Below, piece after piece: positions 1 through 64,000 of a DNA stretch of 64,000 nucleotides. Origin of the DNA: an uncultured virus (IMG/VR IMGVR_UViG_3300024268_000045) (lineage: Duplodnaviria; Heunggongvirae; Uroviricota; Caudoviricetes). The stretch lies in the IMG/VR virus record IMGVR_UViG_3300024268_000045; one strand, written 5' to 3'. Made by a program: the position numbers and the translations under genes. Every line of letters begins with the position of its first letter. The first letter of the stretch is position 1. The notes under the pieces are model-generated. The model was not told the DNA's origin. It made no database searches and was given only the letters and a program-made list of their open reading frames with translations.

Positions 1-1
1 T

Positions 2-34
2 AAAAAAGGACAAATCCTTGCGAATTTGTCCTTT
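2..34 (-). terminator. Rho-independent terminator after the protease gene
   Basis: Inverted repeat AAAGGACAAAT/ATTTGTCCTTT with a U-tract on the minus strand, just past the stop at 55. Confidence 0.75.
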
Positions 35-54
35 CGGTTATTTAAGGTTGATTA

Positions 55-2127
55 TTACATCAATCCCATTTTTCTCATATTTTCGAGTTCGATTGCATTG
101 ATTTCATCAATGTTTTCAGTCATTTTTTCCATACCTGCGTCTTCGAGGTTTTGCTGTCTTTCACGATAAGTACCTACACCTTCGTCCCAAGAAGCAGCTT
201 CAGCCTGTCCTGCAGACTCATCAATTCTTGGCAAATACTTCAAGAAAGCATCAAATGCTTCGTGGTATGTTTTTGCGCCACGGATCTGACGTTCAAATGG
301 CTTAACAGCTTCGCCGTACTGTGATACAAGGTCGTTCCAGTAGTTTTCAACTGCAAGGCCTTTGCTTTCACGGATGTTGAGGTATTTTGAAACAGAGTCG
401 ATATGTGCAGGCTCAAAGTTCAACTTTGGCTTGTTCATCTGTTTGTATTCCTCAAACTTCTGCTTTTCAGCAGCAAGTGTTGCTTCGTTTTCTTTGATAG
501 TTGTCTGCAAACGGATAACTTGCTGACGATATGTGTTCTTGCTTTCAAGGAGTTCTTTGTTTTCTTTATCCTTTTTTGCAATTGACTCGTTAGCAATCTT
601 GAGGTTGCTCATAACGTGGTTGAGACGAGTTCTCAATACGCCGTTTTCAGATTCCATTTTCTTGTTGCCTTTTGTAAGAGCAGCAACTTTCATTTCAGCT
701 TCAGCAAGGCTTGATGTTGCTTCTTCAAGTTTAGCTTTCAAATCAGCAACAGTCTTTTCTTCTGCAATCTTTTCATTTTTAGCTGTTTCTTCAGTCTTTG
801 CAATGTGGTTTTCTTTGAGGGCAAGTTTAGACTCAAGAATTGCGTTCTGCTTTGCAAGTTCGCGGTTACGAATTGTCAAGCCTTCGCAAAGTTCCTTGTA
901 ATCTGCAACCTGTTCGTTAAGAAGAACACCAATCTGAAGATTCTTTTTTGTGTTCTCAACCATTTCGTTGAGGTCACCGAATTCTTTCTTTGCATTTGCT
1001 GCTGACTCAACAAGTGTTGTGAGTTCAGCGTGAGTCTTTTCGAGTTTTTCCTGAACTTTGTTGATAAGTTCTTCATCGTTAGACTCTTTTACAAGTTTGA
1101 GAAGCTCATTTACTTCTGTAAGTTTTTCCATTGGATTAGCTGAGTTATCAGTTTCATTCAACATTGCCTCAACCTGCTTCTCAATTACTTTTCTTTCAAG
1201 TTTTGAGAGTGTAGCAGGTCCTACATTAGCTGTCTTGCCTTCTTCGAGTTTAGTCTCAGGAGTAGCAATCTTGCCTTCGTCCATATTTACTGCATCTACT
1301 TTCATATGTTTTTCCTTTCCTTCTATAATTTTTGACTTAGGTGATGTCTCAAGAGACTCCCTAGTTTGCTTTGTATATTCAACATTCCCAGGGTTGTATG
1401 ATTGCTCTGAAGAAATGTCACCGAAAACTGACTGTGACGGATTTGTTACAATATCAGCCACTCTTTCAATGATATATGTATCTGGGTCGACAGTTTTACC
1501 ATCAGAAAGTGTTTCACCGAATCCTGATGAACTGAAGCCTACACGTCCACCTGCTTCAATAATTTCCTGTGCAAGACGTCCGTATTCACCAACGAAAGTA
1601 CCGATAGCCCAAATCAATTTGTTGGCAGTATCAATAATCATATCAAGCCAAACGATGGCTGATGTTTTGAACTGTCCTGGGTCAGCGTCGTCCATTGGGT
1701 GATCTGCAAGACCACAACCACCTTGCCAAGTATCTCTTTGATTATTGATAACGTTACGCCACAACTGTTCAGTATAAATACGACCGTTGCCATTTACATT
1801 ACCAAATCTTGATACTGGGAATTTCCAAAGCTTTCTTTCTGAAGAAATACCTTCCTCGCGGAGTTTCTTGATAACATTATCGAAAACTGCTCTTTCCTGA
1901 AGATTAGTTGTACCTTCACGAAGTTTGATAGCAGCTTTCAAAGCACCTGTAGTTTCAGACTCTGTAAAGTGCTTACCTACATTTGCCTTATATGCTCTCG
2001 ATTCTTTTAACTCTGCTGGGATTTCGTTTTCATTAAGAAGCTTGTAATCATTGTTTGATAAACGTAAAGCACTTTCACGAATGTGATAAAGCTTGTGGCC
2101 GTTTACCTCAATAAATCTTTCACTCAT
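55..2127 (-). CDS. Prohead protease (T4 gp21-like) fused to a long coiled-coil scaffold/core domain
   Basis: Motifs NGNGRIY, GLADHP, VGFSSSGFG and ADIVTNPS match gp21-type proteases; about 400 aa of E/K-rich heptads follow. Confidence 0.8.
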   Translation of the reverse strand: MSERFIEVNGHKLYHIRESALRLSNNDYKLLNENEIPAELKESRAYKANVGKHFTESETTGALKAAIKLREGTTNLQERAVFDNVIKKLREEGISSERKLWKFPVSRFGNVNGNGRIYTEQLWRNVINNQRDTWQGGCGLADHPMDDADPGQFKTSAIVWLDMIIDTANKLIWAIGTFVGEYGRLAQEIIEAGGRVGFSSSGFGETLSDGKTVDPDTYIIERVADIVTNPSQSVFGDISSEQSYNPGNVEYTKQTRESLETSPKSKIIEGKEKHMKVDAVNMDEGKIATPETKLEEGKTANVGPATLSKLERKVIEKQVEAMLNETDNSANPMEKLTEVNELLKLVKESNDEELINKVQEKLEKTHAELTTLVESAANAKKEFGDLNEMVENTKKNLQIGVLLNEQVADYKELCEGLTIRNRELAKQNAILESKLALKENHIAKTEETAKNEKIAEEKTVADLKAKLEEATSSLAEAEMKVAALTKGNKKMESENGVLRTRLNHVMSNLKIANESIAKKDKENKELLESKNTYRQQVIRLQTTIKENEATLAAEKQKFEEYKQMNKPKLNFEPAHIDSVSKYLNIRESKGLAVENYWNDLVSQYGEAVKPFERQIRGAKTYHEAFDAFLKYLPRIDESAGQAEAASWDEGVGTYRERQQNLEDAGMEKMTENIDEINAIELENMRKMGLM

Positions 2128-2257
2128 TTTATTCTCCCATATAATGAAGCATATATTGCTCCCACGAAGTTAACTATAATTAGTTAGTATTTATTTATAT
2201 TGAACGCTGCCCCAGGCTAAAGACCTGGGACATTCCATAGTTGCTTACGAGCCGAAA

Positions 2258-3454
2258 CTAAGGCTCGATGGCAACGTGGACTTCCTGCTTCGCAGAACTT
2301 CGTGGTTCTTCACAGGCATTTGTACTTTCGGCTCGTTCCCTGCCTACTACGCCCAGACTAGTAACACCCTTATTCAAGATGTTCAGGGCTGCATTTATAT
2401 CTCTGTCGTGTTCAGAAGCGCAGACAGGACATTTCCACTTTTCAACCCCTAAGACTACATTTGGGTTTACATACCCACAAGTATGACAAGTCTTAGAAGT
2501 ATTCTTTGCTGAAACTTTCACTAAAGTAGTTTTGTAGGCTATCATACTTCTTAGCATACCAAAACCTTGGTCACCAACTGCTCTTCCGTGATGCATTTGT
2601 GCCATAGACTGCAAGTTGATGTCTTCAACAACGACATACTGATACTTTTGTGCCAAGTCGTAAGACAACTTATGCAACCAGTCTTGTCTTTGCCAAGAAA
2701 CCTTTTCGTGAAGTTTAGCAACTTTATATTTTGCTTTGTAATAGTTTTGAGACTGTTCTTGTTTTCCTTTCACAAACTTCTTGCTCAAAAGTTTCTGATA
2801 GTGAGCTAACTGCTTTTCCTTTTCTCTTAGAAAACGAGGACACTTGACTTTCGTGCCATCGCTTAGAGTAAGGAAAACGTCATCCCTACAGTTCCAGTCT
2901 ATTCCTATTGCTTTGCCGTTATTATTCTTGGGTTCATCTTTCTTTTCAACACAAATAGATACAAACCATTTGCCAGTAGCAGTTCTGCTTATAGTTACGT
3001 TCTTTAGCTTTCCTTCACAGAACTGACAATAGTATGCACCTTTTAGAAGTCCAAGTTTTCTTGTTATGAAGAGCTTTCCGTTTACAAACTTTGGCTTTGC
3101 CATAGCAGTGTAGCCAATAGACTCTTTCATATTCTTCTTTGACTTGAACTTTGGTGGCTTTACGAACTTTCCTTTTCTTGTACCATTGCAAGACGCAAAG
3201 AAGTTTCTGAACGCTTGTGTTAGGTCGTTCCAAACGTCTGCCATAGCAGTACTGTCTATTTCTTTACACCATTCAAGTGCTTCTGGCTTATACATTGAAA
3301 ATGTTTCTTTGTATGAAGTAAGCTTGTAAGAATGGTCTGCGTTCTTATTTGCAAGTGAGATGTTCCAATAGAGTCTTTTCAAACCGAGTTCTTTACATAG
3401 AAATGTTTCTTGTCCCTTTGTAGGGAAGATACGATATTTATACGCTTTTAGCAT
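2258..3454 (-). CDS. tnpB: TnpB RNA-guided endonuclease (start re-called at MLKAYKYR)
   Basis: KAYKYRIFP N-terminus; RuvC IGIDW / VVVED / DRDINAA; CxxC..CxxC zinc finger; SD GGAGG before ATG 3454. Confidence 0.93.
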   Translation of the reverse strand: MLKAYKYRIFPTKGQETFLCKELGLKRLYWNISLANKNADHSYKLTSYKETFSMYKPEALEWCKEIDSTAMADVWNDLTQAFRNFFASCNGTRKGKFVKPPKFKSKKNMKESIGYTAMAKPKFVNGKLFITRKLGLLKGAYYCQFCEGKLKNVTISRTATGKWFVSICVEKKDEPKNNNGKAIGIDWNCRDDVFLTLSDGTKVKCPRFLREKEKQLAHYQKLLSKKFVKGKQEQSQNYYKAKYKVAKLHEKVSWQRQDWLHKLSYDLAQKYQYVVVEDINLQSMAQMHHGRAVGDQGFGMLRSMIAYKTTLVKVSAKNTSKTCHTCGYVNPNVVLGVEKWKCPVCASEHDRDINAALNILNKGVTSLGVVGRERAESTNACEEPRSSAKQEVHVAIEP

Positions 3455-3876
3455 CCGTTCCTCCCTTGGTCTTCTAAGTATTTTGCTACTGTATCTGCGG
3501 AAACATTTCCTACTGAACCACAATAGTATCCACGTGTGAAGAGATGATGACTTCTATGGTAAAACTTCTTGAGCCAAGGACCATAGTTATCCCAAGCCCA
3601 GATATTTGCTTCTTGTTTCAGAACTCTTACTATTTGGTCTGGTGACAATGTAGGAATACTCCTTACAAGAATGTGTATATGGTCTGGCTTAGAATAGTCC
3701 AAGTCTATTGTATCTATTGAAAAGTCATAGTTTGAAGAAATGTCAAGAAACTTTTGTTTCAAAGCGTCACCAAAGTCGTGGAAAGAAAATATCTTCCTTC
3801 TATACTTTGCCACGAATATCAAGTGGTACATTATGAGATGCTTTGAATGTGCTGAACTTTCAAGTTTTCTTGCCAT
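3448..3876 (-). CDS. tnpA: Y1 HUH transposase TnpA
   Basis: YHLIFVAKYRR, DHIHIL (HUH), GYYCGSVG and KYLEDQ motifs. Confidence 0.95.
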   Translation of the reverse strand: MARKLESSAHSKHLIMYHLIFVAKYRRKIFSFHDFGDALKQKFLDISSNYDFSIDTIDLDYSKPDHIHILVRSIPTLSPDQIVRVLKQEANIWAWDNYGPWLKKFYHRSHHLFTRGYYCGSVGNVSADTVAKYLEDQGRNGC

Positions 3877-4045
3877 ATCTATTTAGTATTATATTATCTC
3901 AAAAGTTTATACATTTCAAGTTTTCTTTGTATTTTGTATAAACTTTTATATATTTAGTAGCATTGGGCGTAAAGCAAAAGTACGACTTTGTGTTGCTACA
4001 TGCCCCACACTAAAGATGTGGGACTTTTACGCAACACGCTATAAA

Positions 4046-4145
4046 NNNNNNNNNNNNNNNNNNNNNNNNNNNNNNNNNNNNNNNNNNNNNNNNNNNNNNN
4101 NNNNNNNNNNNNNNNNNNNNNNNNNNNNNNNNNNNNNNNNNNNNN
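4046..4145. other. Scaffold gap (100 N) flanked by an exact 127-nt duplication
   Basis: 3919-4045 is identical to 4146-4272. Confidence 0.95.
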
Positions 4146-4267
4146 AGTTTTCTTTGTATTTTGTATAAACTTTTATATATTTAGTAGCATTGGGCGTAAA
4201 GCAAAAGTACGACTTTGTGTTGCTACATGCCCCACACTAAAGATGTGGGACTTTTACGCAACACGCT

Positions 4268-4572
4268 ATAAACATCCACATCGTGCATCTCGTGGAAGAA
4301 GCGATTATTGTCAATTGTATGAGGATGGATATGAGAAAAGTAGTTAAACTTAAATCTTTTTTCAGGATTAAGAATATGTTCATAAGCAGACCGTCTCAAA
4401 ACCTGTACATCAGGAGATTTATTATCAACAACAATAAAACCGTCATCACAGTAAAGATTAGAGACTTTATAAGGGTCAAGTCCTATATCAATTGCGGCTG
4501 GGTAATTACTTTTAATGTTTCAACAAGATCTGCTTGACCTTCAATGAGAGTGCCATCACTAAACTTAAACAT
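4268..4572 (-). pseudogene. Hypothetical gene with a frameshift near 4518, interrupted near its 3' end by the IS605 element
   Basis: ACTAAAT-N4-ATG start; MFKFSDG..VE continues in another frame as IKSNYPAA..DVDVY; the empty-site join would end GTT TAT TAT AAA TAA. Confidence 0.55.
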
Positions 4573-4583
4573 ATAAATTTAGT

Positions 4584-6215
4584 TTAGTCAAAGCCTTTTA
4601 TCCTTTGTAAGAATTGCTTAGGGAGCCACTTTTGATATTTTGTAACCCAGTATCTGAATGAAGAGTCAAGTATGAAAGTTGCAGAATGGTCTTCAGCAGA
4701 ACGGGTTGAACGCCCACAAGCTTGAACCAAGTTCTTCAACATTTGACAAGTGTACCAATCAGAATTGATTTCAGACTTCTTTTTTGTTCTTGGGTCACCA
4801 AGTGAAGAGAACGGCATTTTTACAACAATTTGGAATCTTGACAAGTCATCTTTTAAGTCAACACCCGTTGTCATTGAAGGTGAAAGAAGAACAGTGTTTT
4901 GTGATCTTTCGTGTATCTTCAATAGGTTTTGATTTGTTACATCTTCACTTGCTTTTATCAAGAAGCGGTCGTGATTTTGTTTATGTATGAGAATGCTGTT
5001 CCATATTCTATCAGCAACTTTATAATTGCCCGTATGAATAATGCCTTTATCATTTGGCTTCCTTTGCATAATAAAGTCGATTGCCTGACAAGCTTTAGGA
5101 AGAGATTCTTCAATATTCTGATAACTCATACTTCCGCAAGGCATAAAATAAATAGGTGACTTACTTGGGTCAAAAGAGGACTCAACTTTTACAACAAGAC
5201 ACTGCTCTGGGTCGATACCCAATTCTTTTATAAAGCCATCAGTGTCAAGAATTGTTGCAGACATAAAGATAAACTTATCAGCCCAGTTGTTACAGAACTT
5301 ATGAAACAAAGAGTCAACATTTAATGGAGTAAATGTCAAATGTCCTTCAGAGTCACAAGCAATGATCCAATCATCTTTTTTCTGATAATTGAATACTTCC
5401 ATCTTTTTGTAAAGTTTATCAATATCGTAATAAAGCTTATGTGTTTTCGATAAGATGTCAAGAGTATCTTCATCAAGGTCCTCAGGACTTTCTTCACCCA
5501 TCTCCTCTTTCATCATATCAAACAATTCATTTCTTTTATTTACAACTGCATCATAGGTAACAGCAAATCTTGCTTTATTACTTTCTGTCCAACCATCTTC
5601 AGTAAAACGTTGAATGTGCATTTCTCTATCAGGATGATTGTCAAACAAGCCATACATTCTATCAAGATGCTCTGGGTCAATTGTAAAAGAAGCAAAATTG
5701 ATAAGCTGATCTTCAATAAGATGGCATTCATCAAAAACCATCAACTTTCTTGGCTTCCATAAACTGCTGCAATCGAAGGCGCGGAATATATATGCATAAG
5801 ATGTAAGTACAATTGGAGACTCAAGGGCCTTTCTTCGAAGAGAATAATACTTACAAGTGAACATACACTTAGGTGGCTCTGCGCTTGCTTTTCTTAATGT
5901 ACAAGGACCATTTTCACAGTTAAGACGGCCATTTCTATCACAAGGGTAATTTGCTTTGCCTTTGATAGAAACCATATTTCTTTCGTGAGCAAAGTCATCA
6001 ACATACTGCTGCTGAAGTTGTTTTGTTTCTGTAATAATAAAAGAATTCTCACACCAATTGGCTGCTGTTTTTGCAATGCCTGACTTACCTGTACCAACGT
6101 CACACTGCAAAATAAAATACTTCTTCTTATCCCAGTTTTTTACAATTTCAGACAACACTCTTTCCTGCTCAGGACGAATATTATCATACGGGAAATATTT
6201 TTTGTAGTCTATCAT
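4584..6215 (-). CDS. DinG/Rad3-like SF2 helicase
   Basis: GTGKS Walker A, DECH, SAT, GVD and QACGRSTRS motifs; Cys cluster compatible with an Fe-S site. Confidence 0.9.
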   Translation of the reverse strand: MIDYKKYFPYDNIRPEQERVLSEIVKNWDKKKYFILQCDVGTGKSGIAKTAANWCENSFIITETKQLQQQYVDDFAHERNMVSIKGKANYPCDRNGRLNCENGPCTLRKASAEPPKCMFTCKYYSLRRKALESPIVLTSYAYIFRAFDCSSLWKPRKLMVFDECHLIEDQLINFASFTIDPEHLDRMYGLFDNHPDREMHIQRFTEDGWTESNKARFAVTYDAVVNKRNELFDMMKEEMGEESPEDLDEDTLDILSKTHKLYYDIDKLYKKMEVFNYQKKDDWIIACDSEGHLTFTPLNVDSLFHKFCNNWADKFIFMSATILDTDGFIKELGIDPEQCLVVKVESSFDPSKSPIYFMPCGSMSYQNIEESLPKACQAIDFIMQRKPNDKGIIHTGNYKVADRIWNSILIHKQNHDRFLIKASEDVTNQNLLKIHERSQNTVLLSPSMTTGVDLKDDLSRFQIVVKMPFSSLGDPRTKKKSEINSDWYTCQMLKNLVQACGRSTRSAEDHSATFILDSSFRYWVTKYQKWLPKQFLQRIKGFD

Positions 6216-6223
6216 ATTTTAGA

Positions 6224-6231
6224 ATATTAAC
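6224..6231 (-). promoter_or_regulatory. Putative middle-class promoter motif GTTAATAT (representative copy)
   Basis: Recurs just upstream of genes at 17157, 18747, 21333, 23341, 25540, 30648, 35579, 38677 (-) and 52217, 52535 (+); variant GTTAATTT at 33976 and 40166. Confidence 0.65.
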
Positions 6232-6313
6232 AATAAAAGAACAGTGCAAATGACTTTAACGGGAAACACTATCTTTATTAGTTTGAATAATTTATAGTTG
6301 TCTATGTGTATCA

Positions 6314-7057
6314 TTAAAGACTCCTTAAGTCATTGATAATTGTCTTGGCATCTTTAGGTGAAATGATTTTGAAGTAATCTTGATACTTAGACCAATTCTT
6401 ATCTCTTATAAAGAAATCAGCTTGAATGTCAGAATAAAAATAAATGTTATGAATAGGACAACCGTAAAAAGTTGAAGAATAGATTTTTGGCGGCAAAATT
6501 CTTTCAACGAAAATGTCAGTCAAAAGCATACTTCCTTCAAAAGCTTTTTTGCCAATCATCTCTAAAGGATTTTGTATTTTGATGAATCTTAAGCTTGAAG
6601 TTTGAAAAGCTTCATCTTCAATATGTTCAACTTCATTTAAGTTGATTGTTTTTAGATTAAGACACCCTGCGAAACAGCTGTTTGGAATGTTTTTGATATT
6701 GCTTGGGATGTCGATTGTTTCAAGGCCTGAATATGCAAATGAACTTTCTGATAAGTTTGCAACATTTGAAAAATTGAAGTTCTTTAATCGTGAACAAAAA
6801 GAAAAAGCTTCCTTCGCAATAATTTCAGGAAACCCGTCAAAACGTATTAAATTTTTACAATTCGCAAAAGCTCTTTCACCAATAATTTTTGTTTGTTCAC
6901 CACATATCACACAGGATAAGCCGACTGAACCTTCAAAACTTCTGGGCATAATATTTCCATCATAACCCATCATTTCGGCTACATAGAAAATATCATCAAT
7001 TTTGCGACACTTTTTAATGTCTTTTTCTTTTTCAATTTTTATTGTTTTTGTATTCAT
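6314..7057 (-). CDS. BspA-type leucine-rich repeat protein (LRR_5)
   Basis: Repeats IGERAFANCKNL, IAKEAFSFCSRL, IPNSCFAGCLNL, IGKKAFEG. Confidence 0.85.
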   Translation of the reverse strand: MNTKTIKIEKEKDIKKCRKIDDIFYVAEMMGYDGNIMPRSFEGSVGLSCVICGEQTKIIGERAFANCKNLIRFDGFPEIIAKEAFSFCSRLKNFNFSNVANLSESSFAYSGLETIDIPSNIKNIPNSCFAGCLNLKTINLNEVEHIEDEAFQTSSLRFIKIQNPLEMIGKKAFEGSMLLTDIFVERILPPKIYSSTFYGCPIHNIYFYSDIQADFFIRDKNWSKYQDYFKIISPKDAKTIINDLRSL

Positions 7058-7278
7058 TTTTTAGATAATGTTTCCAAGTCATTGGCCCAGCCTTGATTGT
7101 AAAGCAACTCGTTGAGTTTTCTGCAATCATCTTCACAAGCGTAAGCCTTGAGCTTGATAATACCTCCGTTCCCAAGTTTTTCAATTTTAACTTCGGAAAC
7201 GAATTCTTCTGTTAGGATGCCTTCAACTGTCTTGCAAGCATCGGCTACATTTGTTCTTTTGAACCAAGCTGCACTCAT
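7054..7278 (-). CDS. Hypothetical protein
   Basis: SD GGAGG; lies downstream of an early-type promoter. Confidence 0.65.
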   Translation of the reverse strand: MSAAWFKRTNVADACKTVEGILTEEFVSEVKIEKLGNGGIIKLKAYACEDDCRKLNELLYNQGWANDLETLSKK

Positions 7279-7318
7279 TTGAATTACCTCCGTTTCATCA
7301 GATTTCCTCCCAGTTATC

Positions 7319-7354
7319 CAATAATAATATAAAAAGAAGTTCTGAGAAGTTTAA
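7319..7354 (-). promoter_or_regulatory. Putative early promoter TTAAAC-N17-TATATT-ATTATTG
   Basis: One of six near-identical copies with a 17-nt spacer. Confidence 0.75.
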
Positions 7355-7593
7355 TTTATATTAACACTTTCAAGCACAAATTCAAGATCTTCTTTTTTCT
7401 TTCCTGAATTATAAACAAGTTCAAAAATGTCTTTAATGTTTGTAAATGTTTCCTGAAGAACAGGCAACTTTTCAGATGCTTCTTTTGTCAAATAAATAGG
7501 ATACTTTGCAACTTCTAAACCATCGTCATCAACAATGATTATAAAAAGCATTCTTTCTTCGTCGCCTTTAACGTCCTTAAAAACTAATTTCAT
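7351..7593 (-). CDS. Hypothetical protein
   Basis: ORF in a tightly packed operon with an SD. Confidence 0.6.
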   Translation of the reverse strand: MKLVFKDVKGDEERMLFIIIVDDDGLEVAKYPIYLTKEASEKLPVLQETFTNIKDIFELVYNSGKKKEDLEFVLESVNIN

Positions 7594-7940
7594 AAGTTTT
7601 CAAACTCCTTACGATGATGTGTTTCAATAACGCAAGTAATAATTTTATGTGTATCAGCGTCACATACAATCGTAATCAATTTATCTTCAACTCTTAATGT
7701 AAAGTATTCTGAATGCCGCCCTTTGTTGTCATACTTTGTATGAGGCTCTGTTGTTTTCAAAACACTTAAGATATAAGCACGCGAATCTTCATTCAATGGT
7801 ACACCAACTCTTTCAGCATATACTTGATAAAAGTATTTTGTAAAAGAGTAATCCTTAGTATTTTCCACTTTCAATTTTCTCCCTGTTTTCAAAGAAGATT
7901 GAAAGTTGCTTTGGGTCCTGAGCAATTTGAGTACCCGCAA
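7590..7940 (-). CDS. Hypothetical protein, possible RelE/BECR-like fold (true start probably downstream)
   Basis: FTKYFYQVYAER...IVCDADTHKIITC pattern. Confidence 0.4.
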   Translation of the reverse strand: MRVLKLLRTQSNFQSSLKTGRKLKVENTKDYSFTKYFYQVYAERVGVPLNEDSRAYILSVLKTTEPHTKYDNKGRHSEYFTLRVEDKLITIVCDADTHKIITCVIETHHRKEFENL

Positions 7941-8292
7941 TTAAACCCATATCATAAATGGCTTTTATGATATTCTTGAAATCTTCTTTGGCAACATCCT
8001 GATAACTCAAAATTAGTTTTCCGTCTCTCGTAATATTATCTATCACGCCTAAAAAGTATTCAAACAATAAATCATAATTCTTTTCAACATAGAAGTCTGA
8101 AATGTTTTGATTTAAATTTTCAATGGCTTCAGTCTTGTTCGCGCTCTTCTTTGCATTTGATTGAATTATAGAAACTACACCATCAGAGAAAGCTCTCTGA
8201 AGTAAGTTGACAACTTTTGATGCTACATACTCATCTTTAATTACTTTCTTTACCTCATCTTTGTAATAAGGTAACTTTGAATTGATTGTCAT
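7855..8292 (-). CDS. Hypothetical protein
   Basis: SD GGAGG and an ACTAAAT motif upstream. Confidence 0.65.
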   Translation of the reverse strand: MTINSKLPYYKDEVKKVIKDEYVASKVVNLLQRAFSDGVVSIIQSNAKKSANKTEAIENLNQNISDFYVEKNYDLLFEYFLGVIDNITRDGKLILSYQDVAKEDFKNIIKAIYDMGLIAGTQIAQDPKQLSIFFENREKIESGKY

Positions 8293-8320
8293 AAAACCTC
8301 CGACATTTATATTATTTAGT

Positions 8321-11300
8321 TTAAGCTCCTAAACCACTCATAATTTGAGCAAAGTCACCGTTGTTTGGTATAATATCTGTTTGGTCTTCAATGATAGGCC
8401 ACATAGCATAAGCCGAAGCTCCAACCAAAGCAACTGGGTTGTCTTTTGTTGATACACCTTCCATACCAATACTTCCGTCTGTTATCATTTCAAGTGAGAG
8501 TTGAGAACGGTAACCAATTGCTCTCGGTAAAGCACTCTGAACAGGGACAATCCAGTAATCAGCAGATTGCTTTGCTCCACAAAGAAGTGCTTGTGGATCT
8601 TTTTCACCACTTGCAGTCAAATCTTTAAGAGCAGAAGTATTAACGCCACCGTAGTAATTGAAAAGGATTTGATTATCTTCAGCCATCTTACTCCAATCAA
8701 TGTTCCACTTTGCATCATCATAACCGTATGTGATGTATGGACCGTTTGGATTTTGAAGTTTCTTTGCAGCATTATCTTCATCACGGTGCTTTTCGACTGA
8801 ATACAATTTATAAACGCCATCTTCAGGTTTAACTGCATATTTAATCTTACCATTTCTGATTGCCCAACCGTTTTCGTTCCAAGTTTCATCAGCAGCAAGT
8901 TTGTCACCATTTGCTTTATTCTTGAAAGTGCCGTCTCTTTTCTTTACAAAAGATATTGGCTGAACAGGAACTACTCTTTCGTCAGTGCGTTTGAGTGTAC
9001 CGTCTTTAAGCTTTTCTTGACAAGCCAAGTATCTTTCATAAGAAACATATTGAACTTTAACATAAACAGTTTTAATTCTATCAGGCTCAAGTTCTGCATT
9101 TGAACCTGCAGCTTGTTTCTTAAGAACATCTGCTTTCATAGCAAGTGTATTTTGTATTTCATAGAAAGAAACATCAATCTTTGAAGACTTACCTTGGAAT
9201 GCAGTCATATCAATAGAACCTGCAGATGCAACAGCTGAACCTACAACTTGAGGCAACATCTTTTCAAGGTGACGGCACATCCACAAAGTACCGTCTTGCT
9301 TGTTACATCTCTTGTTTATAAAGTATCTTCTTGCTTCATACAAAACATTGAGGTAAGCAAGTAAGAATCTTTCAGGCTCTTCATTTGCTTTCAAATCAAT
9401 AAACTCATTTACTGATTTCCAAGCAGTGTTCATACTGTTATAAGAATATGAACCCATATCCATATAAAGATAAGGCTTAAGTAAACGCTTTACTTTAAGA
9501 ATTGTTTCTTTTCTTTGGTCAAGTACCAATCCTAAGTCATCGTGTAATCTTTGATTTTCTGAAGGACTGTTACAGAACCATTCACGGGCAATTTTTATCC
9601 AAGGATTGTAGCCATAGATGTCTTCACACCAAGATGCTTTGATACAACCTGCAGGAAGACTTCCATCATCACTAAGAGAACTTTGAGAACCTGTCTTTTC
9701 GTTGATAATTATATCGCCATTAGGGTCTGCAATATAATTCTTTTTTGGGTCAGCAAGATAATATGTTCTTGGTGATATAAGCCCAGGTGACTTCGCAGTG
9801 CCTTCAATCATTTTACGAATAAAGTCAAATGAAACAATGTACTGACCGTGTTCATCTTTACCACAAATAAAGTCTTTAGCAAAATTGAGATAACCTTTTT
9901 GTGTTGCGAGAATGTTGTATAAGAATCTTGGAGCAATATCAAAAGAAGTAAAGTAATACTTCAATGCAGACCAAGCATTCTTCAAGTAAACAGTATCTAC
10001 GATGTCGTGATTTTCTGTACACTCAACGCCATTCTTTGTCAATGTTACTAAACGTTTAACTGTTGTGTAAGTTCTGATGTCACTTGCTTTAATCTTAAAT
10101 GAACCTGCTGCTGACTGAACAGTACATCCACGAGATTCAATATGTGTAAGAGCATCAGCAAAACTTTTACCTTCAACATCAATTCCATATTGAAGAACCT
10201 TAAAGTTTACTCTTAAAGGACCGTTTGCATCACCACGATAGAATGTGTTTCTCAATCCCATATTGAGGATCATTGCGTGCCACCAATTAGGAGGTGTTAT
10301 TTCTCTATAAATGGCAAAACCGTTTCCTTCAGGACGATAAGTGTTTCCGTTGATTGTAACTTCGCCTTTATTTATCCATCCTGAAATCTGCCACATTGGG
10401 AATCTTATATTTTTGAAAGCAACATCCATCCAAGAGCTGCCATTCATATCAGCAGCTTTTTGTTTAGAGCAACATTTATTTGAATAAATTTCCGCGCCAT
10501 CATCTGCTTCGAAGTCAAGACCTGGGATGTCACCGATAATACCGACGCCTGAAATACCATTATAAGATGCAATCATACGGTCTGAACCTACAATACCATC
10601 TCTTACAATAGTTGTATCAAATAACGGAATTTCTCTTCCCGATATTCCTGTTATAAGGTCATAAGGAGTCTTTCTTGTTTCACTACAGTTTGTGCCTGTG
10701 TAGCCTGCACCCATTACAGAAAGAATTGAGTTATTTGCTGTTTCAGGTGTTACTTTTCCATCAATAGGAGGTGATGATACACCGATAGACTCTTCACCGT
10801 TATTTACAGAACCATAATTTGTAAATGTCGGCTTTGAAAGTCCTGCCCAGAATCTATCAGTTGAATACAACTTAACAGACATATATGTTTTCCAACCGCA
10901 GTGTCTTTCCCACCAATACTTTCGTTTGTTTGAAGAATATGTTCTTGAGTGCAAACAGAAGTAATAAACAGGCTTTTGATTATGATATATTTCAGCACGG
11001 AATAAACAGTCAGGACGGCCCTGCTCATCTCTTGTTAAGAAGAACGCTTTATTGTGCGCGCCGACCATACCGCCCCACCAGTCAACAATACTTGTCATAA
11101 TATTGTGTTCAGCATTAGTTTGGTAAACATTCAACACTTGCCAAGTAGCTTCATTAAGAATGCTCCATTGAGAATAATTGCCGCCTTGAGGTCCGTCTAC
11201 AAATAATTCATAATCCTCATTAGGTTGCGTTGCAAATAAGTATGCATAGTCTCTTGAGTAACCAAATAATGTTCTGTAAGAATTATACCAAGCGTTCTTA

Positions 11301-14227
11301 AATACGCTGCTTGAGTTGTTAGGCAAGTAAGACTCATAGTGTCTTGTTTGAACAATTCTCCAAGGTGCGTTAGGCTCTGAATGAAGTACATATCTTTTGA
11401 ATGTTGTAAACTTCCATTCATAGTGCCAAGCTCTTTGACAAGGTGCATAATAAGAAACCTTTAAACGCCAACCCCACCAACTGCCTGTCCATTCCCAGTG
11501 ATAGTACCAAGAGTAATTATAATATCTGCTCCAATAGTAATTGTACCAACCGTGATTCCAACAGCCGTACCACCACCAATTTGATGTCAAGCCGAGTTCT
11601 TTATGGAACCATTGCCACCAACCATAGCCTTCATAATGATATGGCTCGCCGTTTGAGTAATGTGATGGACGAACCCATCTCCAATCCCACCAACCCCAGT
11701 ACCAATAATTCCAACCCCAGTGCCATTCAAGCTGTGCATAGAATTCAACATCGCTGTAAACTTTTACACGAAGGTATGCAGGAACTTCACCTGTGCTATG
11801 ATGTCCTTTTTTAAGTCTTGCAAGACCTGCTGACCAAGATTGCTCATAAGCCTGTCTTTCACCATTTGCAACAGCTGAAACATTTGAACACCACTTTTCG
11901 TTTCCTTTGTAATAATAGTTATCTTGACGATTTGGAAGTGATGGCCAAGTAATGTCGCCATCTGCATCGTGATTGAAGTTGTCAGGACATTTATCAATAC
12001 GAGGAACGTTTCTTAAGAAAATGTTGTTTTCCTGATAGTAAGATTGATATGATTTTGGTGAACGGTAATAAGAGTGAGGACCACCATAAAGTGTTGGGTT
12101 GTATTGAGGAACACCAACGCCATTTGAGTTATCTACAAGTTTTTTATCAGTACCTAATAAGTATGCGTGTTCAGCGCCTTCGTCAAGAGCATCATTTGAA
12201 CTTGCTGCCTTTGTTGCTCCAAGAGAGTCCTGAATTGTCCCGTAAGTATTCTTTTGGTCAACACTTCCGTCTCCATTTGCACCTGCTTTTGAAAGTGCAG
12301 AGTTCTTTGAAGAGTCCCTTTTATTGAACATATTTAAGAATGTCAATGCACCTTTGAAAACTGAGCCTGGGCAGTACTTGTTACCACCTGAACCTTCTTC
12401 TGGGTCGTTGAAAGAATAACCTGTGTTCTGACCATTACCTGAAGCATCGTTACCGCCGACTATCATATCATAGCCGTCATAAGGCTCACCGTTTCCGCCG
12501 ACTTGATAATTTATTAACTGAACATCTTCGATTAAGTCTCTTTTATGATAAAGTCCAATACTTGTTTGTAAGAAAAGAATATCAATATCTGAGAAACCAT
12601 CGTCTTCTGATGTGTATAATGCTTTCCAAATTTTACCACCATAGTTCCATTCTTTATAACCTGAAAGAGCAGCGCCTTCAAAGTCTTGGAACATCAATCT
12701 GTTCTGAACAGAGTCACCTCTTATTCTTCCGTGATTGTCTTTTCCTTCCAAGTAATTACGCAAACCTGCTTTTGCAATTCTGTAATAATTAGGTACATAA
12801 GCAGTTGCACCATCAGGAGCAGTAATCTTATCAAGCCATCCTGACAAAGCAGTTGGGTCAGGATATAATGTATGCCATTGTGAATAAGGATATGCATTGA
12901 TTATCCAAGACTTATGATTGTCTCCATATATTTTTGAGATGGCACAGTTGATAACACCCCAAGAGGCAGCTCTATCATCAGGCTGTCCGCTTGTTTCCCA
13001 ACCATAATGATTTGGGTTATCTTTGTCCAAACGGTGAGTCAACATTATGATGTTAGGTAAAGTACTTTCAGTGTTTGTTACCAAACCTTCCTGAAGATAC
13101 ATTGAGATGTCCCACTCTGTAAGATATGTTGAAACGATACCCGACATACCTTCAAGAACCCACTGCAACATATTGATGTTATCGTTAATTGCCTTAAACC
13201 CAGGTGCACGATATGTAAAAGAAGAACGAGCAGCAAGTCCGTTGCTCATATCATAAGTATCATAATATTTATTTTCTTCGTTTTTAATTGCAAGTCGAGT
13301 GTCTTCAGCTTCAGTTACAGTTACCTCTTTTCCATCTTTACGCAATTCTTCATTTTTTGCGTTAAGTTCTTCTTGTCTTTTGTTCTTTGCTTGCTCGAGG
13401 TAATCTTTCATTGTCATTGTACTTACAGAAGATGTCTCACCTTGAGACTTTTTGTAATACAATTTACCATCAGTGCCTCTGTACTTAATACGCTGTCCTG
13501 ATGCGTCAAGAAGATAGCCATTGTTATCAACTTCAAGGCCTGTCTCTTTATCATACTTTTTTGTACTTATACCTTTCCAAGAAGTTGGTTTTATATTTAA
13601 TGGCGCGTAAGGAGGGAACCAAATAACAGAATAATACTCTGACTTATCTTTAAGAGATGTGCCTTCCCATTCCTTATAATTAACTTTTGAATTGAAAAGT
13701 GCACGAGTTCTCAAACGGCCAAATTCATCAGTCTGATTATTTACAGTCCCAGGCTTTGCTTTACCTGTAACTTCACCAAGACGATACTTTGCATCAGTTT
13801 CTCCTACAGGAGATATATACATATCATAAAAGTTTTGAATAACTTGTAAAGCTGCTTGAGTGTTTATTTGATTGTTGAGCTTTTCACCTGCATCATCGCC
13901 AAGAGATCTTAATGTCCAACCTTTGAGGTCAAGGTAAGAAGCAAGTTCTGCACTGTCTTCACCTGCTTTTTGCAAATTCAAAAATTCAGATAAAGTCCAT
14001 TCGTTCTTACCGTTTGCAACCGCACCTGTGCCATTTGTATCAGTAATAGGAACATTTACATAATTTCCATACTGATCTTTTACTGTACTGAAGCGTGGAT
14101 TTTTTCCCGCCGCATCATACATCTTTTTGAAAAAGTTTTCGTTTACTACAGCCTTTTGTTCGATTGCACCTGTGAGAGATGTCCAATCTGTTGTGGTACC
14201 GTCAAAAAAAGTATCTAATCTCATCAA
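8321..14227 (-). CDS. Very large (1968 aa) putative virion/baseplate protein with a Trp/Tyr-rich segment
   Basis: Uninterrupted ORF; late-type motif and SD upstream; G/N/Y/W-rich composition; function inferred only. Confidence 0.55.
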   Translation of the reverse strand: MMRLDTFFDGTTTDWTSLTGAIEQKAVVNENFFKKMYDAAGKNPRFSTVKDQYGNYVNVPITDTNGTGAVANGKNEWTLSEFLNLQKAGEDSAELASYLDLKGWTLRSLGDDAGEKLNNQINTQAALQVIQNFYDMYISPVGETDAKYRLGEVTGKAKPGTVNNQTDEFGRLRTRALFNSKVNYKEWEGTSLKDKSEYYSVIWFPPYAPLNIKPTSWKGISTKKYDKETGLEVDNNGYLLDASGQRIKYRGTDGKLYYKKSQGETSSVSTMTMKDYLEQAKNKRQEELNAKNEELRKDGKEVTVTEAEDTRLAIKNEENKYYDTYDMSNGLAARSSFTYRAPGFKAINDNINMLQWVLEGMSGIVSTYLTEWDISMYLQEGLVTNTESTLPNIIMLTHRLDKDNPNHYGWETSGQPDDRAASWGVINCAISKIYGDNHKSWIINAYPYSQWHTLYPDPTALSGWLDKITAPDGATAYVPNYYRIAKAGLRNYLEGKDNHGRIRGDSVQNRLMFQDFEGAALSGYKEWNYGGKIWKALYTSEDDGFSDIDILFLQTSIGLYHKRDLIEDVQLINYQVGGNGEPYDGYDMIVGGNDASGNGQNTGYSFNDPEEGSGGNKYCPGSVFKGALTFLNMFNKRDSSKNSALSKAGANGDGSVDQKNTYGTIQDSLGATKAASSNDALDEGAEHAYLLGTDKKLVDNSNGVGVPQYNPTLYGGPHSYYRSPKSYQSYYQENNIFLRNVPRIDKCPDNFNHDADGDITWPSLPNRQDNYYYKGNEKWCSNVSAVANGERQAYEQSWSAGLARLKKGHHSTGEVPAYLRVKVYSDVEFYAQLEWHWGWNYWYWGWWDWRWVRPSHYSNGEPYHYEGYGWWQWFHKELGLTSNWWWYGCWNHGWYNYYWSRYYNYSWYYHWEWTGSWWGWRLKVSYYAPCQRAWHYEWKFTTFKRYVLHSEPNAPWRIVQTRHYESYLPNNSSSVFKNAWYNSYRTLFGYSRDYAYLFATQPNEDYELFVDGPQGGNYSQWSILNEATWQVLNVYQTNAEHNIMTSIVDWWGGMVGAHNKAFFLTRDEQGRPDCLFRAEIYHNQKPVYYFCLHSRTYSSNKRKYWWERHCGWKTYMSVKLYSTDRFWAGLSKPTFTNYGSVNNGEESIGVSSPPIDGKVTPETANNSILSVMGAGYTGTNCSETRKTPYDLITGISGREIPLFDTTIVRDGIVGSDRMIASYNGISGVGIIGDIPGLDFEADDGAEIYSNKCCSKQKAADMNGSSWMDVAFKNIRFPMWQISGWINKGEVTINGNTYRPEGNGFAIYREITPPNWWHAMILNMGLRNTFYRGDANGPLRVNFKVLQYGIDVEGKSFADALTHIESRGCTVQSAAGSFKIKASDIRTYTTVKRLVTLTKNGVECTENHDIVDTVYLKNAWSALKYYFTSFDIAPRFLYNILATQKGYLNFAKDFICGKDEHGQYIVSFDFIRKMIEGTAKSPGLISPRTYYLADPKKNYIADPNGDIIINEKTGSQSSLSDDGSLPAGCIKASWCEDIYGYNPWIKIAREWFCNSPSENQRLHDDLGLVLDQRKETILKVKRLLKPYLYMDMGSYSYNSMNTAWKSVNEFIDLKANEEPERFLLAYLNVLYEARRYFINKRCNKQDGTLWMCRHLEKMLPQVVGSAVASAGSIDMTAFQGKSSKIDVSFYEIQNTLAMKADVLKKQAAGSNAELEPDRIKTVYVKVQYVSYERYLACQEKLKDGTLKRTDERVVPVQPISFVKKRDGTFKNKANGDKLAADETWNENGWAIRNGKIKYAVKPEDGVYKLYSVEKHRDEDNAAKKLQNPNGPYITYGYDDAKWNIDWSKMAEDNQILFNYYGGVNTSALKDLTASGEKDPQALLCGAKQSADYWIVPVQSALPRAIGYRSQLSLEMITDGSIGMEGVSTKDNPVALVGASAYAMWPIIEDQTDIIPNNGDFAQIMSGLGA

Positions 14228-14252
14228 TGACCTCTATAATTTAGTCTTATAT

Positions 14253-15749
14253 TTATTTTACACTGAAAGGACCTAAGAATGAAGCAAGGTCGTTAAGTTT
14301 TTGTTGAACACCTGTCTTATCTTCAGTATCAACTTCTTTAACTGCATTCTTTGTATTATCAACAACCTTTTTTGTGCTGTTAAGAACATTATTGATTTTA
14401 CTCTTAATACCCTGTGGGAGAGCTTTTGACATAAGATTTTGAAGTCCCGCGCCAGTAACGCCTTCACCACCAAATAATTTTTGATTGAGTGCTTCTTTAC
14501 CCTGATTCCAAGAATCCTCTTCTGCCCAAGACTTAACTTCATTTTTCCAGTTTTCAGCGCCTTGCTCAAACTCATCTTTATCAAATGCATCAGCAAGTTC
14601 TTTACCTAAAGCTTGTCCTTGATTTGCAAAACTAATAACTGCTGACTTTGTTGAACTGATTGAACTTGAAATACCTGAAAGAACTTCATTTATTTGGTCA
14701 AGTACTGACTGTATTTGTTCTGTTTTACAATCAAGTTCCAACATATTCCAAAGCATTTGTAAAATTTCACCGATTGCTGAAATAAGTAAAGCTGCAATCT
14801 TTTCTGCTACCATTTGAATAACTTGTCCTGCAGCAGGAGGGTTAATCCAACACTGAGCAGCGAAAGTAATCATCTTTACAATAGGAACAACAATTGTGAG
14901 AATTAAAAGAAGAACTTTCTTAAGAACATTTACAACTTTTAATATCGCAAGAATTGCAGATAATATAGGCAACTCTTTAGTGATACATTCGATAACTTCT
15001 TTTTCTCTTTCGGCAGCTGCAGCATCTCTGTTAGCGTTTGTTTCACCAACGGAATCATCTGCTGCCTCAGCGGCGCTTTTCTTTTTTGCTTCTCCGCCGC
15101 CACCTGCTCCGTCATTTTCATTATCACTGTCATCGTCATCACCGTTTCCATCAGAATTAAGTGATGCATTGATACCTTTTTTCAAGTCATCAAGAAGATT
15201 ACTTTGGTCGTCAAACTCTTCATCGCCATCTTCATCGAAGTCATCACACCCAGGGTTATATAATTGTGTTAAGTCACCACCACCTCCTGGGAATGGCCCA
15301 GGCCCAGGCTGAGGAGGAGAGACTGCAAGAACATTTATAAGAATACCTTCAAGTTCACCTATCAAAAAGTCAACCTGAGTATCAAGTCCACCACCTGGGA
15401 GCAATAAGTGAGAGTCAGTTGGGTCACCGCCCAAACTCAACTTCATCGCAAGTTCATTTGCGTTTACTTCAGGGTTTGGGTCAGGCCCTAAACCTGCGCC
15501 TGAGGACTCAGTTTTGAAATCATCGTTATCAATCTTTTCAGGAACTTTATATTTTGGCAGAGATGTTGCCATCGCGTGAAGCTCACGAAGACGATTTGCA
15601 ATCTTTTCCATAATTGCATCTTCTTCAAACTCCAGCTCTTCGAGATTAGTTTTTGAAATTTCTCTTTTTGGGTTTAAGTCAGAATCACCGAACTCATAGT
15701 CGGAACCCAAGTAACGGTCATATACTTTTTTAAGAAATTCTTCTGCCAT
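14253..15749 (-). CDS. Putative virion protein with an acidic/Gly linker and long hydrophobic helices
   Basis: ACTAATT-N5-ATG start; hydrophobic stretch LPILSAILAIL...EILQMLW. Confidence 0.5.
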   Translation of the reverse strand: MAEEFLKKVYDRYLGSDYEFGDSDLNPKREISKTNLEELEFEEDAIMEKIANRLRELHAMATSLPKYKVPEKIDNDDFKTESSGAGLGPDPNPEVNANELAMKLSLGGDPTDSHLLLPGGGLDTQVDFLIGELEGILINVLAVSPPQPGPGPFPGGGGDLTQLYNPGCDDFDEDGDEEFDDQSNLLDDLKKGINASLNSDGNGDDDDSDNENDGAGGGGEAKKKSAAEAADDSVGETNANRDAAAAEREKEVIECITKELPILSAILAILKVVNVLKKVLLLILTIVVPIVKMITFAAQCWINPPAAGQVIQMVAEKIAALLISAIGEILQMLWNMLELDCKTEQIQSVLDQINEVLSGISSSISSTKSAVISFANQGQALGKELADAFDKDEFEQGAENWKNEVKSWAEEDSWNQGKEALNQKLFGGEGVTGAGLQNLMSKALPQGIKSKINNVLNSTKKVVDNTKNAVKEVDTEDKTGVQQKLNDLASFLGPFSVK

Positions 15750-15766
15750 AATAAAATTAGTCTTAA

Positions 15767-16462
15767 CTAAACGGCAGGAAGAAATTCATCTGTCAAATGA
15801 ATAATAAGATCTTTTGCAGGAACTTTTGGCCATACATTTGACATATCAAAGCCAATGCAACTTAACTTTTGCTTTGGGCACAATTCTTTAATGTAAGTCA
15901 ATTCAAGGCCTTCATCTTTTAAGATTTTGTTTACTTTTTGATTTATAGGATTGTCGACTGCTCTCTGATATGATGTACCGTAATAATACTCAAATACTTC
16001 GTGAAGAACTGTTCTCCAACAATTTTCAAAAAAGTAGTCCCAATTCATATCAAGAAAAGCATACTCATCGCATTTTAACTTTGTTTTTTCTAACAACTCT
16101 ATAACGTATTCTCTTTCCTGATTATCAAGACACTCAGGAGAATTTGGGTCCCATACATCTAATACAAATCCTAAAGGACTATTTTCTGCGATTGAACCAA
16201 TTGCCTCGTGGAACACTAAAGGTATAACTTTGTACCCACTTTTTGCCATTCTTTTAACATCTTCATCAAACATTACAACCTGTGAGTTTTCGTCAAGGCC
16301 ATTAAAATAAAGATTGAGCATCCAATCGTAAATAAGGTCAAGTTTATCTGGATTTTGTGTTAGGTAACAGCAGAACTCTGCAGTGTTTTCAATTCTTTTT
16401 TCAATTTTGTTTTCAGGAACAAAGTACTTTTTATACAAGTCCTTAATATAAGTTGTTGACAT
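15767..16462 (-). CDS. Hypothetical protein containing HExxE
   Basis: SD GAGG before ATG 16462; VLHEVFE. Confidence 0.6.
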   Translation of the reverse strand: MSTTYIKDLYKKYFVPENKIEKRIENTAEFCCYLTQNPDKLDLIYDWMLNLYFNGLDENSQVVMFDEDVKRMAKSGYKVIPLVFHEAIGSIAENSPLGFVLDVWDPNSPECLDNQEREYVIELLEKTKLKCDEYAFLDMNWDYFFENCWRTVLHEVFEYYYGTSYQRAVDNPINQKVNKILKDEGLELTYIKELCPKQKLSCIGFDMSNVWPKVPAKDLIIHLTDEFLPAV

Positions 16463-16871
16463 CAATTACCTCAAATCGATAGACGTTAGTATCGAAGATA
16501 GAGTTAATTACTAAATATCTTCTCAATTGTTTTATTATATTAACATCAGCGATTTTTATTGCTTGAAGTTTTGATTGTGACCAAGAGCATAAGCCTCTTT
16601 TTGAAGAGTCGTATCCCGCAAAATAAAATCTTGTTTTTGTTTTCTTTTCTACAATTGCAAAATACATCTTATTTACCGTCATCACCAAAACACATTTCAA
16701 CATAGTGTTTATGTGCTTTCCAACCTTCCGCAAAGATAAATCTTACAAGAGCTGCATTTACGACATTATATAATTCTTTATTTTTTAAAGAAAATTCGTC
16801 ATAAGCAACCTCTACAGGTTTATCATTTTGGTAGTCTTCTTTTTCAAGCATTGAGGTGTCCTTCTAAAAAA

Positions 16872-17138
16872 TTAGTAGGAAAACACCTTCTTATTTTCAA
16901 CGGTTTTGTTAAGCCACTCTTCAAGAAAATCGATTTCAGTAACAAGAAATGTTGTAATTGCAACAGGAGAACATTTTTCTGTAAATGAAACAATAAGACG
17001 GTCAGCGTCAAAAGAGTCTTCACTTATTTCAATCCAACAATCTTCGTCGTCATCGCGGTCATAAGACCAACTTTTAATTTCATTTTCAATGTCTGGGTTA
17101 TAATGAAAGCCTTCTATTTTAAGTTTTGTCAAATCCAT
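16872..17138 (-). CDS. Hypothetical acidic protein
   Basis: GTTAATAT motif and SD GGAGG upstream. Confidence 0.65.
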   Translation of the reverse strand: MDLTKLKIEGFHYNPDIENEIKSWSYDRDDDEDCWIEISEDSFDADRLIVSFTEKCSPVAITTFLVTEIDFLEEWLNKTVENKKVFSY

Positions 17139-17164
17139 AGTGAACCTCCATTTACAATATTAAC

Positions 17165-17190
17165 AAAAATGGCGGACCGAAGCCCGCCTT
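17165..17190 (-). terminator. Terminator after the C5-methyltransferase gene
   Basis: GGCGG..CCGCC stem followed by a U-tract on the minus strand. Confidence 0.6.
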
Positions 17191-17193
17191 ATT

Positions 17194-18468
17194 TCATTTC
17201 ATAAACTTGTTGAACCCACTTGGGATTGATTTCTTCGGCTTTGTTTTTGCTTCAGAACAGAAGTCTTGGTCAACATTCTGTGTTTCTGCAATGTTAAGTT
17301 TTCCTTCAAGGAACTTCTTAACTTCATTACAGTAATACTGTGCTGTACATACAGGAACATTCTGACCAATCATACCCATCTTCTGTTTAGGTACTTCTGG
17401 GAAGTCATCAGGCAAAGCCATCAATCTCATACATTCACGGATTGAGTAGCCACGCTCTTCAACTGGGTGCCAAATACGACCCATAGAACGACCATACAAA
17501 GAAGGGAGCTTGTGTGTACCAAAGTAAAGTGGGGCGCCCGACATCCAACCTTTGCCCTGAGCTTTCTTTGAGATGAAGTAATCAATGTCATCTTTATCTT
17601 TTTGTCTGTCAAAGAACTGCTTTGCATAAGCAAGTTCACCACATTCATCAGCACAGAAGTCAGCAGCAGCATTGTGCTTTGCCCACTCTTCACGGTATTT
17701 GTCGCCCCACTTGTGCTTAAGATACTTTATCCAACCATCATCGCCTGAGCGAACCTGACAAGCGCCTTGCTGTTTTGGCAAGTCACCAATAATGTCCATA
17801 ATTGCAGGGATAGGAGCAGGTCCGTCATACTCAAGATAAGGAGCGTTGCTGTCCTTTACGCAAATCATAAATGTACGAGTTCTGTTCTGTGGGAGGCCGT
17901 GATGCAAAGTATTTACTTTTACAAGGTTGACACCATAACCTGCTTCATTTGCCATTTTTGTAAGCTTTTCTTTAATGCCTGCTCCAAGAGGTGTTGCAAG
18001 TTTGTAAGCATTTTCAAAAATGTAAACTTTAGGCTTCAAGTATTTCAAAACATTTGAAAGCATACCCAACATATTGTTGTTCTGAACAGCATCAGAACCA
18101 CGACCCATTTTTGAGTTGCTGCCTGACTGAGTATTTGCTGAAGAAAGTCCTGCACAGATAGGAACACCTACAACAACATCAAGATCCTTAAATTTAGGCA
18201 TATCCCAATTCCAAACAACTTTCTCATTACCCTCTTCATCAACCTGAGGTTTGAAATCCTCAGCAAGAGAATAAGCTCCGCCGTTCAAATAAAAATGTTT
18301 AAGATTGTTGCCTTTTACCTCATTCATATAATTGAGATATAATTCGGAATTCGCAACACCATCATAGTCAAGAACTGCAGTAGGTGGGCAGCCAAAAGCA
18401 TTTTCTGCACCGATGGCGCAACCACCGATAAGAGGCTGATAAGCAAGCCATCTAATATTTTTTGACAT
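17194..18468 (-). CDS. dcm: DNA cytosine-C5 methyltransferase (divergent phage type)
   Basis: PLIGG (motif I variant), GVPICAGLS (IV), FENA (VI), PQNRTR (VIII), SIRECMRL (IX), IGQNVP (X). Confidence 0.82.
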   Translation of the reverse strand: MSKNIRWLAYQPLIGGCAIGAENAFGCPPTAVLDYDGVANSELYLNYMNEVKGNNLKHFYLNGGAYSLAEDFKPQVDEEGNEKVVWNWDMPKFKDLDVVVGVPICAGLSSANTQSGSNSKMGRGSDAVQNNNMLGMLSNVLKYLKPKVYIFENAYKLATPLGAGIKEKLTKMANEAGYGVNLVKVNTLHHGLPQNRTRTFMICVKDSNAPYLEYDGPAPIPAIMDIIGDLPKQQGACQVRSGDDGWIKYLKHKWGDKYREEWAKHNAAADFCADECGELAYAKQFFDRQKDKDDIDYFISKKAQGKGWMSGAPLYFGTHKLPSLYGRSMGRIWHPVEERGYSIRECMRLMALPDDFPEVPKQKMGMIGQNVPVCTAQYYCNEVKKFLEGKLNIAETQNVDQDFCSEAKTKPKKSIPSGFNKFMK

Positions 18469-18515
18469 TAAATTAAATCCTCCAATAATCTAGTTTAAAA
18501 ACACGAAAATGAACC

Positions 18516-18740
18516 CTAAGGCTCATCTGGGTGTATGATATAATAATCAGTTTCAGTGAATAATTCTCCGCACTCTTTAGGAAGTTCTTTGTCATTTATT
18601 GTGTAGCCAAAGCAACAAGTAGGAATTCTTTGTCCTTTTTGATTAGGCGGAGCAACTCTATACTTACAACGGCGGCAACCTTTAGGCTTATTGTCTTTTG
18701 TTGTCGCTGTGGTCTTTTTAGTTGTCTTTTTTGTCGGCAT
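18516..18740 (-). CDS. Small Lys/Thr-rich, Cys-containing protein
   Basis: GTTAATAT motif upstream; CxxC. Confidence 0.5.
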   Translation of the reverse strand: MPTKKTTKKTTATTKDNKPKGCRRCKYRVAPPNQKGQRIPTCCFGYTINDKELPKECGELFTETDYYIIHPDEP

Positions 18741-18955
18741 AAATTGATATTAACATTTTATCTTCAACAGACGCGCAAACATTTTCCCAAGCATCTTCTG
18801 CTTCTTTTACAGTTTCATAAACAGGTGTTGTCAAATTGCAACGCTTGCATCTGATGAAGTACTTTGTTTTATGATACAATTCATCTTCAATTGCGTTTGC
18901 GCCTGCAGTTGCATAGTTTCTTTCAATTGAACAGTTTGGACAATAAAAGCCACAG

Positions 18956-19555
18956 TTATTTGCTTTCGCTAACTGCTGCAGTATCTTTAGGTGCTTCTTC
19001 AATCTTTTCAAAAAATTCATTAAGATCATCTCCTATCTTTTCAAGTACTGTGTCAGAAAGAGGTACTTGTTCTTTATTCTTAATTGCGTCGCGGCTTGCC
19101 TGTAAAACTTTTATAAGGTAATAACTTCTCTTAGGGCGAAAAAGGTCAATCACTGTTTGATTGTAAGTGTGATTTTTCAAATACTTTTCAACTTCTTTTA
19201 AGTTTTCATTATAATGCTTACATTTTTCAAAAAGAGCGTCAATCTCAAGATCTTCTGCTTTAATTATTGCAGTAAGAAAGAACTGTGATCTTATATCGAG
19301 ATTTTTATATTCGTCTTTGAAAAAACCAACCAAAGACTTAAACTCTTTTTGCATTCTTTCGCAGGCCATTGTTGTGTTTACAACAAAATACTTTTCGTAA
19401 GAAACAGTTTCACGCAATTCCTTATCAGAAAGTTTTGAAAGGTCAATCTTTTTCCTAACTATTCTAAATCTTGGGATAGGCCCACCTAAGCATATCCAAT
19501 AAAAAACCATTGTAAAGAATGCAAATGCCAAAGCTGTGCTTAAAGGATCCATCAT
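18956..19555 (-). CDS. Hypothetical protein with an N-terminal TM segment; may continue by frameshift into the Zn-ribbon ORF 18718-18970
   Basis: SD GGAG; hydrophobic N-terminus; the downstream CPNC..CKRC ORF has no evident start. Confidence 0.55.
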   Translation of the reverse strand: MMDPLSTALAFAFFTMVFYWICLGGPIPRFRIVRKKIDLSKLSDKELRETVSYEKYFVVNTTMACERMQKEFKSLVGFFKDEYKNLDIRSQFFLTAIIKAEDLEIDALFEKCKHYNENLKEVEKYLKNHTYNQTVIDLFRPKRSYYLIKVLQASRDAIKNKEQVPLSDTVLEKIGDDLNEFFEKIEEAPKDTAAVSESK

Positions 19556-19564
19556 ATAAAGCTC

Positions 19565-19864
19565 CTAATATAAAGGTTCTTCTTTTTGGTCAATTTCAAT
19601 TTGTTTAGCCAAGTCATCAAAGAATTTTATATCTTTGTACTTGTCATATATTTCCATACACTGTTCGATTGTAATTCTTACAAACCCAGGAAGCCAAGGA
19701 GAGCCGTCTCCTTTTTCACCTTTGCCGAAATGAATATTCCAACCGCCTGTACCGTCAGGTGATATTTCAACAACCCACTGCATTTTGCTTTTAAGGATTG
19801 AATTACCGTTCACCCACCAATTATCATCAATTTTCATTAAGCTTATCCTCAAACTTTTGAGCAA
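19565..19864 (-). CDS. Hypothetical protein (start probably MKIDDNW)
   Basis: ORF within an operon. Confidence 0.55.
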   Translation of the reverse strand: MLKSLRISLMKIDDNWWVNGNSILKSKMQWVVEISPDGTGGWNIHFGKGEKGDGSPWLPGFVRITIEQCMEIYDKYKDIKFFDDLAKQIEIDQKEEPLY

Positions 19865-20138
19865 AAATTTTGATAGGTGTTACTACTGCAAGAACAGCTG
19901 TTATAATTGCAGACAATACACATACTAAAGGAGCCATTCCGATATAAGGAAACCCAGCCCAAAAAGTGTATTTATATTTTTCTTCATCCCAAAAGAATTC
20001 TTTCATTACTTTTTTGATTGGGCTGAATTCTCCATAAGGCTCCATAAAAAGTCCGCAATCAATCCAAGTGAAAAATATAAATAAAAAATATGACACAGGT
20101 CATAAAAATAAACAAAAAACAAAAAACTTAGCAATCAT
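19827..20138 (-). pseudogene. Membrane protein gene with an in-frame TGA near 20100
   Basis: MIAKFFVFCLFL*PVSYFLFIFFTW reads as one continuous hydrophobic segment across the stop. Confidence 0.45.
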
Positions 20139-21324
20139 CTTTGTGTTCCTTATAATACTTTCTATCTGCAAGGTAAACAGCAATTCTTCTTGTAAAGTAA
20201 TACCATTTAACTCTTAATCTTTCTAAAGTCTGACGCCACTTTGGAAGTGGATTGTAGCCTGAGCGGCAAATGATTGTGTATAAGTCATCACATACAGGGC
20301 ATATTACTGCGTTCTTTGGATTTGTTCGATGCCAACCTAAAGTAACAACTTTTTCAAACACAGGCTCTGCTTCATTTTTGTTTACTGCTTCCAAACAGGC
20401 ATTGTTCATATCATCTGCATTTGTTACAACATCACCAAACTTGATATGTCGCCAAGCGCCGCCTTTGATGTTTCCATTATTATACAAGTCGATTGAGTGA
20501 AGTCTTATTTCCCACAACTCATCGAAAGTTTCTTTGAGTTCATACTTCTTTGCAGTCTCTTCGTATTCTTTTTCTGAGTAAAATTGTAATCTTTCATATT
20601 CTTCACCTGCAACAGGTTCATAAAGTCTTCCTGCACCGCCGAAAGAAGCATATTTGAAAATGCCATCTTTCTTATCACACTTAAAGCCTACAGGTCTTAC
20701 ATAACCAATGTCAGGATTTCCAACCCAAGAAGTAAACTTAAATGTATTGCCGCCAACTCTTACGCCATCAACAGCACAAGCTTTACAGTAGCAGTCATAC
20801 ATTTTCATCATTGGGTCCCAGTAAAACTTTGATACAAGATGATGTCTTTTTATGTATTTGAATTGTTTTCTTGCTTCTTCAGGAGATGGAAATGTTTCCC
20901 ATTTAACAACGATATGTTCGTGTGGGCCGTCGGCTTCAACAGTAACTTCTTCGCGATTAACTGAATTGCCTTTATCAGTTGAATAATGACACTTATTATG
21001 AGCGTAAGGAGTAAAATACACAGGGTCCCAATCTTTTGTTTTTGGGATGCTGATTTCGATTGATTGTCTTTGATTTTTCTCAAGATAAGATACTAAACTT
21101 GCAATAACAATACCGCAGTTTTCGTCTTCTCTTACAGTGCTATACCAAAACCAAACATTGATGTGAACTGTATTTTTACCTACTCTTAATATTTGAGAAA
21201 CAGTTTTGATTTCCCTTTTGCCGATTACGCATCTGCTTTCAAGAAAACGACACTTATCAATATAAGAGTTGTTAACCAAGTCTATTGATAAGTGTTCACT
21301 GTTTAATGTTGTTAGAGTTTTCAT
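20128..21324 (-). CDS. Hypothetical protein (398 aa)
   Basis: Long ORF with the GTTAATAT motif upstream. Confidence 0.7.
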   Translation of the reverse strand: MKTLTTLNSEHLSIDLVNNSYIDKCRFLESRCVIGKREIKTVSQILRVGKNTVHINVWFWYSTVREDENCGIVIASLVSYLEKNQRQSIEISIPKTKDWDPVYFTPYAHNKCHYSTDKGNSVNREEVTVEADGPHEHIVVKWETFPSPEEARKQFKYIKRHHLVSKFYWDPMMKMYDCYCKACAVDGVRVGGNTFKFTSWVGNPDIGYVRPVGFKCDKKDGIFKYASFGGAGRLYEPVAGEEYERLQFYSEKEYEETAKKYELKETFDELWEIRLHSIDLYNNGNIKGGAWRHIKFGDVVTNADDMNNACLEAVNKNEAEPVFEKVVTLGWHRTNPKNAVICPVCDDLYTIICRSGYNPLPKWRQTLERLRVKWYYFTRRIAVYLADRKYYKEHKDDC

Positions 21325-21573
21325 ACTGATTTATATTAACCTTCTTCCCAAGTTCGATCTTCCTCAGCAGAGTCTCGTCCGTAATCGTAACCGAGGTCAA
21401 GAACTTCGTCGTAAATTGTGTAGGCAATATCAACTCTTTTTGTAGGGTCTTTAATTGCTTCCTCAATAAGATTGATTATCCAATCACGGAATTTAACTTC
21501 GCAGGCTGTCTGCAACAGTCCCCAACGAATATCGTGCTCAGGAGCTTTTGGTAAGTTTGGATTTTTTGCCATT

Positions 21574-21903
21574 TTAGTCCACCTTGATAAAATCTTTACA
21601 AGCCTGATATGAACCTTGATACAGGACGTGAGTTTCACCCATATAAGTTTCATATTCGTTTTTGTTCAAAAGGCGGATGCCAACGTTGGTTTTGACAAGG
21701 AAATATGTTTCGCCTACCTGAAGGTCGTAAAGATCCCAGTCATCATCAGCAAACTTTGCTGCTTTTTCTTCAGTAAGGTCACGCCAAAAACCGCCGTCAC
21801 CGTGGTCTTCAAAATACTGTAAATTATTCTTATTTGATTTCAAAAGGTCAAGACGAACCTGAAGTTTATCAAGAATCTTATCAATATTAGGTGTATTAGC
21901 TAT
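21574..21903 (-). CDS. Hypothetical early protein with an apparent ATA start
   Basis: Early promoter, then AAGGAG-N6-ATA GCT in frame with the ORF ending at 21574. Confidence 0.45.
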   Translation of the reverse strand: MANTPNIDKILDKLQVRLDLLKSNKNNLQYFEDHGDGGFWRDLTEEKAAKFADDDWDLYDLQVGETYFLVKTNVGIRLLNKNEYETYMGETHVLYQGSYQACKDFIKVD

Positions 21904-21926
21904 AATGTTCTCCTTATATTCAGTTT

Positions 21927-21963
21927 ACAAATATAATATAAAGAAAACAGTTGAAAAGTTTAA
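21927..21963 (-). promoter_or_regulatory. Putative early promoter
   Basis: TTAAAC-N17-TATATT. Confidence 0.7.
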
Positions 21964-22331
21964 TTTTTTATGATTTGAAATTCGACTTTAAGTTCGATAA
22001 CATCAGCATTGCGCCAAAGTGGGTCAACCATTCTTCTCTTTCGATCTTCGAGAGTCTTTCTTGCAAGTGTTTCAGTTCTGTAAAGTTTTACAGTAGTAAA
22101 GCTGCCGAAGCGAGGCTTTTCCGCGCCGCCCCAGAAAAACATTTTCTTTCTGTTATCTGAAGAAATAATTGCAAAAGTCTGTTCCTTCATACAATCAGTC
22201 ATTTCATTTACTTTGTCTGCATAATTAGCACCTGCAGTGAAATCCTCGACTGTTTGCTTTCTTAACCAATCAGGCTCAGTTTTGCCTTTTTCCTTTGCAT
22301 ATCTGTTTGCTGCTTCAGTGTAATCTCTCAT
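21960..22331 (-). CDS. Hypothetical protein
   Basis: Translationally coupled ORF. Confidence 0.6.
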   Translation of the reverse strand: MRDYTEAANRYAKEKGKTEPDWLRKQTVEDFTAGANYADKVNEMTDCMKEQTFAIISSDNRKKMFFWGGAEKPRFGSFTTVKLYRTETLARKTLEDRKRRMVDPLWRNADVIELKVEFQIIKN

Positions 22332-22798
22332 TATCTGTTCCCATACTTTTTCTTGAGTCTTTCGTACTCTTCGCGTTCTTTCTTTTCAAGTTCGATAAGA
22401 CGCTTCTTTTCAAATTCTTCTTGTTCTTTTGCTTTAACTTCACTGTATTTTGTTTGAAGAACACCAATAATATTCTGTAAAAATTCTGGGATGCCAAATA
22501 AGCTTTCTCGCTCTATTTCACATTTCTTTCTCTCAAAATAAGAAAGCATTGCTGCAAGTGTGTTACTGTCTTGTATTGGAATTCTTACTTCATCTTTATC
22601 AACAAGATTTTCGCCATCAACAACAAAAGTAAAGAACTCGGGTCGTTCTTTCATAGCGTAAATCAGCTTTTCGGTAAGGTCGTCTATTGTTTTATCAACA
22701 TCGTTTCCAAAAAGAGCTCTAAAACCCTTTCTGTTAGCTTTTTCATAACCTTTGAAAAAGTTTTTAAGAAAAATGTTTTGGTCAATTCTATCCAACAT
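22331..22798 (-). CDS. Hypothetical protein
   Basis: TAATG-coupled ORF. Confidence 0.65.
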   Translation of the reverse strand: MLDRIDQNIFLKNFFKGYEKANRKGFRALFGNDVDKTIDDLTEKLIYAMKERPEFFTFVVDGENLVDKDEVRIPIQDSNTLAAMLSYFERKKCEIERESLFGIPEFLQNIIGVLQTKYSEVKAKEQEEFEKKRLIELEKKEREEYERLKKKYGNR

Positions 22799-22989
22799 TA
22801 TGATAACCCCATAGGAAGCATATCTATTACTGATGTGATTGCTGTATAACCATTACGTCTTGCTTCCTGAGCAATCTTATCAATATTATCTTCATACTGT
22901 AAACCCAATGTTGTAAAAAGTGTAGCAACAAGGGTTCCTTCTTTATCGTAAATACGAAGTCTTATGTGGTGCCAATTTAATGCGCCCAT

Positions 22990-23334
22990 TTACGCCTCCA
23001 CTTTTTTCACAGGCTTATCAAGATACTTCCACTCATTAACAGGCCAACTTTGGTCAGACTCTCCATCAATTGCATTTTTGATAAACCAACCGCTTGAGCT
23101 TTTGTAATAACCTATAAAAGTTTTTTCACAAATGGGCTTATCACCGAAAGTTGATGTTAGAGTACCGTGACATAAAACCAATTCGCCTTCACGAGGAAGG
23201 TCATTCTCTTCTACATAATGCCATTCGTGATTGCTCCCATCTTTAAGACCTTCGTTATAACCTTCGTTATAAACAGCCTTTAAGATAAACTCAACTTTTT
23301 TGGCATCTCTTCTTAACACATCTGCTAACTTCAT
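22990..23334 (-). CDS. Hypothetical phage protein (DUF551-like WH..LP..VL..W pattern)
   Basis: EWHYVEENDLPREGELVL...VNEWKYL. Confidence 0.55.
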   Translation of the reverse strand: MKLADVLRRDAKKVEFILKAVYNEGYNEGLKDGSNHEWHYVEENDLPREGELVLCHGTLTSTFGDKPICEKTFIGYYKSSSGWFIKNAIDGESDQSWPVNEWKYLDKPVKKVEA

Positions 23335-23343
23335 AATTTTATA

Positions 23344-23817
23344 TTAACTGTCAAAGCCTGTTTCAACTTTTACGAGGTCTTTAGGTGTTTCCTTTTTAAG
23401 TTTTTCAAGCTTTTCTTTGTACATTTCAATCTTTCTTTCACAGTCCTCAATGTCTGCTTTATTTTGAAATGAAAGCGGCTTGAAAGATTCCCAGAGCGCA
23501 CAATTTGATTTATAGCTTTTAGGGTACTTTTTGTAAAAAACATCTTCTGCTTCTTTCTGAGTTTTTGCGAGGATTCTTTCTGTTTCTGTTGATCTTGTTA
23601 CATCGCTTCGCTTATTGTAACGCCCTTGAACTTCTTCGTGTACATACTGAAAATAATATGCATTTAAGAAAAAGTCCTTTTTTGTCAATTCTTCAGCAGC
23701 AGCTTTTATAACAGACTTTTCTTCATCTCTTAATTCAGTATAAGGATGATATGTGTGGTCAAGATGATCTGAATTGTGGCGGGCAACAAAAATCATAATA
23801 CTCTTCACCTGATACAA
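23344..23817 (-). CDS. Hypothetical protein
   Basis: ORF within an operon. Confidence 0.55.
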
Positions 23818-24088
23818 ACTTTTTAGCTCTTCCTTTATAATCTCCTGTGCTTATTATTGCAGCAATCCAACTTATCTGATAAGTCTCTAAATCTTTATTT
23901 GTCAAAACACATACACCATCAGAAGAGTTGACATAAAAAATAAGATATGCATAATTACCAAGCATAAGAGAACGGATTACGATTTCGTTAAGAGGGAGCT
24001 CTTCTAAATCAGGTATCTCTAAAACAAAATCGAAGTAGTGATACTGTTCTTGATGAAATTGATTTTTACCGTTTAAGAATTGAGCCAT
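23759..24088 (-). CDS. Hypothetical protein
   Basis: GGTGG SD-like sequence upstream of ATG. Confidence 0.5.
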
Positions 24089-24100
24089 ATAAAAGCCACC

Positions 24101-24136
24101 ATAAAAAGATAGAGGGTTGACATAACATCAACCCTC
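24101..24136 (-). terminator. Terminator closing the tmRNA / endonuclease / RNA-array region
   Basis: GAGGGTTGA-N7-TCAACCCTC followed by TATCTTTTT on the minus strand. Confidence 0.7.
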
Positions 24137-24515
24137 GGGGATTAGCGCACCGCGCTCTGTTCCTCCACCACTTGCTTTTTAGGAAAGCAAGAAAACCGAG
24201 GGTGTCCCGATTTCTCGAAACAACTTATCCACCACCAATTTTTGAGAAAAATTGGAAAACAACAGTCAAGGAGTAACCATCAACTCTTAACTGTAGTGGG
24301 AGAGTGTAGCCACTCAACCCCACCGCCAGCAGTTTTCTGTCAAAACTGCAAACTCTCAAAGGGATCCTGAACCTTTAAGAAGTTTCACTTTCACTTTCAG
24401 TTGTCCGAACTCAACTAAAGCAGGGAGGGAAACCGAAAGCAATCCCTATGGGGATAATCTCCACCACCAAGTTTCATTGATGTTTTCAGAAGGAAGCTTC
24501 AAAAAACTTGGAAAC
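24137..24515. ncRNA. Unrecognised four-unit structured RNA array (plus strand: CCRCCA-hairpin-AAAC; minus strand: GUUU-hairpin-UGGYGG)
   Basis: CCRCCA at 24165, 24229, 24323 and 24461, each followed directly by an 8-9 bp stem of different sequence and then AAA(A)C; no long ORF. Confidence 0.7.
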
Positions 24516-24522
24516 AAATACC

Positions 24523-25122
24523 TTAAACTTTACATCGTCCTTTGGAAAAACCATCGGGACAAGTTGCGGATTTTACATTTTTGACTCCGTTAGTCCACCA
24601 ATGTGTTCCAAACTGACTGTTTGCAGAACCTTTATGTGATTCTGACATTTTCTTTTTTGACTCTTCAGAAAACTTAAAACCAGTTGTTCCTTTATTGCTA
24701 TGGTGATTTTTATTGCAATAGTACCAACCTTTGTTTCTACCTTCTTTATAAGCCTTTTTCATTGCATCACTCAAATGCTTTTTATATGAGTCAGAACGAT
24801 AATCAATAAATTTTGAAAGATCTCCGCCATCACCGCCACTCGCAAGATTGTACTCTGCTTTGCCAATAAGCTTTTGACAGGCTATCATACATCTTTCAAA
24901 ATGATTTATCTGTTCTTTGGTAAAAAATCCTGAAATAACAATTGTCTTTTCAAAATTTTCCAAACCATATTTTCTTTGAGCCGCATTTATAAGTCTTCCC
25001 GAACCATAATAAATGTCTGTCTCAAAAGTTCTCCCCTTTCTTAGGGTGTGTTGGCCAATGTAAGTTTTTCCATTAACCAAATTTTTAATCTCATAAATAT
25101 ATCTAATTACTTGTGTTTCCAT
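24523..25122 (-). CDS. Free-standing GIY-YIG homing endonuclease with NUMOD3-type motif
   Basis: YIYEIKNLVNGKTYIGQ, YYGSG, YNLASGG, SEESKKKMSESHKG. Confidence 0.9.
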   Translation of the reverse strand: METQVIRYIYEIKNLVNGKTYIGQHTLRKGRTFETDIYYGSGRLINAAQRKYGLENFEKTIVISGFFTKEQINHFERCMIACQKLIGKAEYNLASGGDGGDLSKFIDYRSDSYKKHLSDAMKKAYKEGRNKGWYYCNKNHHSNKGTTGFKFSEESKKKMSESHKGSANSQFGTHWWTNGVKNVKSATCPDGFSKGRCKV

Positions 25123-25147
25123 AAGTAATTAGTATACTTTGGATCTT

Positions 25148-25528
25148 TGGAGCTGGGGAGAATCGAACTCCCGTCCTATGTAACTGACCGCTAACACTTC
25201 TTTACAGGCTTAAACTCCATTATTTTAGGCTTAAGGAACGGAGCAAAAACTATAGTTCGGTTGTTGATACAATCTCAGAAGCCACCAATAAACCGCTTCT
25301 TTTGAAGGTTGCTCTTTTGTGATACAACTCCATTTGGAAAGCAATAGCCGTCTGGGTTGCAACTAAGGGAGTTTATCCCCTTAGGTTAGGCAGCGATTCT
25401 TGCGAATACGCTGTTGCTCTTGCGAGCGAAAACTGAACGTTTTGTTGCAGTTATTTTTGTTCGTATTAAGGTCGACACCTTTACCTGATGTTAGAAACCA
25501 CTTTACAAGTCGAAACCTGTGCAGCCCC
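25148..25528 (-). ncRNA. ssrA: tmRNA; tag (A)ATKRSVFARKSNSVFARIAA at 25386-25448; CCA not encoded
   Basis: 5' GGGGCTG..GGTTTCGAC; 3' GACGGGAGTTCGATTCTCCCCAGCTCCA; G3:U70 acceptor stem; ATAACT-GCA resume context; tag ends AA-stop. Confidence 0.95.
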
Positions 25529-25554
25529 TTATATTTAATATATTAACAAGAACT

Positions 25555-25956
25555 TTAGATTAAGTCCAAAATTCTTCTTAATCTTTCTATGTTCAAGTTT
25601 GAAAATTGCTTAATCGTATCAACATTTTCAATTCCTGTTGAAGCAAGCTTATCAATGTTTTTCAAATCCTCAATCAAGAATCTGATTGCATCTGATACCA
25701 AAGCTTTCATATTTGAAGCAACAGTCAAATTTCCGTCTTCGATGTATGGAGCCAACTTTGCGTAAGAGTTGTTTACAAACTTTACGAAGTCAGCTGACTG
25801 ATGATTGTCGTAAACAGCCTCACTAAACTTTTGGAGAATTGTTCTGCTCTCTAAGTCAGAACCTTCTGTAAGTTTTATATAGTAGTTGAGGTTTAGTCTT
25901 TCACTAAACATAAGAACTTGTAAAACATAATTCTTCAAAAGTTTTGTATGATCCAT
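25555..25956 (-). CDS. Hypothetical protein
   Basis: AGGTGG SD-like sequence upstream. Confidence 0.6.
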   Translation of the reverse strand: MDHTKLLKNYVLQVLMFSERLNLNYYIKLTEGSDLESRTILQKFSEAVYDNHQSADFVKFVNNSYAKLAPYIEDGNLTVASNMKALVSDAIRFLIEDLKNIDKLASTGIENVDTIKQFSNLNIERLRRILDLI

Positions 25957-26152
25957 TTATGCCACCTGATAATTAGCGGATTATGTTTGCAAAAATAGTT
26001 GCGTTCCTTCGCTGAACAATTTTACCATCTTTGCGGCCAATAAATACGCCTGCTGTCTTGTTGTAAGAAAGCTGCCATCCATTGAACTCAGCATCAAAGC
26101 CGCGGCGAACTGTTTCCAAAAGTTCCATCATAATTAAAAACCTCCTGCGCTT

Positions 26153-26432
26153 TTACGCAACATAAGTTGTATATTCGTTAGTTCCGCTGTCTCTTTCAAG
26201 AACAGTTTGAACCATTTTAAGACCTAAGTCATTTCCAACAAAATCCTGCAAGTCAGCAACTTTTCTTATTGAGCCATCAGGAAGTTGTCTTTCTTCAGTA
26301 GAAGCTGAAAGTCCGCCCACGCCAACCATTGCAAGAGCGTCCCACATTGAACTGTATTTTTTTAGGAGTCATATTCCCGTTACCATAATCAGCAACAAGG
26401 TCCGCAATCAACTCTTTTTTAGCAAGTCCCAT
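26153..26432 (-). pseudogene. Early gene frameshifted in an A7 run (about 26357-26363)
   Basis: GGAG SD + MGLAKKE..MTPKK joins YSSMWDALAM.. if one A is removed. Confidence 0.5.
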
Positions 26433-26530
26433 TGTCAACTCCAATGAAGGTTTCCCGCTCCTTGGGTCCACCTACAAACCCCGTAAACCATCGGTAAGAA
26501 CCGACTCAATGCAGGCTGTCAACCAACCTG

Positions 26531-26567
26531 ACAATAATAATATAAAGAAGGATAATAAAAAGTATAA
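26531..26567 (-). promoter_or_regulatory. Putative early promoter (TTATAC variant)
   Basis: TTATAC-N17-TATATTATTATTGT. Confidence 0.7.
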
Positions 26568-26622
26568 ATTTCTCTTATACTTTTTTTTATTTATCCCCTC
26601 CATTATAGTTCAAAAATTCGCC

Positions 26623-27228
26623 TTAGTCGTCGTGTTTTTCGCCTTCTCTCCAAGGATTGTATGGGTACATAGCGCCGCATTTTCTACAAATGTTGTATTC
26701 TGCGCCGTGCATAATGTTCATAGGCAATTTTGCATAGCCAAAAACTTTACCGCCGCAGTTAGGACAAGGACCGTTATAGCCGTTAGGAAGTGGGTTGCTT
26801 CCCCAAGTTCCTATAACGCCGTTACTGCCTGAGCCTTCATCTCCATTGCAATATTTTTCAACATCAGCAGCAGATGCCCAAAGATTGCAGTCTTCAACAG
26901 TGTAAGAGCCGAGGTCATAATAGTTATATTTCATCTGACCTACTGTTTGGTCAAGAATGATGACTTCATTATCTTTATTGTCTTCAAACCAATCTTCAAA
27001 TGAGTCATAGCCTTCTTCTGTAAGGTCAGTTGATATTTCATCTTTAAGGTCTTCGACTTTACCCATAGCGATAACTTTTGCCTCGGAGTCTTCTCCGAAG
27101 CCACCTGTGCCGTGGGCGTAAACATCACAACCTGCATCAAGAAGTGACTTCAAATCTTTTTCATTAGTTACTTCTGACATCCCGATTGTTGACTCACGGT
27201 ATATGTTTTCAAATAACTTGTTCTCCAT
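26623..27228 (-). CDS. Acidic protein with a C-terminal zinc ribbon (start MENKLFE)
   Basis: SD AAGGAG; CPNC..CRKC. Confidence 0.6.
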   Translation of the reverse strand: MENKLFENIYRESTIGMSEVTNEKDLKSLLDAGCDVYAHGTGGFGEDSEAKVIAMGKVEDLKDEISTDLTEEGYDSFEDWFEDNKDNEVIILDQTVGQMKYNYYDLGSYTVEDCNLWASAADVEKYCNGDEGSGSNGVIGTWGSNPLPNGYNGPCPNCGGKVFGYAKLPMNIMHGAEYNICRKCGAMYPYNPWREGEKHDD

Positions 27229-27239
27229 TGTGTATCTCC

Positions 27240-27941
27240 TTAAAATTTTCCAAACGGCAAATGAACTTTTACGCAATCACCTTCGATTATCATATTATGT
27301 TCAATGTCTTTATATTTATAACCGTAATCTTTTGGGACAGTGCGACAAAAGTTTTTACGGAATTCTTCTGTATCTTCAATTGGGTGCTCGAAAATAATTG
27401 TTATGTCTTCATCACCGTTAGGTAAACAATCAATCATTTTATTATCATTAAAACGATTGTATATTCTTTCCCAGTTTTTGTAAAGATTGCGCATAAACTT
27501 ACTAACGTCTTGTTCAGTTCTGTCTGTTGCCTGTCTGTAATCGGCGTGCATCATTTCATTCTGACCGTGCCAACTGATTGCAACGACTTTACCGTATGGG
27601 AAAATTTCACATTTAAGATATATGTACTTTTTTCGATCTTTAACTGGGACGCAAACAGAAAACAAATACAATTCACCGCCTTCTTTGTTTCTGTTAGGTA
27701 AAACACATATTAAGTTTTTTGGCTCAAGAAACATATCAATAATCTTACAAGAAGTTTCTTTTGTCAAATGTTCATTGTGCATAAAATCACGGTTCTTATC
27801 TCTGTCTGCAATTTCAAATCTATGAGCTTTGATAGCTTGTTTGATTTTTGCAACAGCAGATGCAGCTTCTTCAGGAGTATGATGTCTTATTGCATTTGCT
27901 TTTGTTTCAAGCAGTATTTCAAGAAAAACTTTATCGTTCAT
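27240..27941 (-). CDS. MqsR-like (RelE-fold) ribonuclease domain protein
   Basis: RDKNRDFM..LT..GELYLF..YIYLK..VAISWH resembles the MqsR-family pattern REKN..IYIK..CISFH. Confidence 0.55.
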   Translation of the reverse strand: MNDKVFLEILLETKANAIRHHTPEEAASAVAKIKQAIKAHRFEIADRDKNRDFMHNEHLTKETSCKIIDMFLEPKNLICVLPNRNKEGGELYLFSVCVPVKDRKKYIYLKCEIFPYGKVVAISWHGQNEMMHADYRQATDRTEQDVSKFMRNLYKNWERIYNRFNDNKMIDCLPNGDEDITIIFEHPIEDTEEFRKNFCRTVPKDYGYKYKDIEHNMIIEGDCVKVHLPFGKF

Positions 27942-27981
27942 AGTCTTTAAACTAAATTATATATTTAGTTGGAGGTTGTAT

Positions 27982-28464
27982 ATGAAGACAGAAGCGGAGT
28001 ATTGTTCTGTTATAATTCATTCACTTAATGAAGCAGGCATAGGATATAAGATCCCAGACGCGTCCGGTCAATTTGCTGCAACAATCAAAAGATGCTTTGA
28101 TATTATCGGAAGAATTGGTGAATGCCCAGTTTACTTGGAAGCAAAGTTTAATAAAAAGATGGCAGCTTGCTCAATGAAAAGGGTTGAGGAACACCAAGCA
28201 TCTTACCTTGATGAGTTTGCAAAAATCCCAAATGCAATGTGTTTCCTTGCTTGGGGCATTCAGGTTGCAAGAGGCGACTGCCGTTCTTATGTTTTTGATT
28301 GGAGGGCAGTGTCAGAGTTGTATAAAAAAGGATATTCATTTCACATCAAAGAATTGGAAAAGTTACCTTATAATGAAATACATAAAAGCACATTTCAATT
28401 TGTTAATATCATTACAAAAGAAGATATTATAAAAGCTTGTGGGGATATTTATGATAAAAGCTAA
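27982..28464 (+). CDS. RecU-like Holliday junction resolvase (PD-(D/E)XK)
   Basis: YKIPD..FDIIG..YLEAK..EHQ; SD GGAGG. Confidence 0.7.
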   Translation: MKTEAEYCSVIIHSLNEAGIGYKIPDASGQFAATIKRCFDIIGRIGECPVYLEAKFNKKMAACSMKRVEEHQASYLDEFAKIPNAMCFLAWGIQVARGDCRSYVFDWRAVSELYKKGYSFHIKELEKLPYNEIHKSTFQFVNIITKEDIIKACGDIYDKS

Positions 28465-28639
28465 ATACGTTTGTCCTGAATGTAAAAAAGAAGTGATTGT
28501 AAAATTTAAGGCAGGAGAAACTCCTGCCTGTCCAAAATGCTGTAATAAAGATATGATTCGCCAATACGGCACAATCAAACTAGGTGATACAGTTGATGAA
28601 CAAATGATTCACCTAGCTCAATCAATGTTGTATTCTTAA
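28451..28639 (+). CDS. FmdB-like zinc-ribbon protein
   Basis: YVCPEC..ACPKC..MIRQ. Confidence 0.6.
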   Translation: MIKAKYVCPECKKEVIVKFKAGETPACPKCCNKDMIRQYGTIKLGDTVDEQMIHLAQSMLYS

Positions 28640-29730
28640 AGTCCCTGTCTTTCAGGTGCAATATCATCCCAAATTTTTTCTGCCTGATCTTCAAAGCCGT
28701 ATTCAAATAACTCACTTGCAAGGTCATCAAGTTCTTCGTAAGATGCATCACCACGATTGAAAATATTGCTATGTAAATCGAGGAAGTCTTCACCGCCATC
28801 CAAGTTTCTAAGGTCTGTAGCAATATCATAAATCAAACCTTTAGAGTCATAATGTGCACTTTCTTTAAGGAAACTTTCTACAAGTTTGTTGTCTTCAACC
28901 TTTTTTGACTCATTAAGAGGTCCAAGAATTGCATCTGGGTCAATCTTCAAGTAACGAGCCATCTCTGATTGTGTAATACCGTGATCTTTCAAAATATCAC
29001 CAATATCAAGTGCAGAGTACAAAGTTGCTTTTGTTACCCCAAGTTCATCTGCAATTTGTGGAACTGTCTTTTCTCCAGTCAATACTTTTGCAATAACAGT
29101 TTTTCTTGGTGTTGAGATTTTCTTTGAAAGAGGCTCATTCATTCTTGGGTCACGACAGAAATCTTTCCAGTCTTCAAGGAAGTCTGCGTCGTGTTCGTCT
29201 TCAGCGCCGCCAACCATTGAGTCCCAAGCGTTTCCTGTTCCTGCGCCTTTGCTTTCTGTTTCAGATGTCATACCGTCAGGATTTATTGCACCTTTTGTTG
29301 GGTCGTCATCTTCTTTGTTGTTGTATGAAATTGCTTCAGCTTTCAAGTAGCGTCCCAAGTAATACTGGAAGTTTCCAATTTTCATATCCTGATATTCATC
29401 TGGATTGAAAGCTTTAATTGCTTTTTCAAACGCAATATAAACCAAAGACAAGAAGTCGCCAAATTCGCCGTTGGCAATTCTCATTTTGATAACTTTCTTT
29501 GAAGCTTCTTTTCCAATGAAGTTTGTCCAGAAAGTATAGAAAATCATTTTCTTACATTTGTTCAAAAGGAAAATTTCAGCATCATCGTCGCCTTCTTTTG
29601 CGTCAAAGATTGCTCCAAGTATGTCATCCTCATATTCGCGAGCTTTATCGGTCATAGCGAAAAGTTCATCAAATTGAGAATTCAAAGCTCCGTAGTTATC
29701 TTCCTTTGCTTCTTTTATCTGTTCAGCCAT
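28636..29730 (-). CDS. Phage-encoded sigma70-family RNA polymerase sigma factor (start MAEQIKE)
   Basis: Region 2-like AKEGDDDA..DFLSLVYIAFEKAIKAFNP..FQYYLGRYL; region 4-like HTH KTVPQIADELGVTKATLY. Confidence 0.72.
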   Translation of the reverse strand: MAEQIKEAKEDNYGALNSQFDELFAMTDKAREYEDDILGAIFDAKEGDDDAEIFLLNKCKKMIFYTFWTNFIGKEASKKVIKMRIANGEFGDFLSLVYIAFEKAIKAFNPDEYQDMKIGNFQYYLGRYLKAEAISYNNKEDDDPTKGAINPDGMTSETESKGAGTGNAWDSMVGGAEDEHDADFLEDWKDFCRDPRMNEPLSKKISTPRKTVIAKVLTGEKTVPQIADELGVTKATLYSALDIGDILKDHGITQSEMARYLKIDPDAILGPLNESKKVEDNKLVESFLKESAHYDSKGLIYDIATDLRNLDGGEDFLDLHSNIFNRGDASYEELDDLASELFEYGFEDQAEKIWDDIAPERQGL

Positions 29731-29738
29731 TATAGTCT

Positions 29739-29760
29739 CCACTAATAAAATAATTAGTGG
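29739..29760 (-). promoter_or_regulatory. Late motif ACTAATT inside a hairpin that occludes the sigma-factor SD
   Basis: CCACTAAT-TATTTT-ATTAGTGG-AG-ACTATA-ATG. Confidence 0.65.
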
Positions 29761-29763
29761 AAC

Positions 29764-30171
29764 TTATATTATCTTTCGTGGGTTATTATAAACAATTATT
29801 TTATGTGGCTTGTTTTTTGATTGACACAATATAATGTCGTGTTTTGTGCCTCTACTTTGGCCGTCCCATAAAATAAGACAGTAATCACATTTGTCTACCA
29901 TCTCAATGTTACGCTTAAAGCCTGCCCACGCACCATATTTACCCCATTCAGCAGGAAAATCCCAAGTAAGAACTTTATGTTTATCTGCCCAATCTTTTGC
30001 AATCTTATCAACACCACGAGCAAGGCCTTGAATAATTACAAAATCTCTATCACCTGTCCCATATTTTGCTTCTTGGTCTTTATAAATAAACTTAAGATAC
30101 TCTTCTATTTGATGCTCAATCCAAGGCACATCAGTAATTGTCCTTGAACCGCAAACCATTACTCCAACCAT
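29764..30171 (-). CDS. SLOG-superfamily protein (YspA/DUF2493-like)
   Basis: VCGSR, IQGLARGVD, AEWGKYG.AGFKRN.EM, WDGQSRGT. Confidence 0.85.
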   Translation of the reverse strand: MVGVMVCGSRTITDVPWIEHQIEEYLKFIYKDQEAKYGTGDRDFVIIQGLARGVDKIAKDWADKHKVLTWDFPAEWGKYGAWAGFKRNIEMVDKCDYCLILWDGQSRGTKHDIILCQSKNKPHKIIVYNNPRKII

Positions 30172-30179
30172 TGTTCACC

Positions 30180-30605
30180 TTACTTTTTCATATGTTCAAG
30201 GATATGGTCAGTAGGCTGCAATTCACAAGCTTTAACAACTAAACCATCAGCAGGACAGCCTGCTCTTTCAACTCTTACTTTTGAACTGTCTGCAAAAACG
30301 TAATCTTTATTATCAACATCATCGTGAACTCTGATTGCTTTCATTCCAATTGAACCTACGAATGTTCCGAAACCTGTCATCGAGTGCAAGTCAGATGTAT
30401 CTGAACCGTCACGATATACTGAGTAAAGAACTGGGTCAGGTTTTGCTTTTTGCCCTTCAGGTGAGTCAAATGTTGAGTCAGGACACTCATTAAGAAATGT
30501 ATCAATTGAAGCAAGTCGCGCTTGAAGAGAAGCAAAGTCACAAGTTAACAAAAAGTAACCTCTTTGTCCGCCTTCACGACAATTTTCTTTTTTCTTTATA
30601 AACAT
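30180..30605 (-). CDS. Stand-alone fragment of a family A DNA polymerase (motif A) with a Hint/intein-like C-terminal tail
   Basis: GYFLLTCDFASLQARLA (motif A) and DLHSMT; tail KVRVER..VVKACELQPTDHI; own SD and GTTAATAT motif. Confidence 0.75.
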   Translation of the reverse strand: MFIKKKENCREGGQRGYFLLTCDFASLQARLASIDTFLNECPDSTFDSPEGQKAKPDPVLYSVYRDGSDTSDLHSMTGFGTFVGSIGMKAIRVHDDVDNKDYVFADSSKVRVERAGCPADGLVVKACELQPTDHILEHMKK

Positions 30606-30664
30606 ATATTCTCCCTAGCACCGAAATGTGCCATAATCTTATATTTTATATTAACTAAATTTTT

Positions 30665-30844
30665 ATGTTAAAAATCATAACAGCAAATAACGAATATTAC
30701 TTATATGACGACTACGACTTTTATGGTCCTTACCATTCAATCGCTGACGCAACTTTTGCAAGGCATACTCTTTCAAGACAGCACAAAATTTCATTGGAAG
30801 AATCTGCTCAACTTTTAGGATATAAGTTTATCACTAACTTGTAA
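30665..30844 (+). CDS. 59-aa hypothetical protein (not in the ORF track)
   Basis: ACTAAAT motif directly before ATG; MLKIITANNEYY..FITNL*. Confidence 0.5.
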   Translation: MLKIITANNEYYLYDDYDFYGPYHSIADATFARHTLSRQHKISLEESAQLLGYKFITNL

Positions 30845-30848
30845 AGTA

Positions 30849-31196
30849 TCAGAATAACGCATTCCAGTCATCATCAATCTCTACGTCATAACGATACAAT
30901 AACTTTACATCTTTATAAATATATTCTTTTCGGGGTGCGGTTATTATAAGACAATCGTCAAACTCTTCAATCGTAAATGAGTTATAATCTTTTGAAAAGT
31001 TCCAAGGGTTATCATCATATTTACTTTGTATAGCAATGTAATCATCGCCGCATTTGAGAGTTGAGTAACCCTTAATATAATTTTCAGGCTTTACAAATGT
31101 TGCAACCCATTTACCTAAAATGTTTTCTTCAAAAGCAAGATGGACTTCTCTGAGTTCATTCATAAATCTGCCTCTCATAGCTTCTTTCAAACTCAT
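30849..31196 (-). CDS. Hypothetical protein
   Basis: ATGA-coupled ORF. Confidence 0.6.
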   Translation of the reverse strand: MSLKEAMRGRFMNELREVHLAFEENILGKWVATFVKPENYIKGYSTLKCGDDYIAIQSKYDDNPWNFSKDYNSFTIEEFDDCLIITAPRKEYIYKDVKLLYRYDVEIDDDWNALF

Positions 31197-31739
31197 ATTG
31201 TAAACGGCTCATTTCTCCAATCCCTTGGAGATATTTTCTTTTCAAGCTTGTCCATTCTCTCAAGAAGTTTTGCAATAATTTCAAGCATAAACCAATCGGG
31301 ATTCATATTACCATTAGGATGCGCATTATTTGCATCATCAATAATCTGTTGTGCTTCGTTCAATTTTTCTTGATGATACGCTTCTTCCGCAGCTTTCCTT
31401 TCTGCTTCTCGCAATTCTTCAATTTTTGGCTCAACGTATTGTTTCCAATTTTTACCGTCAACATCAGGACTTACTCGAGGTCTTCCCATATAGTCGTAAT
31501 TACTTAAAGCTTCTTTTGCAAATTCAAGAGCATCTTCTTCAGTAAAATTGTCATTAAGTTTTCGAAGATAACAATGGCGGCAAAGTCCTTTGAAGCGGTC
31601 ATTCATTTCCCAAACAAAAGTATGTCCTTCTGCTTTATAAAGGTCACCGCATTCTTTACATTTGATTGTTTTTTCTTTTTTCTTCAAAAAGACCAAAGAG
31701 ATGCTTGTCAACTCCATCAATATTTAATTTATAAGCCAT
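31193..31739 (-). CDS. Zinc-finger protein; 5' end appears frameshifted in A-runs near 31670-31681
   Basis: SD GAGGA + ATG 31739 (MAYKLNIDG) is out of frame with CKEC..CRHC. Confidence 0.5.
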
Positions 31740-31798
31740 TACTGTTCCTCTTTTTCTTCAAAGTCCTACTAAATAAAAAATCAAGGAATAGTAGGATT

Positions 31799-32506
31799 AT
31801 GAATTATCGCAAATTATATATTAACATTATAACTTATGCAAAATCACAAAACAGATATAAGGGTGATGGCAATTATTATGAGAGTCATCATATTTTGCCA
31901 AAATCTTTATTCCCTCTTTGGAAAAATCGAAAGTCAAATAAAGTTCTATTAACAGCTCGTGAACATTTCTTTTGTCATCAGTTACTAACAAAAATATACC
32001 CTTGCAACGAAATGTTTTTTGCGTGTCACGCTTTTGTTTCAAGACCAAATGCAGATTATAGAATAACTTCAAGAGAATATGAAAGATTAAAAATTGAATT
32101 CGTAAAAAGAATGCGTCCCATATCTATAGCGTGCAATACGGGTAGAAAGCATACGCCTGAAGCTATAGAAAAAATAAAAGCTGCAAGACTTAGACAAACA
32201 CTCTTGGGAAGAACAAATAAAGGATGTAAGTGGTCAGATGAAGCAAAAGCAAATATGAGCAAAATAGCAAAAGCTCGTATGACTCCAGAGCTTAAAGAAA
32301 TTATCAAAAACAAAACAAGACTAACTTGCGCTAAAAGAATTCGTAATATAGAAACTGGAAAAGTGTTTGACTGTATAACAGACGTTAAATTATGGCTTGG
32401 TAAAAACGTTCAAGTATCAAATATAGTTGGCAGCATAAAAGGAAGAAAACATTACGCATATAAAAACCCAGATACAGGAGAGCCCCTGCACTGGGAGTAT
32501 TGTTAA
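31799..32506 (+). CDS. HNH homing endonuclease (Mob-like, with NUMOD motifs)
   Basis: YESHHILPKS..LLTAREHFFCHQLL; GRKHTPEAIEKI; start re-called at MNYRKLY. Confidence 0.9.
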   Translation: MNYRKLYINIITYAKSQNRYKGDGNYYESHHILPKSLFPLWKNRKSNKVLLTAREHFFCHQLLTKIYPCNEMFFACHAFVSRPNADYRITSREYERLKIEFVKRMRPISIACNTGRKHTPEAIEKIKAARLRQTLLGRTNKGCKWSDEAKANMSKIAKARMTPELKEIIKNKTRLTCAKRIRNIETGKVFDCITDVKLWLGKNVQVSNIVGSIKGRKHYAYKNPDTGEPLHWEYC

Positions 32507-33969
32507 GATTCAGAAGATTCTTCATCTGAAGACCTATCATAAGGCCGACGTGGCTCGCCGTTATCGTTTAAAACTGGGGTCATTTTCATAATGTCTGGGT
32601 CAAATAAATACATTCCCAGTGCACCTATGCGCCCCTGATTTTGTTTAAGCATATGCATTTCACAGTAGTCTGGAAGGTCTTCCCAAAGTTCTTTGTCTTC
32701 GATATAAAGTTCAGCATAATACTTTGGTCTGAACAAACCTACAGCCCAACGAACACGCTCAAGAAAGGCACCCGCATTTTTAATTTGATTTCTTACAGGA
32801 CGGAATCTGTTCAAGTCATCAAGATCATCAATATGTTGTGCTTCACCTTCACCTTTACGATTCATCTGAAGAACAGCAATGTAGTGGAAGCCAAGTTCCT
32901 TTGCCATTGCATTAAGGACGTTGATTGCAACTTCAATACCCTGTGCAAAGTTCATACCCTTTTCATCAGTAATCATAAACTCTTTAATCATTGAAAGCAA
33001 GTCGAATACAACAACCATATATTCTTGGCCAATGTCCTGCTGAAATTTTTTAATATCCTGCTTAACCTGTGTTAAAGATATGGAAGCACATTCACTGAAA
33101 CGGAAGTTTGGATTTTGTTTCAATACTGCGAACTGATTTTTGATTTCTTTCTTAACCATCTCAAACATTTCTTTGTCAGGAGGATTGACGATTGTGTCCA
33201 TATCAATCCCTGTGTTCAAAGCAATGTCACGGTCAAAAGTATCCATAAGTCCCATTTCCAAAGAGTAATACATTAAAGGAACTCTTGATACCATCATTCT
33301 GTTAATCAAGTTCAAACACCAAGCAGACTTACCCATACCTGTTGCTGCGGCAATCAAACCACCACACCCAGGAGCAGGTCCATACTTTACATACTTATCA
33401 AGGATTGGGTCGCCGAACAAATACTGCTTACCGTTCTTACGATCTTCGAAGTTTTCTATATATGTTTTTTCAACATCTTCGAGAGTCATAATACGCTGCT
33501 TTCTTGTAATCGGCATCAAATCACTTTCGCTTTCATACAAAAGTTTTTTGATTTTTTCGTTTACTTCATCACTGCGAATTGGGTTTTCTGAAACAAGTTT
33601 TCTTACTTCATCAAGACGCTTAAGAGCATTTACAGACATCTTTGTGTCCTGTAACATTTCAACTGCGTCTTTAATAACAACATCTTTATTTGAATTGATA
33701 CCCGCTATAGCTTTGATAACATCAAAAGTAACATTGATGTTTCTTGCTGATGCATCCTGAAATAATGCCTGAGGAGTAAGTGGGATATTATTGTTTGTGA
33801 GTTTTTCGATTGAGTCAAAAATGTCTTTGTAAGTCTCGTGGACGAACAAGTCTTTTTCAACGCCTGTTACTTGAAAGTTATCTTTATTTACATAAAGGGC
33901 GTTAAGCAATCTCATTTCCGCAACATTTACGGAAGTCTGCTCATCTAAGTTTTCAACTTTTGAATTCAT
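32503..33969 (-). CDS. dnaB: Replicative DNA helicase (DnaB-like)
   Basis: AATGMGKS, YSLEM, VVFD, LQMNR and KQNQG motifs; DnaB-like N-terminal domain. Confidence 0.88.
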   Translation of the reverse strand: MNSKVENLDEQTSVNVAEMRLLNALYVNKDNFQVTGVEKDLFVHETYKDIFDSIEKLTNNNIPLTPQALFQDASARNINVTFDVIKAIAGINSNKDVVIKDAVEMLQDTKMSVNALKRLDEVRKLVSENPIRSDEVNEKIKKLLYESESDLMPITRKQRIMTLEDVEKTYIENFEDRKNGKQYLFGDPILDKYVKYGPAPGCGGLIAAATGMGKSAWCLNLINRMMVSRVPLMYYSLEMGLMDTFDRDIALNTGIDMDTIVNPPDKEMFEMVKKEIKNQFAVLKQNPNFRFSECASISLTQVKQDIKKFQQDIGQEYMVVVFDLLSMIKEFMITDEKGMNFAQGIEVAINVLNAMAKELGFHYIAVLQMNRKGEGEAQHIDDLDDLNRFRPVRNQIKNAGAFLERVRWAVGLFRPKYYAELYIEDKELWEDLPDYCEMHMLKQNQGRIGALGMYLFDPDIMKMTPVLNDNGEPRRPYDRSSDEESSES

Positions 33970-33989
33970 ATATTTAAATTAACCTCAAA

Positions 33990-34745
33990 TTAGAATAAGC
34001 TGCCCGTAAACTCGACAGTTGTAGATTGCAAATAATTATCCAAGAACTGAAGATAACAATTATGTAACTTAACTTCTCTTTCAACAAAGTCTTGAATTGA
34101 ATGAGAAAGCCCGTTTGACTCAATGTCTTCAATCTTTACATTACTTACAAATAAAATGCCTTTATTCAACTGACCTATTCTTTTACGAATCCAAGAGTCA
34201 AGAAAGGACAACATAAAACCACTTTTATAAAGTTTCATTTTTTCTTTATCAAATGACTCATCAACAATTATAAGATCAGTATTCTCAAGCTTTTCAATTT
34301 TTGCAATTGCTTTTTCTTTTCTTTCTTCATTGAAGTCTTCAGCATCCATAAGTGTATGTATCAAATCATTCATCAATACATATCTTACTGAAAAGCCTTT
34401 TGACAATAAAGACTTACCTACCCAAGATGCAAGTGTTGACTTTTGTGTACCGTTTGGTCCATACATATAAACCATCAACTTTCTTACTTCAGGATTAAGT
34501 TCAAATTGCTTTACATAATTTACTAAACGGTCTTTATCCGCTGCGGACTTTGTACCCACATAAGAACGAGGTGAATAGTTGAAGTGGCGCATATCAAATC
34601 CGTTATGTTTGTACTGTCTCTCTAACTGACTTTCTGCAACCCACTTCTTGTGGCAATCACACTCCGTAGCGACCTGAAAGAAACCTGTCGGGTCAGTTTT
34701 GTATATGTACCCGTCTTTGCATTTACCACAAGATTTAAATTCCAT
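33990..34745 (-). CDS. DnaC/IstB-like helicase loader ATPase
   Basis: N-terminal CxxC..CxC; YGPNGTQKS; LIIVDE; adjacent to dnaB. Confidence 0.78.
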   Translation of the reverse strand: MEFKSCGKCKDGYIYKTDPTGFFQVATECDCHKKWVAESQLERQYKHNGFDMRHFNYSPRSYVGTKSAADKDRLVNYVKQFELNPEVRKLMVYMYGPNGTQKSTLASWVGKSLLSKGFSVRYVLMNDLIHTLMDAEDFNEERKEKAIAKIEKLENTDLIIVDESFDKEKMKLYKSGFMLSFLDSWIRKRIGQLNKGILFVSNVKIEDIESNGLSHSIQDFVEREVKLHNCYLQFLDNYLQSTTVEFTGSLF

Positions 34746-34747
34746 AC

Positions 34748-35572
34748 TTAATTATTCCACCAATTGTTTCTTTTTGCTTCAGAGAAAGCTGTTCTCTCTT
34801 CAAAAAGTTTTTTAAGATCATCATAATGACGGTCATAAATGTGCATTGAATCTGATGTCCAAATAATTGTACCGACTTCAAGGTCAGGATATGTTTCCTT
34901 CAAGTCTTCATACATATTTTGATATACAAAACAATTCCAAGAAAGGTCAGAACAAATGAAACCATAACGAACATCGTTACTTCTCATATTGTGAACCATA
35001 AACAACCTGTTATCACGAATAAAGAAATGCGAATACATTGTGCAAATCATATCGTGCATCCCTTCTCTTTTGTAATCTTTATAAATTGAAGGACGGTTGT
35101 AAACAATAATTGCATTACGAGTAGTCTTGTCTTTCTTCAAAACATTCAAACACTCATCATACTGACTTCCATTTTCTTCACTGAAAACACACCAACCATA
35201 ATTTGAATTAACTTCTTTCTTATCATCTTTTGTGCAGCAAGACTGCCAAGTTGGGTTGCTTTCAATCCCTTCGTGTCCTATGATTGATAAGTCCATAGAC
35301 TTGTACCAATCAAGTTCCGACTTTACATAATTCTTCGGTGTCTGAAACATTTTGTCGATATAAACATAAGGTGAATATGGGTCAAGCTGAATAGTCTTTG
35401 CAAGAAGTTCGGCATAAGAAGACTGTCCTTCAACCTGTGAAGCATTTGCACCTGTCTTTACGACATCATCGTTCATAACTTTTCCGTATAAAGGCCAAAG
35501 AAGTTCATCTCTAATAACTTCGTCATTATGACGATTAAGTTCAATAGGCTCTTCTACTTTAAATTTTCTCAT
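34748..35572 (-). CDS. dCMP hydroxymethylase (T4 gp42-like, thymidylate synthase fold)
   Basis: ELDWYKS, EVNSNYGW, DMICT, MRSND..GF..DLSW (Asp at the pyrimidine-specificity position), SMHIYDRH. Confidence 0.8.
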   Translation of the reverse strand: MRKFKVEEPIELNRHNDEVIRDELLWPLYGKVMNDDVVKTGANASQVEGQSSYAELLAKTIQLDPYSPYVYIDKMFQTPKNYVKSELDWYKSMDLSIIGHEGIESNPTWQSCCTKDDKKEVNSNYGWCVFSEENGSQYDECLNVLKKDKTTRNAIIVYNRPSIYKDYKREGMHDMICTMYSHFFIRDNRLFMVHNMRSNDVRYGFICSDLSWNCFVYQNMYEDLKETYPDLEVGTIIWTSDSMHIYDRHYDDLKKLFEERTAFSEAKRNNWWNN

Positions 35573-35588
35573 ATTGTTATATTAACAT

Positions 35589-35626
35589 AAAAAGGGAGCG
35601 GCGTTCGTTTTAAATTGCCGCTCCCG
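35589..35626 (-). terminator. Rho-independent terminator
   Basis: GGGAGCGGC/GCCGCTCCC stem plus U-tract. Confidence 0.7.
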
Positions 35627-35657
35627 ATAAGGAGTATGATAAATTTAATTGATTTGC

Positions 35658-36374
35658 TTAGTAGTAGTTTACAAGCTCGCCTTTCAAATATCTGACGTGA
35701 CGACCTTGAATTGTTCTTGGCTCGCAAGTCATATAAGCTTCAGTAAAGGTAAACTTACCGACATTTTCTTTGCCGTGATCTTTTGCAAGTTGAGTAAAAT
35801 ACTGTGCAAACTTGTCGTTTACAACATAGTTATTACCAACTTCAAAGTCTTTGTCACCGTTCTTGTTGTAATAAGCAGCGACTTTATCTTTTCCTTTGAA
35901 AAGGAATGAGTCCTGTCCGAAACATTCAACATCAGTTGGGTCACCTACAAACTCGCCTGCTTCATTTTGCTGAACAGGGTCGAACTGAATAAGCTGCAAA
36001 CCGAAGTTGAACAATTCATCTTCAGACTTTATATCTTTATCTCTTCCGACTGGGAAGATTATCAAAGAGTCTTCGTAAACCTGTTTAGGTGCATCAGAGT
36101 CAGCGCCTTCAATATATCCGCCTTTTACTGGGATAAAGCTGAACCCGTTATTTTTTACAATGTCTTTGAGCTTTGCAAATCTTGCTCGATTTTCTTCCTC
36201 AGAGCATTCGTTTCTGCTTGATGAAACAATTACATAAGGAAACTTTTCAAGGTTGTTGAAGACACGGTTAAGAGAACGGCGAGATGCTTCCTTGAAAGAA
36301 GTATAGCCATCAAGACGACCGCTGTAAATTGGCTCTCTTCGAACATCTTCAAACTCTTCAAGTATCTTTTCCAT
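35658..36374 (-). CDS. Conserved-looking phage protein, possibly a head component
   Basis: ACTAACTAA motif and SD; IVSSSR..EENRAR..L..GGYIE..EDS pattern. Confidence 0.6.
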   Translation of the reverse strand: MEKILEEFEDVRREPIYSGRLDGYTSFKEASRRSLNRVFNNLEKFPYVIVSSSRNECSEEENRARFAKLKDIVKNNGFSFIPVKGGYIEGADSDAPKQVYEDSLIIFPVGRDKDIKSEDELFNFGLQLIQFDPVQQNEAGEFVGDPTDVECFGQDSFLFKGKDKVAAYYNKNGDKDFEVGNNYVVNDKFAQYFTQLAKDHGKENVGKFTFTEAYMTCEPRTIQGRHVRYLKGELVNYY

Positions 36375-36390
36375 ATTTGACTCCTTTTAG

Positions 36391-36708
36391 TTAGTCAATA
36401 TCACCCCATAATTCAGGATGCTGCTTCATCATCTTTTTTGCGTTAGGACCCAAACTCCAAAGTCGGGTTTTTTCACTGTACTTCAAAACTCCGATACGTC
36501 TAAGATGGGCAAGCTGACAATTGTTCACACCGTTTACACGACGTACTTGAATCGATCTTTCTTTGGCTCTACTCCAAGCACTTGCCTTTATGTAAGGCTG
36601 AACACCCATCTCTTCATTTATCTGGGCTCGGTTTTGTGGGCCGAGTACATAAATCATATTAACAATTCTGAAAGTAAGCGATGTGCTTTTAATTCTTGGA
36701 CAAATCAT
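36391..36708 (-). CDS. Hypothetical basic protein (possible winged helix)
   Basis: SD GGAG; downstream of an early promoter. Confidence 0.55.
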   Translation of the reverse strand: MICPRIKSTSLTFRIVNMIYVLGPQNRAQINEEMGVQPYIKASAWSRAKERSIQVRRVNGVNNCQLAHLRRIGVLKYSEKTRLWSLGPNAKKMMKQHPELWGDID

Positions 36709-36719
36709 ATCTTAACTCC

Positions 36720-37010
36720 TTATTCTACAATACCGTCTGTCTTGCTGAACTTATTGAATACTCTTGCAACTTTTGTAAGAGCAGCATCAACATTACCGTT
36801 GTCAACTCTTACCTGAAGGATTGCACCCGTGTTTACAAAGCAAACATCAATCGCATCAAACTTTTCCCACTTTTCTTCTGGGATATAATTTCCTTTTTCA
36901 TCGTAGTTCAAAAACTCAAACTCGATGTGAATATTAGGAAATCTTGGGTCAACATAAGTATAACCTTCTTTGCGATTTTCAAGATATTTCTTAAGCATTC
37001 TTCCTGTCAT
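36720..37010 (-). CDS. Hypothetical early protein
   Basis: SD AAGGAG; first gene after an early promoter. Confidence 0.6.
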   Translation of the reverse strand: MTGRMLKKYLENRKEGYTYVDPRFPNIHIEFEFLNYDEKGNYIPEEKWEKFDAIDVCFVNTGAILQVRVDNGNVDAALTKVARVFNKFSKTDGIVE

Positions 37011-37033
37011 AATCTGCTCCTTGTTTTCGATTT

Positions 37034-37070
37034 ACAATAATAATATAAAGCAAAAAGGACGGAAGTTTAA
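37034..37070 (-). promoter_or_regulatory. Putative early promoter overlapping the upstream gene's terminator (37052-37079)
   Basis: TTAAAC-N17-TATATT; AGGACGGAA/TTCCGTCCT stem. Confidence 0.72.
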
Positions 37071-37108
37071 TTCCGTCCTAAATATTTTTAAATTATTTTG
37101 TAATCAAA

Positions 37109-38608
37109 TTACGCAAAATGCTTTCCGCAGCAAGGGCAAACCTTGAATGAGTTTGGTGAAAGTTGTCCACAACCACCGTCGGATGAAGGACAATCAAGCA
37201 ATGCAGGAGCATTCTCTGTCCATTCAACGTGGTCGAGTGAACCGTCAGCCTTAAGTACTACGTCTTTGATGTAAGATTTTTCTTCATCAGTAAGTTCAGC
37301 GTATCCCTTAAGAACTGCAATCTTTTCAGCGCTCAAACCTGTTTCTGCTGCAGCAACTCTTCTTACAGGAGCAGCTTCCTGTGCAGGAGCACTTTCCTGA
37401 ACTGTTTCCATCTTATCGAAAGAAGGAACATCAGCAGGATTGTCTACTGGGATGTCAGTAGCTTCAACTTCAACCTTTGCAGATTCTGCAACAGTTGACT
37501 CTGCAGCCTTTTCATCTTTCTTAGGATGTTCAGCCTTCCACTTTGCTGACTCTTCAGCAACAAGACTCTCCAACTGCTTTGCATAGTCTGTATCGAAAGC
37601 AAGGTCAATCTTCTGAATTGATTTGAACAAATGCTTCTTAATTGTGAAGTAAGAAGTTGGCTGGAAGTTCTTGTCAAGGTCATAACGCTGATATGACAAC
37701 TCTTCATCAGTCAAATCATTTTCAAAAGAAATGTATTTATACTCTGATGCATCAATACCCATTGACTTATCGAAGCCGGCTTTAACTGCTTCAGGTGTTG
37801 CAGAAACTGTACCATTGAAGAGGTTGTTTACTGTATCAGTACCGTCACCTGTTCTTGTGATAACAACATCGAAGTGTTCCCAACCTACCTTAAAGTTCTT
37901 ACGAAGCTGTGTAAGTGGACCGAAGAATCCGTATGCAGGTACACCCTTTTCAGCATACTCTGTTGGCTTTCCGTCTTTTGTCACACCTTCCTTTACGCTC
38001 TTTGAAAGAAGCTTTGTGTGTTTGTTTGTTTTACACCAATCGTCGCGGCGGTCAATACAGTTGATAAGCAACATCTCAGGAGCTTTCCAACCACGAGCAC
38101 ACTTATAAGGCCATTCACCATCTGCAGAAGTATAACCACCCTTCTTAATCATTTCATAGATTTCAGGCTGATCTTCTGCGTGGATTTCAACGCCCTTCTT
38201 CTTTCCTGTCTTAGGGTCCTTAATCCATTCTTTCTCAAGAACCTTATCAACGATACGCCAAATCAAATGGTCTGTCTCTGGGTCATCGCCACGAAGTGGG
38301 AGATAAAGATAGAAAGGTTTACCATCATCACCTTTGATTTTTGAGATGTGCATAAACTTCATATCTGTTGGATTTTTGCGGTGGGCGAGAGGATCTTCCT
38401 CAACGAAGTTTCCTACGAAACGAACGATTGTAGGATGCTCTTTTGACAAGCCGACATACTTGATGTCGTCGTAATCGTTGCTGTAATTTTCAGCAGCTTC
38501 TTTTGCAGCTTTCTTATCAGCGGCTTTCTTTTCTTCGCTGCTAAGCCATTCATTGAATGCGTCATCGTCTTCTGATGATGCTCTTGAGTACATTACTTCA
38601 TCACTCAT
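37109..38608 (-). CDS. Putative single-stranded DNA-binding protein (gp32-like) with a C-terminal zinc ribbon
   Basis: IVRFV..H, INCIDR and FDVVITRTG patterns; highly expressed codon style; own terminator; replication context. Confidence 0.5.
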   Translation of the reverse strand: MSDEVMYSRASSEDDDAFNEWLSSEEKKAADKKAAKEAAENYSNDYDDIKYVGLSKEHPTIVRFVGNFVEEDPLAHRKNPTDMKFMHISKIKGDDGKPFYLYLPLRGDDPETDHLIWRIVDKVLEKEWIKDPKTGKKKGVEIHAEDQPEIYEMIKKGGYTSADGEWPYKCARGWKAPEMLLINCIDRRDDWCKTNKHTKLLSKSVKEGVTKDGKPTEYAEKGVPAYGFFGPLTQLRKNFKVGWEHFDVVITRTGDGTDTVNNLFNGTVSATPEAVKAGFDKSMGIDASEYKYISFENDLTDEELSYQRYDLDKNFQPTSYFTIKKHLFKSIQKIDLAFDTDYAKQLESLVAEESAKWKAEHPKKDEKAAESTVAESAKVEVEATDIPVDNPADVPSFDKMETVQESAPAQEAAPVRRVAAAETGLSAEKIAVLKGYAELTDEEKSYIKDVVLKADGSLDHVEWTENAPALLDCPSSDGGCGQLSPNSFKVCPCCGKHFA

Positions 38609-38714
38609 TTGTTTCTCCTATAGCTCTTTGAGCTCTTAATTTATTTTAAACCTCATTGAGGTTATTTACTTAAATAATATTAACACTTTGTGCTGTTGCA
38701 TAATTAGTGGCATA

Positions 38715-39389
38715 TTAAATTTTGTAAACCTCAATACCGAAATCCTGCAAGTTCTTTGCACCGTCTGGCATTCGGTCATAAGCTTCGGCGTAAAAAACTT
38801 TCTTTATATCTGATTGTGCAATCATCTTTGCGCACCCTGGGCAAGGACAAGTTGAACAATAAAGTTCCAAATTTTCATAACTGTCGATTGATGTGTTGCG
38901 GCCAAGTTCAAGTACAGCATTCATCTCGGCGTGAACTTCATAAGCTTCAGAGAACTGATGATGTCTTGTACTGTAATCTTTTGTAAGACGATCTTTTACT
39001 GTAAATACTTCATCACAATTCTTGAAACCTTTAGGCGTACCGTTTACACCTGTTGAAATTATACGATTATTCTTTACAATAAGACAACATACCTTGAGGC
39101 GAGTACAATGTGACATAGCTTTCAAAGACTGTGTTGTATCAATAAAAGCTTTCTTAATTCGCCAATCGAAAGAAGCCTGCTGAATACCTGACTCATTAAG
39201 ATGAACACAAGTAATTGCTGCTTCTGGGTAATCTTTTGCAATATTGATTAAGAAGGGGTTTTGAAAGTCGACTGGAAAGTCTGACTTTACCTGATAAGTG
39301 AAGGCAACTGGGTTTTCTTTTATTGACTGATCTTTCAATAATTCCTCAGTACCATCTGCATAAGTGACATAGAGATTTTTCTCCACCAT
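38715..39389 (-). CDS. dCMP deaminase with an N-terminal extension
   Basis: STGVNGTP, HAEMNA, PCPGCAK. Confidence 0.9.
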   Translation of the reverse strand: MVEKNLYVTYADGTEELLKDQSIKENPVAFTYQVKSDFPVDFQNPFLINIAKDYPEAAITCVHLNESGIQQASFDWRIKKAFIDTTQSLKAMSHCTRLKVCCLIVKNNRIISTGVNGTPKGFKNCDEVFTVKDRLTKDYSTRHHQFSEAYEVHAEMNAVLELGRNTSIDSYENLELYCSTCPCPGCAKMIAQSDIKKVFYAEAYDRMPDGAKNLQDFGIEVYKI

Positions 39390-39399
39390 TAAATGTCTC

Positions 39400-39612
39400 C
39401 TATTTTATATCTTTAAGTTTTGTTGTTTTTATATTAACAAGTCCTGCAAGTCCAGCAAGTGACTTTCTTGTCCATATTTTACCTTTTTTATCCTGTGCGG
39501 CATAAAAAGTTGAACCCATAACTGTAAACTTGAACAAAGTTGGATAATCTTCATTTCCGTCAATCTGTTTGAAATTTGTCCACGCTTTTGAAATTTCTTC
39601 TGGCTTAAGCAT
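39400..39612 (-). CDS. Hypothetical protein
   Basis: Coupled ORF. Confidence 0.55.
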   Translation of the reverse strand: MLKPEEISKAWTNFKQIDGNEDYPTLFKFTVMGSTFYAAQDKKGKIWTRKSLAGLAGLVNIKTTKLKDIK

Positions 39613-40159
39613 TTACAAGTGCCTCTTGAATACCCTGTGAACCGATGATACGACCTACAATGTTATCATAACCTTCTTTTGTCCCGTCATAAGTATCATA
39701 TTCATATTTGTTTGCATCAAGAAATTCTTTTACTTCAGTATCAATACCTTTTGCTTCGTCCTCTGTTTGAAAACGGCCATTTGCATTGTAAGGCTTTATT
39801 CTCTTTAAGAAAATGTTACAATTTGCATCACCATACTTGTTGAACTCTTCTTTGATTGCTTCTTTCAATTTTGGAGATGTTTCTGGCGCATACAAGGCAC
39901 CAAGCAAAATTGGTGAGTCGGTAATAATTACATCAACTTTACCAAAGCAACGACTGATTTTGAAAGCCTGTTTGCCTGTTACATAAAACTGATTTTTGAA
40001 TACTTCAGAATTGTCTTCCCAAACTTTGTCTTTTGCAAACTCTGAAACATATTCACAGTCAATTCCTGCAAGCTTCAACTGTGAAAATATATAAGCTGCT
40101 CCTGTTGACTTTCCCATCCCTGGGCCACCAAAAAGATTTATAATGATTGTGTTTTTCAT
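39605..40159 (-). CDS. P-loop nucleotide kinase (AAA_28/NadR-like)
   Basis: INLFGGPGMGKST, ITDSP, GRFQTEDEA. Confidence 0.75.
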   Translation of the reverse strand: MKNTIIINLFGGPGMGKSTGAAYIFSQLKLAGIDCEYVSEFAKDKVWEDNSEVFKNQFYVTGKQAFKISRCFGKVDVIITDSPILLGALYAPETSPKLKEAIKEEFNKYGDANCNIFLKRIKPYNANGRFQTEDEAKGIDTEVKEFLDANKYEYDTYDGTKEGYDNIVGRIIGSQGIQEALVNA

Positions 40160-40249
40160 ATAATTAAATTAACACAATTTTATCTCAAAACGAATTTTTG
40201 AACTATAATGGAGGGAATAAAAAAAGAGAAAAAATAAGAGTAAATTTAT

Positions 40250-41762
40250 AGAAATTGAGCCAGAAAATTGCCACATCTTTAGTGTGGCAAATGAATGGCT
40301 CTAATATAATCTTTCTAAAGAAAAGATACTAATTATGTAGTAACGAAAAAAGGAAGTACTAGCAATACTTCCCTTCTTCTAAACAAACACAATTAATAAG
40401 GAATTGCGAATGTCTGATAAATTAGTCGTATTTCACGAAGTACAACATAAAGTTCTCAAAATAAGAATCTATCCAAATCAAGACCAGACTATTCTCATCA
40501 ATAAGACATTCGGTAGTTGTCGTAAACTCTATAATGAACATTTGCAAGAAAGAAACGAATTTTACATAGACAACATTCTACCAATTCCTAAAGAAGAAAG
40601 AAAAGCTAAATCAAAAGAAATCTACAAAAACTTCAAGCCTAAAACAGAAAAAGAATGGAAAATCATATATCCTTATATGAAAGAAGTTTCTTCTTGTGCA
40701 TTGCAGCAAGCAAGAATGGATTGTGACCAAGCTTTTGTAAACTTTTTCAAATCAAATAATGGCTCAAGAAAAGGAAAATCTGGATTTCCAAAGTTCAAAT
40801 CAAAACATAATAACAAACAATCTTACCGTGAAGTAATGGTCTCAGACAATAACTTCTACTTTGAAGAACGAAAAGTGAAATTGCCAAAAGTTGGATTAGT
40901 TTCATTCAAAGACAGAAAATTTCCTACTTGGTGGAACAGAAAGACAAAACTATGCTCAATGACTATCGAAAAAAACTGCTCAAATCAATACTTTGTAGCA
41001 GTCTTGTTTGAAGTACAAAAAGCAGTTCACAAAATAGATAACAGAAAAGACTCGATTGGTATGGACTTTAGTCCTGCGGAAATGTACATAAATTCAGATG
41101 GGAAATCTGGAAAAGATTTTGGATATGTAGCACAAAAACAAGCACATCATAAACAATTACGAAAACTTTCAAGACGATTAGCTAAAAAGCAAAAAGGCTC
41201 AAATAATCGAAACAAGGCGAGAATCAAGCTTGCAAGATTAGAAGAGCATATTGTCAATAGCAGAAAAGATTGGATTGAAAAAGAGTCATTACGATTAGTT
41301 CGTTCTTATGAAAAAGTTGTTGTTGAAGATTTGAACTTGAAAGGAATAAGCAAATTCCTAAGAAACGCCAAGAATATGAATGACACTTCTTGGGGAATGT
41401 TTGTTTCAAGACTCCAAGCAAAAGGTGAAGACAATAACTGCAAAGTCATAAAAGCTGACAGGTATTTTCCTTCTAGCAAATTGTGTTCAAAATGTGGTTG
41501 GAAATATGAAAATCTTACTTTGGACATAAGAAAATGGACTTGTTGTAATTGTGGAACACATCACATTCGTGATGTAAATGCCGCAATCAATTTGAAAAAC
41601 TATGTACCGATGGAAGGTCGGGAACTTACGCCTGTGGAGAGTGATAAGGTCAAAAGCTTAGCGTTGCTTGCTTTGCAAGTTGGCTCACTCAATGAAGCAG
41701 GAAGCACTACAGGCGACTCGGTGCAAGAATGTGCTAAGGCTTTAGCTTAGCACAGGCTTCAA
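40250..41762 (+). mobile_element. tnpB-only IS200/IS605-family element (IS1341-like)
   Basis: TTTAT precedes the left end; hairpins GCCACA-TCTTTAG-TGTGGC and TGTGCTAAG-GCTTTAG-CTTAGCACA; ends in TTCAA. Confidence 0.82.
40410..41750 (+). CDS. tnpB: TnpB RNA-guided endonuclease
   Basis: KIRIYPN; RuvC IGMD / VVVED / RDVNAA; zinc finger. Confidence 0.93.
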   Translation: MSDKLVVFHEVQHKVLKIRIYPNQDQTILINKTFGSCRKLYNEHLQERNEFYIDNILPIPKEERKAKSKEIYKNFKPKTEKEWKIIYPYMKEVSSCALQQARMDCDQAFVNFFKSNNGSRKGKSGFPKFKSKHNNKQSYREVMVSDNNFYFEERKVKLPKVGLVSFKDRKFPTWWNRKTKLCSMTIEKNCSNQYFVAVLFEVQKAVHKIDNRKDSIGMDFSPAEMYINSDGKSGKDFGYVAQKQAHHKQLRKLSRRLAKKQKGSNNRNKARIKLARLEEHIVNSRKDWIEKESLRLVRSYEKVVVEDLNLKGISKFLRNAKNMNDTSWGMFVSRLQAKGEDNNCKVIKADRYFPSSKLCSKCGWKYENLTLDIRKWTCCNCGTHHIRDVNAAINLKNYVPMEGRELTPVESDKVKSLALLALQVGSLNEAGSTTGDSVQECAKALA

Positions 41763-41775
41763 TTACTAAATTTAT

Positions 41776-42237
41776 ATGAAAATATTTTTGAAAAACTTTA
41801 TTATTTTTTGTGTAGGATTTACTCTTTATCAATGTATTGAAGGCATTTGGAAAACAATTGGCCCAGGGATGGGAGGAGTTGAATGCTTTTTGATGGGAGT
41901 ACTTGGTGGCCTTTCATTATTATTGGTCGGTGGTCTTAATAAGAAGTTGACTTGGGAAATGCCTTTTTGGTTGCAATCAATTATTGGTGGTCTTATAATT
42001 GTTTCACTTGAGTTTGTGACTGGGTTGATTGTAAATAAATGGGCTTGTCCTGCACTCGGAAGACCTATCGTTTGGGACTATTCAAATATCCCAGGGAATA
42101 TCTTAGGTCAAATATGTCCTCAATTTTTTGCAGCTTGGGTTGTTCTTGCAGCTGTTTGCATCTTAGTTGACGACTACCTAAGATATAGAGTCTACGATGA
42201 AGAAAAGCCTCATTATGTTTGGTGGTGGAAAAAATAA
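41776..42237 (+). CDS. Membrane protein (ABC_trans_CmpB-like putative permease family)
   Basis: Four hydrophobic helices; LEFVTG..WDYSNIPGNILGQIC. Confidence 0.75.
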   Translation: MKIFLKNFIIFCVGFTLYQCIEGIWKTIGPGMGGVECFLMGVLGGLSLLLVGGLNKKLTWEMPFWLQSIIGGLIIVSLEFVTGLIVNKWACPALGRPIVWDYSNIPGNILGQICPQFFAAWVVLAAVCILVDDYLRYRVYDEEKPHYVWWWKK

Positions 42238-43128
42238 TTATTTTGGTAAAATCAATCTTGAATCCCAACCAAATCGAAATCCTTTTTCTGATGAGCTTGC
42301 GTGTTTCTTGATATATTCCATTAGGAACTGATGGCATCTTGTGTTGCCTTCAGCTTCCTTTCGCCACTGTTCTGCTTTTTCAAACATATCTTTTTCAAGT
42401 TCAACTCCGATGTAATTGCGGTCACAAAGATATGCTGCAATCCCTGAAGAACCTGAACCCATAAAAGGGTCAAGAACTTTTTGTCCTTTAAGAGACGAAA
42501 CCATAATCAATTCAGTAAACAATAAGACAGGCTTTTGGCAGCTGTGTATTTGTTTTTCACCGACATTATTGTATGCAGGCGGCGTAAAGAATGAAACATT
42601 ACCAAGTCCTGTCCATCTTACTCTCATTCCTGTCGATTGGTCGAGCGCCCAACCTCTTGGCTTACCGTCCTTTACATAAGGAACGATAACTTCCCGCAAA
42701 TATTCAACTGCATTCCAAGTATATTTTGTTGGGTCTTTTGTCAAATGCATAATCTCTTCGCGTTGTGACTTAAGTTTATGTGTTGCCCCTCTTCCTTTAG
42801 GTCGACAATAAACCATCGCATTTTCCCAATGATTGAATAAGCCGCTGCGGTTAACACATTTTATAACTGTTTCAATTTTTGTTATGCCATAAAACATCCA
42901 CATTGAACCCGTAGGCTTTAACACTCTTTTGCATTCCGCCAGGAATTTGTCAAGGAAACCCTCGTATTCTTCATCAGACATTTTATCCCAGTCAGAGTTT
43001 TGCATATGATTTGAACCATCAAAAGAAATCCCATAAGGGCTATCGGTACATACTAAGTCAATGCTTTCATCAGGGATTGTTTTCATATACTTAAAGCAAT
43101 CATCATTTATATATTTTATTTCTTGCAT
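42238..43128 (-). CDS. DNA N4-C/N6-A methyltransferase (beta class)
   Basis: TDSPY (motif IV variant), RVLKPTGS, HSCQKP, LDPFMGSGS; SD GGGAG before MQEIKY. Confidence 0.9.
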   Translation of the reverse strand: MQEIKYINDDCFKYMKTIPDESIDLVCTDSPYGISFDGSNHMQNSDWDKMSDEEYEGFLDKFLAECKRVLKPTGSMWMFYGITKIETVIKCVNRSGLFNHWENAMVYCRPKGRGATHKLKSQREEIMHLTKDPTKYTWNAVEYLREVIVPYVKDGKPRGWALDQSTGMRVRWTGLGNVSFFTPPAYNNVGEKQIHSCQKPVLLFTELIMVSSLKGQKVLDPFMGSGSSGIAAYLCDRNYIGVELEKDMFEKAEQWRKEAEGNTRCHQFLMEYIKKHASSSEKGFRFGWDSRLILPK

Positions 43129-43760
43129 CTTCTGTTCTCCCACATTTTTAAAGCTCTTTGATGTCTCTTTTCTGCAGCGATGCCCTCTCTTTTTTCAAGT
43201 AACTTTTTATAGTAATTATTATCCTTATCAGGATCATAAAAAGACCAAAATTGTTTATTACACATTCTTTCTTCGTGTCTGCAAGATTCACTAATGTGAT
43301 TATGTTGTATCCCTATTTTATCTTCAGCATCTCTTAAAGAAGGATATATTTTCATTGTATTAAGACATATTACTTTTTTACCTTGAAGTTCTTTATTTAA
43401 TCTTTTGAAATCATTTTTTCTTTTTGCATAATCTCTTGAACTTAGCACAAATGGGTCTTGGTACCTTTTTGTATTTGACATACGATTAAATGCAGCCAAC
43501 ATTTTATAATAAACTCTTCTATCATTACCCTTCGTTTCATATATACGACATAATAACAAATGACAAAAGAAATGCTCTCGTGCAGTTAATAAAACAAGAT
43601 TTGGATGTGATTGATTGTTTTTACAAAGATTTCGTTTACCTGTACCACCTAAACAAGTTGGCACTATATGATGAGCTTCATAATAAATATCATCTGTTTT
43701 GCTTCGATTTTCTGACTTTGCTTTTGCAATTATCTTATTATATATGTTTTCATAATTCAT
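43116..43760 (-). CDS. HNH homing endonuclease
   Basis: YEAHHIVP..GG..NLVLLTAREHFFCHLLL; NUMOD1-like C-terminus. Confidence 0.9.
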   Translation of the reverse strand: MNYENIYNKIIAKAKSENRSKTDDIYYEAHHIVPTCLGGTGKRNLCKNNQSHPNLVLLTAREHFFCHLLLCRIYETKGNDRRVYYKMLAAFNRMSNTKRYQDPFVLSSRDYAKRKNDFKRLNKELQGKKVICLNTMKIYPSLRDAEDKIGIQHNHISESCRHEERMCNKQFWSFYDPDKDNNYYKKLLEKREGIAAEKRHQRALKMWENRRCKK

Positions 43761-43866
43761 ATATAATTAGTATAGTACCACTTAAAAGAGGATCTGTGCA
43801 AATTAAATCAATTGAGGCATCCTCAAGGGATGCCATTATTTTAAAACAATCGTCGTTTATATACAT
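43750..43866 (-). pseudogene. Orphaned original 5' end of the methyltransferase gene
   Basis: MYINDDCFKIMASLEDASIDLICTDP aligns with YINDDCFKYMKTIPDESIDLVCTDSP of 42238-43128. Confidence 0.85.
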
Positions 43867-43885
43867 CCTAATAATTTAGTTTAAA

Positions 43886-44965
43886 CTACTTTTGGGCAGC
43901 TGCATTCCTAGAGTCATCAAGTGACTTTTTGAAATCAGCCCAGTCCTGAAGAAGCTGACCGATTACTTTATTACCCTTAAACTTTTCAAGAGCTTTCAAA
44001 GAATTCTCGAATTTTGTCTGAGCGTCACTTGTATTATTTACGACATTATTGATTTCTTTTTGAGCATTTGCATCAATTGGCTGTCCCTGTCCTTGTGCAG
44101 CCGGCTGCTGTGTATTCTGATTTGCAGTTTGTGCTGTATTTTGTTCAGCAGAATTTGCAGTATTGTCTGCATTATTTGTAGTTGTACCGCCATTTTCTGC
44201 AGACTGTTCAGTGTTCTGTTGAGGTTGCGTTGTTTGCTGTTCAGGCTGAGCATTCTGTTGAATTGCTTGCTTTTTTGCGTTCAATGCAGCATTTAAGTTC
44301 TGAATAACTTTTAATGACTTCTTGTCATTCTTACCTAAAACCTGCTGAACACTTTGGTCATTGATTGCATTTGATACTGCCTCAATGTCTTTATCTGTAA
44401 ACTGTTTCTGACCTGTTAAGAAAGGACGAACAAGCTGCTGAACACCTGCCAAAGCTTTCTTCGCTTTGTTGTAAAATGTCTTATTATTATTGTTTGTAGC
44501 TTCATTTAATGCATTAAGGTGTTTTATGATTAAAGAATCAGCAAGTTTTTCTTCATCAGGTACTTCTCTTGCACCGCCTTTTTCTGCAGGAAGTGATGAT
44601 GGTTGTTCCTGACCTTGCTGAGGCTTTTGCTCACTTTGCTGTGGCTGCTGTTTTTGTAAAGCTTGCAACCCTTTATCACAAATGCCAATTGCCTTTGTAA
44701 CGGCATCATTAATTGTCTTTGCAAGTGTGATGTCATCCATTGCATTTGTTTGTACATTTGTTTGTGCAGTCTGAGCATTTGTTTGAGCAGTTTGCTGTGC
44801 ATCTTTTGCGGCAGCTGCATTTCTTTTTGCGTTGCCTGCTGCAGTACCGAAAGCATTTGCAATTGTTCTACCAACTGTTTTCAAAGCCTGTCCAACACCA
44901 CCTGCTTCTTCTATTTTATTTGAGACTTCAAGAGCCTCCAAAAATTGTTCTGTATTCTGTTCCAT
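43886..44965 (-). CDS. Gln/Asn/Ala-rich putative virion (internal head) protein
   Basis: ACTAATT-N5-ATG start; low complexity; FLEA and LNEA motifs. Confidence 0.55.
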   Translation of the reverse strand: MEQNTEQFLEALEVSNKIEEAGGVGQALKTVGRTIANAFGTAAGNAKRNAAAAKDAQQTAQTNAQTAQTNVQTNAMDDITLAKTINDAVTKAIGICDKGLQALQKQQPQQSEQKPQQGQEQPSSLPAEKGGAREVPDEEKLADSLIIKHLNALNEATNNNNKTFYNKAKKALAGVQQLVRPFLTGQKQFTDKDIEAVSNAINDQSVQQVLGKNDKKSLKVIQNLNAALNAKKQAIQQNAQPEQQTTQPQQNTEQSAENGGTTTNNADNTANSAEQNTAQTANQNTQQPAAQGQGQPIDANAQKEINNVVNNTSDAQTKFENSLKALEKFKGNKVIGQLLQDWADFKKSLDDSRNAAAQK

Positions 44966-44984
44966 AATATAATTAGTCTCCTTC

Positions 44985-47051
44985 TTATATATTCTCTTTG
45001 ATAGTGATGTCTCTAAACTTAATATGTTGGTCGTATCTTACACCGATACGAATATATAAAATGCCTTCGATAGGCTTAGGACCGAAGGTACAATATATTT
45101 TGCCTTCTTTTGAGTCTTGAACTGCAAGACAACCTTGCATCCATTTATCATTGACACCAATACCATCATAAGGCTCTTTTGCATCAAGCCAATCTGTTGA
45201 ACCTAAAACTTTAATATACATTGAGTCAACATTGAAAGCTTTTGTGTCTTTGTCTTGAGTTATATTTTCGGCATCTTCAAAGTTGATGAAAATGCCGTTT
45301 GCGATTTTCATATCATATTTCAAAGTTACATAACGCTTGCCACTCTTAGGACATTCACTGTAATCGAGTCCTGTCTTTATCCAAGATACATCAGAAAACA
45401 CACCTGAAGTAATATATCCAGTGCCGTTGATTGAGAAGTCTTTTTCAGGCCACTGATACTTACCTGCGAGCATTTGCAATTCGTTATAGTTTCTCAAGTC
45501 TGTTTGAGGGTCCCATTCACCGCAGCTGTTTACAATCATTTGATTTTGAACTTCACCTGAGTAAACACGACGACTTTCATCAGAGATTGTATCAACACGG
45601 AAGTTGTAGTCAGCGTGGTGTTCGCCGTTTACTTCACCAAATATGTTATAAGTCTCAGCATCAATTCTTGTAACTTCTTGGTAAATGCCTTCAGGAATTA
45701 CCAAGTCCTCTTTGATTTCAAGAGGAGGATTGTAAGCTGCATAAGTAAGTTCTGGGAATCTTTCATATTCAAGGCCAAATGCTTTCGTCTTTGAAATATG
45801 AGTTCCTTTTGTAAACTTCTTTAATGTTCTGTAATCAAGATGAGATGCTGTAATTATATCTCCCGCTCTAGGTGTTAAGATACCTGAAACATATCTATAT
45901 CCAAAAGTAGCAGGACTTGTTGATAACACAATTCTTTCATTTAATAAAGTATCTTTATCCTGCTGCAACTCTTCACATACAACCAATTCATTTGAGAAGA
46001 AGATTGTTGAATTGTAAGTATATGACATTTTGAATATCATAGGGTAAATATGAGAAGATATAATACCTGACATTCCTTTTAATGTTGATGTAAAATGACA
46101 CTTAATCTTTTTGAAAAATCCTCTTGCTGACAAAGAGTCAGGATAAGCTTCACCAGAATAATCAATTACCAAGCCTTGTGCAACTGGGTTATTTAAGTCT
46201 AATTCAATTCTTCCTACTTCTTGCCAAACACCATTAACACTTACAAGTAATCTTACAGTACCAAACCCAGGGTTATAAAATTCTGGGACATCAATTGTAA
46301 ACTCATAATCGTCAAGGATAACGTGGTCGTAGTGTTCATTTGTCTTTATATCTGTTGCATCAAATTCTTTTTCACAAATAAAAGTTAAATCCTTGCCATC
46401 AAAAGTTGCAGGCTCAGGAGGTATCATTTTATTTATATCAACACCAATCTTACTAAGCTCTTGGTCAACATACTGCTTTGTTGCAACTTGTTGGTCTTTT
46501 TCAGGAGTATAGTCTGGGAGCATTTCCTGACGGCCATCTGTTGTAATCATATGTTCAGGAAGCTTGCGTCCACAATAACGATAACCTGAAATATAGAATG
46601 GCATATCATATTCAGGCATACCATCAGTAAATGAAAGGTAACCTACACCTATATCAACTGTCCACTTTTTAAGGCCAAAAGGAATTACATCACCATTTGC
46701 ATCTTCGATTGTTAAATGCCATTCTTCATTCTGAATAACATCAATAAGTTTTTCTGAAAAGAAAACGGCGCGGTCATTTACTTTATCAACTTTGATATGA
46801 TTAAACTTTTCAACAACTGGGACTGAACTTCCGCCGATTGCTGCATAATACAAATCGCCGCGCCAAATAAGTCCTTCAGGGGATGCAGGAATATATTCAG
46901 AGTCAAGCCATATTGATTTTGCATCAACTTTAGGTGATACTGTTTCAGGCTCCTCATACCAAGCAAGATTGTTATCTGTGTTTGATTTATTTTTTATAAC
47001 ATTCTTATATGAGGCTTCTGCAATATGTTTTGTATATTTATCTACGCTCAT
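44985..47051 (-). CDS. Putative tail/baseplate structural protein
   Basis: QVATKQYVD fibre-like motif; C-terminal region paralogous to 47038-49617. Confidence 0.6.
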   Translation of the reverse strand: MSVDKYTKHIAEASYKNVIKNKSNTDNNLAWYEEPETVSPKVDAKSIWLDSEYIPASPEGLIWRGDLYYAAIGGSSVPVVEKFNHIKVDKVNDRAVFFSEKLIDVIQNEEWHLTIEDANGDVIPFGLKKWTVDIGVGYLSFTDGMPEYDMPFYISGYRYCGRKLPEHMITTDGRQEMLPDYTPEKDQQVATKQYVDQELSKIGVDINKMIPPEPATFDGKDLTFICEKEFDATDIKTNEHYDHVILDDYEFTIDVPEFYNPGFGTVRLLVSVNGVWQEVGRIELDLNNPVAQGLVIDYSGEAYPDSLSARGFFKKIKCHFTSTLKGMSGIISSHIYPMIFKMSYTYNSTIFFSNELVVCEELQQDKDTLLNERIVLSTSPATFGYRYVSGILTPRAGDIITASHLDYRTLKKFTKGTHISKTKAFGLEYERFPELTYAAYNPPLEIKEDLVIPEGIYQEVTRIDAETYNIFGEVNGEHHADYNFRVDTISDESRRVYSGEVQNQMIVNSCGEWDPQTDLRNYNELQMLAGKYQWPEKDFSINGTGYITSGVFSDVSWIKTGLDYSECPKSGKRYVTLKYDMKIANGIFINFEDAENITQDKDTKAFNVDSMYIKVLGSTDWLDAKEPYDGIGVNDKWMQGCLAVQDSKEGKIYCTFGPKPIEGILYIRIGVRYDQHIKFRDITIKENI

Positions 47052-49617
47052 TGATTGACTCCTCTATCGATTTGATAAGAGCTCTTAAATTAACAGGCTT
47101 GCTTATCAATAATTTTATGTATAAATATCCTTCATCAACAATTGGGTCTTTACCAAAAGTAACCCATCTTCTTTCTTGTGTACTTCTGAACAAATCAAGA
47201 CCATTGAAAATTTCTCTGTTGGACCAATGTCCAAAACCTGCATAAGGGATATTACAATTTACCCAACGAGAAAGAACATTTGAAGGCGCAACTGATGCAT
47301 AAATTTCAATACCTTTTAATGTTCCGTTTTTATTTACTGGGTAAGACTTTTCTTCGTCATCAACAATGTCCATAAAGAAGTTGTTCATTCTAGGACAAGG
47401 GAATCTTAATGTTATTGTTTGTGTTGCAGGCTTATCACTGTAATCAGGCCCAATGCCAAATTGTGTATAATCAGTTTTACCAATAATTGCATTATGATCC
47501 TTTACCTGTGCCTCATCAAAAGGAAGCTCATCAGTAGGCACATATTTTTGAACTGCTTCAATAACGCCATCCTCAGGCGCATAAGGAGAAAGACCTACAT
47601 AACGATATTCTTCTTCATCAGAGTAATCTATATTGATAAAGTCAGTTTCTTGTTCGATTGTTATACTTCTTGTAAGGCTTTTTACTTCTGCAACAAGTTT
47701 AATCTTTCCAAAGAAGTCGTCCATTGAGATTTCTTTTGTATCATAAATAAGTTGGCCATTGCTTAATTCATAAGCTTCACAAGGGATACTGTAACCTGCA
47801 TCAACTATGATTGGGTCGACAGGAGCATACTTATTTTTGAAGTTCTTTACAATAAGTCTGAAAGCAATATCAATATCACCCTTAGATGCTTTTACGCCTG
47901 ACACATAATTGTTATATGTAGGCTGCTTTACAATTTCAATTCTTCCTGAAGGCTCAAAATCATTATACACATTTACATAAACGGTATTTGATTTCCAGAA
48001 AATGTCTGGGTTATTTGCGTCTCTTTGAATAAAGTAAATCTTGTGAGTGCCTTCTGCAGCATCAGTTTCATAATCAAAAGAAAAACCTTTATAATAACCG
48101 TGAAATGATTTAAACTTAGGGTATGCTTCTCCAAAGTATGTTACATTGAAGTTGCCTCTTTTACCTTCTCCAAAAGATGTGTTCTCATCATCATAACAAT
48201 TTAATGTTTCTACAAGGTTGTCATCAATGTAAGCTTCAACACGGCAGCCGTTATAAAATACGATACCATCAGTTCCTACAAGTATTTTATTTGAAGCATA
48301 AGATTTCTTTAATGATGTAACATCAAGAACCTCGATTTCTTCAGCTTTATTTTTAATATCAATTAAGTCAAGGCATTCAGGCTCTGTAGGCTCGATTGTC
48401 CCAACTCTGTCGTCTATGTTATCAATTGCATCTTTATAATCTTTTAAGAGTTGGTTAAATGCAATCAATACTTCGCCAACAGTCAATGACGACATCATAA
48501 CCGCGCCGCTGTTGAAGTCTTGATTATCATTTGACTTATGAAGTCTTTGATTAGTTGCCCAAACATCAGCAATCTCTGGGTTAAGATCAGTGATGTCAGC
48601 CATCTTATGCTGATGCTTTTGAACATTTGTTGCGATTGCTTCAAGTTGTCCGTTCTTATTGATAATAATTGTTTCTTCATCAATAAGATTGCTTAAGTTC
48701 TGAACTAAAGTTTGATAAAGAGATACATTGTTGATAATGTTCTTTACAAATTCTTCAAGGTCTTTTATCTGTGAAGCAGTGTGTTGGTGATTTGCACAAT
48801 CGCCGCCTTCGCCATTTAAGTAATCTGAAAGTATGTCTGGGTTAACACACAAACGACCTTCTCTATCGAATCCCAATGAGTTTTCATCAATGTCAACAGA
48901 AATAACTGAGCCACCTTTTGTAACCTCAACTTTAATGCCATCGCCTGGGATAGGCTTTATTTTTATAATTGACTCTTCAACTGTGTTAAGTCTGTTTTTT
49001 AATTGTGTAATCTCTGATGTGATTGCAGACAAATCAACATTGATTGTTCCACTACCTGAGCTGCTTCCGCCTTCTTCACCTTCAGGAAATCCTACTGCAC
49101 AAAGTTGTCCAAATTCATTGATGCTGATTGTTTCTTCATCAAGTTTTAAGTTTGCAGATATTTTTCCTGTAGCTTGGTCAAACTTGAATTGAATTGGGTT
49201 GAGTGTATTATTTGTAAAGATTGTGCTGAGTTGTTTAGCAATCAGCTTGTTAAGATTGTCGTCAGTTATTGCTTCGAGTTTTTTGTAAACTTCTTGAGGC
49301 AAATCTTCATACTCAATGTCGCCTCCTGCAACTATATTTCCTGCATTATCAAGTCGAACTTTTGTGTACCAACCTGCATCTGGGACATTTGTATGTTTAT
49401 CAGGATTGAAGCAAACTATACCGTCAGTGATACGCCAATAAGAGCGTTCTGAAAGAGTACCTCTTGACTCACAAATATAAACAAGCCAATGATCTTTTGT
49501 ATATGTGGCACCGTTAAGCGCTCCGCTCTCTGTTATATAATATGCGGCAAAATCTAAATCTGTAACTGAAGGTAAGACACCTAAAGCAGGCGACCAAACA
49601 CCATAGAAAGTATTCAT
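47038..49617 (-). CDS. Putative tail fibre/baseplate protein
   Basis: HQHTASQIKDL and HQHKMADITDL repeats; DEETI.IN..GQL repeats; late motif upstream. Confidence 0.65.
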   Translation of the reverse strand: MNTFYGVWSPALGVLPSVTDLDFAAYYITESGALNGATYTKDHWLVYICESRGTLSERSYWRITDGIVCFNPDKHTNVPDAGWYTKVRLDNAGNIVAGGDIEYEDLPQEVYKKLEAITDDNLNKLIAKQLSTIFTNNTLNPIQFKFDQATGKISANLKLDEETISINEFGQLCAVGFPEGEEGGSSSGSGTINVDLSAITSEITQLKNRLNTVEESIIKIKPIPGDGIKVEVTKGGSVISVDIDENSLGFDREGRLCVNPDILSDYLNGEGGDCANHQHTASQIKDLEEFVKNIINNVSLYQTLVQNLSNLIDEETIIINKNGQLEAIATNVQKHQHKMADITDLNPEIADVWATNQRLHKSNDNQDFNSGAVMMSSLTVGEVLIAFNQLLKDYKDAIDNIDDRVGTIEPTEPECLDLIDIKNKAEEIEVLDVTSLKKSYASNKILVGTDGIVFYNGCRVEAYIDDNLVETLNCYDDENTSFGEGKRGNFNVTYFGEAYPKFKSFHGYYKGFSFDYETDAAEGTHKIYFIQRDANNPDIFWKSNTVYVNVYNDFEPSGRIEIVKQPTYNNYVSGVKASKGDIDIAFRLIVKNFKNKYAPVDPIIVDAGYSIPCEAYELSNGQLIYDTKEISMDDFFGKIKLVAEVKSLTRSITIEQETDFINIDYSDEEEYRYVGLSPYAPEDGVIEAVQKYVPTDELPFDEAQVKDHNAIIGKTDYTQFGIGPDYSDKPATQTITLRFPCPRMNNFFMDIVDDEEKSYPVNKNGTLKGIEIYASVAPSNVLSRWVNCNIPYAGFGHWSNREIFNGLDLFRSTQERRWVTFGKDPIVDEGYLYIKLLISKPVNLRALIKSIEESINERR

Positions 49618-49642
49618 ATAAAATTAGTCGCCTGCTTTAAGT

Positions 49643-50140
49643 TTATTTGATTTTGAAATTTCTTGAAACGTAACGAACTGTTACCTGTGGATTGTGATAA
49701 GCCTTAAGTTCCTTAACCATATTTGTAAATCTTTCAAACTGACTGTCGATTACTTCAGCAGGGACATTGCTGCGGTCAAGGCCATTTTCAATATCGTCAG
49801 CAACGCGGTCTGCACAAAGCTGTTTATCGAAAGCGTCTTCCATAACAAAAGCTACAATGTCATTATGTGGAAAGCGTCTTGTAAGTTCTTTGATTGAATC
49901 TATATGCAAGTTTGTGTTTGAAAGAAATACATTAAAGCCGCCTGCAAGTTCAGCAACCATACGATTATCAGCAATCTTAAAAACTTTGTCGTTCTGTGAC
50001 TGGTCTGAAACATTACCAAGCTCTTTTCTTATATTATCAAGATTGATTTCTGTAGCCTGAACGCCTTTTAAAAAGAAATCAGCAAACTTTGATTTTCCTG
50101 AACCTGAGATGCCCACTGTCAAATAAATTATAGGTCCCAC
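49643..50140 (-). CDS. Polynucleotide kinase-like P-loop kinase (AAA_33)
   Basis: VGISGSGKS, NLDNIRKEL, R.NVPAEVIDSQ. Confidence 0.8.
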   Translation of the reverse strand: MGPIIYLTVGISGSGKSKFADFFLKGVQATEINLDNIRKELGNVSDQSQNDKVFKIADNRMVAELAGGFNVFLSNTNLHIDSIKELTRRFPHNDIVAFVMEDAFDKQLCADRVADDIENGLDRSNVPAEVIDSQFERFTNMVKELKAYHNPQVTVRYVSRNFKIK

Positions 50141-50424
50141 TTTAAATCCTCCAATAATTTAGCAGCATATTTCAAAAATGCAAAAGGAAACTCTTTTTCA
50201 TCAAAAAGAGCCCAGCCCTTAATGTAATCTTCCAAAACAATGTTTCCCTTTTCATCTTTTTTGTAAAGAAGATTACCCAGAAAGTCAACAGTTGCAAAAG
50301 TTCTATCGGGATATGCTTTTATAACATAAATTTGGTCAAAGTCGGTAAGATCATAATTTACAACATTACCTCTGTGCCAATCGACTTCTGTGTAAAATCT
50401 TATTTTATTCTTCTTTTCTTCCAT
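50128..50424 (-). CDS. Hypothetical protein
   Basis: Start re-called at MEEKKNK; coupled ORF. Confidence 0.55.
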   Translation of the reverse strand: MEEKKNKIRFYTEVDWHRGNVVNYDLTDFDQIYVIKAYPDRTFATVDFLGNLLYKKDEKGNIVLEDYIKGWALFDEKEFPFAFLKYAAKLLEDLKWDL

Positions 50425-50737
50425 AACCCGCCTGTGCCATTTTCTGTTTGTCAAAAACTGATTTACCATACCAAGACTCTTCTTTCCAAGTAATAAGATT
50501 GAAGTTCTTATGGTAATCATCCCAAACAAACACAAGGTAATTCCATTCATCTTGTGCAACATTGATTGAACCATCTGTGTTAAAATATGCAACCAAAGGA
50601 TTTTTCAATAATGCTTTGATGTCAACATTGCCGTGGTCGCGTAAGCGTTCTGCGGCGTGTTTTGAGATATGAAAATTGTCAGCAATCTCCTGTCTTTCGG
50701 CAGGAGTCAGCTCTTCACCTCTGTACTTAATCTGCAT
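50405..50737 (-). CDS. Hypothetical protein, possible DUF4258/BECR RNase fold
   Basis: ISKHAAERL...FNLITW. Confidence 0.45.
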   Translation of the reverse strand: MQIKYRGEELTPAERQEIADNFHISKHAAERLRDHGNVDIKALLKNPLVAYFNTDGSINVAQDEWNYLVFVWDDYHKNFNLITWKEESWYGKSVFDKQKMAQAGYGRKEE

Positions 50738-51116
50738 CAACTTCCTTCCAAGCTTTGTAAATCTTGGGTCCCTGACGAGCAAACCAATCAACCATTTCCT
50801 CGTTTGTTGCCCAAGCATCAGCGGGATTTGAACTTTCGTCAAGCCCACTTTCCATCAAAAAAGCGTGGACAATTTCGTGCCTAACAACACGGCGCATATC
50901 AGTGTACTGATCTTTCAAAGAAAAGTCCAAGTTGCCAATTGTGGCCACTTTAGGGTTTTCAACAACAATCTCACGAGCAGGAGCGTTGGCATAACCTTTT
51001 GCTTCTTCGAAAGCAGGATCTTCATTTCGGTAAATGATTTTCCATTCACTTCCTAGAATGTTCAACTTTCTGACGATTTCGCCGTTTTCCATTTCAGCTG
51101 TTTTCTTCTTAGGCAT
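50727..51116 (-). CDS. HExxH-containing phage protein
   Basis: VVRHEIVHAFLMESGL..NEEMVDW. Confidence 0.65.
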   Translation of the reverse strand: MPKKKTAEMENGEIVRKLNILGSEWKIIYRNEDPAFEEAKGYANAPAREIVVENPKVATIGNLDFSLKDQYTDMRRVVRHEIVHAFLMESGLDESSNPADAWATNEEMVDWFARQGPKIYKAWKEVDAD

Positions 51117-51501
51117 TCTTAGTCCACCTTCTTTCCAGTTATTAACTTTCTGGCTTCTGTAGCAATCGTTTTAGCTTCGATTGAAGAAAAATTTTCTTCA
51201 GGAACGAATTGTTTCAAAACTGATTTCAAAGCAGCACGAAGCTTTTCGTTTTCTTCGTGCTGCTTCATCCAATGTTTCTTATAATAATTGATAACGTTTT
51301 CGTTATTAACCTTTTTAGACATATTCAACGTCTCCTCTTTCGATTGCTTCACGGATGTAATCTTCAGTTTTTGCAGCTTCATCAAAGTCTTCTGGGAGAC
51401 CATAATAAGCGCCTTTTTCAGGAACATATACAAGCCCAAAAGCTTCAAGACCTACTTTCTCTTCTGCAAAAACATACATAACTTTCAACATAATCTTCCT
51501 C

Positions 51502-51777
51502 CTATTTTACTGTTATTCTATCCCACTTTGCAATGGACCCAGGGACCTTTGCCCATTCTTTACAAAAAGTCTTAAACTCTGTTGTTTCATCAGTTGTGAA
51601 TTCATCAACAACCCGACTTTTCCAAAGAAGACTTCCATCGGGGCTGTAAACCACATACTGAACTTTGTCATTTTGGTGTTCAGCTCTTAAGACTGCCAAG
51701 GAAATTCCTTTTATAACAGCATCAACAATTGCAATCACACCAATCACTGCAAGAATATATACAAGAGCCATTACCAA
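51502..51777 (-). CDS. Small membrane-anchored protein
   Basis: N-terminal hydrophobic helix. Confidence 0.55.
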   Translation of the reverse strand: MVMALVYILAVIGVIAIVDAVIKGISLAVLRAEHQNDKVQYVVYSPDGSLLWKSRVVDEFTTDETTEFKTFCKEWAKVPGSIAKWDRITVK

Positions 51778-52133
51778 ACCTCTTCTTCAACGTTGTCGTG
51801 GAACTCAGCACCGAGTTCAACATAAGCCTGCATTACTTTCTGAACCTTTTCGTAAGGTCCTGCAGGGATGAACCAATCCTGTCCGTAGTCGATATAAAGG
51901 CCGACTTCCTTAGGATCTTCAGGATTGCGGGCTTCGTGAATTCCGTTTCTAAGGAGTGTATCAACATACCACCCAGGAGTCATCTGAACCCAAGTTGTTC
52001 CGTTTTTACGGGTCTGTCTTTCAAGAAGATGGGCTGTAGGCGCGCAAGGTTTATTCTGCCAATCTGTTTCAAAGATTGCAACTCCCCATTTTTCATCCAC
52101 AAACTTAACTGCCTTAGCCTTCTTTATATCCAT
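51771..52133 (-). CDS. Hypothetical early protein
   Basis: SD AAGGAGG after an early promoter. Confidence 0.65.
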   Translation of the reverse strand: MDIKKAKAVKFVDEKWGVAIFETDWQNKPCAPTAHLLERQTRKNGTTWVQMTPGWYVDTLLRNGIHEARNPEDPKEVGLYIDYGQDWFIPAGPYEKVQKVMQAYVELGAEFHDNVEEEVW

Positions 52134-52156
52134 AAGTCCCTCCTTTTATCGAACTG

Positions 52157-52193
52157 ACAATAATAATATAAAGAAGTCGGTTAAGAAGTTTAA
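52157..52193 (-). promoter_or_regulatory. Putative early promoter
   Basis: TTAAAC-N17-TATATTATTATTGT. Confidence 0.75.
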
Positions 52194-52242
52194 TTTTTCA
52201 CTAAATTTTCATTAAAGTTAATATATTTTTAGAGGTTATTTT

Positions 52243-52539
52243 ATGGGTAGAAAAGCCAAGTTGATACGAGTAAACTTTACTCCTGCTGAAAACGTCGCTG
52301 CATTTATTGTAGCTTTTGTTGATAATGAAAAAGAAGGATTTAAGAAAATTGTCAAAGAAGCTTATTCTAATTGGTCAACTGACAATAACATCAACTGGGA
52401 AGAAAAACAGCTTAAGGTTGTAACTGAGCTTTCTTCTTATTCATTTGTTGCAAATGTCGATCTTGATGAGAAGTATTCTGACTGGGAAGACTTTTATATC
52501 CTTCATTTCCAAAAAACATCTGATTATAGGGTCCGTTAA
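52243..52539 (+). CDS. Hypothetical protein
   Basis: GTTAATAT motif and SD GAGG upstream. Confidence 0.6.
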   Translation: MGRKAKLIRVNFTPAENVAAFIVAFVDNEKEGFKKIVKEAYSNWSTDNNINWEEKQLKVVTELSSYSFVANVDLDEKYSDWEDFYILHFQKTSDYRVR

Positions 52540-52548
52540 TATTTATTT

Positions 52549-54642
52549 ATGCTAATACTTAAGTCTCTTCATCTTGAACATTTTATGTGTATCACTGAGG
52601 CCGATTTAAATTTTGATGCAAACTGCATTATTATTGAAGGTGATAACGGTCAGGGAAAATCGGCAGTTATGGAAGCGATTGCAATTTGTCTTTCAGAAAG
52701 AAAACGCTCCGACTCTGTAAAAGAGTTTATTCAAAAGCCACACGACCACGCAAAAATTATTCTTGATTTAATTTATAACGACGAACAAATACTCTTTGAT
52801 GTAAATCTTAATCATAAAGGCGGAACACCTCTTGAAAGAGATGTGTTATATAAAGATAAGCATTATATTAACTCTGAAGTAACTGATCTTATTAAAGAAC
52901 TCGACTTTACATTTTATTCAGACATTATTATGCAAATGCAAGGACAAGATGATATTGCAACAATGACACCTGTTATGCGTCTTAACTTATTGCAGCGTCT
53001 TTTCCAATTTGATTTTACTGAAGAGATTGGGCCTATTCAAGAAAAGCTTGAAGAGTTTGTAAAAAACAAAACTTTGGATATTGATAAGATTGACTTCTTG
53101 GAGAAAGCAAATAAACAAAAAGACTCAACTTTGAAAACATTGAAAGAAAAAGACTTTTCTTTTTCAAAAGAAGATTACGATAATTATAAAAATGAACTTG
53201 ATGATAAAAAAGCTCAGGTTGAAAAGTTGAGCAATGACTTGGATAAAACATTTGAAATCTTACAAAAGAAAACAGACATCCAAGGAATGATTGACACAAT
53301 TGAAAATCAGCAAGCAGACATTGCACAAAAACTTCTTGACAATAAGAAAGCTGCTGAAGCATTAAAGAAGGCCGACTATCCAACACAGATTTCTTCTTTA
53401 GGAACTGGCGAAACAGATGCTATGATGAAGAAAGCTGCTGCCGAAGATATTATTAAAGCCAAGAAAAACGCAATCGCTCAATTGGAAACTTCAATCTCAA
53501 GTATCAATGTTCAGATAGGCGAACTTAATGCTGCAAAAAAGAATTGTGACCATAAGCTTGAATTGGCAAAGAAAGGCATTTGTCCTGAGTGTGGAAAGCC
53601 TACTGATGATATTGATGATGTAAAGATTATCAAAGAAAAAGAAGAATACGATGATAAGATTGGCGATGAAATTGAAAAGAAAGACAATCTTATTATTGAA
53701 ATGAATAAGTATAAAGATGAGGTTGCAGCCCAGCGTAAGGAAATATCTGTTCTTGAAGCAAACATCTCAAGATTTGATACTGAAGCAAAAATGTTGGAGC
53801 AGCAAGAAGCTGCTGAAAAAGCAAAACTTATTCCTGAAGAAAAGATTAAAGAGTTTGAGGATAAGCTTAAAGAACTTGATGAAAAGGCAAAACCATTATA
53901 TGATTTAATACACGACTATGATGACCAATTGAGTGACAGAAACAAAAAGACACTTGAGAAGTCGAAGTTGAAAACTGAAATCGCCGACCTTGAGAAAAAG
54001 ATTAAAGACTCTGATGAAATTGCAGACCATAACAAAGTCGTTGAGCTTCAGAGAATGTCAATCAAAAATGAGATACTTGAAAATGAAAAGAACATTGAAG
54101 TTTTCAGAAACTTGATTTCAGATATTGATTTGAATGTTCAAACTTACAATGAAGTATTAAGAGTTCTTGATAAAGAATTGCCTAATTACCTTGTAGTTAA
54201 GACTTGTGCAAAGCTTGAAGCTGAAATGAATAACTTCGTAAACATTGTATTCCCAAACTTCCGTTTGAGATTGTTGCAATCAAGACGAGGTGTTGAGTTC
54301 TTTTACACAACTGACCCAAATGTTGATATGACTGATATAAAGAAACTTATCAATTCAAAAATGGCTTCAGGTTATGAAAAGTCAGTTCTTGGTCTTGCTT
54401 TTAAGGTTGCATTGTGTAAAGCTTACAATCTTTCATTTATTGCTCTTGATGAAATTGATGCTGCTGCATCTGAAGGTAATTCCGTTCTTACAATGGAATC
54501 TTTGATAAGTTCAAACATCTTCAATCAGATTTTCTTTATTACACATAAAGAAGCAACTCGTGACATCATCAAGTCATTAAGTAGTTCAGTTATATGTTAT
54601 CATACTGAAAAAGGTGTATTCACAAATGAAGACGCAGATTAA
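52549..54642 (+). CDS. SbcC/Rad50/gp46-like recombination ATPase
   Basis: GDNGQGKS, coiled coils with a CPEC zinc hook, ASGYEK signature, LDEID, ITH. Confidence 0.9.
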   Translation: MLILKSLHLEHFMCITEADLNFDANCIIIEGDNGQGKSAVMEAIAICLSERKRSDSVKEFIQKPHDHAKIILDLIYNDEQILFDVNLNHKGGTPLERDVLYKDKHYINSEVTDLIKELDFTFYSDIIMQMQGQDDIATMTPVMRLNLLQRLFQFDFTEEIGPIQEKLEEFVKNKTLDIDKIDFLEKANKQKDSTLKTLKEKDFSFSKEDYDNYKNELDDKKAQVEKLSNDLDKTFEILQKKTDIQGMIDTIENQQADIAQKLLDNKKAAEALKKADYPTQISSLGTGETDAMMKKAAAEDIIKAKKNAIAQLETSISSINVQIGELNAAKKNCDHKLELAKKGICPECGKPTDDIDDVKIIKEKEEYDDKIGDEIEKKDNLIIEMNKYKDEVAAQRKEISVLEANISRFDTEAKMLEQQEAAEKAKLIPEEKIKEFEDKLKELDEKAKPLYDLIHDYDDQLSDRNKKTLEKSKLKTEIADLEKKIKDSDEIADHNKVVELQRMSIKNEILENEKNIEVFRNLISDIDLNVQTYNEVLRVLDKELPNYLVVKTCAKLEAEMNNFVNIVFPNFRLRLLQSRRGVEFFYTTDPNVDMTDIKKLINSKMASGYEKSVLGLAFKVALCKAYNLSFIALDEIDAAASEGNSVLTMESLISSNIFNQIFFITHKEATRDIIKSLSSSVICYHTEKGVFTNEDAD

Positions 54643-55006
54643 ATTGTGGTTTAAATTTAACAAGTACTCTTTTATCGAACTAGGCTGGTCTCTTGGGTCA
54701 TTAGTTTGTGATATACTTATCGCCCATCATTGGTGGAGTAATTTGTTTACTCCACTTCATATTGTGTGGTGGGTTATCGCTGTGCCTTGGACATTGTTTG
54801 GACTTTATCGAGCTTTTGAGTCTTTCAGATCTTACAAGTATCGTATTGATGATTACTTAAAAGTAACTGAAATGTTCCAAAGATATGGCGTTAAGAAGAG
54901 CGTATTATACAACTTACAGCAAATACCTTGCTCCGCAACTGTTGCAGAGCAACTTATAAAAGATTGGGATGTAAAGGACGTTAAACTTTACACAGATGAT
55001 TTATAA
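54626..55006 (+). CDS. Hypothetical membrane protein
   Basis: Trp-rich hydrophobic helices; ATG overlaps the end of the previous gene. Confidence 0.5.
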   Translation: MKTQIKLWFKFNKYSFIELGWSLGSLVCDILIAHHWWSNLFTPLHIVWWVIAVPWTLFGLYRAFESFRSYKYRIDDYLKVTEMFQRYGVKKSVLYNLQQIPCSATVAEQLIKDWDVKDVKLYTDDL

Positions 55007-57319
55007 TCCTGAGAATGCTTTTGTCATATCGTTCCAAGCATTACCTACATCAGTGCCTGCATTGTTTACGCTCTTAACATAAGCTTCACCACGATCTTTT
55101 GCCCACTTTTCTGCTCTTTTCATTGGCGTTTGTTTTCCCATAGCATAATCAATTGCAGCATCAATAAACATACCCATTTGTGATGTTACCCAAGTGCCTG
55201 CATCATCATAAGTATCAAGTTTATAAAATCTTTTGTAAATAAAGTCATAAGTAAAATTAACAGGACCTGCATTTTCTCTTTCAAACTTTATTGCATCTGA
55301 TGTGCCAAGAATCTTAACATCTTCAAAAATAAATCTTTCGTCCATCTTATCAGTAAGTTTTGTTCTGAACTTAAAAGATGGTGTTGTTCTTTTTACAATT
55401 ATGTCAAGTCTTTTTGTGGTTTTTAATACATTGAACAAGTCATCTTTCTTTGCAGGAGTTGATATAACTGAAATGTTTTTACTTAAAGCTTCAGTAACAT
55501 AATTGAATCCTGTCTTATCAAAATGAAGATTTTTGAGGTCTTGTTTTCTTTTTGTATTAAGCTCCTCTTTTTCTTTATCAAGTTCTTCACAATGGTCATA
55601 ATATGCTTTTGCGCATTCTTTACGCTTATTCCAATGGTCATATATATAAAGAGCTTCAAGATCCTTTTTGTATTCATCAACTTCTGCTTGAATCTTTTTC
55701 TTTTCATCTCGTTCAGCTTTAAGTTTTGCAAAAAAGCCTTCTGCCTTCTCACTATCCGACTTTTCTTTATTCTTTTTCTTCTTTGTATCTTCAATGTATC
55801 TTTCAGTATCAAACTGCATCTGACTTCTTAAATGTGTGTAGAAGCCACTGAGGTCAGTATGTTCTTTCAAATACTTTTCTTTTTGTTCTTCAACATACTT
55901 TTCATACTTATCAGAGTCTTCATCAGAAAACTTCGCTTTCTTACCTGCAATAAAGTCATTTACGATTGAAGTAGAGTCTTCTTCCAAAGCAACTTTCCAA
56001 TCAGCTTCATATTGTTCATCAAGTTCTTTTTGCTTTTTGAGAATTTCTTCAAGGTGGTCCTCATAATCATCTTGTATCTTTGCAGCAGCTGAGTTCTCTA
56101 ATCCTTTAGTAATTGCTGAACCTTTACCAAATAAGTTTGACATATCAGTTCCTGCAAGTTCATTGAATGCTGAAATGTAGGCAAGTTTTGTATCGCCTCT
56201 TATTGAGAATGAAGAGCGCCCAGGTGTGTCAATTCCATCAAGAGGTCTTTCAACAACGCCACTTGCATAATTGATTGTGCCTGATTTTCTTTGATATGCT
56301 GGAATGTCGATTGAAGATATACGAGCAGATAACAATGTTGATGAGAATAAAGCTTTAATGAATGCTTGTCCTCTGCCAAGCAATTTTGTATCGTGTGTAT
56401 CATCATCTCTTATTCTGAAGTAGACATCATACATATTTGACATTGCGTCAGGATAGTTGATTGCTTCCATCTCAGTTAAAGGCTGATTACCAAATTTCAT
56501 ATTTATAACTGGGTCAGCATCATAATCAATTGTATCTGAAACTGATGTTGTGTACACATCCTTCATATTGCTGTAATCTGTAGGAGAAGGCGTTACAGGA
56601 TTTAAGTCAGCTACAGGCTCTTCCATAACAGGGAGAGGATTTCCTACATCAAGAGGATTTGCTCTTAGCATTGGGATTGCAGGATTTATACCTATACCAG
56701 TACCGAACGCACCATCAGATGAACTGCCTGTAACTGAGTCTTTTGTATTTTCAGCATAAGAATTGCTATCACCGTCATTCCCGTTTCCGTTACCGCCACC
56801 TGAAGAGCTGTTGTTATGATTGCTTAAGTCATCAACAACACCCTTTAAAACTCCGTATAAAAACTGGGCAGCGCCTTCAGATTCATTTTGATTTACATTA
56901 CCAATTTTGCCATAATTACTTGTTGCTTCTGAAAACATTCCTGTTTCAAAACCGTCAGCAATAACATTTACAATCTTTCCATAAGGGTCGCCTGCAGGGC
57001 CTGTGATATTGACTTCATTGGCAATCTCTTCGCCTTTATACCCATTTACATTTCTTTCAGTAAAGATGTCGCCGTTGTTTATAACAGCATTGTCTGTTTC
57101 ACCATAAGGCGTAGGACCTTGAGCGCCTGTGTTACTGTTCAAGCTTATTGTTGAGGAACCATCATCTTTTGAAGTTGTCTGACCGTTATATGAAGTTGGA
57201 CTTGAAAACTTATTTGCGCCACTTTCTGGGCCTTTTCCTTTATACTGACCCTCTCCATTTTCAGGAATGTCATCTGGTCCTGATTGGTCAAATATACTTA
57301 ATCTGTAAGAATCTGCCAT
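55001..57319 (-). CDS. Tail-tube-fold paralog with large insertions (possible tube initiator / baseplate junction)
   Basis: DAMSNMYDV, ARISSIDIP and FIFEDV..KF..A..VNFTYDF align with the adjacent tube protein. Confidence 0.6.
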   Translation of the reverse strand: MADSYRLSIFDQSGPDDIPENGEGQYKGKGPESGANKFSSPTSYNGQTTSKDDGSSTISLNSNTGAQGPTPYGETDNAVINNGDIFTERNVNGYKGEEIANEVNITGPAGDPYGKIVNVIADGFETGMFSEATSNYGKIGNVNQNESEGAAQFLYGVLKGVVDDLSNHNNSSSGGGNGNGNDGDSNSYAENTKDSVTGSSSDGAFGTGIGINPAIPMLRANPLDVGNPLPVMEEPVADLNPVTPSPTDYSNMKDVYTTSVSDTIDYDADPVINMKFGNQPLTEMEAINYPDAMSNMYDVYFRIRDDDTHDTKLLGRGQAFIKALFSSTLLSARISSIDIPAYQRKSGTINYASGVVERPLDGIDTPGRSSFSIRGDTKLAYISAFNELAGTDMSNLFGKGSAITKGLENSAAAKIQDDYEDHLEEILKKQKELDEQYEADWKVALEEDSTSIVNDFIAGKKAKFSDEDSDKYEKYVEEQKEKYLKEHTDLSGFYTHLRSQMQFDTERYIEDTKKKKNKEKSDSEKAEGFFAKLKAERDEKKKIQAEVDEYKKDLEALYIYDHWNKRKECAKAYYDHCEELDKEKEELNTKRKQDLKNLHFDKTGFNYVTEALSKNISVISTPAKKDDLFNVLKTTKRLDIIVKRTTPSFKFRTKLTDKMDERFIFEDVKILGTSDAIKFERENAGPVNFTYDFIYKRFYKLDTYDDAGTWVTSQMGMFIDAAIDYAMGKQTPMKRAEKWAKDRGEAYVKSVNNAGTDVGNAWNDMTKAFSGL

Positions 57320-57336
57320 ATTGAAAAATTAGTCAT

Positions 57337-57369
57337 AAAAAATGGCGGTCATAAGAGACCGCCATAAAA
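57337..57369. terminator. Terminator after the tail tube gene
   Basis: ATGGCGGTC/GACCGCCAT stem with a U-tract on the minus strand. Confidence 0.75.
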
Positions 57370-57393
57370 CAGATAATTGCTTATCTAGGAAAA

Positions 57394-58041
57394 TTACAAG
57401 TTTGTGTTTCCTTCACCTGGGTTTCCTGCAGCGAAGCCTGGGTATTTAACCTTACCGAACTTGAAGTCAACTGTGAACTTGATAACGTCTGCGCCGTCAG
57501 TTGAGAACTTAGGCATTGTAACTTTTGTTACGATACAGTTCTCAAATACCCACTGAAGACCACCTTTGATAAGTCCTTCACCTGGGCCTGCATTTGGATT
57601 TGAGTATTCCTCAAGTCCTTTAGGTGCACCTGCTAATGCGCCTGCTGCTGAGTTTCCTGCTGCAACGATAGCAGAGTCAATTGTTTTAACAGTTACTTTA
57701 CCAACTTTGTCGATATTTGCGTTTGATACACCACCTGTGTTAGGGTCAACGTGCCAAGAAAGCAAAGAAGTAAATGCCTGATAAAGTCCATATTTTGCAT
57801 CCATTCTAAACTCGAGTGAGAATGCTCTTTCAAAATTCTGCTCTGTCTTTACACGAGGATATTTAACACCGTGATATGCATTTTCATATGTAGGAGCTTC
57901 AACATCAGGAATTTCAAAGCCTGAAGCACGAACAGTTGCGTTCCAGTTAGCAAACTCTAACTGAACATCATACATATTTGTCTGTGCATCAGCGCCTGCT
58001 TCTATCAATGCTTGAAGTCCGCTATTAACTACATCACTCAT
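57394..58041 (-). CDS. Tail tube protein (T4 gp19-like)
   Basis: NMYDV..RASGFEIP..Y.G..FSLEFRMD..W..WVFENC..FTVDF pattern; size; late motif, SD and terminator. Confidence 0.7.
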   Translation of the reverse strand: MSDVVNSGLQALIEAGADAQTNMYDVQLEFANWNATVRASGFEIPDVEAPTYENAYHGVKYPRVKTEQNFERAFSLEFRMDAKYGLYQAFTSLLSWHVDPNTGGVSNANIDKVGKVTVKTIDSAIVAAGNSAAGALAGAPKGLEEYSNPNAGPGEGLIKGGLQWVFENCIVTKVTMPKFSTDGADVIKFTVDFKFGKVKYPGFAAGNPGEGNTNL

Positions 58042-58063
58042 TTCAATCTCCTATGATATTTAT

Positions 58064-58606
58064 TTAGTAACCAAGATGAAGTCTTCGTTCAGCCATTTTT
58101 GCAATAACAGCCAAAGTATTAGGACTTAAATCGTGGTTGTAAAGTGTCGTATTATATTTAGATTTTATAATCATCGCACCGCCAAATGTTCCTAACGCTT
58201 CTGTAACTTGTAAGCAAAGAATACAAGGATGGTCAGGTGTATCTTGTGGGTCTAACATAATCCTAATTATCAAATCATCAGGCACCAAATACACATTATG
58301 TGGCACAACAATCTGATAGATTTCTTTGTTGTCTTCTGCAGCTGCGTTAACTAAAGAATCGACAGTATAGCCACTTTCGATGTTTCCACCAATACGACGA
58401 TAAGGAATATCTTCCATAGGTGGGAAAACAACTGGGATAACATCAGCCATTTGTATGTTTGCATTTTTAGGGTCGCCTTCATCATTTCTCGTAAGTCTTA
58501 TACGAATACAATCTGTAGGTGAGCCTTCGTGTTCAATCTGCAAATCAATGAGTTTTCTTCTTATGTTGTCTTGTTTCATCGCAAGTCTTTGCTGCCAAGT
58601 TCTCAT
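58064..58606 (-). CDS. Putative virion (neck/head-completion) protein
   Basis: ACTAAAT-N4-ATG start; directly upstream of the tube gene; role inferred from context. Confidence 0.45.
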   Translation of the reverse strand: MRTWQQRLAMKQDNIRRKLIDLQIEHEGSPTDCIRIRLTRNDEGDPKNANIQMADVIPVVFPPMEDIPYRRIGGNIESGYTVDSLVNAAAEDNKEIYQIVVPHNVYLVPDDLIIRIMLDPQDTPDHPCILCLQVTEALGTFGGAMIIKSKYNTTLYNHDLSPNTLAVIAKMAERRLHLGY

Positions 58607-58611
58607 ATTTA

Positions 58612-58627
58612 TTTAGTTGACTAAATT
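58612..58627. promoter_or_regulatory. Back-to-back late motifs (ATTTAGT-TG-ACTAAAT) serving divergent genes
   Basis: One ACTAAAT on each strand; a similar overlapping pair lies at 27951-27969. Confidence 0.6.
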
Positions 58628-58665
58628 GTTATGGTGAGTTGCAGGAATGCAGCTATGGAGATAAG

Positions 58666-61212
58666 ATGGATAAGTTTCATAGAAACCCTATGCAAATGCC
58701 ATCAACATCAGAAGCAAAATTTGATGATGCATTTGCTGAATTAAAGCAGCGCGAGCTTCTTTACAATCGCGATAAGAAAGAACTTGGTATTAAAATCGGA
58801 GATAAATTGATTATCCCAAAACCAAGAGTTGATGAATTCAATGTAACATACAATGAAGATGACGAAATTGCATTGAAAGATGATGTTACTGTAGATTCAA
58901 TTACCGCACGAGCAGACCGTCAAGGTGTTGATTGGAAATCACAAACATTATTAGCAGAAACAACAGAAGAAAGAACAGTTATTCTTATATGTGTTAAAGA
59001 TAACGAAAGAGAGACAGGAATGGTTGGCTTTTTCGGTGGCGAAATTGTTGAACTTGGAGAAGATGTTGAAAGTCACTATCAAGTTTCTTTAACTTCAACA
59101 GGTTCTCGTCTTATAAAAGGCGCAACAACAAATAAAAAGAAAGCCAAACCTTGCTTTGTAAAATATAATGGAGATTACTATTACGGACTCCATTTTAAGG
59201 AATCTAGCCCTGCAAAAATTTATCACGCAGGTTGGTCAAATATCCCAGGCCCTCTTGCAGCGCCTTCATACACGACTTACACAGATGGAGATTTCTCAGA
59301 AATCGTCGACCTCGACGATGATTCTGAGACAGGGACGGAAGTAATTGAATTAAGTTGGGCAGACATTGAAAGCTACAACTGGGAATTCATAGGTGAACTT
59401 ACAAGCAGACAAACTGTAAACTTTAGAAACAACTATAATGCAGTTGGCTCAGGCAATAACCGATACTATTCTCTTGCTTCAAACATTCGCTTATATCCTG
59501 TAAACAGAAGCGGCTCAAATGCATCAACAGTTGAACTTCACCCAGGGCGGGGCTCAATTACAGTTGAAGGACGCGATGTAACAAATGTTCGATTTGCTAT
59601 CACTGATGATGTTGGCTATGTTACATTAAGACTTAAGAACTGGGGAGGTATGAACAACATTCCTCGTCAGGGTGCAAATATGGTTATCTTTCATGATAAT
59701 GGCACAGGAAATGCTCCTAACACTGCTCAGCAATTAGAAAGCCATTACTTCCCTTATGCAGCTACAGGCACTGATGGGTATATCTCTGACTTTACTTTCG
59801 GACCACTTCCAAGAGGAACCTATTGGATAAGACAGGGCTCAGGTAATTATAACACAAAGGTTGAATACTACATTCTTCAAACAGAAGCATACTCAGGTGA
59901 AGATGACATAGTAACGGCAGGCGACCATTATGATTATGATTTCAAGCACGGTTTGAAAATCAAAACACATAATGACATTCACTGGGAAACAAGTCGTAAT
60001 GGCAACAGTGGCGTTATTATTTGTGATGCACCTACAAACGAAGTTGACTCAGAAGGCCTTTTACAGGTTGAGGTTTTAGGTCCTTGTAGATTTACAGTTG
60101 GATTTTCTAAACTACCTGATGATGAAGCGCCTACTACAACATTACTTATATCTGAAACTCTTGAAGCTGGGGATGAAGCTTGGCAAAGAGCAGTTCAAGG
60201 ATATTCACGAAATGATGCAGCAATCACTGATGTTACTTATGAGTATTCTGGAAAGTGGGGTAAAAAGCAAACTCTTTATGTTGCAACTGACCGTCCTGCT
60301 GCCATATATTATGCTGCAATTGAATACCCATCATTCTCAGGTGGTGCAATTATTGCAGATATTATTCGTGGCCTTGATGAAACAGGAGAGGACGGCTCAC
60401 CTCATATTATCAGACCTTCAGGCGTTATTGATAAAGCATCTTTAATGACAATTGCAGGCGTATGTCTTAATTCTGAAAAACAGTTGGTAATTGACTTAAG
60501 TAACTGTACTGCTGCCACAGACGCGCAGGATTGGTCAGGTGATGATGATTTGTCAAAACTATTCCAAGGTGCTTCTTCAGTAAATAAGTTTATTTATCCT
60601 AAAGGAACTTTGACTGCAGGTAATGCGCCGTTCTTGAACTGTTCATTCTTAAGAGATATTGAATTTAATGATGAAATGTATCAGCTCGGTTACTCTACGT
60701 GGGTTAACAGAAACCAAGGATTCTTCTCAGGTGCTCGTATTAAAGAAGTATGGCTTCCAAAGCAATTAGGTCAGAGAACAGGTGTTCACGCTTGGGGCGG
60801 ATACTTTATGGCGCAGAACAACGTTATTGGGTTATACATCAGACCTGATTCTTATTATGCTCAGAATAATATAAGCATAGCTAACATATTTACAAATCAA
60901 GATTGGTATAACACAGCGCATCAATTCTGGTCAACTTGGAACTACTCTCGTGGCGACTTCAAAATATATCTTCCTTGTAAACGTATTGGGTCACCTGAAG
61001 ATAATAATTGGGAAACAGGAAATCAATGGCTTTATAATCGTTGGATGAACCAAGTAGGAAATACAACTTTTGCATCAGTAATGAACGAGTATTTGTCAAG
61101 CGTTACAAAAAATGTTCCTTCTTTGGAAAGAACAGACCTTGTAAGAGACCACTTGGTTCCTTATGATGTAAATGAAATGTGGTATGAGCCAAGATGTTTG
61201 GATCTTGTGTAA
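58666..61212 (+). CDS. Putative receptor-binding/virion protein with beta-rich domains and a C-terminal LRR-like region
   Basis: SD GGAG before MDKFHR; LVIDLSNC..FQGASSVNKFIYP..FLNCSFL. Confidence 0.5.
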   Translation: MDKFHRNPMQMPSTSEAKFDDAFAELKQRELLYNRDKKELGIKIGDKLIIPKPRVDEFNVTYNEDDEIALKDDVTVDSITARADRQGVDWKSQTLLAETTEERTVILICVKDNERETGMVGFFGGEIVELGEDVESHYQVSLTSTGSRLIKGATTNKKKAKPCFVKYNGDYYYGLHFKESSPAKIYHAGWSNIPGPLAAPSYTTYTDGDFSEIVDLDDDSETGTEVIELSWADIESYNWEFIGELTSRQTVNFRNNYNAVGSGNNRYYSLASNIRLYPVNRSGSNASTVELHPGRGSITVEGRDVTNVRFAITDDVGYVTLRLKNWGGMNNIPRQGANMVIFHDNGTGNAPNTAQQLESHYFPYAATGTDGYISDFTFGPLPRGTYWIRQGSGNYNTKVEYYILQTEAYSGEDDIVTAGDHYDYDFKHGLKIKTHNDIHWETSRNGNSGVIICDAPTNEVDSEGLLQVEVLGPCRFTVGFSKLPDDEAPTTTLLISETLEAGDEAWQRAVQGYSRNDAAITDVTYEYSGKWGKKQTLYVATDRPAAIYYAAIEYPSFSGGAIIADIIRGLDETGEDGSPHIIRPSGVIDKASLMTIAGVCLNSEKQLVIDLSNCTAATDAQDWSGDDDLSKLFQGASSVNKFIYPKGTLTAGNAPFLNCSFLRDIEFNDEMYQLGYSTWVNRNQGFFSGARIKEVWLPKQLGQRTGVHAWGGYFMAQNNVIGLYIRPDSYYAQNNISIANIFTNQDWYNTAHQFWSTWNYSRGDFKIYLPCKRIGSPEDNNWETGNQWLYNRWMNQVGNTTFASVMNEYLSSVTKNVPSLERTDLVRDHLVPYDVNEMWYEPRCLDLV

Positions 61213-61400
61213 AAATGGCACAGCTTTCAAAAAATGATATACTAACTAATTACTAAAACAATTTGTGTAGTGCTTAATATATGCAGATAAGCGGGAATTA
61301 TATACCGCAAAAAGTAGGGTTTTATATATCTAAATATATCGTTCAAGTACACCACATTCTTGTTTTAATTTTCAACAATAAAATAAGGAAAGGTGAAAAA

Positions 61401-63032
61401 ATGAGTGCAACATCAGTAATTGCAGGTCAGAAAGACGCTGCAGCATTGCGTGAGGCAACAAGAAAAACTCTCGCAAAAACAGAAAGAGAATTCCGTGGAG
61501 CTAAGTTCGTAGAATCTTGGTCTCGTATCCCTAAAATCGGTGCAGGTTTGAATAAGCTTCCTGAAGCAGTAGCTCGTAACACAGCTATCAACCTTCAGAC
61601 ACAGGCTGCTTCAATGGCAAAAATGACAGAAGCACAGCTTTCAACTTCATTCCAAGGTTTCACACCTGAGAATATGTTGAGACTTGTTCGTTTAGCAATG
61701 CCTAACACTTGCCGTAACAAGGTATTCACAGAGTTCGCTATGGAGTCAGCAAAGGACTCTATCAAATACATCAAACCTGTTTATTCAAAGACAGTTGATG
61801 GTAGTGATCTTCACGACAAGCACACTGCTAACAAAGAAGGTGCTTATCAGGATGCATCAAAGTATAAAGATGTTTACAATGACATCAACGAAGACGATTT
61901 CCAGAGAGCTCTCTATGAGAACACTGAAGACCGCTTCACTCAGGAGCTTGTAAACATTCAGGGTACAGATGGAGTGTTCACAATCCCTGCAACTCCTGCT
62001 GCTGATGCAAATCCTTTTGTTAAAGCATCAAAGCTCATCCCAGGTTATATGAAAGTATACGTTGGTGATGAAACACATCCAGTTGCTGAAGAGAACAAAA
62101 GAACAGGAAACTTCTTCGTAAACACAGACGACTATCCTAACGCAAAAGTAACAAAGACTGTAGACGACGAAACTGGTGATATCACAATCAAAGTTGAAGG
62201 CGTTGAAGGCGACGTTAAAGTATTTGCACGTTTCGATATGGAAGACGACTTCCTCGGAACAAACCTTGGTGAGATTGAACTCGTAATGAGCGACTACAAG
62301 TTTGAACCACGTCCAACAACAATTGGTGTTACTTGGTCACAGCTTGCTGAAATCACTCTTGACGCTTCATTCGGTCTTTCAGCTCAGGATATGTTGGTAC
62401 AGTATGCAGGTGATGCAATCCGTATCAATCTCGACCTCCGTTCATTCAAGCTTGCTTACGGTGTAGCTCGTTCAAACAAGGACTATATCGTTGAGTTCGA
62501 TGCTGCTTATGGTAACGGTGAAAACATCGAAGGTTACTTCCACACAGCTCAGACATTCCCATCTGCAGTTGATACAGTAACTGACGTTATGGTAAACGAC
62601 ATCAACCGTGGTGGCGTTTCAAGAATGGTTGCAGGTTTCTCTGCAGGTTCTTACCTCAAACTCGTTAAGGGTACATTCTCTGACAAAGGCCGTCAGGCTG
62701 CAAAGGGTATTTACCAGATTGGTGAGTTCGGTGGAATCCCAACATTCAAGGCTCCTTCAAGCATTATCCCAACAAATGAGATTATGTGTGTATGGAAGGA
62801 CGACGAAAACGAAGGCGACGTTGCAATCGCATTCGGTACATTGGTTCCATTCTTCAACACTGGTATCATCCAGAGAAAGAACTTCTATAAAGAAGCTGGT
62901 CTTGCAACATATGGTGACTGGGCAGTACTTAACAGACGTTATCTCGCTCTTATCCGTATCAAGGGATTGAAGGATACAACAGACGGCCGCGTAGGTGGTA
63001 TGTTGAAATATTCACAGGGTCCAAAGGACTAA
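61401..63032 (+). CDS. Major capsid protein (T4 gp23-like; start MSATSV)
   Basis: TIGVTWSQLAEITLDASFGLSAQDML..AIRINLD, IGEFGG and GLATYG resemble gp23; highly expressed codon bias; strong terminators. Confidence 0.82.
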   Translation: MSATSVIAGQKDAAALREATRKTLAKTEREFRGAKFVESWSRIPKIGAGLNKLPEAVARNTAINLQTQAASMAKMTEAQLSTSFQGFTPENMLRLVRLAMPNTCRNKVFTEFAMESAKDSIKYIKPVYSKTVDGSDLHDKHTANKEGAYQDASKYKDVYNDINEDDFQRALYENTEDRFTQELVNIQGTDGVFTIPATPAADANPFVKASKLIPGYMKVYVGDETHPVAEENKRTGNFFVNTDDYPNAKVTKTVDDETGDITIKVEGVEGDVKVFARFDMEDDFLGTNLGEIELVMSDYKFEPRPTTIGVTWSQLAEITLDASFGLSAQDMLVQYAGDAIRINLDLRSFKLAYGVARSNKDYIVEFDAAYGNGENIEGYFHTAQTFPSAVDTVTDVMVNDINRGGVSRMVAGFSAGSYLKLVKGTFSDKGRQAAKGIYQIGEFGGIPTFKAPSSIIPTNEIMCVWKDDENEGDVAIAFGTLVPFFNTGIIQRKNFYKEAGLATYGDWAVLNRRYLALIRIKGLKDTTDGRVGGMLKYSQGPKD

Positions 63033-63037
63033 TCAAT

Positions 63038-63090
63038 GGGGCGTAAGCCCCTTGTAGAAATAAAAAAGGCAACCGAAAGGTTGCCTTGTT
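63038..63090. terminator. Tandem hairpins / bidirectional terminator after the capsid gene
   Basis: GGGGC-GTAA-GCCCC and AAGGCAACC-GAAA-GGTTGCCTT. Confidence 0.8.
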
Positions 63091-63111
63091 CATTTTAAAT
63101 CAATTGTTTTA

Positions 63112-63585
63112 CTAAAGAATGTATTGCCAAACAAGTCTTGGAACAATCATTCCTTTTTCACGGATCCATTTAAACTTCTGAATTGATGCCTTATTGCTTA
63201 ATGACTTTATCAGGCCAAGAACGATTTCGATATATTCTTTTGCATTATCTGTAAGTTTGTAATGTCCACGATTTTTCTTGTAATCTGAAGCCCATTCAAA
63301 AACATTTGGATTTGCACGGAGCGGTTCCAAATTTGAAGGAGTTGAAGAAAATTTGGTAAGCTGCTTATAAGTAACTTCACCATCATTCTGATAAACAAAA
63401 AGCAAAGTCATAAACCAATCTGAAATTACCATATCGCCGTCTGCATCGATCTTAAAAGGATATGTGCAGTGAATTGATGGGGTAAAACGATATTTTGGAT
63501 TTGCAGGAAGAGACATAAGTTTGCCTGTATGAATCCCGTATTTGTAAGAAAGGTTCCTAAGCAGTTTTGTATATATGATACTCAT
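63112..63585 (-). CDS. Hypothetical early protein
   Basis: SD AAGGAG after an early promoter. Confidence 0.6.
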   Translation of the reverse strand: MSIIYTKLLRNLSYKYGIHTGKLMSLPANPKYRFTPSIHCTYPFKIDADGDMVISDWFMTLLFVYQNDGEVTYKQLTKFSSTPSNLEPLRANPNVFEWASDYKKNRGHYKLTDNAKEYIEIVLGLIKSLSNKASIQKFKWIREKGMIVPRLVWQYIL

Positions 63586-63608
63586 AATTTGCTCCTTTTA
63601 CTGTTATT

Positions 63609-63645
63609 ACAATAATAATATAAAGAAGTAAATATGAAAGTTTAA
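63609..63645 (-). promoter_or_regulatory. Putative early promoter
   Basis: TTAAAC-N17-TATATTATTATTGT. Confidence 0.75.
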
Positions 63646-64000
63646 ATTATATAAAGATTTTGTGCAATTTGTTTGATATAGGAGTCAATTTCATTTACGA
63701 CTTGGGAAAGGTGTTTTGTCAAGTGAATTTCTTGATTTTGCAAACCACCTGAAGCAGCGTGTTTTTCATCCCAAATGCCTTTTCCTTTTTCGCCTGTAAA
63801 CTTGTAAATTGATAAGTTGTGTTTTGCAAGTCCTTCCCAACAACCCTGCCAATAAAATGATGGGTCATCAGAATAAAACTTTACATCACAACTGTGAATT
63901 GCTTTTTTAAGTGCCTGCTCAAGTTGTCCATAACCCATATTCTTTTCATCTTTAAGATATTGTCCAACTTTATAAAAGCGAAGACACAATGTGTATTGCT
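63642..64000 (-). CDS. Hypothetical protein, probably truncated by the window edge
   Basis: Open frame runs to the end of the window. Confidence 0.5.
   Translation of the reverse strand, partial: QYTLCLRFYKVGQYLKDEKNMGYGQLEQALKKAIHSCDVKFYSDDPSFYWQGCWEGLAKHNLSIYKFTGEKGKGIWDEKHAASGGLQNQEIHLTKHLSQVVNEIDSYIKQIAQNLYII

Follow-up and report, generated by a model that had tools for sequence, protein, structure and literature searches.

The closest described relative of the RNA reported here is the wcaG motif (Rfam RF01761). In its treatment of the motif, Weinberg et al. 2010 (PMC2864571) judges from the complex conserved structure of wcaG that it is probably cis-regulatory and that it is probably a switch, and the supplement of that paper draws a pseudoknot. 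In full-text literature searches we found no functional study of wcaG RNA, and the papers on the RNA only repeat the 2010 proposal. In other words, since its description in 2010 wcaG has stayed an orphan 'riboswitch candidate'.

T-box riboswitches have an antiterminator with a UGGN bulge that pairs with the NCCA end of tRNA. The array described below has in common with it a single-stranded UGGN beside a helix, and a terminator and a competing helix that enclose a UGGN. It differs in having no Stem I, specifier, T-box sequence or downstream aminoacyl-tRNA synthetase gene; moreover, its modules are multiple and come last, on the 3' side, in a stable-RNA unit, and tRNA binding is putative here. 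Escherichia coli 3'ETS-leuZ is a tRNA 3' external transcribed spacer that acts as a regulatory RNA. The array is comparable to it in being the proposed trailer of a stable-RNA precursor, one that might be long-lived and pair with other RNAs, but there is no homology, and both persistence and binding are putative for the array.

The tRNA cluster of phage T4 (NC_000866) also holds, on one strand, tRNA-type genes, a free-standing GIY-YIG gene (segB) and small stable RNAs C and D at the 3' end. The resemblance is positional only, with no match of sequence or structure to our array, and the unit model R1 introduced below, run with filters off over T4 positions 68000-76000, found nothing in rnaC or rnaD (best score 12.3 bits, inside segB). 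The tmRNA pseudoknots PK2-PK4 resemble canonical wcaG modules, which are compact H-type pseudoknots, and in one contig (L056) the wcaG motif occupies the tmRNA pseudoknot region. The array studied here, in contrast, is separate from its tmRNA, which is complete (model positions 1-374, ending at 25147), and no similarity to the pseudoknots of its own tmRNA was seen in the sequence.

The array and its units

The window, i.e. the whole stretch of 64,000 nucleotides that was analysed, comes from a phage record of 188,745 bases. The features of the locus, listed in the direction of the minus strand, are:

25147..25528, minus strand: phage tmRNA gene with tag ATKRSVFARKSNSVFARIAA and stop, 3' CCA not encoded (ARAGORN; Rfam RF00023, 88.2 bits, model positions 1-374)
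24523..25122, minus strand: 199-aa GIY-YIG/NUMOD3 homing-endonuclease ORF between tmRNA and array (Pfam)
24459..24515, minus strand: unit A, GUUU, 45-nt hairpin (9-bp stem, 27-nt apex), tail UGGUGGAG (pattern scan)
24353..24450, minus strand: spacer RNA separating unit A from unit B, conserved and near-invariant in three phages (alignment A1)
24323..24352, minus strand: unit B, the weakest unit, GUUU, 21-nt hairpin GCAGUUUU/AAAACUGC, tail UGGCGG (pattern scan)
24264..24322, minus strand: variable insert 3' of unit B with two extra hairpins (alignment A1 and fold)
24229..24259, minus strand: unit C, GUUUU, 21-nt hairpin CCAAUUUUU/AAAAAUUGG, tail UGGUGG; hairpin 1 of the Rfam wcaG match
24203..24222, minus strand: middle hairpin UGUUUCGA-GAAA-UCGGGACA at the wcaG P2 position (RNAfold on 24222-24100)
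24163..24195, minus strand: unit D, GUUUU, 21-nt hairpin CUUGCUUU/AAAGCAAG, tail UGGUGGAG; hairpin 2 of the Rfam wcaG match
24102..24138, minus strand: intrinsic-terminator-like hairpin (stem 24136-24112) and interrupted U-run (terminator scan)
23759..24088, minus strand: 109-aa downstream ORF, starting 24 nt after the terminator stem (ORF list)

A mechanical scan shows that the minus strand from 24515 to 24163 carries four GUUU–hairpin–UGGYGG units. The scan pattern (TTT, a stem of at least 8 pairs, TGGYGG) was applied to both strands of the 64-kb window and matched exactly four times, always on the minus strand, as against a mean of 0.03 and a maximum of 2 matches in 100 dinucleotide-preserving shuffles, both strands together. 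The hairpins of units A, B, C and D lie at 24511-24467, 24349-24329, 24255-24235 and 24191-24171, and their TGGYGG tails start at 24466, 24328, 24234 and 24170, i.e. at the plus-strand CCRCCA sites 24461, 24323, 24229 and 24165. The original prediction, made from the sequence alone, had named these four sites and listed their stems, three with 21-nt hairpins and a fourth (unit A) with an extended apex, and all of this is borne out. It had also given the units a common layout, which stands with one correction, the 5' flank being either GUUU or GUUUU and not of fixed length. Its placement of the array between the stop codon of the GIY-YIG/NUMOD3 ORF and a minus-strand terminator agrees with the ORF list and the terminator scan (terminator-like hairpin and T-run, 24136-24102).

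Units A and D share the tail UGGUGGAG. Minimum free energy folds of the whole array show that both strands fold well (plus strand: -133.9 kcal/mol, z -7.3), and long-range pairs in these folds are untrustworthy. An extension of the stems by pairing of the GUUU and UGGY flanks was considered and dropped, since the pseudoknot takes up G(-4) and the register is lost in units with four U.

Alignment A1 with the relatives L006 and L157 shows where the array varies. The apex of unit A is shorter in L006, and the whole unit is missing from L157. The insert after unit B holds two extra hairpins in the window, one in L006 and none in L157, and the tail of unit B is UGGUCGGG in L006. A pattern derived from the spacer between units A and B was found in only four viral contigs, all of the same lineage as the window phage, too few for covariation to be assessed in the spacer or in the candidate switch helix described below.

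Membership in the wcaG family

Units C and D together give an end-to-end match to the Rfam wcaG model (24263-24156, minus strand, model positions 1-98) that scores 41.5 bits, with E-values of 7.2e-6 and 1.7e-6, and of 1.8e-7 over the whole phage record. The gathering cut-off is 42, and the match lies 0.5 bit below it and is absent from the gathering-mode list; the corresponding RNA of L006 scores 42.3 bits. The original prediction recognised no named family, which the Rfam search shows to be wrong: the unit is a building block of the wcaG motif. Unit B gives a weak wcaG match of its own (14.3 bits).

The unit model R1, built from 90 units of other phages only, was searched over the 188,745 bases of the phage record. 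It recovered unit D at 40.9 bits (E 2.9e-10), unit C at 28.9 (E 2.4e-6) and unit A at 27.7 (E 6.2e-6); the next match scored 12.5 bits and unit B was not reported. With filters off over 1.8 kb, unit B was the fourth-best match (11.7 bits, E 0.01).

The likeness to wcaG extends to details. All four units have GUUUY before the hairpin and a single-stranded UGGYG after it, and the 7-bp hairpin of the family is often CUUGCUU/AAGCAAG. Two modules with a small P2-type hairpin between them make up the full-length model match, and the strand logic, the terminal placement and the variable number of modules are also shared. The middle hairpin UGUUUCGA-GAAA-UCGGGACA between units C and D is treated in the Rfam alignment as a 29-nt insert at the P2 position, and its sequence differs from the consensus GGGG/CCCC.

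There are also differences. The window array has four modules and a spacer of 98 nt that is specific to its lineage. Instead of UGGUGCGGAU or UGGCGAGCC, its tails read UGGUGGAG, UGGCGG and UGGUGGAU, and it is positioned behind a tmRNA. The wcaG pseudoknot pairs CYRG just 5' of UUU with the 3' hairpin's loop; the window units offer 0-4 weak pairs for it and show no clear pseudoknot, whereas across the family 172 of 188 cells are paired (shuffle mean 131.5, maximum 145, 2000 shuffles). The array also stands outside the usual wcaG context, i.e. T4-like cyanophages and marine DNA, upstream of exopolysaccharide or high-light genes. It belongs to a jumbo-type phage of the animal gut (gut or faecal material), most genes of which have no PHROG match, and its neighbours are the tmRNA, the endonuclease gene and the 109-aa ORF of no known family. 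Taken with its differences, the array is a member or a close variant of the wcaG family.

Strand and evidence at the RNA level

The stems of 138 unique units, scored by a rule fair to both strands, contain 45 G·U and one A·C mismatch. Six of the seven stem pairs change on both sides, and none of 500 shuffles reaches the observed covariation score. We note that the stems covary while the unpaired flanks stay fixed; the constancy of tail positions 1, 2, 3 and 5 (U, G, G, G) is no evidence, since the scan patterns fix them. Rfam and R1 matches occur on the minus strand only, and R1 gives at most 7.5 bits on the plus strand, from the hairpin alone. The minus strand is the transcribed strand.

Contigs from RNA libraries (four metatranscriptome runs, three studies) lie on the array and one continues into a tmRNA 3' end, but DNA carry-over is possible and the contigs are no proof of transcription, strand or ends. 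In two of the studies the contigs end at different places, 24129 versus 24136. The contigs of the four runs leave the endonuclease ORF and the flanking ORFs without cover, which has no bearing on relative abundance.

The tmRNA and the relatives of the locus

The tmRNA at 25528-25147 by itself satisfies RF00023 positions 1-374, i.e. the array is no part of the tmRNA molecule. In the window the array starts 630 nt downstream of the tmRNA, and the endonuclease ORF lies between them (SegE_GIY-YIG 25.8 bits, cut-off 25; NUMOD3 24.3 bits, cut-off 20.4). In L006 the endonuclease gene is absent and unit A follows the tmRNA directly, within a few nucleotides (tmRNA 2229-2614, unit A hairpin from 2625). 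Another locus, L024, has its tmRNA at 254-597 and a unit match from 601, and L157 has an ORF 82% identical to the endonuclease ORF. The comparison indicates that the adjacency of tmRNA and array is ancestral and that the endonuclease gene was inserted between them later. The original prediction of a minus-strand RNA belonging with the tmRNA is supported by the spacing of about 5-10 nt in L006 and by the RNA-library contig that joins the two.

Identity to L006 amounts to 97% for the array (306/316), 72% for the tmRNA (259/360) and 74% for the DNA of the downstream ORF (230/311). The array is extremely conserved in sequence, more so than the tmRNA; a recent horizontal transfer of the cassette could instead explain the high identity. 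The 109-aa ORF has no Pfam or PHROG match, and its relatives are 58% (L006) and 46% (L157) identical. A protein with a PolyA_pol head and an HD domain, closest to CCA-adding enzymes, is encoded in the 188.7-kb phage record, in which no tRNA gene and no match to SmpB were found. Such a gene was considered as a general companion of wcaG and rejected, being present in one of five other large phage records. BLASTN of positions 23700-25600 against GenBank phages gave no match.

Linkage to tRNA and tmRNA genes elsewhere

Elsewhere, wcaG-type modules are generally linked to phage tRNA and tmRNA genes. Among 80 loci, found with one stem sequence (CUUGCUU/AAGCAAG) and many of them from related cyanophages and so not independent, 19 have tRNA genes within 600 nt, and all 31 of these genes are co-oriented with the UUU-hairpin-UGG strand. 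In five of five large phage records the units lie in a tRNA cluster or at most 1 kb from it. The motif is in the tRNA region in S-SM2 and S-IOM18, single units are found between tRNA genes, and the copy number ranges from 1 to 4. In L056 a wcaG match of 48 bits is situated inside a 489-nt tmRNA.

The units are also associated with transcript 3' ends. A terminator-like site follows the last unit within 130 nt in 58 of 88 non-redundant arrays (at 16-34 nt in 54 of them), and in 11 more of the 88 a co-oriented tRNA starts 37-79 nt downstream. Other carriers include a Mycobacterium contig and contigs of spirochaete and Bacteroidota metagenome-assembled genomes. Mycobacterium phage Myrna was considered as a relative of the Mycobacterium contig (L165) and set aside, as their sole similarity is an unannotated stretch that looks by eye like HNH-type coding sequence; no unit was found in the Myrna tRNA array. 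This locus links the wcaG family with tRNA-type genes instead of sugar metabolism.

Proposed explanation

We propose, with a probability of roughly 0.6, that a structured non-coding RNA of about 410 nt runs from 24515 to 24102 on the minus strand, that it is the trailer of the tmRNA transcription unit and that it contains four wcaG-type modules. Each module would be a 7-9 bp hairpin with G-UUU(U) before it and a single-stranded UGGYG tail after it, and lineage-specific spacers would make up the rest. The RNA would form the 3' trailer of the phage tmRNA transcription unit, ending at the intrinsic terminator, and the free-standing GIY-YIG gene would have entered later between tmRNA and array. 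The trailer may be cut from the CCA-less tmRNA precursor and persist as a stable RNA, and the repeated UGGYG tails may serve as docking sites for a partner that very different hosts share.

As to the role, we tentatively favour a trailer of a stable-RNA operon that would guide or protect processing and bind a tRNA-processing factor, a suggestion we hold at somewhat under even odds. Direct pairing with NCCA ends is doubtful as the role, and a metabolite switch is more doubtful still. A role in processing or stability alone would leave unexplained that the array is more conserved than the tmRNA.

Capture or sensing of CCA ends

The original prediction suggested that the array is an RNA that captures or protects the CCA ends of uncharged tRNA or tmRNA. 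In a T-box-like form of this idea, the hairpin with its UGGN tail pairs with an NCCA end, which stacks on the hairpin. In this lineage, a CUCCACCA end bound to UGGUGGAG of unit D would free CCCUCGG to form an antiterminator, so that transcription could read through into the genes downstream; more broadly, CCA ends would be shielded or titrated by the array. We regard this explanation as unlikely, though it accounts for several observations. UGGUGGAG of units A and D is exactly complementary to CUCCACCA, the tails are unpaired in the consensus structure, and the family is linked tightly and co-directionally to tRNA and tmRNA genes. The phage record, moreover, has a CCA-adding-type enzyme, no tRNA gene and a tmRNA gene without encoded CCA.

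The terminator gives this explanation a possible mechanism. Its 5' arm CCGAGGG (24138-24132) can pair with CCCUCGG (24202-24196), a candidate antiterminator that encloses unit D. This competing helix of 7 bp shares sequence with the terminator, and until the 3' arm of the terminator is made it is the minimum free energy structure (-37.3); afterwards the terminator fold has -45.4 kcal/mol and the enforced competing helix -38.3 kcal/mol. The switch helix is, however, invariant in three relatives (alignment A1), which leaves no covariation to test, and canonical wcaG terminators have, by eye, no conserved competitor helix.

The family tails UGGUGGAG, UGGUCGGG and UGGUGCGGA match phage tRNA-Ala over 8 nt (3/3), tRNA-Pro over 8 nt (6) and one tRNA-Met over 9 nt, and extended complementarity is confined to these ends, i.e. 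Ala/tmRNA, Pro and one Met. The commonest 3'-hairpin tails, UGGCGAGCCU and UGGCGUGCAU (77 of 215 units), match none of 99 phage tRNAs beyond 5-6 nt. Within single phages, a match of 8 nt is seen for the Ala-type tail only and in one phage (G002) only, with 6 nt in another (G004), and the H1 and H2 tails reach 5-6 nt, phage tRNAs being the only ones compared. U73 is present in 36 of the 99 phage tRNAs, whereas no more than 3 of 149 units have A at tail position 4, and four of five Treponema-type genomes have no tRNA 3' end that fits the tail of their unit. Pairing past NCCA also needs melting of the acceptor stem, the extended tails have local partners as well, e.g. P2, and no T-box (RF00230) is among the Rfam matches at E up to 10. 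The UGGUGGAG/CUCCACCA complementarity and the tRNA/tmRNA linkage speak for the predicted capture, the commonest tails and the Treponema-type genomes against it.

In its most elaborate form, wcaG-type modules would be minimal T-box-like docking sites for the universal NCCA end, placed by viruses behind tRNA and tmRNA genes, where CCA ends that are uncharged or damaged would be captured, sensed or shielded. The hairpin would act as a stacking platform, and the cyanophage pseudoknot would pull the 5' strand out of the way. Unit D of the window phage would couple a CUCCACCA end (tmRNA or tRNA-Ala) to read-through, and the CCA-adding or repair-type enzyme would belong to the same system of 3'-end maintenance or counter-defence. 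We consider this rather unlikely.

Other explanations

The published proposal for wcaG, a metabolite riboswitch or cis-regulatory leader of the downstream gene, is improbable here. Besides the rating given by Weinberg et al. 2010 (PMC2864571), it is in keeping with the terminator between the array and the next ORF and with the alternative helix. However, 54 of 88 arrays have a terminator-like site that starts 16-34 nt past their last unit, and in the wcaG sequences inspected a promoter-like TATAAT comes directly after the terminator, the motif itself beginning at an upstream ORF's stop codon or behind a tRNA, which is a 3'-end placement. The genes that lie downstream are unrelated to one another (sugar epimerases, hli, tRNAs, the 109-aa ORF without family), single units stand between tRNA genes, one motif is inside a tmRNA, and the number of copies varies from 1 to 4.

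An element acting at the DNA level, i.e. a homing-endonuclease target, a recombination repeat or a REP-like palindrome, could be suspected from the adjoining endonuclease gene, from L157, which has that gene and no unit A beside it, and from the hairpins, which are palindromes in DNA too. It is very improbable: the occurrence of G·U and not A·C is a property of RNA, the stems covary with fixed unpaired flanks, the L006 array and most family members have no endonuclease gene, and RNA-library contigs lie on the array.

Least credible of all is the second possibility offered by the original prediction, plus-strand decoys that resemble mini- or microhelices of tRNA-Ala and end in ACCA, for although GGGGA-UAA-UCUCC-ACCA can be drawn at 24449-24465 and the plus strand folds well too, the microhelix comprises no more than 5 pairs and a loop of 3 nt, the mismatch counts favour the minus strand, Rfam and R1 match that strand alone (best plus-strand score 7.5 bits), the flanking genes and the terminator are all on it, and elsewhere 31 of 31 neighbouring tRNA genes are on the corresponding strand.

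Significance

The locus gives a new view of wcaG RNA: it is modular (1 to 4 units), extends beyond cyanophages and is associated with tRNA and tmRNA genes and with the 3' ends of transcripts, and its motif can sit within a tmRNA. For annotators, this is a reason no longer to lay spurious ORFs across the motif, e.g. gene 190 of S-SM2. The question of what wcaG does is now framed as one of tRNA and tmRNA maturation, 3'-end binding and terminator read-through.

Identity of the array

The array of four hairpin units (A to D, each GUUU-hairpin-UGGYGG, 24515 to 24163 on the minus strand) is not a new class of RNA but a variant of wcaG RNA (RF01761) that has four modules and is linked to tmRNA. In gathering mode Rfam reported the tmRNA and nothing else at the locus. 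In E-value mode the wcaG model matched 24263-24156 (minus), i.e. units C and D, over all 98 positions with 41.5 bits against a cut-off of 42, the E-value being 7.2e-6 for 1.8 kb, 1.7e-6 for 436 nt and 1.8e-7 for the phage record. This full-length match contradicts the original prediction, which had assigned the array to no named family. Unit B gave a second, insignificant match (14.3 bits). The cmscan consensus, UUU-hairpin-UGGUGC ... GUUUC-hairpin-GUGGCG, consists of two hairpin modules; in other words, what was called a unit is half a wcaG motif.

The 2010 description of wcaG (Weinberg et al., PMC2864571) presents it as a riboswitch candidate from marine metagenomes and T4-like cyanophages that precedes exopolysaccharide or high-light genes. 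In their passages on the motif, two later cyanophage genome papers merely repeat this proposal, and a full-text literature search found no functional study of the RNA.

Features of the array and its neighbours in the window
25147-25528, minus: tmRNA
24523-25122, minus: 199-aa ORF, GIY-YIG/NUMOD3, 600 nt
24511-24467, minus: hairpin of unit A (unit scan)
24349-24329, minus: hairpin of unit B (unit scan)
24255-24235, minus: hairpin of unit C (unit scan)
24191-24171, minus: hairpin of unit D (unit scan)
23759-24088, minus: 109-aa ORF

The four units are real. A mechanical scan of the whole window for TTT, a hairpin whose stem has 8 or more pairs (counting G·U) and TGGYGG found four sites, all on the minus strand, and reproduced the coordinates, stems and hairpin lengths first reported; in 100 dinucleotide-preserving shuffles such sites numbered 0.03 on average and never more than 2. 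From the stop codon of the 199-aa ORF to the first codon of the 109-aa ORF the sequence is non-coding. Elsewhere in the window, the ORFs at 2258-3523 (minus) and 40404-41750 (plus) match one PHROG transposase family, phrog_506 (E 4.5e-92 and 4.2e-94), and from this similarity look like two insertion-sequence copies within the phage genome. A 1968-aa ORF (8321-14227, minus) has no Pfam or PHROG match; the same is true of most of the window's large ORFs, so this phage lineage is little characterised.

Conservation and variability of the units

The stem pattern TTTCTTGCTT-N5-11-AAGCAAGTGGYG matches at least 119 viral contigs and 13 genome contigs. The unit scan gave 215 units across 94 non-redundant loci, a set that leaves out the lineage of the window itself (L001-L005); 12 loci have one unit, 46 have two, 33 have three and 3 have four. 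The commonest tails are UGGUGCGGAU (67 units), UGGCGAGCCU (41), UGGCGUGCAU (36) and UGGUGGAGUC (35), the last being the type of window units A and D. The invariance of tail positions 1, 2, 3 and 5 in these sets is by construction, since the scan pattern itself fixes U, G, G and G there; the support for conserved tail bases comes from the Rfam consensus and the figure of Weinberg et al.

Covariation was examined in a random draw of 90 units out of 117 non-redundant ones, none of them from the window lineage. Both-sided changes occur at 6 of 7 stem pairs, and the observed covariation score was reached by none of 500 shuffles; as the units were selected for pairing, the evidence here is solely the variety of pair types. 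For the pseudoknot already drawn for wcaG in the supplementary figure of the 2010 paper (PMC2864571), 172 of 188 cells pair in 47 units with 23-nt hairpins, whereas 2000 shuffles averaged 131.5 and never exceeded 145. In the window's four units such pairing amounts to 2-4 weak pairs at most.

The covariance model built from the 90 units (R1) was then applied to the entire phage record (188,745 bases). It reported units D (40.9 bits, E 2.9e-10), C (28.9 bits, 2.4e-6) and A (27.7 bits, 6.2e-6), and its next-best match scored 12.5 bits (E 0.56). With filters off, over 1.8 kb, the units are the four top-scoring matches, the weakest being B (11.7 bits, E 0.01).

Strand and presence in RNA libraries

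Several lines of evidence indicate the minus strand: the pair counts, the Rfam orientation, the gene orientation (all flanking genes, tmRNA included, are on the minus strand) and the terminator. When the scan was repeated with G·U and A·C tolerated equally, G·U outnumbered A·C by 45 to 1 in the 138 unique units, with 35 of the G·U pairs falling at stem position 7, where U·G is conserved. The G:U pairs, formerly regarded as mixed evidence, thus favour the minus strand. The best plus-strand match of R1 reached 7.5 bits (filters off, 1.8 kb).

The stretch is present in runs from faeces and ruminant gut. Contigs of four metatranscriptome runs (three studies) map to array and tmRNA, which indicates presence only, as DNA carry-over is possible. 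One contig (X19, 414 nt) spans 24129-24526 and continues for 17 letters, which we read as belonging to the tmRNA 3' end of a relative; tmRNA and array would then be contiguous in an RNA library. In another (X21, 615 nt), position 24111, just one base beyond the terminator stem, is fused directly to 25528, where the tmRNA begins; possible explanations are a tandem copy, a chimera, a circular or ligated RNA, or a relative whose array precedes its tmRNA.

Linkage to the tmRNA

Relatives of the 109-aa ORF occur in four viral contigs, three identical and one (L006) 58% identical. The L006 tmRNA ends at 2612-2614 and the unit A hairpin starts at 2625 with no intervening ORF, which bears out the predicted linkage of array and tmRNA and identifies the GIY-YIG/NUMOD3 ORF of the window as an insertion. 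A 306-kb MAG contig (L157) has an endonuclease gene 82% identical to that of the window (160/194 residues), a similar tmRNA tag and units B-D; unit A is absent. L157, which shares the tmRNA, endonuclease and array cassette with the window, is binned as a Candidatus Fimenecus MAG and is probably the genome of a jumbo phage that was placed in a bacterial bin.

The array is 97% identical between the window and both relatives (306/316 for L006, 287/296 for L157). The respective values are 72% (259/360) and 96% (364/378) for the tmRNA, and 74% (230/311) and 71% (225/316) for the downstream ORF DNA. The variation of the array is limited to the unit A apex, the stretch 3' of the unit B tail and a few single bases.

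Placement at transcript 3' ends

Among 88 non-redundant arrays followed by 100 nt or more of sequence, 58 have a terminator-like hairpin with a T-run that begins within 130 nt, in 54 cases 16-34 nt away; the distance in the window is 34 nt. A co-oriented tRNA starts 37-79 nt downstream in 11 further arrays, and a simple scan found neither in 19. In several of 60 canonical wcaG sequences the motif begins at the stop codon of the upstream ORF. By eye, the canonical terminator loop often contains TTGACA or TTGCAT, with TATAAT right after the T-run (e.g. L018, L013), which suggests an overlapping terminator and sigma-70-type promoter.

In the window, CCGAGGG at 24138-24132 overlaps the 5' arm of the terminator and is the complement of CCCUCGG at 24202-24196. 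The predicted helix would enclose unit D and its tail, and is a possible lineage-specific switch: it is the minimum free energy fold (-37.3 kcal/mol) before the terminator 3' arm exists, and in the full sequence the terminator fold wins (-45.4 vs -38.3). The helix is invariant across three relatives.

Pairing with CCA ends

The original prediction also proposed that the tails capture tRNA or tmRNA CCA ends. Of 102 unique phage tRNAs, 3 had poor acceptor pairing and were set aside; mature 3' ends were derived for the other 99. Against these, the tail UGGUGGAG pairs over 8 nt with tRNA-Ala (3/3), UGGUCGGG over 8 nt with 6 tRNA-Pro and UGGUGCGGA over 9 nt with one tRNA-Met; for the two commonest 3'-hairpin tails (77/215 units) pairing stops at 5-6 nt. 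Within the same phage, 8 nt is reached by the Ala-type tail alone, in G002 alone, and 6 nt in G004. U73 is found in 36 of the 99 tRNAs, whereas A at tail position 4 is found in just 3 of 149 units. For the Treponema-type units (tail UGGUGGGGCUAA), 1 of 5 genomes has a tRNA-like 3' end ...GCCCCA. Judged from these complementarities, extended tail-acceptor pairing would hold for some tails only; minimal capture, i.e. NCCA pairing plus stacking, is a candidate, and CCA capture by the array is a minority hypothesis.

The phage record, estimated to be 65% complete, has no tRNA gene and no match to SmpB, and its tmRNA gene has no encoded CCA. Outside the window it encodes a 496-aa protein with a PolyA_pol head and HD domain (G001:C1 ~2402-3892; L187:454-1944, minus), whose best NCBIfam match, below cut-off, is CCA tRNA nucleotidyltransferase; a gene of this kind was found in only 1 of 5 other large records with wcaG. 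The ORF that follows in the phage record, L187:2315-3319, encodes a GGDEF diguanylate cyclase.

Some cyanophage loci (e.g. L015, L027, L079) carry an extra module upstream of canonical wcaG: a hairpin, UAAAAG, a few bases and CCCUGGUCGGGA, an 8-nt complement of the tRNA-Pro 3' end. tRNA-Pro genes are often close to it.

tRNA-type genes near wcaG units

Among the matches listed, 19 of 80 loci with 600-nt flanks contain tRNA genes, the loci sharing one common stem sequence and many coming from related cyanophages, so that the samples are not independent; all 31 tRNA genes are co-oriented with the unit. From coordinates, ~3-15% of the sequence lies within the same distance of a tRNA in each of five large records. 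The unit is inside a tRNA cluster in three large phage records (G003, G005, G006) and within ~1 kb of the cluster 3' end in two (G002, G004). Single units lie between tRNA-Pro and tRNA-His (L046) and 4-7 nt 3' of tRNA-Gln (L073), and in S-IOM18 the motif ends 29 nt ahead of tRNA-Pro. In S-SM2 it lies ~750 nt after an eight-tRNA cluster, beneath an annotated "hypothetical protein" (SSM2_190, L181 2449-2643); small annotated ORFs there overlap tRNA genes, and these and SSM2_190 are probably spurious gene calls.

tmRNA genes are found as well. In L024 the unit match begins 4 nt past the tmRNA, and a Mycobacterium contig has the order tRNA-Trp, tmRNA, unit, four tRNAs. L056 (400-888, minus) encodes a 489-nt phage tmRNA with intact tRNA-like ends and encoded CCA, and a wcaG match of 48 bits, above the Rfam cut-off, lies inside its pseudoknot region. 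ARAGORN missed the tmRNAs of L056 and L024. T4 has the same order of parts (tRNAs, segB GIY-YIG gene, tRNA-Arg, rnaD, rnaC); in rnaD and rnaC the R1 search found no similarity to the unit model. The tie of this RNA to the transcription units of tRNAs and tmRNA, in phages of very different kinds, is absent from the wcaG literature found by full-text search and appears to be new.
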